A stretch of DNA of 64,000 nt from Anolis carolinensis. Its lineage: Eukaryota. The DNA is taken from positions 248,001-312,000 of the forward strand of contig NW_026943821.1 of the NCBI RefSeq assembly GCF_035594765.1. The letters are read 5' to 3'. How positions within the stretch are numbered: the stretch's first letter is position 1; each line of letters starts with the position of its first letter. Below, piece by piece: positions 1 to 64,000 of the stretch. The position numbers were made by a program, and so were the translations under genes. The notes under the pieces were generated by a model. That model was not told where the DNA came from, did not search any database, and was given only the letters and a program-made list of their open reading frames with translations.

Positions 1-2618
1 ACGATGACTGGGAGCAGGGCGGCTGGCGAGGGATGGAAGGCCACCGGCTGGAAGGGGCAGGGTGGCGGCTGAGCCTGCTCTGGGGCAGAGGGCTGGCCGG
101 AGGGCAGCGTCCGGCCCACGTTGATGGGCACCGGTGCCTGCAGCTGCCCCTTCCCGACCAGCAGCTCCTTCGGGGCGGCCTTCCCTGCCCGGGGGGTGCC
201 CTCCCGCAAGGGCTTCTCTGTGAACTTGGAGGGCGGCAGCAGGAGCGGCACGTCCGGGTTGCGCACGATGACAGGGGAGTCCCTCTGGACGGCAGGGACC
301 CTGCGCACGCTGGGCCCCGGATCGCAGGTCAGGCTGGCTGGCGGGGGAACCAGCAGCAGCGGGGAGGCCTGCTGGGAGCGGGAGGCAGCGGAGAAAGGCC
401 CCGTGGCGGGAGAGACGGCCCGGAAGCCGGCCGGCGTGGACGGGGTGGGAGTGTGCGAGACGGACTCCACCCCTGAGTCCAGGCTGTCGCTCTTGTGGAA
501 GTCGGCCGAGGAGCCGGGGCCCATGGCGCCCATGCCGACGCCCATGCTCCCGTGGTGGGCCTCGGCGGCCTTGCGCTTGCTGGGGCTCATGGGCACCGTG
601 AAGGTCAGGTTGGTGGAGAAGGCGGCGATGCCGGAGTGGTGCCGCTCGCGGGAGGCGGAGGCTGAGGCCGAGGAGGAGCCGTGGTGCAGCATCTCGGGGC
701 TCAGGACGGCGCCCTTCGGGGTGCTGGCACTGACGTGGCGGCTACGGGCGGCGGCAGCCCTCTGGATGACCGGGGAGGCGTTGATGGGGCTGAAGTTGGC
801 TGGGCGGAAGCCGAAGAGCGGGGAGGGCGACGGGGAGGGGGCCGGGGAGAAGGGCGACTGGTTGGAGACCGGCGAGAAGGAGGGAGTCCCCGAGCGGGAG
901 CTGCCCAGCGAGACCAGCATGACGGCCGCCTCGCACTCATCAAACTCGAAGCGGGAGAGGTCGGCAGGGGCCACCAGGCGGGGGCGGGAGTCCCCCCGGG
1001 CGCTGGAGGCCTCGCTGTCCCGGGAGGTCTCGTCCCAGTCGAACTCGGCGCTGCCCTCCCGCAGCCCGCTGGCCCGGCCCTCTGAGAGGCTCTCCATCTC
1101 CTTGGTGCGCATGGAGAGGTGCCGGGAGCAGTAGCCGCGCCGCTGGGACTCCTTCATGCAGCCCTCGCGGGAGCACAGTCGCCGCCACTGCTTCCCGTTG
1201 AACTTCTTGCGGATGCCATTCGGGGTACAGACCACGTCCCCCTTCTTGTACTTCTGCTGCGCCGCCGTCAGTGGGGTGCGTGACCGCGAGGAACCCGGCG
1301 TGCTGCACTTGTCCACCGAGACCACGCTGCTACTACGGCTCCCGCTGCCGGCCTCAGGGCTCAGGAGCGGGGAGGGTCCCTCGGACAGCAGGCGCGGGAA
1401 GGGCGGCGACTTGGGCGGGGAGAGCACCTGCGGGGGCAGCACCGCCGACACCAGCTTCTCCTCCGTGGCCCTCACGCCTGCACTGATCTTGGAGACCTCC
1501 GCGTCCTCCGGGTGCTTCGCCTCGGGGCAAGGGAGGGCCAGGGGCGGCAGCGGCACCACCTCCTCCCCCTCCTCCCCTTCCCGCACAGATGGGGGAAGCC
1601 TTTCGGGGGGCTCGGTCTCCCCCTCACCACTCCAGGGCGGCCGCAGGAGGCGCAAGGCAGACCTGGGCAGCCAGGCCGAGTCCTTCCGCATGGACGTGGC
1701 CCCTCCTGGTCCCGGGAGGACGACGGGTCGGGTGAAATGCACCTTGTAGGAGGCTGGCTTGGTGCTGACCTCGACCACGGTGCCCTCCCGGTAGGCAGCG
1801 GCCATTGCCTCCTCCTCGGGGCCCACACAGGCGCACACCGCGGTGCCCACAGCCAGTGCACTTGGCGGAGGAGCATTGTCCAGGACCACCTCCACGGAGC
1901 CTGGGGCCCCCTCATAGAAGGCCGTAGCCCGGTCTCCCAGGAACTGCACCCCCAGGCCCTGCCCACGCCGGACCTGCTTGACCACGGCCGGGAGGAAGAG
2001 CCCCTCGCGCTGGGCTAGCACCCGCTGGGAGCGCAACTGCCGCAGATCAAAGCCCCCTGGGAAGCGGGGCCCCCAGGCGTCCCCCGGGCCCCTCTCGGTC
2101 TCATCAGCCGAGTGCTCGCTGGCCGTGTCCGTGCTGGAGGAGGGGCAGCGCCGGGGGGCTTCCTCCTGCAGCGGGGTCCCTGATGACGCCCCCAACGACG
2201 ACGCCCCCGGGACCCCCTCGCCAGGCTCTTCTCCACCTCCTCCTCCTCCTGCTCCTCCCCCTCCTGGGGGCTGCTTCCTGCAGGGAACACGGGCCTTGAA
2301 GGTGGCCGTCTTGCGGTTCAAGGAGGCCTCTGCCCCGCCAGCCTCTTGCCCCACGTCTGTCTCTGCCTCAAGGGGCAAAGCATAGGGGTCACCCTGGGCC
2401 CCCGCCATCTGCGCAAAGGCCAGGGCCCGCTCTGCGTCCGGATCCTCCGCTGGCTCCACCCCTTCCTCCGGCCGGGGCTCCTCGCCTTCCACGACCGTCC
2501 TGCGCTTCTGGGCCTTGGCCCGCGTTGAGGGCGGGGAACGGCCACCGCTGCTGCTATTGCTGCTATTGCTATTGGTGCCTATTGAAGAGGAGGGGGCGGC
2601 CTTCCTCGCCGGTTTCAT
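1..2618 (-). CDS. CIC: Capicua transcriptional repressor, long-isoform (CIC-L) N-terminal coding exon; ATG at 2618, continues beyond window left edge
   Basis: Reverse-strand frame from ATG 2618 ([10 protein letters not shown]...[10 protein letters not shown]). It reads in frame through [109 protein letters not shown] and [19 protein letters not shown] at the edge, all matching CIC-L. Splice acceptor (pyrimidine tract + CAG) puts the exon start at 2652. Missing from the ORF track because it has no stop in the window. Confidence 0.96.
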
Positions 2619-4341
2619 CTTCTTCTCCCAACTCTGCTGCAGACTCTGAGAGCTGGAAAAAGAAAAGCAGAAGGAACGAGGGTGAGGAGGGTGAGGAAGG
2701 AGGGAGGGAGGGAGGGGGAGCCCTCTTCCGGTCAGAATCCCCCTGAGCTTGGCAGATCCCAGAGCTTGGGGAAGTTCCTTTTTCAGGCGTACCCCCTCCC
2801 CCAGTCTTCCTGGGAAGTTCCACTGGAGCTCCCCAAAAGGAAAACCCCAAGGTCCGCTCCAAATAATCATTTGTAACCCCCCCCGTCTGTTACTATTCAA
2901 ATGATACATTCAACTTGGGAGAGGATGACATGGGGCCACTGGAAGTTGCTGGACAGATAACTCGCCAAAGGGATGCTGGGATGGAAGGGGAAGCTGGACC
3001 GGCCGCACATCTGAAGCCGTGCCCTTTTCTAAAATAAAACACTGGAAACGGAAGACCCGTCAGGCATTTGTCTGCACGAAAGGGCAGTCCCGCTGGGCTC
3101 CCACCTCAGCTACGCTGGAGAATGAATGCCAGTTGGCCCCACTTTGACTGCCATGGCTCCATGCTATGGAATCCTGGGATTTGTAGTTTGGCAAGTCAAT
3201 GGCATTTGGCAGAGGATGCTGAAGACTGTGCGTGTGTCTTTACCACACCCCTCCATCCAAGACTGAGAGGATCTCCTAAACCGGAGCAATCCAAAGAGGA
3301 GAGACCCTCTGGGTGCGTCCACACAGCAGGCCTTTGCCTCCTCTCACAAAGGAATGCAAACTGCAACTCCCAGGATCCCACTGCATGGGGTGGGGTGGTG
3401 CTGGCAGTGAAAGAGGGGCCAAGCTGCACTCATTCTCCGGTGTGGACAACTCCTGGGATGAGCCTGAAGAGCCCCCCACCCCTGCCCAGTGGCTTCCAGA
3501 CAAAGTCTGGCCAAGCTCCCCCCCCCCCCCCCCCCGAAAGTGCTCCAAGGGCAGGACACACAGAAAACAGAGCGGCCCACACCTGGCGCTGGATCGGGGC
3601 CAGGAGGAGGAAGAGGGAAGGGGCCCCATTCCTGGAAAACACTGGTCAGCAGCAGAGGGCTCAACCAAAGGAAGCGGGCAGAAATTTGAAGAAGTGCCAA
3701 AGCAAATTACTCCAATTTACTCCAATCCGGAAGCAATTTACTCCAATCCGGATTGGGATTAGTGTGGGAATCAGATTTAAAATGGGCTCCGTTTCTTCTC
3801 TTTCAAAAGAACTTGGTTTGGCAAAAAACCCAAGCTTAGAAATCGCTCTCAGCACAAAATTTTGTGTAGATGGTACTATTATCCACTCAAACCACACAGA
3901 ATTGATAACTATGTTGGAGAAGGTGCATGCAAATAAGGGATTTTGAGCCCAAAAGTATGGAGATTCTGTGAGGAAGTGGAATGGCCTGCAGGAGCCAACT
4001 AAAGACCCTTCTCTTCCGGCAGAAGGTCTGCCCAGACAGTATTAAGCATGAATTTTAAACTCGTGTCTTATATTTTATCTTTGTATTTTAATATGTCTTT
4101 TATGTATACTTATAACAATGTTTATGTGTTGTAATTATACTATAACCCATCTCAAACCACGAGGAGAGGCAGGTAGGAAATACAATTATTATTGTTGTGG
4201 AGAGTAAGCCAAAGAGTGTGTGTGTGTGGGGGGGGGGGGGGGGAATACACTTCAGGGGAAGCTCCATTAATTATTTCTGGACCTGAAAGTGAGAATAATA
4301 AGGATCTGGCAAATAAAACTACTTCTGTAGTGTGTGCCTCC

Positions 4342-5190
4342 GGCCCCTTCTACACTGCCATATACAATCCACATTGAACTGGAATATATGGCGGTATGGA
4401 GTCAGATATCCCAGTTCAAAGCAGATATTACGGATTGTTGGCCTTGATATTCTGGGTTACTTGGCTGTGTGGAAGGGGACTCAGGGCGGTTTTCAAGTAT
4501 ATATATACATATATACATACAATATATTATATTGATATTCTTGATATTCTGGGTTGCTTGGCTGTGGGGAAGAGGCCCCATATAATCCAGTCCAAAGCAG
4601 ATCATAATGTGGATTGTTGGCCTTATTTATTTATTTGTGACATTTATATCCCGTCCTTCTCACCCCGAAGGGGACTCAGGGCAGTTTACAGGGCTCCCTC
4701 CCTATCTTCCTTCAGGAAACAACTGAAGACTTGGATGTTTCAGCAGGTCTTCGGAGATACAGTCATTAATTAATCAGCCCCAGAGGGTTTTTAATATATC
4801 CTGCATTTATTACGGCCTTACCTTTCATGTGTTTTTAATGTAATTTTTTATCCTGTATTGTTGTTTTAATTGATATATTGCATTAGTGTTTTATCTGTTT
4901 TATATTGTATTATGTTGCTTTTATTTTGTCCTTATGTTGTTTGGTCTCTGCCCCATGTAAGCCGCCCCGAGTCCCCACGGGGAGATGGTGGCGGGGTATA
5001 AATAAATTATTATTATTATTATTATTATTACAAGTATATATACATACAATATATTATATTGATATTCTTGATATTCTGGGTTGCTTGGCTGTGTGGAAGA
5101 GGCCCCATATAATCCAGTCCAAAGCAGATCATAATGTGGATTGTCTGCCTTGACAACCTGGGCGATATGTCAGTGCGGAAGGGGCCTCCA
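4342..5190. mobile_element. Cluster of Harbinger-like MITE fragments and L2-type LINE 3' ends
   Basis: ggccccttctacactg / ctgtgtggaagaggcc termini, plus gccgccccgagtccc...ggggtataaataaa(tta)n 3' tails. Confidence 0.55.
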
Positions 5191-5399
5191 CCATCCTCAA
5201 AGCAGGGCCCAGACCCCCCCCCCCACAGAAAGGGAGGGGAGGAGGTGCTTCTGGCAGAGGAAACAGGAAGGAGGGCAAGAGGGCGGGACATTGCTTGGCT
5301 GTCCATCAAACTGCCCCTTCCCTTCCCCTTGACCCCCGTGAGCCCCCGGATGGTCCCAGACGCAGACCCTGCCCCCCTCCCCCCCCGGGCCCTGCTTTG

Positions 5400-7300
5400 A
5401 GAGCGGCCTGCAGCCTTTCCCCCTGAATGGGAAAGAGGGCGGTGACGTCACGGCACTCTGTTTATCCCCAGAGGCGCCCCCGCCCGCCCCCCAAGGGCCT
5501 CCGCTGATTCCTGGGCCTCTTTCGGGGAAGGTTTGCAGAGACCCAACTTCCTCGGGAGGGTCTCCATCTGGTGCCTCCTTCCGGGTTTGTTCAGGGGGAG
5601 CCAAAGCTGGCGCGCCCCACTTCCGCCTTGCCGCCCCCCTCCCTCCCTCCTTCGCCCCCCCCCCCCCCATGACACTTGGTACCTCCCACCCACCGACCCA
5701 TTTCCTGCCTGACGACCCCCGACCTCTTGACTCCTAACCCACTTCCGGGGTTGTAGGGGAAGCGATCACCTTTTCCTTCCTCCTCCGGGAGACTTCCTTC
5801 TCCTCCTCTCCTCCTCAGACTCCCCCTCCCTCCCTCCCTCCCTCCCCCGGTTGCGCGGCGCGGTGGTCCAGCCCGGGCCCCCTCTCGGCCGCTTTTTACT
5901 CCAGCAGACAAAATGGTGAATGAATCCCGACCAGCTGGAGGCGCCGCCCAATCGGAGGCCACAACTCCGTGACGGGCAGGGAGCGCGGCCAACCGCGAGG
6001 CGGCAGGGATGGCGCATTGACCCGCCCCCTTTCCCCTGTGAGACGGGCACCAGGCGCCGCCTATCGGTGCCTCAGAGAGACGGGGCAAGCCCCGCCCCTC
6101 CCAGGAAAAGAGCACTTACAGTAGCCAATCGGCAGCGGGCCGCAGAACAAGTGGGCGGGGCCCTCTGATACAGTCGCTAATGAGGACCACGGGGAGGAGC
6201 CAAGGGCTCAGGCTTGTTTACTTGGCGCTGGAGGGGCTGGATGGGAGTTGCAGTCACTTGACCCCAAGGCAACGGGCCCGCTCCGGCCCTCCCCCCTCCG
6301 GGCCCCCAATCCCTAACAGCATACCGCCTGCTGGGAATTGTGGGAGTTGGAGTCCAAAACTCCTGAAGGGAGGGGAGCCGAAGTGGGCCCATGGCCTGCC
6401 TTAACCCGGAAGTCCGGACTACATCTCCCGGGGTGCACCGCGAGCGAGGCCCCGCCCATCTCTCCTCTCTCAAGCGAGGGAGGTGCCGGATGTTTGTCTC
6501 TCTGCCGCAGAGTCCTTAGGATTAGCTCTGAAAGACTACGGCTCCCACAATGCCCCGGAGCGGCCTCCCCTCATTTGCATCCGCGCGAGGCTTCACGGGA
6601 CCTGCAGCCCTCGGGGCGGCCCTCTCTGCAGGATGTCCCTGGCAGCTCCCGGGGAAAGACTACGCCTCCCGTCGGGCCCCGCGGCCCCGCTCGGCTCCTG
6701 AGGGGAGGGGGGGCGGGGAGGCTCCTGGGCTTCGCTCCCACCCGCCGCCCCCCCCCGCCGCCTCATTTGCATGCCATTAGCATTCCTCCCACTCACCGCC
6801 GCCGCCGGCTCCCGGGCCGCTCTCTCCGCGCGGGGCCTGCGCTTTCCCCTCAGCAACAGCGGAAGCCTCCGCCGCGGCCAATCAGCGCCCGGGCCGGGGA
6901 CCCCCTCCCTCCTTCCCCCCACGTGGGGTGCGAGGGGCGGGGCCGGCGCCGGCCAATCGGGGCGCGGGGCGGCCGAGGGATGAGGTCACCGCGCGGGGCA
7001 GGCATTGGGCCCTGCCGCCGAGCCCGGCAGCCAATCCGGGCGCGCCTTGCGCCGAGACGCGGAAGTCGGGGCTCCTTTCGGAAAAGAGGGAGAGGGGCGG
7101 GGGGAGGCGCGTGGACACGTGTCCGGACACACGTGTGCACGCAAGCAGGTTCTCACGTGCAATTCGAGGAAGGGCCCGCCCCCAGTTCATTATCGTGATG
7201 ATCGCCATCATGTTTGCCGCCGCCTTTGGAACTCCCCGCGACAGTCTTTGCCACCTCTGAGCACGTGCAGAGTGCCGCAGCAGCAGCAGCAAGGACGCCC
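5400..7300. promoter_or_regulatory. CpG island, probable CIC-L promoter and non-coding first exon (possible minus-strand donor GAG|GTACCA near 5683)
   Basis: Very high CpG content. CRE TGACGTCA ~5443; ETS CCGGAAGT at 5741-5748 (-) and 6406-6413; multiple CCAAT boxes; ZNF143-type ACTACnnnnCCC motifs at 6418, 6535 and 6659; octamers ATTTGCAT at 6573-6580 and 6765-6772. Confidence 0.75.
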
Positions 7301-8084
7301 CTTTTCCCGGCCCGCTTCCCTCCCCTCTCCCTTCCCCGCTCCTCCCCCGTTGGGGTCCCTTGGAACAGATAGATGCCCATCAAAACAGTTCAGGAAAGCA
7401 AGTCTCTCCTGTTGTTTGCTCTTTCAGTCGTGGGGGCCCCCGTGGGCAGCCGTGTCCCCCCGCAGCGCCTTCGAGGCCGAGCCCGTCCCTCCAAGGGGAC
7501 CACCCACCCACCCACCCAGCGTGCCCGTGGTCGGCCCCTCTTCCCCTTCCCTTCCTCTTTCCCCAGCATCCTTCTCTTCTCCTGTCTTCCCGTGATGTGG
7601 CCCAAGCCCTTCCTCCTTCCTCTTTGCCTCTCCTTCCTTCCCTCCCTCCCGTGAGCATCCACTGGGCCTTCTTCCCTGGAGTGTGCACTGGGGGGTCTCC
7701 TTGTGGTCCAAGGCACGCTCAGCCCTTTCCTCCGAGACCACCGTTCACAAGCGCCTCTCTCTTCCTTCCTTTGCTCAGCCTCCCTTCTGGCCCAGCTCTC
7801 TCGCTCACATCCATAGGGGAAGACCATGGCTTTCACTGTGTGGACTTTCCTTGCCAGTGTGATGTCTCCGCTCTTCACTCTTTTGTCATTGAGATGTGTC
7901 CTTGCTTTCCTCCCAAGAAGGAGATATTTTCTGAATTCCTGGCTGCAGTGAAACACAAAACGTGTACCTGTCTCCATGTTTCCTCCCTCTATTTGCCAGT
8001 TCTCAATCCGCCTGGCTGCCATCATCTGATGTTTATCTGCCACCCAGCTTTTGCTCTTTCTTGTTTCTTCCCCTCTGTTCGCCC

Positions 8085-8741
8085 CAACTGAAACATCTCC
8101 ACTGGCTGCCGATAAGCTGCCGGTCCCAATTCAAGGTGCAGATGATGACCTATAAAGCCCCACACGGCTTAGGGTTAGGGTTGCCTCTCGCCCTACGAAC
8201 CGGCCCGGGCCTTAAGGTCTGCCGGGGGGGGGGGGGAGGCCCTCCTCTCTCTCCCACCGCTGTCCCAAGCGCGGCTGTTGGGGAGGAGGGAGCGGGCCTT
8301 CCCGGTGGTGGCCCCCGGCTCTGCCCACTTCCCGCAAGGAACTGAAACCCCGGTGGTTCCAGCAGGTCTGTGAACAGGGTTAGTTTCAGTGTCCAACAAA
8401 GCAGACCCTGCTCTGCGCACGACTCGCCTCTTGGCCCCATGAGATGCTGTCGTAGAAGATTTCATCGGTCCCTTACAATGGACCATGTCTCCCACGCAGC
8501 CCCGACCACTGGTTCCCGATCCCTCGATGGAACATCTCGACGGAACTGTAACTATGACCATTTTAACTGAACTGTTTTAGCCTTGTTATGATTTGTTTTA
8601 TGATGTTTGCTGTGTTCAAGTTGTTGTATGATGTTTCTGACAATTGACTGTTTTTGTACACATCTTGGAAACCGCCCTGAGTCCTCTCGAGGAGATGGAG
8701 CGGTATATAATACATTTTCATTATTATTATAATTGTTATTA

Positions 8742-8797
<56 letters not shown>
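8085..8797 (+). mobile_element. L2-clade LINE fragments (ORF2 C-terminus and 3' end) with (TAT)n tail
   Basis: HLHWLPISCRSQFKV..TYKA translation; ggaaaccgccctgagtcc 3' end followed by long (tat)n at ~8740-8797. Confidence 0.65.
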
Positions 8798-8798
<1 letters not shown>

Positions 8799-8814
8799 AT
8801 ATTGTATTGTATTT

Positions 8815-9012
8815 CCCCTTGGTGAGAAGGCTCCTCAGCTCCTCCTCTCTTTCAGCTTTCATCCAAGTGGGATCATCTGCATATCTGAGGTTGTTAATGT
8901 TCCTTCAACCAATTTTAACTCCAGCCTTGTATTCGTCAAGCCCCGCATAATGTGTTCTGCATGCAAGTTGAATAGGGAGGGTGAGAGTATATAGCCCTGC
9001 TGCACTCCTTTA
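8815..9012 (-). mobile_element. RTE/BovB LINE reverse-transcriptase fragment
   Basis: Minus-strand translation NINNLRYADD..AEREEELRSLL contains the RT YADD motif. Confidence 0.75.
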
Positions 9013-9749
9013 ATAATAATAATACGTTTATTTATATCCCACCTCCATCTCCCCCGAAGGGGACTCGGGGCGGCTTACAGCAAAATCAGATACAAAACAA
9101 TAACAAAATACGAAACATCAAAATACAATAACAAAAACCAATAATAATATATTTCCCAATCTTGAACCCATCTGTTGTTTTGGCAACTGCCCGTTTATTT
9201 CTCTCCTTTCCACTGCCATTCATTGTACGTTTCCTTTGTTCTGGGTGTGTTTCTCATGTCTGAATTCTTCTAGCGTTAAGGCTAAGGCTATTCATTATTA
9301 TTAGTGTTAACAGTAATTATTTTTGATGTTTTATTATGGTTGTTGTTGTTGGATGTTTTGTGTTGGTCATTGAATGCTTTACCTATGTTGAAAACTGCCC
9401 TGAGTCCCTTTGTGGAGATAAAGTGATATATAAATAAAATTATTATTATTATTTATTAATCTGTTGGCAAAACAGCCTCGGCAGACTATTGGCCTCCCAC
9501 CCGAACATCATGATATACGAGGGTTGAATGAAAAGTAATGCCTCCACCTTTGTAACTCCTTAACAGAAGGCAGTCCTGGTCTGCGGCAAGTACTGGCTTG
9601 TTCAGGAGACTCTCCTCTACAGTTAGTTCCATTTGGCGGGAAGCCTTAGCATTGAACAGTTGTGTTGTTAAAGTGCAAAGTATGGAACCTTGCACAGACA
9701 GTCAGTCAATGCGACTTAAGCAACGTGCAGTCACTGAATTCTTGGCAGT

Positions 9750-10240
9750 AGAAAAACTAATAGAATTACAAGTGACAAATAAAACATGGGTGAGATTTGA
9801 AAAGGAAATTAATGGAGTTGACTGTGAAGAAATAATCTATAGAAAATGGGATAAAAGGAATATTGATAAACTAACAGGACCAATGAAAGGAACAATGCAA
9901 GTGTGGAAGAAGTGGCAAGGGAGAATAGGCAGTCTGAAATCTAAAATAGCAACAGTATGGTCAATTAATAAATAAAAAGATTCAAATTTGAATAGAAATA
10001 TCCAGATATTAAAGGGAAAAGGAATAGACAGAGTAGAACAATTATACAATAGTGAGGGAAGGGTAAGGGAGAATGAAATTAAACAATGGCTTGGACAGAA
10101 AAATTGGCTATAGGTAAGAGCAATTTGTACCTATCTCAATACTAAAGAAACTATTAATATGGTAAAAAGGGAAGAAACCCCCTTTGAAAAGATAATAAGA
10201 GAAAAAATGGAAGGAAATAACGCACAGGCCAGTAAAATAT
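9750..10240 (+). mobile_element. L1-clade ORF2 fragment
   Basis: A-rich, Lys/Trp-rich degenerate frame (TNKTWVRFEKEING...MQVWKKWQ) typical of the L1/Tx1 ORF2 C-terminal region. Confidence 0.5.
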
Positions 10241-10241
10241 A

Positions 10242-10959
10242 CAGTATATACTCGAGTATAAGCCTAGTTTTTCAGCCCTTTTTTAGGGCTGAAAAAGCTC
10301 CCCTTGGCTTATACTCGAGTGAAGATCCTGGCTGGCTTATGTTCGGGTCGGCTTATACTCAAGTATATAGGTAATCAGACTTAGACAGTCTTATCTTATT
10401 AAAGTCTTATTATTATTATCATAAATTACAATTCTATGTAAACATTCAATAACATTTAACCTATTGATGCCTCAAATAATGTAATTTTATTAGTACAGTA
10501 GAGTCTCACTCGCTTATCCAAGGTTCTGGATTATCCAATGCATTTTTGTAGTCAATGTTTTCAATATATTGTGATATTTTGGTGCTAAATTTGTAAATAC
10601 AGTAATTACTACATAGCATTACTACGTATTGAACTACTTTTTCTGTCAAATTTGTTGTATAACATGATGTTTTGGTGCTTAATTTGTAAAATCATAACCT
10701 GATTTGATGTTTAATAGGCTTTTCCTTAATCCCTCCTTTTTATCCAACATATTCGCTTATCCAATGTTCTGCCTGCCCGTTTATGTTGGATAAGTGAGAC
10801 TCTACTGTATCTATATTTATTTTTATTTTTGAAATTTACCAGTAGCTGCTGCATTTCCCACCCTCGTCTTATACTCGAGTCAATAGGTTTTCCCAGTTTT
10901 GTGATAAAATCCGGTGCCTCGGCTTATATTCAGGTCGGCTTATACTCGAGCATATACGG
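10242..10959. mobile_element. Tc1/pogo-like non-autonomous DNA transposon (second copy from ~11808)
   Basis: Termini CAGTATATACTCGAGTATAAG ... CTTATACTCGAGCATATACGG with TA flanks; related copy at 11808-12660. Confidence 0.7.
10496..10807. mobile_element. Tc1/pogo MITE family with TIR CAGTAGAGTCTCACTTATCCAA; other copies at 15353-15673, 16840-17135, 18540-18970, 23467-24063, 24294-24601, 40288-40889
   Basis: Matching inverted termini, TA target duplications and a shared ~310-bp internal sequence across seven copies. Confidence 0.85.
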
Positions 10960-11051
10960 TAGGTGTATGTCCTAAAATAATAATTAAAAAAAATTAAAAA
11001 GGGGGGAAAAGATGAAGGTGGAGGCATTACTTTTCATTCAACCCTCGTAGG

Positions 11052-11250
11052 TCAAGCGTGGGCAAACTTCAGCCTTCAGTTCAGGTGTTTTGGATTGCAA
11101 CTCCCAGAATTCCTAACAGCCTCAGGCCCTTTCCTTTTCCCCCTCGGCCGCTTAAGCGGCCGAGGGGGAAAAGGAAGGGGCCTGAGGCTGTTAGGAATTC
11201 TGGGAGTTGCAATCCAAAACACCTACAGGGCCAGAGTTAGCCCATGCCTG
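11052..11250. mobile_element. Palindromic hAT-type MITE (related copies at 25255-25437, 12963-13108, 32776-32865)
   Basis: Near-perfect ~190-bp inverted repeat centred on ccgcttaagcgg, with gggcaaactt...agttagccc termini. Confidence 0.7.
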
Positions 11251-12193
11251 AAATAGAGAGATCTATCTATCAGGGGTCAGGCTAGAAACAGGTGGAGGGG
11301 GGGCGCACCCGGATCAACCCCTCCCTGAGCAAAAGGAGGGGGCAGAGGGGGGGCTCCTGCCCATCATCTTTTGCCCCCACCCACCTCTTTCCTCTCCAGG
11401 CCCATCTGTCTTGGCGGCTCAACCGGGATTAAGAGTCTGTGCCGGGCGGGCGTTTGGGGACCCCCAAGTCGTGCCCCCCTCCCCCCCCCTCCCTGCGCTC
11501 CTGTGTGGAGTTATTTTCCCCTTCCCCAAAAAAAGGGGGGGGAGGAAGGGGCTCCGGGGCTGACCTTTGCCCTCCCGGCTTCCCGCTCAGCTGTTGCCAT
11601 TCTGTGGGGCTTAAGCGGGCGCTTAGCCGCATGCCTTGCGCGCCTCGGCCAGGGACCCTCTGGGAATAATAATATCACTGGGCCACTTTGTCCCTCGGTG
11701 GTCAATGTCATCGCTTCCTAATTGGTCCCGTCCTGGAAACACGGGGGAAACAAGAGGAGGAAACTGCAAAAGGTGGGACATCGTCGGGCATCCACGAAAA
11801 CAACTACCCGTATATACCCGAGTATAAGCCGACCCGAATATAAGCCGAGGCACCTAATTTTACCACAAAAAAACCTGGGAAAACATTGACTCCAGTATAA
11901 GCCGAAATACCAATAAAATTACCGTATATACCCGAGTATAAGCCGACCCGAATATAAGCCAAGGCACCTAATTTTACCACCAAAAAAACCTGGGAAAACA
12001 TTGACTCCAGTATAAGCCGAGGGTGGTAAATTTCAGAAATAAAAATAGATACCGATAAAATTACATTAATTGAGGCATCCTTAGGTTAAATGTTTTTGAA
12101 TATTTACCTAAATTTAAGATAAGACTGTCCAACTCTGATCAAATCATTATTCTCATCTTCTTCAATGTAAATGTGCTTATGGATCCTTTTAAT

Positions 12194-22798: not shown

Positions 22799-25700
22799 TG
22801 GGATTGGATTCCACCCCCCCTCCCCCCCTCCGGCCCCAGGGATTAGTCACAGGGCGGGCGGCGCGGTTTGCAAGGAGGGAGGGGGGCTGGGAGGGGGGGG
22901 CAGAGGGGGGGGGCGGGGCCAGGGCCCCTCCGACTTCCCGCCCACTTTCCCTTTTCTTTCCAAACTTCCCCCCTTCCCCCCCCCCCACTCCCTTCCAGGA
23001 AATCCCTCTCAAGGAGCCAAAGAGTTTCCCAAAGTAGAGCGAGGAGGGGAGACCCCCCCATGGCAAAAAGTAAAAGGAGGAGGGGCTGTTGGAGGTGCCT
23101 TCATCTAAGGTCCCCCCCCCCCCTTTCAAACAGAGCCTGGTCGGAAGCAATGGGAAAGCAGTGTAATGGAGGCAAGGCTGCCAAACACTTGGCCCTTTGT
23201 TGTATGTTTTTCGGGCTGTATGGCCATGTTCCAGAAGCATTTTCTCCTGAGGTTTCGCCCAAAATATACAACAACCCTGCGATCCCGGCTATGAAAGCCT
23301 TCGACAACACACTTGGCCCTTTGTTGTATGTTTTTCGGGCTGTATGGCCATGTTCCAGAAGCATTTTCTCCTGAGGTTTCGCCCACATCTATGGCGGTTG
23401 TGAGGCCACCTCTGAGGATGCCTGCCATAGCTATGGGCGAAACCTCAGGAGAAAATAACAATAATACAGTAGAGTCTCACTTATCCAAGCCTTCGCTTAT
23501 CCAAGCTTCTAGGAGCCTCTGGTGGCCTAGGGGATAAAAGCCTTGTGACTTGAAGGTTGGGTTGCTGACCTGAAGGCTGCCAGGTTCGAATCCCATCCAG
23601 AGAGAGCGAGGATGAGCTCCCTCTATCAGCTCCAGCTCCATGCGGGGACATGAGAGAAGCCTCCCACAAGGATGGTAAAAACATCAAAACATCCGGGCAA
23701 TGTCCCCTGGGCAACGTCCTTGCAGACAGCCAATTCTCTCGCTCCAGAAGCAACTCCTAACACAAAAAAAAAATCCAAGCTTCTGGATTATCCAAGCCAT
23801 TTTTGTAGTCAATGTTTTCAATATATCGTGATATTTTGGTGCTAAATTCGTAAATACAGTAATTACAACATAACATTACTGCGTATTGAACTGCTTTTTC
23901 TGTTGATTTGTTGTCAAACATGATGTTTTGGTGCTTAATTTGTAAAATCATAACCTAATTTGATGTTTAATAGGCTTTTCCTTAATCTCTCCTTATTATC
24001 CAAGATATTCACTTATCCAAGCTTCTGCCGGCCCGTTTAGCTTGGATAAGTGAGACTCTACTGTATTTATTTATTTATTTATTACACTTGTATACCGCTA
24101 CTCCCAGTTTGGCTCGGGGCGGTTTACAGAAATAGATTAAAACAATACACTTAGCTTTAAAATAACAATAAAAACAGACATAGCCCCAAGTTTTTCACCC
24201 ATCGAAAGCTTGTCGGAAGAGCAAGGTTTTGCAGACTTTTTGAAAGGCAAGTAGGTCTCAGTTCGCGTTTAATAATAATAATAATAATAACTACAGTAGA
24301 GTCTCACTTATCCAACATAAACGGGTCAGCAGAATGTTGGATAAGCGAATATGTTGGATAATAAGGAGGGATTAAGGAAAAGTCTATTAAACATCAAATT
24401 AGGTTATGATTTTACAAATTAAGCACCAAAACATCATGTTAGACAACAAATTGGACAGAAAAAATAGTTCAATACGCAGTAATGCTATGTAGTAATTACT
24501 GTATTTACGAATTTAGCACCAAAATATCACGATGTATTGAAAACATTGACTACAAAAATGCGTTGGATACTCCAGAACGTTGGATAAGTGAGACTCTACT
24601 GTATTATTAAATAATAGTAACTATTTTTATACCCCGCCTCAATCTCCCCAAAGGGGACTCAGGGCGGCTGACATGGGGCCAATCCCGAATAAAAACAATC
24701 GCAATATAAGACACAACAGTAGACAAGAGACATGCACAATTATAAAAATTTAAACATGACAAAAACGAATAAAAACATGGATTAAAACAGAGAGGTTGTA
24801 AAAGTAGAGGTGCACCATATAAAATGCTTCTGCATCATGGCCAGACAGCCCAGAAAACACGCAGCCTTGTAAAAGCCTTCGACAACACACTTGGCCCTTT
24901 ATGCGTGACGGTTGCCCCGCTCCAGCCCTGAGGATGCCTTTTGCCTGAGCAGCCCCCCCTCACCCGCTCTCCCACTCGCATATGGGGCTGGTGGTGGCGT
25001 GTGGGTGGCAGGCCTCAGTCGTGACGGTTTCCTCTGTCTGGGGGGGGGGGGGCACGGCTATGGCGGTTGCGGCTCTTGGTGCCAGGCCCGGCTTGCCAGC
25101 CAACACTCAGCCTTTGCCTGGCAGCAGAGCCGGTCGGGATTAGTGGGTGAGACTCGGCGGCAGCAGCCACCCACGCGCCCCCCAACACGGGCCAAGATGA
25201 AGGTTCTGGGAAGCCCACCCAGAGGCCCACATTGCAATGCGAGAGTGCGCTCCTGGTAGACTTTGGCCTGCCAGGTGTTTTGGACTGCAACTCCCACCAT
25301 TCCTGGCCTCAGGCCCCTTCCTTTTCCCCCTCCGCCGCTTAAGCGGCGGAGGGGGAAAAGGAAAGGGCCTGAGGCCAGGAATGGTGGGAGTTGCAGTCCA
25401 AAACACCTGGAGGAAAGGCACAAGTTGACCCATGCATATGGTACCCTTGCAATGCCTCCTGCACCCCACTTTTGGTTGCTCTTGTTGCAATAACGCGTGT
25501 ATTTCTTCCATTGCAAGGCGCCATCGATGGTCAGATGCGCCCCGATTTTGCCACTGCCAACGATCTATAAGACACCCCTGCGATGCGAAGATGCGCCCCG
25601 TTTTAGTGCGCCTTGGAGTGGAAGAAATAGAGGAATGGTGTTCTGCATTTTGGGGGTGATCAACGCCACTGCGGCCAGAGTGTGTCGAGATGCTCTGGTG

Positions 25701-27529
25701 TGCAGTCGTGATGATGATGTTGGAGGGTTTGTAATAGGCCAGATTGGAAGGGGGGGGGCTCTGCATGCGTATTGTCCTCCGTGGCTGCCCAGGAGCCCTC
25801 CTGTGGGGCTGGTGGGCCCAGCGATGGCGGTGGTATCTGGCCGTGCCAGCCGGGAGAACAGTGGCCCATTCAGCCGCGCTGGGCAGGCAGGCGGGTGGGT
25901 GATGTCACGGCCGCCCCCTCCTCCCCCCTGGCTAATTAGGGAGAACAGGCCCGTGAGTGTGTGACTGAGGCTTGGCTTGTGGGGGGGAGTGGGGTGACTC
26001 AGAGGCTGGGGGTGCCATACTGGCTTCCCTCCTCCTCTTCTTTCTCCCCCTCCTCCACCCGCCCCCAATGTCTCCACGAACTGGCACCCCCTCTTTTCCT
26101 CTACCCCCCCCCCACCTGTACAGGTGACGCAGGTGTGATGCCCGCTCTTCCCCAGACCCCCCACCCTGTCTCCTTGGAAAGCACCCCAGGAGCAGCACCC
26201 CACTTGAGCTCCTGTGGATCCCCCCCCCCAATTAATTCTCCATCTCTCCCCGGCTTCCACTGAGTCGTGGGGTGCTGCCACCCACTTTCCCTCCCGTTTT
26301 ATTTTTAGCCGGTTGTCTCCCTTGCTGTCGCCTGTTGCTTGGAGACTGGTGCCTGCTGCTGGTGGTGGTGGTGGTGGCATCTGCGTGTGGCGTGTTCGTG
26401 CGAGGGATGCGCGTGGTGGGGCCAGAGAGCGTGGCACATGGGCGCACCACTCCTGGCGCTCCCTCTGGGCGTGGGGGCCCCTCGAGCACCCACATGCCCT
26501 GGCCTCTTTGAGGGGGGTGCGGGCGCCCCGCGTTCTGCCCCGCTGGGGCACTCGTGGGCGCAGCCTCCCCCGCCCCCCGCCCTCCCCCTCGACCGCCGCG
26601 ATGACATCACCGCCCTAATGGCTCCTCCGTCTCTGCGATGCCCTTGAGCTGGCGCCCGCGTCCCAGCCTCCATTACAGGGCCCTGAATTATTGATGGGCT
26701 CAGAGCGCCTGGGGTTTGGGAAATGGGAAACCGCAGCCCCCCGCCCGCCCGCCCGCCCTCCCTCCCTCCTTTCCCCTCCAGCCCCCTCCCCAGGAGGCCA
26801 GTGCAAGTGGAGCAGGCCCAGAAGACCCCACCCAGGGAAGGGGTGCTGCCTGCATTTGGGGCGGGGGTCTCCAGTCTTGTGAGCACCAGGGCCTCTGTGC
26901 GCTGGCCTAGGGCTGCAGAGCATGGCCAGGCCCCTCCACACACACCCCAAGCCTTGTGCCAGCACCTGGCCTGCCTCGCAGGGATGTTGTGAGCGTGCAA
27001 ACTGCCCGTAAGGGGGAAATGTTCCAAAGAGAGCGGCTCTCCTTCATTCCTTCCTTCCTTCCTTCCTTCCTTCCTTCCAAAAATATCTCCCTGGCTGGGA
27101 GGACTGCTTTGTTTACGGGACACCGCTGCAGGGCATGCTGGGAAAGGCCCATTGTCGTCCCTCCTGGACTTCCTGTTTGCAAAAGGAGGGCAGCAGGGAG
27201 TTGGGACGGCCCTTCCTCCTGGCCAAGCAGGGCCTGTGGCATGGGGGGGGGGGGTCCGGGGTCAAAGGCCGCCCTGAAGCCCTGGGGCCACCAGGGAGTC
27301 CATGGGGGGGCAGGAAGGGAGGGCTCCCAAGGCCCCCCCTCCTCCTCCTCTTGGCCTTCCACCCCTCCCCCCCTCCCTCCCTCCCTCCCTCCCCAGGAAT
27401 GCCTGGGCGGCTGCAGCAGCCTCATGGCTGGAAAAAAGGGCCCCTTGTCTGGAGCTGCTGACCTCAGCCGCTAGCCATACCCCCCCCCCCCCCGCTCCCT
27501 CCTCCGCTGCTGCCGTTTGCCCAGGACTC

Positions 27530-27570
<41 letters not shown>

Positions 27571-30500
27571 ATGGCAGCAGCACACAAAGGATAAAAGGCA
27601 GCCCCCCCCCCCCGTCCCTCCTTTGCACACTTCCAAACATGTCGAGGCCCCTCCTTCACCTCCCCAAAGCCGTGGGGCCTGCTTTCCTCCCAGTCCCCCG
27701 ATTTCCCACCACAGCCCTCCCTCCCTCCCTCCCTCTCTTTCTCTCTCTCTTTCCCTTTTCTTCCTCCTTGAGAGTATCTTGGCACTCAAGCATAGTGTGT
27801 TTTGTGGGAAGGGGGGGCACCCAGGTATGTCTCCCCAGGGTCCAGCCCTGAGTTTGCCAAGTGCCAAAACTCCCCGTGTGTGTCTGTGTGTCTGGAAGCC
27901 TTTCCTCCAGGTAGGGAGGGGTCTGAGATCCTCCAATTCCTCCCACCCATTAGAAGGAGGAGGAGGAGGATCTGGTTGGGACCTCGCCTGGAAGTCGCAA
28001 GGCGGCTTGGCCGTCCTCCCAGATGCCTCCTGAGAGAGAGAGGGAGGGAGGGAGGGGGGCGAAGGGGGGCGGCGCTGGCGGCACAGAGGCAGCCGTGGCC
28101 GGGCAGCCGGTTTCCTGTTTCCCCCCTGCGCCCCCCCCTGACCGCTCCCCCCTCCCTCCAGTCAGAGAAGTCTTAGAGAAGTTGCAGCGCTCTTGCCTCC
28201 TCCCTCCCTCCCTCCCTCCCTCCCTCCTGCTCTGGGGCTCTGAACGACCCACAGACCGACCAACCACTGGGATGCAAGACAGGGAGGGAGGTAGGGGTAA
28301 GGGAGGACCCCCCCCCTGCTTTGCCTTCGGGAAAGTGCTTTCGTGTTCTCTGGGGTCTCGGGGGTCTCACGCCTCTCTCCTCCCTTTGCCAGGGTTCGCC
28401 TTCCCCGACTGGGCCTACAAGCCGGAGTCGAGCCCCGGGTCTCGGCAGATCCAGCTGTGGCACTTCATCCTGGAGCTGCTGCGCAAAGAGGAGTACCATG
28501 AGGTCATCGCCTGGCAGGGCGACTACGGGGAGTTTGTCATCAAGGACCCCGACGAGGTGGCCCGGCTCTGGGGGGTGCGCAAGTGCAAGCCCCAGATGAA
28601 CTACGACAAGCTCAGCCGGGCACTCAGGTGGGTGCCGGGGGGGCACACGCAGGGGGGGGGCTTCATAGGGAGGGAGGGAGGGGACGGGGCAACTTCCACT
28701 TCAGAAGCACAACAACGAAACTGCCTGTTTTTATTTGCTTCCGTCTTTGGGGCCAATGGAAATTCCCTCCTGCGTCAGTTTCAGGGGAAGCTCTTCCCGC
28801 ACAGAGGCCGCCCACGGCCAGCCCCTTCCTCCCCATGGAAGGGGGTTTGGCTCCAGATCCCTGCGCTGCCCGTGGGAGGGGGCTTCCATTTCCACAGCCC
28901 CGCAGAACATGTCCCCTCTCCCCATAGAACGGGGCCATCATGCCCAGCATGACTCTGCTTCCATTTCCTCCTTCTCCAGGTATTACTACAACAAGCGGAT
29001 CCTGCACAAGACCAAAGGCAAACGCTTCACCTATAAGTTCAACTTCAACAAGTTGGTGCTGGTCAACTACCCGTTCATCGATATGGGGATGGCAGGTGAG
29101 TGGGGCCATTTTTGAAGGGGTGGGGTGGGGTAGCGGGTTGTGCTGGCCCTCCAGGCTGTGATGGTGCCTGTCACCACGCGCTCGGTCTCAGTCCCAGTAA
29201 TGACCAAAACACAGCAAAAGGTATCATGGTCCTTGCTCCTCCCCGAGTAGAGACAGACTGACGATAGTCGGTTACAGCAGGTCATGTGACAAACAGGAGA
29301 AGGTGTGCGGTAGCAGCCCACCCACCACATTGCACGACGGGCGCAATAAGGGTTAAGCGGGGTCCCGTGTCAGAGCGGAAGCCCCCGTGGTCCAGTTTTC
29401 TGTTGCGACAAGGTATATTAGAGGCCGGCATTCCCTCTCTCGTGTTCCTTCATTACACTTCCTCCAAGTTGTTGTGTGCCTTCAAGTTCTAACTGAGGCC
29501 GTAAGGTTTTCTTGACCAAGCCTCAAAGCAGGCTGAGCGGGGTGCGAACCCTGCTCTCTCGGGGTCCCCACTGGTTATTCTGCCTGGCTGGACCAACCGT
29601 AACCGGACTGCAAGGTGACCGCGGTTTCCTCCTTGTGTCTCCGCAGGTGGCGCGGTGCCGCAGAGCGCTCCTCCGGTGCCCTCGGGGGGCTCGCACTTCC
29701 GCTTCCCGCCCTCCACGCCCTCGGACCTCCTCTCGCCCTCCGAAGACCTGCGCTCGCCGGGGGTCTTCTCGGCCGTGGCCAGGCGCCTGGCCCGGGGCTC
29801 GGTCAGCGACTGCAGCGACGGCACTTCGGCCAACTCCGAGGTGGAGGAGTCCCTGGCCGAGGAGCAGCGGCGCGGCGGAGGGGGGGAGGTGGGCTTCCGC
29901 GGGGGGCCCCTGCCGGGCCACCCGCGCTTGGCCCACGAGAGCCTCTTCCGGGTGTACCCCCGCCCCCGGCTGGCCCCCGAGCCCCTCAGCCCCTTCCCGG
30001 TCTCCCCGCTGGCCGGGCCGGCCGCCCTGCTGCCGCCCCCGCAGCTCTCCCCGGCGGGGCTGCCCCTGACCCCCTCCCACCTGAACTACACCCCCTCCCC
30101 CACCCTCAGCCCCATGTTCCCCCCCGGCGGGGGAGGGGGCGGGGGCTCCCACTTCTCCTTCAGCGCCGAGGACATGAAGCGCTACCTGCAGGCCCACACG
30201 CAGAGCGTCTACAACTACCACCTCAGCCCCCGGGCCTTCCTCCACTACCCCAGCACCATCGTCATCCCGCAGCCCCAGCGCCTGGAGAAGCCCCCGCTGC
30301 CGCCCCCGCTGCCGCCCCCGCCGGCCGAGGAGCCCCCCGCCCCCTTCAAGTTCAAGCTCCAGCCCCCGCCCCTGGGGCGCCGGAACCGCGACAAGCAGCA
30401 GGCCCCGCCCTCCGCCGCAGCCCCCGGCGAGCCCACCGGCGGGGGGCCCTCTTCCGCCACGGAGCCCCCCCTCCCGCCCCTCCCGCCGCTGCTGCCCCAG

Positions 30501-30980
30501 ATCAAGGTGGAGCCCATTTCGGAGGGAGAGTCCGAGGAGGACCTCACCGTGGAGGTGACAGACATCAGCGAGGACGAGGACGACGAGGAGGTCTTCAAGC
30601 CCCCCGCAGCGCCCCCCGAAAAGGCCGAGGAGCCGGAGGAGGAGGAAGTGGCGGGAGAAGCTCAGGTTGTGGCCGCCGCTGTGGCCGAAGCCCCGATGCC
30701 GTCCGCGTCCACAGCAGCCGCGATGGAGAGTGGCAAATGCATCCCACTGAAGCTGCGCTTCAAGCGCCGTTGGAGCGAGGACCAGCGGCTGGAGGCCGGA
30801 GCGGGAACCGAGGAGACGGACGACAAGAAGGTCAAGGGGGAGGAGAGTGAGGACAGCGGAGGAGGAGGAGGAGGAGGAGGCGGCGGCCTGGGGGCGGGGA
30901 CAGGGCACGGCGGCCGGCGGATCAGCACCGAGCTGCAGAGGGCAACGGCCGAACTGACCCTGGAGAACCGGGATTCCTAG
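21261..30980 (+). CDS. ERF: ETS2 repressor factor ERF; coding exons 21261-21282, 28393-28627, 28980-29095, 29647-30980 (568 aa)
   Basis: [37 protein letters not shown]...ETS domain...[22 protein letters not shown]; ERK-docking FSF and FKF motifs; C-terminal [13 protein letters not shown]...LENRDS. All junctions are GT-AG and the phases are consistent (1707 nt). Confidence 0.97.
23186..23460. mobile_element. Penelope-like element terminal fragments in tandem and inverted arrangement
   Basis: Repeated tgttgtatgtttttcgggctgtatggccatgttccagaagcattttctcctgaggtttcgccc and inverted ctgaggatgcctgccatag..gcgaaac; further remnant at ~24820-24940. Confidence 0.7.
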
Positions 30981-32561
30981 AGCCGGCCCCACAGAGACCG
31001 GCCACCAATGGACGGATGGACCACCGAGGGCACGGCTTTGCTGCCTTATCTCAGAGATGACCGGCCTTTCCTCCCGCCAGACTCCCCCCCCCACCTCCCC
31101 CCTCCCTCTTCTATCCCAAACTGTACATTTTATTGTTTCTTTTTATTGTTCCTTTTCTGGACGTGGGGGTGGGGGGGATATCAAAACAGTTTTTACTTGT
31201 CTATAAACGTATATATAATTATAAATATGACTATATATATAAATATATAAACTTTGCAGGGGTGGGGGATTTATAAAAGGATGTTGGTGCAACTTTTAGG
31301 AAACTCCCCCCCCCCTTTCCCTCAAAATGCAGTTCCAGGGCCTTTTTTATTGTTGTTGTTGTTGTTATTAGTGAGAGAGAAACAAATCAGGAAAAAGGAG
31401 CAGGAGAGAAACCGCCCTCCTTTCTTTGCCTTTATTGGGGGGACGTTAAGGCGGTGTTACAAAAGCTACCCCCCCCCCCTATTTCTGTCTCTTTTCTCCC
31501 CCTCCCGCAGCCGCCACAATTGGCGAGAATAAGCACAAGATAAGACTTTTCAGGACCCCCCTCCCCTCCCCTATATGGGACTGGAAGGAAAATTAGCCAT
31601 ACCTCCCCCTCCCCCCAATTGCACTCTCCCCTCCCCCCCAATAGCACTAAGAGGGGCGCCTGTGCCTGGGAGGTGGGAGGGGGAAGCTCGCCATGAAAGC
31701 CCCCCTTCTTGCCTTATAGAAACCCCCTCCTCTCTTTCCTGCCATAAAAGTGGGCAGGAAGCCCCCTCCTCTCTCTTCTGTGGCCCCTTTTGCAACCCAC
31801 CCACCCCCCAAAGAAATCTCCTCCAAAGTCCATCCCTTTACTTAACCAAAAAAGAAGCGGCGGCGGCCTCTGGCCCCGTTGTGCACGGCAGCTGCTCCCC
31901 CAAGTCTTGCTGGGGGGCAATGTGTTTTGGGGGGGGGTCCGAAGGGGCCTCTAAGTGCCTGATTAATAAGCTCCTGTTTTGGGGGGGATAATAGAAGGGG
32001 CGCGCCTCCCCTTGGGCTCCCCCCTTTCTCCCACCCAGCCCCCTTCGCCTCCCCCCAAAGGCAGTGGCGTTTGGGGGGGCCCTCAGTGCCTCCTTCTGGT
32101 TCCTTCCTTTCACTCCCAGAAATTCTGGCCAGAAACGGCCCGGGGGGGACGGCAGCCAGACGGTGCCTTCAGTTAAAAAAGAAACTAAGCAGGGATTCTC
32201 CATAGAAAACCCACATCTCCCCCCCCCCCATAAATCCCCCCAGGTTGCGCCCCAAGCCATGAAGGGCCCCCCAGGCCCTTGTTTCTGGGCGCCCTCCCCC
32301 CCCCCGCTCAGGCCCCGCCCTGCGTCGCAATTGCTCTTCTGTTGTTGTTGTTGTTGATATTGCTTCCAGACAAACCAACGTGCCCCCTCTCTGAGCCCCA
32401 CTTTTGGGGTCCGTTTCCACGCCGAGGGGTGTTTTATGCAGCCTTATCCAGATCCTTGTACATATCAAAGAATTGGGAGGGGGGGTCTCGATTTAAGAAT
32501 GTAAGCGGTTTTGGGGGGGAGGGGGAAGGGGGAAGACACGTTTTAAACAAAAGCAACCAAT

Positions 32562-32567
32562 AATAAA
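32562..32567 (+). terminator. Probable ERF polyadenylation signal
   Basis: AATAAA about 1.6 kb after the stop codon, followed by T/GT-rich sequence. Confidence 0.6.
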
Positions 32568-34134
32568 GGGTTTTGAGATTTTACAGCTTCGTGATCCCTG
32601 CTTTGGGTTTGTTCTCTGCAAATGGATGGTGCATCGCGGGCCACGTGAGGCCATCCAGACGGGTCGCTTTGTTCCCAATTGAGCGGCAGTGGCCCCTTTG
32701 GAAGGCACGTCCTGGGTTGGGGTGCTTGCCACGGGGCTCTAGGGCTTCGGACCACAAATCCTGAGCCTTTGTAGCAGGCGTGGCCCAACTTTGGCTGGTC
32801 GTCTGTTAGGAATTGTGGGGGCTGAAGTCCAAAACACCTGGAGGGCCGAAGTTTGGCCCTGCCTGGTTTATAGGGTGCAGCCATGGCAGGCATCCAGTCT
32901 GCTGACCGCAGTCCAAAGGGCCGGCCATTGAAATGTTTACCCAGCAGAGAATGGCCCTTTGGCCCTTGTTTACAAGGCGTGTTTGGAGGGGGGGGAGGCT
33001 GGTCAAGAACAGGCCTTTCCGGTCAGAACTTTCCAGGCTGATGTCCAGCGGCCGAGAGGAGGCCTGGCCTGGCCGGAGAAGGAGGGCCCGACTCCCGCCT
33101 TCAGGGCAGCTTTGGCCCTGGGTGGCAGGAAGGGAGGCTGGTTTATTTGGGAGCCCAAGGGAAGCCCCTAAATAAAAGGCCGAGAGCACCCTTCCCGGGT
33201 GCTTTTGGCAGGATTGATAGACGGATGTCGGGCAGTAACACGAGGCAACACAACTTGGGAATTCTGTTCCTGGCCTGAAAGCGTTGTTTCCTGTTTCGTT
33301 GTGCGGCCCTGACTTTGAAAGTACTTGTTATCCTCCAGAGACTTCATTTTTGTGGCATTTTTGTGCTGAATGGGTCGAGACTCGAGGATAATACATTCTT
33401 TGGAAAACGAGAGCAAAATGTGTCACAGCAGGACGCCCCTCCCGCAAAAACAAGAGTTTGGGCCGTTTAGTCTGCCCATGTTTTCCTGATGGAACCAATT
33501 AGGAAATGGCATTCACAACCCAGTGTTCGGTAGTGTCACGCACCACTTGGGCGGGAGGGGCGAAGGGGTTGTGGGTCTGGCATTTGGGAACCCTGCTGAG
33601 GCTCCCTGGGGGGGGGGGGGAGGGGGGAGGCCTGCTCCTGCTTGCCTTGGGTGCCTGCCCTCCCCCCCCCTCCCTCCCTCCCTTTGAAGGGGGAGCAGCA
33701 GCCAGGCAGGCAGGCAGGGAGGGAGGGAGGGAGCGGCGCCTCTCCTCGCCTCTGCCCCAGGCAACCCTCTTCCCTGCCAGAGCCAGCCAGCCGTCTGCAG
33801 AACTGGGCGCTGCCCCTTTGAGGAGCCTTGGGGGGGGGGGGAGAAGGGGGAGTAGGTGGGCAAAGCCTGGCGCCACCGGGGAGTGCAGCTCCCACACTCC
33901 CCCCCCCCACCAAGCCCCTTACGGAGCCCCACCTCTCAATACAACCCAGCTGGAGGGGGGCTGGGGAGAACGACCCCGCTTGCCCCAGCGCAATGCCCCC
34001 CTGGCAGGGAATTTCCCATTGAAGCCCCTTTTGGTGCCGGTCAAGGAAGGGCTGCCGGGAAGGCCACCCTGCAAGAGAGGCTCCGTGGCTGCCTTTGGGG
34101 GGCACGGCCTGGAACCTTTGGGGGGCACGGCTTC

Positions 34135-34540
34135 CCCTTCCTCCTCCTCTTCTTCCTCGTTTCCTTCCTCCTCCTCCTCTTCTCCATTTCTTCTTCCTTC
34201 TCTCATTCTTCCACCTCCTGTTCCTTTTCTTCTTCATCATCTTCCTCCTCTTGGTCTTCTTCCTNNNNNNNNNNNNNNNNNNNNNNNNNNNNNNNNNNNN
34301 NNNNNNNNNNNNNNNNNNNNNNNNNNNNNNNNNNNNNNNNNNNNNNNNNNNNNNNNNNNNNNNNNNNNNNNNNNNNNNNNNNNNNNNNNNNNNNNCCCCC
34401 CCTCTTCCTTGTCTCCCTCCTCCTCCTCTTCTCCATTTCTTCTTCTTCATCATCTTCCTCCTCCTCCTCCTCTTCTTCATTTCTTCCTTCTCTTCTCATT
34501 CTTCCTCCTCTTCATCTTCCTCCTCTCCTTCCTCTCCCCG
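34135..34540. repeat. (CTT/CCT)-rich low-complexity tract containing an assembly gap (N 34265-34395)
   Basis: Homopyrimidine run on both sides of 131 Ns. Confidence 0.9.
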
Positions 34541-34879
34541 TGGGGCCCACTCACACACACACTCAGGGGAGGGAGGGGGCTGGTTCTGCAGCTGCAACTG
34601 CAGCGTGACCAAAGGTTTAGACTGCCCAGGCCCACCTTTGCTCCGGGCCCTCCTCTTGGCTTAAGCTTCTTTGCGGCCTGAGCTTTCCATAGGCCTGGCC
34701 CGGCTTTGGAGGATTGTTTTCCAGCACTTTGGGGGGTCTGGGGGGGGGGGTCACAGGGAGGGGGGTACATGGGCCAATGGCCTCCCCCCATTCAATGGTT
34801 TCATAGGGAGCCCATGCCCTCCTGACCTGCCAACCTTCCCCTCCCCTCCCCAGTGACTATGCAGATGCTGGAAAACCAA

Positions 34880-35300
34880 TGCAATGGTATTCCCCACAGT
34901 AACCTATGGCTGCGAGAGCTGGACCATAAGGAAGGAAGAGAGAGGCTTTTGAACTCTGGTGCTGGAGGAGAATCCCGAGAGTGCCTTGGACCTTGGCAAG
35001 AAGATCCACCCAGTCCATCCTCCAGGAAATAATGCCCAATGGCTGCTCACTGGAGGGAAGGAGATGAGAGGCAAAGATGAAGTATTTTGGACACATCATG
35101 AGGAGACGGGAAAGCTTGGAGAAGATCACGATGCTGGAGAAAATGGAAGGAAAAACAAAGAGGGGCCGACCAAGGGTGAGATGGATGAACGAGATCCTTG
35201 AAGGGACTGGCTTGACCTCAAAGGAGCTGGGGGAGACCACGGCTGCTCTGGCCTGGGCTGGTCCACGAGGTCACGAAGAGTCAAAAACGACTAAAGAAGA
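34880..35300 (+). mobile_element. RTE/BovB LINE 3' fragment
   Basis: YGCESWTI..AFELWCWRR...KYFGHIMRRRESLEK..MLEKMEGK.KRGRP..RW, ending in gtcacgaagagtc. Confidence 0.85.
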
Positions 35301-36717
35301 AGGAAAACCAACAGTGCAGATGCCCTGGGTGCCATTTGGGGAGGGGGTGCATCCTGCCCTTGAGAGTATTCCATGGGACCCCCCCCCCCCCAAGACCTGG
35401 AGGCAGGGGCAGTGTGGGGGGGGGGGGCAGAGAGGAGCCGCCCTTCCTGCCTTTCTGGTTTGCCAGAGAAAGAGGAGCCCTGAAGCCACGGCGCCAAAGC
35501 GGTTCCAGGAAACGGCCAAACAAAGCCGGGAGAAGCCCTTGGAACCAGGGGAGACCCTGGAAGCAGGGGAGGGGGCCTCTTGGCCGGCCCGAGGCTGGTC
35601 CGACCCTATTCCAAGCAGCGGGAGGGGAAAGGAGGGGAGGGCTCCATCCAATGCAAAAGAAAGCATGGCTCCCCCACCATAGGTGTCACAACCATTTGCT
35701 ATTTAATTGTCCCCCGTGCAGTGGAGGAACGGGCAGGAAACAGGAAGGTGACGTCAGCTGGCCATAAGGACCAATGGCTTTGATGTGTGGGAAAGGGCTG
35801 GGGGGAACCGGGCATTCTGGGCGATTTACACATGATGGGTACGAGCCCTATACAGATTGGTGGCAGGGTGGGATAGATCAGTAGCTCTGACGTGTGGGAA
35901 AGGAGAGACATCAGAGGATTTCTGTGATTTACGACATTGTAGGTTAAGCTTGTGTGCCCGCTGTTAGCTCCAGCTCCTGCCAACCTAGCAGTTCGAAAAC
36001 ATGCAAGTGTGAGTAGATCAATAGGTACCGCTCCAGCGGGAAGGTAACGGCGCCACACGACCTTGGAGGTGTCTACGGACAACGCCGGCTCTTGGGCTTA
36101 GAAATGGAGATGAGCACCAACCCCCAGAGTCAGACATGGATGGACTTAACGTCAGGGGAAACCTTTACTTTTTTTTACTAGGTTAAGCCCAGTGGTGCAG
36201 CAGGTTAAACCACTGAGCTGCGGAACTTGCTTACCGAAAGGTCTGTGGTTGGAATCTGGGGAGCAAGGTGAGCTCCCACTGTTAGCCCCAGCTTCTGCCA
36301 AACTAGTAGTTCGAAAACATGCAAATGTGAGTAGATAGATAGTACCGCTCCGGTGAGAAGGTGTCTATGGACAACGCCATAGCTTAGAAATGGAGATGAG
36401 CACCAACCCCTGGAATCAGACCTGATGAGACTTAATGACAGGGGAAAACCTTTAGTAGAGCACAATCCGTGTACTCCAAACAATAAAGCGTACGCGTATG
36501 CACAAGCTTCTGTGTGCCTTGGAGAGAGAATTCCTTTCAATATGCGTGTAACTGGCTGGCATGGGCCCAGGCTTGGAGAGCAACGCGGCCAGTCCAGGAA
36601 GGGACCTTGCCGTGGGTTCCGGAGGGAGAAATCTCAGAGCAGATCAGGAGGACAGTCTCTTCTCTCTCTTGTTGTTATCGTTATTTTTAGCCCATGTTTT
36701 TTGTTACTGTTACATCA

Positions 36718-37290
36718 CACTATGTAACAACATTTGAAAAATGTTCTGTTCCTGGTTTGAAAGTGTTATTTCCTGTTTCGTTGTGTGGTCCTTACTTTGA
36801 AAGGAGACGTTATTCTCCAGAAACGTCATTTTTATGGCACAAACTTAGTTGAATGGCTTTTTTTTTTCATTTCAGGAACGACTTGAAAAACTGCAAGTCA
36901 CTTCTGGTGTGAGAGAATTGGCTGTCTGCAAAGACGCTGCCCAGGGGACATTGCCCAGATGTTTGATGTTTTACCACGCTGTGGGGGGTGTCTCATGTTC
37001 TCGCATGGAGCTGGAGAGAGGAAGCTCATCAGTGCTCTTCCTGGGTTGGATTCGAACCAGCAACCTTCAGGTCAGCAACCCAACCTTCCAGACATCAGTC
37101 TTGCCACACAAGGGTTTAACCCACTGCACCACCGGGGGCACCAAGAGGTTGCTGACCTATGGGTTGAGACTCAATGAGCAAAATGTGCTGCTGCAGGATG
37201 ATGTCCCTCCTGCAAAGACACCATTTTGGCAGTTGAATAAACTTTCCCCATGTTTTTTAATGATAGAACCAATTAGGAAATGACATTGAT
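36718..37290 (+). mobile_element. Chapaev-like non-autonomous element (other copies ~33245-33545 and 47691-48015); this copy carries a SINE insertion
   Basis: CACTATGTAA terminus and shared ttctgttcctggtttgaaagtgttatttcctgtt core. Confidence 0.55.
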
Positions 37291-37299
37291 CACCTTAGC

Positions 37300-37925
37300 A
37301 CCTTAGATGGACTCCTTGCCCTGAGATCATCAGCTGTTCAGATGCTGCGGAAGCTATGGATATGGCTAGAATTGTCCAACCACTTCTGGGTCACAGGGCC
37401 TCCACGACCACAGTATCCCCTCTTGCTACATTGAAGCTTTGACCTCTACAGGCATAATTCTGGGGAGCACTTGGCCCTCCTTGCGACAACCCGCATGCTC
37501 TTTTCTCCATACCACCTCCCGTTCGCCAGTCAATTCCTTGGGTGAACAAAGTGGTTAAGCATGTGTGCCAGAATCTATGCTGCACACCGATCCCCTCAAG
37601 GACACTGACCGTGAACCTCCCCTCTCCTTCTTCATGTTGGGGAGCTTGTTCAGGGAACCTTATGATTTGAGTTTTATGGTCCACGGCGGAAGCCTCCCAT
37701 CTCATCAACTTCCTTGAACTATTAGTGATCAAGGAGGCCTCTAGCACCTCCAAACCCTTCTTGAAGGGACATCTGCTCCAGATTATTGCAGGCATTACAC
37801 AATGAGATGGAAGGAAACCTCCCCTCCTCTGTCACTTATCCTTCATATCTGGTATTGATGCATCCCCAGACAGATTCAGTTCGCTGCTCTCCCTAGGAGA
37901 AAATCTGTTCCAACCTACCAAAAGC
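37300..37925 (+). mobile_element. Degraded DIRS-like retrotransposon RT/RNase H fragment
   Basis: Residual CWGA...HLINFLELLVIKEA...FLKGHLLQII motifs resemble DIRS RNase H. Confidence 0.45.
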
Positions 37926-40656
37926 CATGCACGCAGTGTAAACAAAGGCCTTTTGGAGGGAGGTGTGTGTCTTCGGAGGGGAAACCTGCCTGGGCAAGTG
38001 CAGGCCCCTGCGCGCCTCCCTCCCTCCGGCCTCTGGCGGATTCCTCTCCAGCCGGCCGCACCCTCCACCTGGCGCCCTCCCCCTGCCCTTCTCCCTTCTC
38101 CTTCCCTTCCTTGGAGATCGGCAGCTGCGGGAGTTGCAACCCCAAAGGCCTGGAGAGCCTCCGCCTGCAAAGGCTCCCAGAGAAGGACAAGCCAGAGCGG
38201 GAGGGGAGGGCGGCCTCCTCCTCGCCCCTGACCCCGGCCTTGCCCTCGGGATGAGGATGGGACTCGGAAGCCAATGGCATCACCAGGGGCTCCTGAGTCC
38301 TTGGCATCCTGCAGGATTGGTTTTTGTCCTGTTAAGTAGGCCTTAAATGATATAAAGAGGTGTTTAAACACCCTGAGGTCCCGATTGCATTCTGGGCCTG
38401 ACAGCCGTGCTCTGCCGTCCCTCCTGTGGACTGCCAGGCCTGTGATCCCCGCTCTGGCACAACCAAATGTGAGCTGCTGCAATGGGAGTTGCAGTGCCAA
38501 AACCTCTGGAGGGCAGGGATTGGTGGGGAGCCGGGCCTTCCAGCCTCTGTCTCTTTTGGGGAGTGGGCTTCCTGGCGGGAAGAAGGAAGGAAGGCAGGCA
38601 GGCCCCGCATGCCCCCTTGTGGCCGCCCGGGGCCAGGCCAGCTTCCGGCCAGCACTTGCCTCGGGGCTCTCTCCTTTTTTTTCCGTGTCAGGAGCAACCA
38701 GAGTTGCTTCTGGAGTGAGAGAATTGGCCGTCTGCAAGGACGTTGCCCAGGAGACACCCAGATGTTTTGATGTTTTTACCATCCTTGTGGGAGGCTTCTC
38801 TCATGTCCCTGCATGGAGCTGGAGCTGATGGAGGGAGCTCGTCCGCGCTCTCTTGGGTGGGATTCGAACCTGGCAGCCTTCAGGTCAGTAACCCAAGCTT
38901 CAAGTCACAAGGCTTTTATCCCTTAGGCCACCGGAGGCTCCTTGGGTCTCTCTCCTGGGAAGGCTCCTTGGGGTGAGGTTTGTTGCCTCCCTAGAGAGTG
39001 ACTCACTCTGGGGCTTCCCAGCAAGGACCTGAACCCTGGGCTGGGGAGGGCAAACCCGGCCTCTGAACAGCACCCTTCGCAGGGTCTTCCTTGGCAGAAG
39101 CATTGCCTCCGCAGCTTCTTCACGGAGAGGTCACCCCATGGGCTTGGCTTCCACCCCATCTCTTTTGCACCAGAGCCAGGGACAAAGGCCTTTCCCAGCA
39201 CTGCCAAGTAAGTAAGTAAGTAAGCAAGTAAAAGTTTATTTGTATACCGCCCTCTCTCCCAAAAGGGACTCAGGGCGGTTTCCAATATAAAATCAGCATA
39301 AAACATTGTACAATAAAACACTGAAAACACTATAAAACGCTATAAGAATTAAAAACAAAACATAACAATTGACTAAAACAATCACATAAGCAGAAGGAAT
39401 ATAATCACTCAAATAACATGAATCTGCAAAGAAAGAGGGAAAAAAAGGCCACTGGGATGGAGGAGAGGATGGCCTGGAGGGACCACTAGAACTAAAATGC
39501 CATGTGATATTCTAAGATGCTTTGGGGCAGAGGGATAAAGTGCAGTGTTTCAAGTCAAAGAGGTGGCCTGTGCAACTACTATAGCTATGGAGTGCGCAAA
39601 CCTGAGACGTGGTTCATTCCTCTCCGAAAAGCCTCCCACCTGAAGGAGAGGGTCTGGGGGGGCCCACCTGCGCCAGGCCAGGGCCATTCTCCCTGGAATG
39701 CCTCCCCGGGACTTGCAAGGCCCCTCCCTGGTTAGCCATAGCGGCCTGTTCAGGCGGCTGAACCCACCGGCCTGCCTTGACGCCCTGCGTGGCTCCCCCG
39801 CCTCCTCCGAGGCCGAGAGAGTGTGGCTCCCGCACCGTCAAACCGCCCTTTCCCATCACAGCCTAGTTTATGCTGTTAGTCGTCCCTGTTGTCTTCGTAT
39901 GTTCATGTCTTCACATAAGCTTTTCTTAGCTATATTTTTCAGGAGCCCCAATAGCGCAATGGGTTAAACTCCTGTGCTGGCAAGACTGCGGACTGACAGG
40001 GCGGCAGTATGAGTCTCGGGAGTGTGGGTGAGCTCCCTCTGTCAGCTCCAGTTCCCCATGCGGGAACATGAAGGAAGCCTCCCACAAGGATGGTAGAAAC
40101 ATCAAAGCATCTGGGCAACGTCCTTGCAGACGGCCAATTATCTCACACCAGAAGCAACTTGCAGTTTCTCAAGTCGCTCCTGACATGAAAAGGAGTGGGA
40201 TGTTTTAATATGCCATTTTATAGAGGAGTGCGACTGTGCCACGTCCTGCCACGAGCCGAAAGGGGAGGTGGGCAATACAGTATAATACAGTAGAGTCTCA
40301 CTTATCCAACATAAACAGGCCAGCAGAACGCTGGATAAGTGAATATGTTGGATAATAAGGAGAGATTAAGGAGAAGCCTATTAAACATCAAATTAGGTTA
40401 TATTTTTACAAATTACCGCCGATTTCTGGGTCTGAATATATTGCACAAGATTTCTCTAACTTAAAATGATACATTTTAATATATTGGGTTTATGGTTCCT
40501 GTCCCCTTGATCAGGCCATGTAAGTGTTATTTATTTCTATAATTGTATTTTTACTTTGCTTAATAATATGTTATTATGTTTGTTATGTAATGTTTGTGTT
40601 TTTATGATTGGAAACCGCCCTGAGTCCCATCCGGGAGATAGGGTGGTATATAAATA

Positions 40657-40692
<36 letters not shown>

Positions 40693-41449
40693 TAAGCACC
40701 AAAACATCATGTTATACAACAAATTTGACAGAAAAAGTAGTTCAATACGCAGTAACGTTACGTAGTAATTATTGTATTTATGAATTTAGTACCAAAATAT
40801 CATGATGTATAGAAAACATTGACTGCAAAAATGCGTTGGATAATCCAGAACGTTGGATAAGCGAGTGTTGGATAAGTGAGACTCTACTGTAACTTTAATA
40901 ATAATAATATAATAATTTTTTTTCTATCCTGCCGCCATCTCCCCACAAGGACTCAGGGTGGATAATACGGGGCCAAGCCCAAAGAACCAATAATACAAAG
41001 TAAAATACATGTAAAAACAGCATCTTCAACCAAATAAAACATATCAAAACCAAAGTAATGCAATATAAGAATAAGAAATGATTAAACATAAAAGGATAAC
41101 ATAAAAGGACCACCGTTTGGTAACGAAGTGAATGAAAAGGGAGGGCGGTCTGGTGTGAGTGGTGCCTTTTGGGAGCGTAAAAGGACCAAGTGCGGAATAT
41201 CATGAATTCATTTAAATGGGGCTTTGATCTTGGGGGATTATTTATTTATTTCCATTATTTATCCCCCGCCCTTCTCACCCGAGGGGACTCAGGGCGGCTT
41301 ACAAGTGGCAATGGATGCCCTTACACTGATATACAATGAACTAAAATGTTAAAACAGTCATAAAATACAATATACAAAGTTTAAACAACGCAAAGCGATT
41401 ACTGAAAGGCCCACCGGAAGGGGGCTCTCCCTGGGAAGGAAGAGGCCTC

Positions 41450-41556
41450 CACATCCGGGGCGGGGCGGGTGTGGATCGGACTACAACTCCCAGCATTCCT
41501 CACAGGCGATGGGGCCTGTTGGAAAGGCTTCCGCAGCTCCCAGGATCCTCAGCGGG

Positions 41557-41621
<65 letters not shown>

Positions 41622-42469
41622 GCACCGACCGGCCTCCTTCCGCTCCCGAGTCCTCCTGTCTTTGGGGCGGGGGCTGCTGGGAGTTGTAGTTCCTTCCGCG
41701 GCACTACTCCTCCCAGCAGCCCTGTCGGAGGGCGGGGCCCGCCGCGCGGCCTGCCGGGAGCCCCTCCCTCCCTCCCTCCCTCGCCCTATTTAGGGGGGCT
41801 GCTCGTGGGCCCGCCCTCCGCCCGACGCTTCCTGCCGCGACGCACGACGGGAGCCGTAGTTTCCTCCGCCGGGTCACGAGACGCGCCTCCCCCTCCCCCT
41901 CCTTGTGCTGCTGCCGCCGTCGCCGCCTCCGCGCGGGGCATGCCGGGAGCAGAGCAAGGCCCGCGGCCTCCCGTCGTGCCCCGCGGCGCCCAGGCCGCAG
42001 CCCGCGCTCGCCTTCCGGCCCGGAGGCCCCGCCATGGAGCGCCGGGGAGGGCCCGCCCGGACCTCCGAAGGTCAGCCCCGCCCCGCTCCCCCCCCTCCCT
42101 CCCTCCCTCGCGGCGCCCCCTCCCCCTCCCTTGGTCGCGCGGCGCAGTCTGGGAAGTGTAGTCGGCGGCGCGGCCTCGGGGACTCGCCCTCCCGTCGTGC
42201 CTTGCGGTGCCTCGCTCCCTCGCTGGCTCGGGCGGCGCGGCGCCTTCTGGGAAGCGGAGTCCGGCTGCCGGCGGAGGGCCGGGCGGGCGGAGGGACTCCA
42301 TTTCCCGTGGGGCTTCGCGGCGGCGGCGGCCTCTCCGTCGAAAGGAGCCGGCCCCCCCGCCCCCCGGTGCCCGCCCGCCTGCCCGCCCGCCGCCGCCCTC
42401 CTCTCTCCTCCTTCCTTCCCTCCTTCCTTCCTTCCTCTCTCCTCCCTCCCCGCCGGCCTCGGCCTCGCC
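41450..42469 (+). promoter_or_regulatory. GSK3A CpG-island promoter with clustered ZNF143-type sites and a (CT)n microsatellite (41561-41620)
   Basis: ACTACAACTCCCAGCATTCC at 41480-41499, TGGGAGTTGTAGT at 41678-41690, further variants at ~41703 and ~41850; GC boxes. Confidence 0.7.
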
Positions 42470-48149
<5,680 letters not shown>

Positions 48150-49385
48150 GGGGCTGCCTCTGGGCCGGGGGGCCGGTCCCCTCCACCACCCCTGCCCCCC
48201 ACCGGCCACTCACACGGACTTCTCTGAACTGTGAACAACAGAGGGGGGAAAGAGGAGGAGGAGGGGGGGAGTCATGGCCGGGGACCATGCGGCACCCCCC
48301 CTCCTGTTGGTCAAAGGGGCAGTTGGCTGGGGAGGGGCACCGGAGGGGAGGGGCACCGGAGGGGGGGGGAAGGGCACCTCTCCCTGACATCGCTTGATGT
48401 TCCCTCTGCGTGGGGAGACAGCAGAAATAAGCAGCCGAATGGTCATCCTGTGGCTTCAGGGCTCCTTTTTTGTCATCAGTCCAGGCTGGTACCTCATCAA
48501 GGGGGGGGGGGCACACCATAGCCCTGCTGTCCCTTCTGCCCCCCTCCCCAACTCCCTCTCCTCCCCACCCTTCCCCAAAAGGGGGGGGCAGGTTGTTTTT
48601 AAAGTTCCTCTTGTTTTTAACACCCCGCGGAGAAAACAAAATGATAAAATGGTTTTAGTTCCAGCTTCGTGTCGCCCTTTGAGGCTATACAGTTCCTGCA
48701 CTGGGTCCCCCCCACCCCCAAAAGACCTGCTGGGCCTGTTTGCCTCTGAAACACGGATGCTGTATTTTTAAGCAGGTTAGGCTCCCCCACACTCTTTTTA
48801 AAAAGAAGCTCCCAGTTTGAACAGATGTGTCCCCTTCAAGGGGGGAGCCAGGGCCCTTCCTGCCCCCTCCCCTCCCACTTGGACCTGCAGTCTTTTACTG
48901 GGAACAAGCCCCCCTCCTGTGCTGAGGTGAGGGCCAGCCATTCCTCCCCCCTCCCTCCCCATTGTGCCCAGCTTTGGGCTGGTATTACAGAGATGCCCCT
49001 TTCTTCCCCAGTGGGAGGGGGCTCCCAAAGGGAGGGCAGAAGGACAAGGTGGCGAGAAGATCTGATTCCAGGCCCCTCCCCCTGTAAATACCTTTTTTTC
49101 TTCCCCTTCCTTCTCCCCTCCCCACAAAATGGCTTCCTCCCATTTCTCCCTGTAAATAGATTATAATTTCTTTTCTTAATGCCATGTTGCAACGATTGCC
49201 CCAAGACCCCCGTCTCTCCCACCCCCTTCAAATTGCTCTAGGTTTGAGGGGTCCCCTGAAAAACCAGGGAGCAGCCTGTGGATAAACGCCCTCACGATGA
49301 CCCCCTCCCAAAATCACCCCTCCCCCCAAACATTGTGTGTTAGTTTCTTTCTTAGGTTTTTTGGCTGTGTACAGACATCCGGTTC

Positions 49386-49391
49386 AATAAA
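49386..49391 (+). terminator. Probable GSK3A polyadenylation signal
   Basis: AATAAA about 1.2 kb after the stop codon, preceded by a U-rich stretch and TGTA elements. Confidence 0.65.
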
Positions 49392-50481
49392 TTATTGGCA
49401 TGAACGGAGAGAACAGTGTGGGTGCCTTATTATGATTGGGGCTGCAATACTTTGTCGATGAGGATGGGAGGAATGGATAGAGACCCCCCCCCCCCCCCCC
49501 CCCCCGTGGGGAGGAAGCCCTCCTGCCCTCAGCGGCTGGAAAGGTTATGTTCCAGTCTGCAATACGGGAGACAGGCTGGAAACGGGCGAGGGGGTGGCCT
49601 GGACCAAGCAGCCGCCCCTTTAAGCCATGTTTCGGAGGGGATTGGAGACTGAGGAAAGAAACTCCTGTCTCAGGGACATTAGTCTGGTTGCATAACCCTG
49701 GATTTAGCCCCATGCCATTATGTAAACATGAACTAAAACTTGCTCTGCCAACTAGTTTTGCCACCTTTTGCCTCCTCGGCTCAACTACAGCTGGCTGGAA
49801 AAGAGTTTGGGTACTTTATCCTTCCAGCTAACTTTCAAGAGCTTATCACCGGATGTTGCAGGGCAGACAAACTTTTCTGCCCACGAAAGAGCCTGTGCCA
49901 GCCTTACCCTGAACGACCTGCTTCTCTTGTCCTCCTTCCCACCCCTCAATAGTCAAGAGGGCCCCTGCAATGCAAGCAAGCGCTTCCTTGGCTGAAGGTG
50001 CAAAAGCCTTTCCCCGACTTTGCTCATCCACTCAGCCCTACAGGCCTTGGACTCTCTTGGCTGCGACGTTACTTCAATGGCCACTGTGACATTCCCTTCC
50101 CTGGTTTTAATGGATCTCCCTTTCAGAGACGGAGGTGGCTTTTTGTTGCTCTGCAAACAAGAGGAGACAAGAAGAGCAGCTTCTAAGCAAAGAGGAATAA
50201 TTTAATGGGAAACAGGCCGGACCTAAGCCTCCACTCTGCCTCCCACAACTCTCTCTGGCAGAAACAAAACTGGAAAAAGATGTATTAGAACCTTTCTTAG
50301 AAAAACAAAAATAAATACCAGAAATAGGTGTGTGGTTGTGGCCCAGGTGAGTCCATAGCGCACACACTTGAATGAACACCCACGGCGCTAAGGCCTGGCG
50401 TAGAAGAAGAGGCGCGTGGGCCGAAGGCTCTCCAACACCAGCCTCTAGGCGCACTCTGCCCGGAGCCTCTTGGTTCTGCTC

Positions 50482-53115
50482 CTAGACGAAGGCGTGAACC
50501 TGGAGGCTCCCTTCCAGCGTGGCCTGGTAGATCTCGATGGTCTCCACCAAGGGCAGCGGCTCAGCGCTCTCGATGATGGCGATGGTCTCTCCAAACTCGG
50601 TGCACATGATGGTCTGGACAGGTTGGACAGGCGCCCCTCCATTTGCCGCTCCTGCCGAAGGGTCCGGCGTGGCCAGCACCAGCGCTTCCTGATGGGGCTC
50701 CGTTTCCGCGTGGGTTTTGCGGTGGCTGCGCAGGTGGGAGAGGGTCTTGAAGGTCTGGGAGCAGAGGGCACAGGGGTGTGGTCGCTCGTCCGTGTGGACG
50801 CGCCGGTGTTCGGCCAGGTGCATGGACTGCACGAAGGCCTTGCCGCAGTCCCAGCAACGGAAGGGGCGTTCGCCCGTGTGCAGCCTCCGGTGTTCCTGCA
50901 GGTGGGTGGCCTGCCGGAAGGCCTTCCCACACTCGGGGCAGGGGAAGGGGCGCTCGCCCGTGTGGATGCGTTGGTGCAGCTGCAGCCCCGAGGCTGCCAT
51001 GAAGCCCTTCCCGCAGACAGGGCACTTGTGGGGCCGCAGGCCAGCATGGCGCTGCTGGTGCCGGCTCAGCCCGCTCGGGGTGGTGAAGGTCTTGCCGCAG
51101 AGCGGGCATGGGAATGGGCGCTGGCCCGAGTGCGCCAGCTGGTGAGCGGCCAGCTTGGCAGGGGAGCCCAGGTACTTGCCGCAGGAGAGGCAGGGGTATC
51201 TCCGGGAGGGGCCCAGCTCCCGGCGGCGGGCACAGCGGTGCTCCTGCAGCTTGGCGGCCTCCGCAAAGAGGGCGTTGCAGTCCGGACAGCGGTGGGGCTC
51301 ACGCCCAGTGTGGCTGAGTCGGTGCAGCTCCAAGAGGCAGCGCCGGGGAAAGGACTTCTCACACTCGGGGCAGGGGAAGGGCAGGCTGCCCATGTGGGCT
51401 GCCTGGTGCAGGGCCAGCTGGTAGGGGCGGGCGAAGGTGGCCCCACAGTCCTGGCAGGAGTGGGGCCCCTGGCGACCGGGCACCAGGTGCAGGAGGCGGT
51501 GCTGGCGGAGGTTGGAGGACTGGGTGAAGCGCTTGCCGCACACCTGGCACTGGTAGGGGCGCTCCCCGGTGTGGGTGATGTGGTGCCGCGCCAGGTTGGC
51601 CTGCGAGACAAAGGTCTTGCCGCACTCGGAGCACTGGAAGGGCCGCTCCCCGGTGTGGGTGCGCAGGTGGTTCCTCACGTGCACCAGCTTCTTGAACTTC
51701 TTGCTGCACATGGGGCACTTGTGCTTGCGCTCCAGGACATGCACCACCCGCTTGTGCCGTACCATCCGGAGGTAGGTGGAGAAGCCCTTGCCGCACTGTG
51801 GACACAGGAAGCCCACCCCACTGGCCTCTGCTTCCGGGCCCTTCTTCGGAGAGGCAGTGGAGGAGGAGGGGGGCTGAAGGCTGGCAGAGGCCTCTCCACC
51901 GCCGTTGACCACCGGTCCTGCATCGCTCAGGACTGGCTCCAGGGGCTGCCTGCCAGGCCCCGGCTTCACGTTCCCTCGGGCGGGGGGCACCCCGCTCTTG
52001 CCCGCGTGCGTGCGCCGGTGGTACAGGAACTTGGTCATGTTGCTGAAGGCCTTGCCGCAGTGGCAGCGGTGGAGGGGGTTGGCGGTGTGGTTCTTGCGGT
52101 GCGTCACCAGCGTCATCTCGGTGGAGAAGCCCAGGCCGCAGTCCACGCAGAGGTAGAGCGCCTCCCCCTTGTGCATCCGCATGTGCTGCTCCAGGGAGGC
52201 CGCCTTCTTGAAGATCTTGTTGCAGTTCGGGCACTCGTAGGTGCCGTCCATGTGCGCCCGCTGGTGCGCCAGCAGCCGCTTGGCCGTCGTGAAGCCGCGC
52301 TGGCACTCACCGCAGAGGAATTCTTCTGGCTGGGTCCGCACATGCTGCTCCTGCCGGTGCCGCTCCAGGGCCTCCGCCGTGGCAAAGCCTTGCTTGCATT
52401 CTCCACAGCAGAGCGCCTTGGCGGAGGGCGACGCAGGCAGGGGGGGCTCTTCCTCAGGGCACCGCGATGGAGACATGCGGGGGCTGGCCGCCTCTTGCGT
52501 CGCAGGGGGCTCCCCGCTCTCCTTCTCAATCTCTGTGAAGTGCTCTCCCTGGTGCTCCAGCAGCTCCTCGGGGGTCAGGAAGAGGCCGGCGCACTCGGAG
52601 CATTCGTAGGGGTGCACCGGCGGGGCGGGCGGGAGGGGGGGCGGATGGGGAGAGGGGGGCGAGGGGCGGGGCGGGGAGGCCGCGGCCTCTGTCTCGCGGT
52701 GCGTCCGGCGGTGCGCCAGCCAGAGGGCGGTGGAGGGGAAGAGCTCCTGGCACTCGTTGCACTGGTAGCGGATCTGCCCCGGGGTGGGAGGGGGCCGGGA
52801 GGGGACCTCCCTGGGGTGCACTTCCTGGTGGGCCAGGAGCTCATCCGGGGAGCAGAGGGTGCAGCCGCACTCCAGGCACTGGAAGCGGCTGTTGTCCTGC
52901 GAGAGCCCTGGCGGGGCCGCGGCTTCTTCTTCTTCCGCTGCTGCTGCTGCTGCTCCTTCTTCTGCGGGAGGGGGCGGGGGCTGCGCCTGCCAGGGCTGCT
53001 CCAGGTGGCTCTGGTGGTGGATCAGCACTCCTTCCAGCGTGTCGTAGAGCTGCCCGCACTCGGAACACATGTACTGGTGCTGCAGGAAGAGCGACTGGGC
53101 CAGGTCCTCCGCCAT
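50482..53115 (-). CDS. ZNF526: Zinc finger protein 526 (single coding exon, 877 aa, about 22 C2H2-type fingers)
   Basis: GCGCCATGG start at 53115 just after an acceptor (exon starts 53120). SLFLQHQYMCSECGQLY, CGKAFSNMTKFLYHRRTHAGKSG and C-terminal TIMCTEFGETIAIIE...HAFV match ZNF526. Lies between GSK3A and DEDD2 as in human; upstream non-coding exon donor at ~53471. Confidence 0.88.
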   Translation of the reverse strand: MAEDLAQSLFLQHQYMCSECGQLYDTLEGVLIHHQSHLEQPWQAQPPPPPAEEGAAAAAAEEEEAAAPPGLSQDNSRFQCLECGCTLCSPDELLAHQEVHPREVPSRPPPTPGQIRYQCNECQELFPSTALWLAHRRTHRETEAAASPPRPSPPSPHPPPLPPAPPVHPYECSECAGLFLTPEELLEHQGEHFTEIEKESGEPPATQEAASPRMSPSRCPEEEPPLPASPSAKALCCGECKQGFATAEALERHRQEQHVRTQPEEFLCGECQRGFTTAKRLLAHQRAHMDGTYECPNCNKIFKKAASLEQHMRMHKGEALYLCVDCGLGFSTEMTLVTHRKNHTANPLHRCHCGKAFSNMTKFLYHRRTHAGKSGVPPARGNVKPGPGRQPLEPVLSDAGPVVNGGGEASASLQPPSSSTASPKKGPEAEASGVGFLCPQCGKGFSTYLRMVRHKRVVHVLERKHKCPMCSKKFKKLVHVRNHLRTHTGERPFQCSECGKTFVSQANLARHHITHTGERPYQCQVCGKRFTQSSNLRQHRLLHLVPGRQGPHSCQDCGATFARPYQLALHQAAHMGSLPFPCPECEKSFPRRCLLELHRLSHTGREPHRCPDCNALFAEAAKLQEHRCARRRELGPSRRYPCLSCGKYLGSPAKLAAHQLAHSGQRPFPCPLCGKTFTTPSGLSRHQQRHAGLRPHKCPVCGKGFMAASGLQLHQRIHTGERPFPCPECGKAFRQATHLQEHRRLHTGERPFRCWDCGKAFVQSMHLAEHRRVHTDERPHPCALCSQTFKTLSHLRSHRKTHAETEPHQEALVLATPDPSAGAANGGAPVQPVQTIMCTEFGETIAIIESAEPLPLVETIEIYQATLEGSLQVHAFV

Positions 53116-53399
53116 GGCGCCTGCGGGGGAGGGAGAGCGGTGAGGAGAGAGAGAGAGAGAGGGGGGGGGGGAGGGAGGGGGGGCTCCTGCGCCGGGACCA
53201 CCGCCCGCACCAGGCCTCCCTCCCCCCCCCCCCCGCGGAAGGCGCCATTCTCCTTTATTATGGTTGTTATTATGCTTGCTGCTTCCCCGCACTTTCTCTC
53301 AACACGCCCCCCCCCCTCACAGGCCCTCACGGGGAGCACGCAGACGGGCCTTGGCGCCTGCGAGGTCGGGCCCCATGCCCAGGCTGCACAGAGAACAGC

Positions 53400-54200
53400 G
53401 TGGCCCCGCACGCCCCTCCCAGGCCGCATCCTCTCCCCGCTTCCCGCTCCTCCCTCCGGCACTCACTCACCGCCTCCTCCCGGCTCCCACGCAGACCCGG
53501 GCCCACCGCGTCCGCGCCCTCCTGCCTGCCTTCCCCGCGTTCGGCCAATCAGCGCCCTCGATACTCAAGAGGCGCTTCGGCTCGCCGCAGGCCTGAGACG
53601 TCACGGCGGCGCCTTCCTGGGCGGGGCCAGAGCGAGCCGGAGAGCGGCAGCCCCGTGGCCCCGCCCAACCGCGAGGGAGGGCTCTGCGCCCCTCGCCCCG
53701 CCCACCCGCGGCGCTGCTCCTCCGCCTATTACGTAAGTCCCGCCCTCTGGTTACTTAACCACAGTCGTCTCCTTGGCGACGCCCACCTCGCTGACGTCAA
53801 CGTCCCAGGCGGGAGGAGGGTGACGCCGCGGCGCTGTTGTTGTCGGGTTGGGGAGGCTCCGCCCCCTCACGTGGCGCACGAGGCCACCAGCGTGCCGTCC
53901 GCGTGAGCGAGCCGTAGGGGAGGGCTGCCGGCAGGCGCATGCGCGGCTAGGCCGCCCGCGACGCGATCGCGGAGCCCGAGGAAGGAAAAGGACACACAAA
54001 CAGAGGTTCGGCGCATGCGCGGGGGAGGGGGCCTGAGCCGAGACGAGGCTGGCGCAGGCGCAGAGGCGTCGACGGGACCAGACAGACCAGAAGGACGGCG
54101 CAGTGAGGAGGACGAAGAGGTGGGCGCCGGCTGGGGGGGGGGGGGGGGGAGAGGGGCACAGGCCTTTGGCGGGGGGGGGGGGGGGGCGGCACTGGCCTTC
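53400..54200. promoter_or_regulatory. Bidirectional CpG-island promoter shared by ZNF526 (-) and DEDD2 (+)
   Basis: CRE TGACGTCA at 53792-53799, TTACGTAA at 53729-53736, E-box CACGTG ~53868, two NRF1 GCGCATGCGC (~53935 and 54011), CCAAT and GC boxes. Probable DEDD2 exon-1 donor GAG|GTGGGC at 54119. Confidence 0.75.
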
Positions 54201-55165
54201 ATCCACAGGAAAGGGCCGAGGGAGGCCGGCAAGAGAAGGAAGGGGCCCGGGGTGGGGAGGGCGCCTGGCTGCGGAGGAGGCCTCGCTCGCCTTGAGGAGC
54301 CCCCCTCCCCCCACACACACAGGGAGAGAGACGGGGGGAGGGAGGGGAGGCTCATGGGGAGGGAGGGGCGGAGGCGGCACCCCCTGCCTCCCCCCTTCTC
54401 CCCCCCTCCCCCCCCCCCCCGCCCGGCTCCGAGGCTCCTTCGGCTGCTGCCCCCTGGCGGCTGGTGCGCGCTCGTCCTCGGGCGGAAGAGGAGCTGGGAT
54501 GGGAGGGAGGGAGGGAGGGAGGAAGGAGCCGCCTCTTCCGGGAGGGAGGGCGAGGGGAGCCACCCCCCCCCCACCCCTCACGTAGGGCGGCCAGGGGCCC
54601 CTCCCGCGCCCTCCGGCAGGTGGCCCTCCCTCCCTCCGCTCCCTCCGGCCCCTCAGGAGGGGCTCTTTCCTCCCGGGCCCCCTTCTCAGGCTCCTCCTCT
54701 CCCCCAGCCATTCCGTGTAGGCCTGCCTTGGCTTCCAGACCCCCGGTGCCCGTGCCCACAGCGGCGTTTCCCGGAGCTGGGCCCCGCCCTGTCCCAGGGG
54801 AAGAGGCCTGGCAAAGCGGGGGCCGCCGTGACCCCCCTCCGCCCCCCTGGCCGCCTGAGCAGCCGCATCCTGGCGCCCGTGACTCAGGCTCAGCTTGGGG
54901 CCTCCGCAGAAGGCTCCCAACTCCCTTTCCCCAGGACTGCCCCCAGGCCCAGCCTATCTCTGCATGTTGCCTTTGCGTGGCCCAAGCATAGCGCTGCCAG
55001 TGGCTTTGAGATCCCTGAACGCTGCCATTTCTTCCATTGCAGGCGCTTGTCTGTCGCACCCGCCTAAAGCCCCTTCCGCGCAGCACAAGTGCTCCCCGGA
55101 CTTCCTTGCCAGGCTTCGCCGCCTCCTCCTCCTCCTCCTCGGCCTGTTGGAAGCCCTCCACCCCG

Positions 55166-58100
55166 ATGGCAGACTCCCGGCGGCCCCTGTTTGCGCACTC
55201 CTGGGAGGAGGAGGAGTGCCTGGAGTACTACGGGATGCTCCCCCTGCACCGCATGTTCGAAGTGGTGGGGGCCCAGCTGACCCAGAACGACGTGGAGGTG
55301 CTCTCCTTCCTGCTGGACGAGACGCAGCCCTGGCGCCACCCGCTGGACCCAGAGCTCTGGGCGGTGGCGGCCGCGGGAGAGGGGGCCGCAGAGACCGCCT
55401 CTCGCACCCTCCAGGACTGGAGGAAGAAGCAGCAGCAGCAGGGGGCCCCGGGCCCCATGGAAGGCGGCCTCGAGAGGGCCGGGGCCGGGGGGTGGCCCAA
55501 GGACGGCGTGCGGCTTCTCTTGGAGCTCGAGCGGAGGGGCAAGTGCGACGAGACCAACTTTGTGCATCTTCTGCAGCTCTTGCGGGTGCTCACCAGGCAC
55601 GACCTCCTGCCCTACGTCACTCTGAAAAGGCAGCGGACAGGTACGCAGCCACTCGGGCAGGCAGGAAATGACTCAACCTTTGACTTGCTGGCAGGGCTTA
55701 TTACCGTAGTGTAGCTCTTCCTTTGGTGATGGCTTAATTCTAGCTTGCAGACCAACTGTTATCCAAATAGGATGGAGGAATTCCATGACAGAGCTTGCAC
55801 ATTTCACAGTTCTGGGTGTTACACTCCGCTCTGGGCTTGTTTGGCAGAAAGGCGCTGCAGACTTGTATCTGTGCTGCTCCCTGTTGGAATTAGCATCAGC
55901 TCTGTTTGACTCCTGTAACTCTTTCCCTCCCCTAGTTTCTCCTGAGAGATACACTTATGGTCCGTCTGTCCTGTCATCCGACCAGCAGGTGGACAATTGC
56001 CTCAATTCAGCCTCTGCAGAGCCTCAGAGCGATCAGTGGGAGACAGGTGCGTGTTGGGAACGGGTGGCATGCTTTTGTCCCTTTTGCGTCTTCCTTTCCC
56101 CCTTCTCTACCCAGCAGTCCCATTTTCATGGAGCTCCACGAGCAACCTGTTTGTCTTCTGTGCTCTAGCCGCTCCTTGTGTCTGTTTGGTAAAGGGGACG
56201 TTTTCTGGGACCAGGGACAATAATCAAATGGAACCTGAGTTGCAGTCACTGGGTTGTGATGCACCAAGAAACTTCCAGTGTCCCTTCTTCTGTTTCCTCT
56301 AGGCTCCAGTTCCAGCAAAAGGAAACGAGTCAGCAGAGGCCGGGCAAAGTCTGCTCCTCCCCGCAGGCGGCGGGGAGCCAAAGGGCCTTCTGCTCCCAAG
56401 CAGGAGGTCCAAACGCCAACCAAAGTGACTTGTGGTAAGTGTCTGCCTGGCCCGCGCTGTGCTCTTTGGGCTCCCTCGAGTCTTCCACTATGCCCACAAG
56501 CCCCTTCCAAGTAATATGCCACGAGCTGCTTGGGTCTCTGTTAAGGGAATGGTCAGGTGTTCTTCTCCTCTGGCTGGAGCCAAAGCAGGGCTGGAGGGGT
56601 GGCAGGGAGGAGGGAGAGGGGGAGGGGGAGGCCTGGTGCACATCTCTGCCACAAAAGGCCTCCAGTAGCAGGGCAGGGAATGTGGTGGCTGGCTTGCATT
56701 GTTAGATGCAGCTGGACTCCACAGAGCTCCAGTCCACTGGGATCATGGGAATTTTAGTCCCACTCTTTGAGGCTAAGTTATTTTCAATTTCTAGTATGAT
56801 ATGACTTGTTACTATGGTTCCTATTAATTTTTCAAATGACCACAGTCTTATTTATAAATGTGAATTTTATCACTCACCCGTGATAGATAACTATATCAGA
56901 AAACAATTGTCCAGAGTGTATTGCATGAATCCAGAAGCTTTATAAAGAAGGGAAAGGGTGCCTTCAGATTGCCAAATCCTGGGAAAACTGGAAGCTTTTA
57001 ATTCCGTGCACTAGGGTGCTTAAAGAACTGGTCTTGGAGAGAGACGGCCTTTGCTACTTTGATGTTGCTTTCTGTAGAAATCGGAGGCGACTCAAGGTGG
57101 CTAATCTGATCTTGTTCTGTTCTTGCAATCTGCCATTTTTCTGGTTTGGTAATTTCAGATTAAATTATTTTCCAGCTATTGAATTGAAGCTAATCACAAT
57201 TAAATAAAAAATTCTAAAGAAATGGGTGCTGGATAGGGAACGTGACAAGATATGAAGATTTTTCACTGCTTCAGGTCATGTCTGGTAGAATAAAGATACT
57301 TAACTAGAAAAAGAGACAGCTACCAATTAAGACAATTTTTGAAAAGAGAAATTCGGAGTAATTCTGCAAGACGCACCATTTACCACAGCCTTTGCATGGA
57401 TATTATTAAAGAGGCAATGAAACTTACTGTGTTGTAATCCTTAAGCTGTGGCCAGGGCCGTAGCCAGTTTACTCATGAATTTTAACTGGTTAACCAATTT
57501 ATGAGTAAACCACCAGTTTTTTTACCTGACACATTTTGGGGGTGGTGGTGAAATTTTACCCCCCCCCCCCCCCCGGCTACGGCCCTGGCTGTGGCCATGT
57601 AGCTGCAGTATCCCATGTACCTCTCAATATAGTTTGGAGGCTCACCACCATGTTGATACTGCACGGTTTTATCATTGACCCTCTTAAAGTGGATTTTTTC
57701 TTGTAATTTGGTTCATCATACTGACTTCTGGAACTGGACTTTGCTTAAAAACCCCAACTCTTTGAAGGTTTCAGCTTGCCTAGTTAAATTATATTCAAAT
57801 TTCTGCCTTATACTCAGTTGTCTGTCTCAAAGACCAGCATCTGTCATTTATTCCTGCATTGCTAGGCCTTTTCAGTTATGTATTTCCTGAACATAGAGAA
57901 ATTGTGAAATCTGCTTGTAGACTGTTGTGTGAGACGGTCCACACACAGCTTTTACAGTTTCCTCAACTTGGGAGCACTTTTTGTTTCCAATGGACAGCAT
58001 TTGAAGAGGTCTGTGGCAAGGAGGTGGGTGCCTAGGGCCAGCGTAGGGTCCCCACGTAGCTCAAATGTGCTGCTTTCTTTGTCTCAGTGCAATGCAAATG

Positions 58101-61100
58101 AAACAAAAGCGAATACACAAAAACGCTTGTCTTACCGTCTGACCAATTTACAGGCAAAGGGGTTCTAACGAAGAAGGTTCAAAAATAATACAATGAGTGT
58201 CAAAACTGCAACTTCAAGGTGCAGCTAAGGCTTCTGCCGGGTAGGTGCAAGGATCGAACTGTAAGCTCCATTCAACACTAGTTTGTTGCCTGTATTCCTT
58301 GTCCTGTTCCCTTGCTTCCCTGGGGCAGAACTGGAGGCTCGTGGGACGTAGGCAGCTGCTTTCCCATAATGGGCTTCATGTCCAACAATGGCCCTGAATG
58401 GCGGGGAGGGGGCCGGCTCCCATCTCCCTCCCAGAGTGCAGTCTCACCCTGCAAAAGCTAGGCCTTGGCTACTGAAGGGGGAAAACATCCACATCCACAA
58501 ATGGTTTTTTGTTGCTGCTTGCTTTCTGCCAATTCTTTCTCAATCCACCATTTAAATTCCAGGTTGCTAAGCAAAAGTTGATGATAAAGAGACTCTGTCT
58601 CTCTTGTGCACTCTTCTCACAGAATGGTCTCGCAAAGGTAAATGAATCCATGCACCCAAATTTCCACCACTTCTTTGTGAAGCAAAACTGTTTTAACTAT
58701 GTGCTGCATTGCCTCATTCTGGAGCAGGTCCAGGCTCCCTCCTTCCCCGTCTCTCTCCTGCATGCCGGCCCAAAGGCACTCCAGAGGTTCCTGGGGGCAG
58801 GGTTGAGGGCAGGGGGGCCACTCCAGACCGGCACGGCAGGGGGCTTGTGCCGCAAACCTCCAGCAGGGCCCAGTGGAAGCAGGCGGGGGGCACGCAGCTC
58901 CAGGTTGCTGCCCAGGGAAAGACCTTGCTCAGCACTCCAGGCCAGGAGCCAGTTGCTCCCATAAGAGGGATCGCCTCGGCTGTGCAGGCGGAGCTCCTGC
59001 TGCTGCAGATATCAGGCCATGATGTGTTTTGGGCTCCTTTCATAATAGTCTCTTTTGCCAGAGGCAGAACCAGGCACTTCAGACGCTACTGTTGGTTCTC
59101 TCTTGGCCAGTCAAAGCCTAACACTGGCAGATGCCCATCTAAGCAGTTAATAACTTTGAGAACGGCCACCCTTCTTGTCCCGAAACACAATAGTTGTGCT
59201 GCTATTCCATGTCCAATAAACCCATTGTGAGGTTGAATGCAGCCCTGTGTTGGTCTCTGTGCCACTTGGTTCTCCAGGGAGCAGATGGTCTGCCTCCTCA
59301 CAGTCCGTATTTGCATGTGCTCGGTCTGGTATCTGCAGCAGCCTGTAGCAGCCAAAACCTAGAAGAAAGACAGTGCAGGTCCTTTGCATCTCTTTGTATT
59401 TTTCTACCATATTGAAACTCAGGATGATTTCTTGATGTTGCCATATGCTGAAAGTCTTGAACCACCTTTCTCTCGGTCTACAGTGGAAATCCATCCCTGG
59501 AAAAGCATACATATTGGCCCAGGCAAGTGGGCCACGTACCAGACAGTGGCAAAAAATACCCAGACAAAACTAAAAGCAAAGCCTAAAAATGCTCATGATT
59601 ATTACTTCTGCCTCCTCAATGCTTCTCCTGTATTAAAAGCGGCCCTGCATCTGGACACTTGGCCTTGGACTCTGGGACTGCTTGCCTTCAGCACAAGGGG
59701 CGAGGAGGCCTTGTCCTGCAGCTCAGTGCTCTGATGGGTTTTTCTGCCCTGTGAAAGTTAATCTTAGTGACAAGTGGTTGGGGAGGGAAGAAGAGGCAAA
59801 ATTGTGCTCTAAAGACCAGACATTGTGGGTCTCTTTTCTGGAAACTGCTCATTACTTTTTACTGAATCCTCTCATTTTGGTTTGTAATAATGCTCAGCCT
59901 GTGTTACGGGGATTGTACGGATGATGAGGTGACAGGCCTCATTCTCTGAAAACATCCTACTTGCGTGGTAATGCACTTGAGGTTCCTTCTTCAGTCTTGC
60001 TGCTTTGATTCCAAACTCGGGGAAATCCGTTTTGGGAAGAGCATCTCACAGAGGGCTTGCTGACCTGTTTTCAGGCTGCCTCCATTTGCAAACAGAGTGA
60101 CCGCAGTGGGATTGTTTCACTGGAACTGAGGCCTGGAAGTGCGTTGGGGTCAAAGGCTCAGTGGTGTTTCTGCTGCCGCCACTACTGCTGTTCTTGCCAA
60201 TGTTGGTCCCATTTCTCATCTGATATAGCTGCTCAGGGCAGGCATGACTGCTGGCTGGGAAAGGCCACTTCCCATTTTGTACACAACAGTTGTGCAGAAA
60301 CCCTCTCTTGACCACCATGCTCCCAATGTGTTTTGACACAAAATCCGAGCTCACACCCTGCAGCCTTGCCCTATCTTCAGGGGGAAAATGTTTCCAGTTG
60401 CTTCAGAGCCACATTGGTTGGTGACACAAGGGGTGACAGTATGATGATGCAAAATCTGACAGCTGTGGTATTACCATGTGCTCCAGCACATTGTTGATAC
60501 AGGAAGGCGGATGAGCCGTTCTGTTTTCTCAAAATTGTCTAGCTAAACCATGGGATCAACAGTCCGTACCTGAATTATATTCAGTGATAATCAAAAAGGA
60601 AGCTTTAAACTGTGTGGCATGTGACCAGGTGGTGGGCCTGGCTTGTGAGCACAGTCTTCAGTTGGGGCCAGCAGCTGGACTCCTTGGCCAGCTGGCCCCA
60701 TCAGAAAGGTCTCAAGGGGTGTCTCTGCCCTAAACTGAAGGCTCCCAGCACTTGGAGCCTTTTATCTCTTGTGTGGGTGGCAGTGCTCATATGAGAAGCA
60801 CCTTTTTCTTATTTGCCTGGACTGAATTGCTGTCCTTTCCTGCCACGGAATAGAAAACCTGAGACAGCCTTTCTGTTGCCCACCTGGAAAGGCGGTTTCT
60901 GAAGGTTTAGGCCCAGCACTTAGTGCCTGGGATGCCACCCATTGGGCCAGAGGGGGCCAGCCAGCCAGCCAGCTGGGGTGGATGGGACGGGATGGGCTCA
61001 AGACCCTTCAAAGTTGCGGGTAAAGGGCTGTGACTGCACTCTTGAGTTAATGCTTCTACAGGTGATGACCACAAGACACAGAGAAATTAAACCTGACGGC

Positions 61101-62410
61101 CTTGTTGAGCGTATGTAACATACCACCTGCCTCACTTTTTCAATGTATCCTGCTTTGTATTTGTTCTATTATTCCCTCCCTTTTGAACCTTTCAATATTT
61201 TGACTATGATGCTGATACATTTTGGGCCTCTGAAACAAATAAAATCTGTCCTGCTTCCACTCCCCATAGTTACATCTGAACTTCACTAATTTTGAGAAAG
61301 TCATTCACATGGCAGTAAAACCTCATTCGCCACATGTTGTGTCCCCTGTGGCTAAAACCCATGAGTTTTTATGCAGAGGAGTTAATCTGCCTCTCAACCG
61401 GCAGCTTTAATTTTGGGTTTCCTGTGTGTTTCTTCCATGTCCAGAGAGGGGAGAGGTCAAGCCTAGGTGGAAGAAAGGCCTTTATTTCGATAGCAGTAAC
61501 AACCAGGACTCCCTGGTAGAGGTTACTTTTAAGATTCTGGTTTGAATGTATCTTAAGGGCTTCTGAGGAGCCACTCCGCTGGCTCCATGCATTAGGCCAA
61601 ACAAGCCTGGAGTAGATTGAGCAGGAGCGAGGCCAGGGGTTTCTCGGGGGCTGGCCCTTAAGAGGGTGGATGCGCCTATAAGCCTCTCTTTGGTTGGTGT
61701 GTTGCACGAAGGAGTTGTGGCATGGCGGGAGGCATTAGTGAAGTTCAGCTCTAACTTGGTGCCACACCAAAAGTTGGAAGCAGTTTGAAACCACAAGTGC
61801 GGACACCCCTCGCTGGGACGGACCATCTCAAGGGACCTGAGCTTTTTGGGCCACCTGGATGGCCTGGAACTTCAGCTTGGTTGATTTTAAATTCGGCACC
61901 TGGTCAGGGTTGTTGGGCAGCTGCATGAGTCTGTATGTTTGTCTCTGTCTCCCATGTGGGACCCCCAGCTCTAACACTTCTCTCTTTTTCTTCCCTTTCC
62001 CCCTCTCTTTCTCTCTGTTTCATATGTCTTGCTCAGACATCCGGCTCCGTGTTCGTGCCGAATACTGTGAGCATGATTCTGTCTTGCGGCAGAACGTGAT
62101 GTCGAACAAGCAGAACCGTTTGGAGCGCCAGTTCGATGTCTTTGGGCAGTCCAACACCATCCTCAAGTCCCGTGACCTGGGCTCCATTATCTGTGACATC
62201 AAGTTCTCAGAGTTGTCTTACCTGGATGCCTTCTGGAGCGACTACATGAATGGCTCACTGCTGGAGGCCCTGAAGGGTGTCTTCATCACAGAGTCCCTCA
62301 AAGAGGCTGTGGGCCAGGAGGCTATCCGGCTACTCGTCAACGTCGACGAGGACGACTACGAGGAGGGCCGGCGCCTCTTGCTGGAAAGCGTCATCCCGCA
62401 GGCCTGGTAG
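55166..62410 (+). CDS. DEDD2: DNA-binding death effector domain-containing protein 2; coding exons 55166-55640, 55936-56046, 56303-56434, 62037-62410 (363 aa)
   Basis: WEEEECLEYYGML.LHRMFEVVG DED start, RHDLL motif, VSPERY, basic NLS KRKR...RRRR, KVTC/DIRLRVRAEYCEH...SRDLGSIICDIKFSELSYLDAFW. Phases are consistent (1092 nt). Synteny. Confidence 0.94.
57453..57587. mobile_element. 135-bp hAT-type MITE in DEDD2 intron
   Basis: TIR CAGGGCCGTAGCC / GGCTACGGCCCTG with 8-bp TSD GCTGTGGC (57445-57452 and 57588-57595). Confidence 0.8.
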
Positions 62411-63708
62411 TGCCAGCCTGCAGGAAATGTAGGTAGGTTCCCTCCAGAGCAGCCTGTGTGGAGCTGTGTCAATTTCTAAAGATCCCTTACCATCAGTCGG
62501 TTTCCTGTATTTTCCAGCGGCAGTTGTGGGTTCATTTGGCTCCAGAAATTGGACATGAACTTTCCAGAGGGTCCTGGGACTTGGCTGAGGCTGTCCCATT
62601 GTAGGACATCACTTGTGAGCATGAATGAGGCCACACGGTCTTCTTCTCTTCATGTTGTGGTTTGTCCTGCCTGAATCATAGATGGAACTTAGTGGTTCCT
62701 CCTGTTTCCATTTTCAGGCAGACTGCATCCTACTGTTACTGTTTTTTAAAGACATGTCTGTTTCAAATATAACAATGGATAAGATAAACGCAACAGGGCT
62801 AGAAAAGTAACACATGGCTAGACTCTGCGGGCCTCAGGAGGTTAGAGGCTTGAAAGGAAGGTCCTCTGCCTGGCACCTGAATGTGAGTAGAGATCTCCGT
62901 GTGGGCCGTGCCCTACTGAACATGCTCTTCTTCTCTTGCAGAGGATTTCACTTTCACTCCCCCGTTTCCACGTGGCTTCTCTGCATAAGACATGGACTTG
63001 AAGGGGAGGGGAAGGACTTCAAGGAAAGGACTCTTCATCCCGTTGGGAGGCAGGGCTGGATCCTGACCACGATGGGGCTCCTCTCATAGAAACTAAAGGA
63101 CGAAAAGGGCTGCAGGGGTGGAGGAGGGTCTCAGGCTGCATGGGTGTGGGGTGCCCCAGCAGCAGTGCCAGCCATCCCAAGCTGAAGGGGGCATCTTGGG
63201 GAGACTGTCTTGTCCTGATGAAGCTTAGAGGGGTCTCAGGCCCCTTGGCATCGGCCGGTGTGTCCGTGGTGCTTGTTTTTGTGGTGGTGGGTTTTTGCCA
63301 GTTCTCTTGCAGAGGTGGGCAGCACTCATTTGGCAGAGCTGCAGGCTGGTAACAAAGCACTCTGTGTTAACCATTCCTTTTCTTTAAAAAGGAGAATAAC
63401 CTTATTTCCCTCAGATCTGATTTGGGGGCAGGCTTTCTTCCCTTTGTTAGGAATACAACCAAGGACTGTAAAGGCGGACATGAGTCACTTTTCAGCTTTG
63501 TGGCTCTTTGTATATAATATAAATAGGGTTTTAAAAAAGGTGGAGGATCTGTTATTGCAGCATCTGCGGGTAGAGGAAACTACTTAGCTGAAATGCGGAA
63601 GGCCAGAGGCCAGAAGTGTGTAATTTAAAAAGTCGTATTTTTTTACAGAAAAATGAGAGACTTTTGGACAAAATTCTTTATGTGTTGTATTTGCAAATGG
63701 ACAATGTT

Positions 63709-63714
63709 AATAAA
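63709..63714 (+). terminator. Probable DEDD2 polyadenylation signal
   Basis: AATAAA about 1.3 kb after the stop codon, following an AU-rich stretch. Confidence 0.55.
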
Positions 63715-64000
63715 GAAGACTATTTGCAGCACCTGGGGTTAATTCTTCATTTCTAGCAAGAGCGGACACAACTGGCATCCAGGGGAAGGGCCCTAGATTG
63801 TTTCCCCCCAAATGCCCCCAAGGGGGAGGGCAGTGTGTTTTTGCCATACACATGTTGGTCTTTCCGGAGATATTATTGGGCCCAGGAGAGGCAGGCATTT
63901 CAGCCACAGGAAGTCACTTCTTGTTCCAAAAAGGCTTCTCCTGGGCCTAAAGGATGGTCTGTGTGTGGTAAAAATGCACTAGAGAGCATTTGTGGCCAGG

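Follow-up and report, generated by a model that had tools for sequence, protein, structure and literature searches.

Analysis of a 64-kb stretch of Anolis carolinensis DNA (hereafter, the window) revealed that GSK3A has an alternative first exon, which we denote exon 1a and which is spliced in frame onto the same exon 2 as canonical exon 1, in contigs from two studies. The transcript that skips canonical exon 1 in this manner is probably translated into a GSK3-alpha of 407 amino acids that AKT and PKA would be unable to inhibit. The observation behind the original prediction, made from the letters of the window, is confirmed, and its interpretation is partly supported. All positions below are those of the window and, apart from the CpG island, to which no strand is assigned, all features lie on its forward strand.

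Exon 1a and its junction with exon 2

This region contains the 5′ end of GSK3A, the closest named proteins being those of Anolis sagrei: from DSGK, at the start of exon 2, onwards, 388 of 394 residues are identical to those of the A. sagrei model P0138. The gene consists of 11 exons, with AG/GT at all boundaries and no internal stop, and encodes a canonical product of 486 amino acids (51.6 kDa) in which the GSK3 kinase domain is intact, both of the expected stretches, of 22 and 12 residues, being present. The Gly-rich canonical N-terminus, the RxRTSS motif and the presence of ERF upstream (the ERF part of P0248 matches positions 28392-30857) identify the gene as the GSK3A paralogue. Downstream, two genes were recognized by eye, one of the C2H2 zinc-finger and one of the DED type; by human synteny, we take these to be ZNF526 and DEDD2. 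Fusions of ERF with GSK3A appear in database models from turtle, primate, camel, tree shrew and mole-rat (P0150, P0171, P0173, P0247 and P0248) and could be either annotation joins or read-through between neighbours.

The coding part of canonical exon 1 (42470..42743; 91 codons plus 1 nt) is rich in Gly, Ala and Pro, its start is near-identical in P0003 and P0006, and a contig of run X7 covering 42566-42744 runs on into exon 2. It carries, where the original prediction had placed it, the RPRTSS pseudosubstrate motif (42503..42520), the role of which is known from the literature and in which Ser17 is the equivalent of human Ser21. Exon 2 (43253..43440), the acceptor of which is common to both isoforms, is where the kinase fold starts, judging from the sequence and solved chains, and exons 3-11 (43532..48149), delimited by AG/GT boundaries and protein identity, extend to the stop codon. 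The canonical donor at 42743 and the exon 2 acceptor at 43253 are both in phase 1. Within canonical exon 1, contigs of X7 and X1 differ from the window at 42652 (A>C), likely an allele.

The coding part of exon 1a (42034..42070), recognized from the sequence and from the N-termini of 14 squamate records, comprises 12 codons plus 1 nt (MERRGGPARTSE-G). It opens with an ATG in a strong context (GCC-ATG-G, with G at both −3 and +4), 436 nt upstream of the canonical ATG at 42470 and in another frame, and ends, with a length of 37 nt, at the donor AAG|GTCAGC (42070/42071), in phase 1 like exon 2. All of this had been predicted, the distance as about 440 nt, and all coordinates hold, as does a product of about 407 residues: joined to the ten downstream exons, exon 1a yields 407 amino acids (45.2 kDa) uninterrupted by stops. 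The intron of the short isoform (42071..43252; 1182 nt, GT..AG, from the sequence and the contigs) encloses the whole of canonical exon 1. With a simple weight matrix, the exon 1a donor scores 2.7, below both the canonical donor at 42743 (4.1) and an unused intronic donor at 42999 (8.0); the donor being weak, the letters by themselves make a thin case for exon 1a. Missed by the original prediction, a further upstream ATG (41940..41942; G at −3, C at +4) lies out of frame: once the short mRNA is spliced, its reading frame is 105 codons long, spans the 42034 start and closes where exon 2 ends. This uORF could lower translation of the short isoform or lead to decay of its mRNA.

The joint itself was observed in assembled runs. 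We compared 7 of the 24 listed runs (X1, X7, X9, X11, X12, X13 and X14), all as contigs, which give neither start, strand, tissue nor level and the RNA nature of which is a guess. One contig each of X7 (study P2) and X11 (study P4) matches 41793-42071 with no differences from the window and continues for 29 and 27 letters, respectively, which are the start of exon 2. The 42070>43253 junction, at which the original prediction could be checked, is present in these 2 of the 7 runs, from two studies; the 29-letter exon 2 anchor occurs once within the 64-kb window. Both loose ends fall just short of the 31-letter bridging threshold, as is expected where two first exons converge in the assembly graph. 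In X7, the canonical exon 1 contig ends with the identical 29 letters as the exon 1a contig, so that a single run shows exon 2 joined to either first exon. Exon 1a, which by these contigs spans 41793..42070 and is single copy, is a real alternative first exon, spliced onto the shared exon 2. The two spliced contigs extend 7 and 13 letters upstream of 41793, into a stretch masked as repeat.

The junction was not shown in the other 5 of the 7 runs (X1, X9, X12, X13 and X14). X9 has unspliced pieces only, X12 and X13 lack coverage of the 42070 donor, and X1 and X14 cross 42070 unspliced and cover other introns too (X1 also crosses the exon 2 donor and the exon 4 acceptor unspliced), for which reason these two look like DNA. 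Over 41650-44750, X1, X12, X13 and X14 contain no spliced contig at any junction and are thus uninformative on 42070>43253.

Given that the joint comes from contigs, with a guessed RNA status and anchors of 29 and 27 letters, one could suspect a chimeric contig or a retrocopy present in DNA. Such an artefact is scarcely credible: the identical GT-AG junction recurs in two studies, the DNA-like runs pass through unspliced, the loci are single-copy, and the junction peptide is found again in an independent model of a related anole, A. sagrei. Exon 1a and exons 2-3 have one match each in G000, by a search that skips very common words, so that a retrocopy does not explain the joint; on this ground, a retrocopy or repeat origin of exon 1a was rejected.

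A different scenario is that the upstream start mainly lowers canonical GSK3A, with transcription from ~41.8 kb running over the canonical promoter and the 42034 ATG blocking the canonical one. As the original prediction foresaw for the unspliced case, use of donor 42743 instead of 42070 leaves ATG 42034 at the head of an out-of-frame ORF of 298 codons that runs over the canonical ATG, and an X12 contig (42129-42347) lies between the two first exons. However, this contig may be DNA or pre-mRNA, in none of the 7 runs does a contig represent a spliced transcript containing both exon 1a and canonical exon 1, and the conserved frame and residues described below would be left unexplained. We consider this scenario improbable and retain the reading of exon 1a as the first coding exon of a short isoform.

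Short N-termini in squamates and other vertebrates

Among 417 proteins compared, taken from the matches listed, at least 14 records have, directly before DSGK or DSSK, a short N-terminal peptide of one type; these are 14 distinct sequences, naming 16 lizard and snake species, and in all 14, the start context is strong, with G at +4. Isoform X2 of A. sagrei (XP_067317752.1) starts MEQRR..GGPARAPEG-DSGK, that is, with the exon 1a junction peptide carrying a longer Gly-rich insert. The 13 other records, from snakes, lacertids, the amphisbaenian Rhineura and the anguid Elgaria, contribute 9 distinct 10-mers (for example, MDNRARWAQG, MDIRARWAQG, MENRSKWAQG, MDKKSRWAQG and MDKKWRWAKG), all of the constant-length form M-[DE]-x-[RK]-x-[RK]-W-x-[QK]-G. 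In the window form, 13 residues precede DSGK/DSSK, 30 in A. sagrei and 10 in the other squamates, and both anole lengths keep the frame. The window exon fits the wider pattern that includes anoles, M-[DE]-x-[RK]...[ASW]-[RK]-x-x-[QKE]-G; the invariant Trp of the other squamate peptides is missing in both anoles, and given this loss, the absence of exon 1 may be of more consequence than the exon 1a peptide itself. The ending [QKE]-G would fit a splice donor rather than read-through of a CAG/TAG acceptor.

A profile was built from the nine 10-mers of squamates other than anoles; it omits the first Met and the last Gly and allows one insertion. On this profile, the window exon scores 8.9 (background −7.1, sd 5.6) and ranks 4th among the 281 possible phase-1 mini-exons on both window strands, being outscored by three background mini-exons (two distinct ends). 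The likeness, which extends over 10 residues, supports orthology between exon 1a of the window and the 10-residue exon of snakes and lacertids. Exon 1a would then be the orthologue of the N-terminus of the GSK3A models of snakes, lacertids, the amphisbaenian and the anguid, which are 402 amino acids long, and the anole peptide would have been lengthened by in-frame Gly-rich insertions, of 3 codons here and 20 in A. sagrei.

Like the exon 1a product, the RefSeq short models, such as A. sagrei X2 and Podarcis muralis X2 (XP_028598156.1), lack Ser21 and are joined to DSGK/DSSK, and those of Ahaetulla prasina (X2, XP_058051095.1) and Python bivittatus (XP_007442352.1) are of the same short, Ser21-less type. 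The short GSK3A isoform is already in RefSeq for many squamates in the form of automatic predictions, among which only in-frame forms become protein records, so that the apparent conservation of the frame is inflated. The squamate-type N-terminus was absent from geckos, turtles, crocodilians, birds, mammals, amphibians and fish among the 417 proteins of the matches listed, which include 15 of the 56 members of the main squamate cluster, so that absences weigh little. Of the conservation outside the anole envisaged by the original prediction, the matching squamate models stood, and the turtle, mammal and amphibian proteins of that set yielded none. Among the best 120 of 399 matches to residues 1-40 of P0130, only the P0008 cluster matches at the short N-terminus, forms internal to clusters being hidden. 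The short N-termini of Pogona (MEWQNLG, P0144), Rhineura X2 (P0132), Crotalus horridus (P0014) and crocodile (P0137), which were low-scoring or left unscored, were not counted as orthologues. On the whole, the short isoform looks squamate-specific.

This pattern bears on the possibility that little protein is made despite a real junction, the transcript being a minor upstream product of a broad CpG-island promoter, with a weak donor and a 41940 uORF that suppresses its translation or has it degraded. The weakness of the 42070 donor, the 105-codon overlapping uORF, the contig depth in X7 (16 for exon 1a versus 51 for canonical exon 1, depth being a poor measure) and the anole peptides, which are of unequal length and no longer have the conserved Trp, all speak in its favour. 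Yet the 10-codon length is constant and residues are conserved in the 13 non-anole records, across snakes, lacertids, the amphisbaenian and the anguid, the frame is kept at both anole lengths, the start context is strong in every one of the 14 records, and X11 assembled exon 1a but not canonical exon 1, a gap that proves nothing. Translation of the short isoform thus remains our preferred reading, and the scenario of a real junction with little protein is, in our assessment, unlikely.

The original prediction pointed to a shorter human GSK3A isoform of compatible size. Such an isoform exists: A8MT37, of 401 amino acids, lacks Ser21 and has 13 residues, reading MGQWIVYPLCSPG, before DSGK; however, the link to exon 1a did not hold, the peptide being unrelated. 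That exon 1a is amniote-wide and equals the first exon of this human isoform is very improbable, the exact coincidence of 13 residues notwithstanding. The A8MT37 N-terminus scores −10.4 on the squamate profile, below the background mean and far from the score of the window exon, so we rejected its first exon as an orthologue of exon 1a, and the squamate-type N-terminus is confined to squamates in the set compared. PLCSPG-like endings as in A8MT37 are shared by the Met-less squirrel, chinchilla and rabbit models, and SPG likewise closes the read-through peptide of turtle models; this suggests that the 3′ end of intron 1 is translated. Thus, the A8MT37 N-terminus likely derives from intron 1 read-through, that is, from an exon 2 extended in the 5′ direction, with the pyrimidine tract and CAG being translated. 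In the window, the matching frame is open over 43102-43252 and contains no ATG, so that A. carolinensis cannot make an A8MT37-type form. A8MT37 and the names GSK3A-202, GSK3A-002 and ENST00000398249, which we take to be transcript names of the human GSK3A short isoform, were not found in the openly accessible papers searched. In one review, human GSK3A is described as expressed from a single mRNA (PMC7226814).

In frogs, the inhibitory serine motif RxRxSSF is missing from 22 of the 22 records with a canonical-type GSK3A N-terminus (P0048, P0049, P0148, P0317-P0320, P0323, P0335-P0342, P0344-P0346, P0348, P0357 and P0416), Xenopus tropicalis included, with the variants RARTEAF, RPRTEAF, RARPEAF, RTRSDVF, RNRSDVF and RARGGGEAF in its place. 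R-x-RTSSF is kept in records from salamander (P0154 and P0347) and caecilian (P0019 and P0155). This looks like a natural loss of S21 in all sampled frogs, and would mean that the same brake disappeared there in a different way; no title on it was found in the literature searched. Frogs also have an alternative basic GSK3A N-terminus of their own, with a Y/H-R-x-K-R-like ending (P0053, P0322, P0325, P0343 and P0412; Hyla, Mantella, Engystomops, Ranitomeya and Phyllobates), which by eye is unlike the squamate peptide. In mouse (isoform X2) and two fish models (P0272, P0277, P0055 and P0401), a shortened exon 1 joined to exon 2 retains RxRTSS but little of the Gly-rich region, and is trimmed the opposite way to the squamate isoform. 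GSK3A models with a typical N-terminus exist for ostrich, goshawk and stork (P0020, P0038, P0390 and P0410); birds are said to lack GSK3A in two reviews (PMC7765659, PMC7226814). Bird GSK3A was likely missed in older assemblies on account of its GC-rich sequence.

Predicted properties of the short isoform

GSK3 is active by default, and phosphorylation of its N-terminal serine is the textbook off-switch in insulin, growth-factor and cAMP signalling. From the 407-aa form, the RxRTSS motif with Ser17 is missing, as predicted, and no RxRxxS/T site occurs in its whole sequence, so that the short isoform is predicted to escape inhibition by AKT and PKA. Thr10 and Ser11 are present in this form, at positions occupied by W and A/E in other squamates. 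In alignments with P0138, the solved GSK3A chains 7SXF and 7SXG start at residue 36-38, within exon 2, so that the kinase fold is whole without exon 1.

The phosphorylated N-terminal serine is described as forming an auto-inhibitory peptide in the primed-substrate pocket (PMC3953950, PMC7765659, PMC12965588), and phosphorylated LRP6 as blocking that same pocket in Wnt signalling (PMC3953950). Lacking a phospho-Ser pseudosubstrate, the short enzyme could not have this pocket blocked in cis and would be active under insulin/PI3K or cAMP signals; it would still answer Wnt/LRP6, which block the pocket in trans. According to PMC7226814, GSK3 is active after N-terminal cleavage, and N-terminal deletion of GSK3-alpha leads to nuclear accumulation. 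By analogy with N-terminally deleted mammalian GSK3-alpha, the 407-aa form, being devoid of the Gly-rich region, would likely enter and accumulate in the nucleus.

The short isoform would be a genetically encoded counterpart of calpain cleavage in mammals. Mammalian GSK3 truncated by calpain or MMP-2 is likewise an active kinase free of Ser21/Ser9 inhibition, as described in PMC7226814, but arises by proteolysis on demand, whereas the squamate form would arise by a choice of promoter and splicing and has an N-terminal peptide of its own. GSK3-alpha S21A knock-in mice, as presented in PMC12965588, also lack N-terminal serine control; there, the change is engineered, affects all transcripts and keeps the Gly-rich region, whereas the squamate form is natural, exists alongside the full-length form and dispenses with the whole region. 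Alternative N-termini also occur in Drosophila shaggy, a GSK3 gene that has several N-terminal exons and is expressed tissue-specifically; its arrangement is of independent origin, and Ser9 loss is not discussed in the passages of PMC7410302 considered. Among the listed titles and abstracts of openly accessible papers, we found no description or functional reading of a reptile GSK3A isoform with an alternative first exon.

Insulin/PI3K control is taught as a defining property of GSK3-alpha and, to our knowledge, the vertebrate bypasses of the serine switch known so far are proteolysis or engineered S21A/S9A alleles. What we describe is a delta-N isoform, made through an alternative first exon, that is predicted to deprive GSK3-alpha of its main regulatory switch throughout a reptile order. 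More speculatively, and with more doubt than conviction, we suggest that a promoter-switched, AKT/PKA-proof nuclear GSK3-alpha has been kept since lacertoids split from snakes, anguimorphs and iguanians, and that frogs reached the same end via a mutated serine. If this is true, tetrapods have twice freed GSK3-alpha from insulin/PI3K control. A natural, conserved, promoter-encoded form devoid of the switch would let a tissue pick the regulated or the unregulated kinase and would provide a natural counterpart against which to judge what the Gly-rich region of GSK3-alpha does. Furthermore, a GSK3-alpha of 45 kDa would run beside GSK3-beta (about 47 kDa) and be unseen by phospho-Ser21/9 antibodies, so that reptile studies using pSer21/9 as a measure of GSK3 activity could miss it. 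The weight of the finding is limited in that the isoform is apparently squamate-specific and already auto-annotated, and in that the human parallel fails.

The promoter region and intron 1

Both first exons lie within a CpG island (41500..42750), with GC of 0.72-0.82 and CpG o/e of 0.85-0.94 in bins from 41501 to 42750. The spliced exon 1a contigs end near 41780-41793, inside the island and with the last ERF coding match about 11 kb away, although contigs cannot show starts. ERF read-through was rejected as the source of exon 1a, given that the last ERF match ends at 30857 and that the contigs have no upstream joint. We propose that transcription of exon 1a has a separate start site, ~650-700 nt before the canonical ATG, where the CpG island has its 5′ end, and that promoter choice would decide between the isoforms. 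A CArG-like string, CCTATTTAGG, one of 4 in the window, occupies 41785-41794, at the 5′ end of the exon 1a contigs, and ZNF143/SBS-like motifs found by motif scan at 41480, 41679 and 42151, which are 3 of the 7 in the window, flank both first exons. Strings resembling the ZNF143/SBS motif occur in squamate SINEs, and those found here may be repeat-derived.

In X1, depth is ~80 over 41650-42364 versus 8-12 over the gene body, all of it unspliced, as a library of the chromatin-accessibility type would give over a promoter.

Intron 1 contains no ATG, and its strong unused donor at 42999 (AAG|GTGAGT) was for this reason rejected as the source of the snake short isoforms; neither a joint nor a loose end occurs there, and the A. 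sagrei model fits exon 1a. In the 3′ part of the intron (42793-43252), contigs of X11 and X12 run unspliced into exon 2. Near that donor lie a CRE-like motif, TGACGTCA, at 42859 and an RFX-like motif, CCTAGCAAC, at 42939, the sole one in the window; the combination of CRE and RFX recalls testis promoters. This part of intron 1 could be a third, intronic promoter or a case of plain intron retention.
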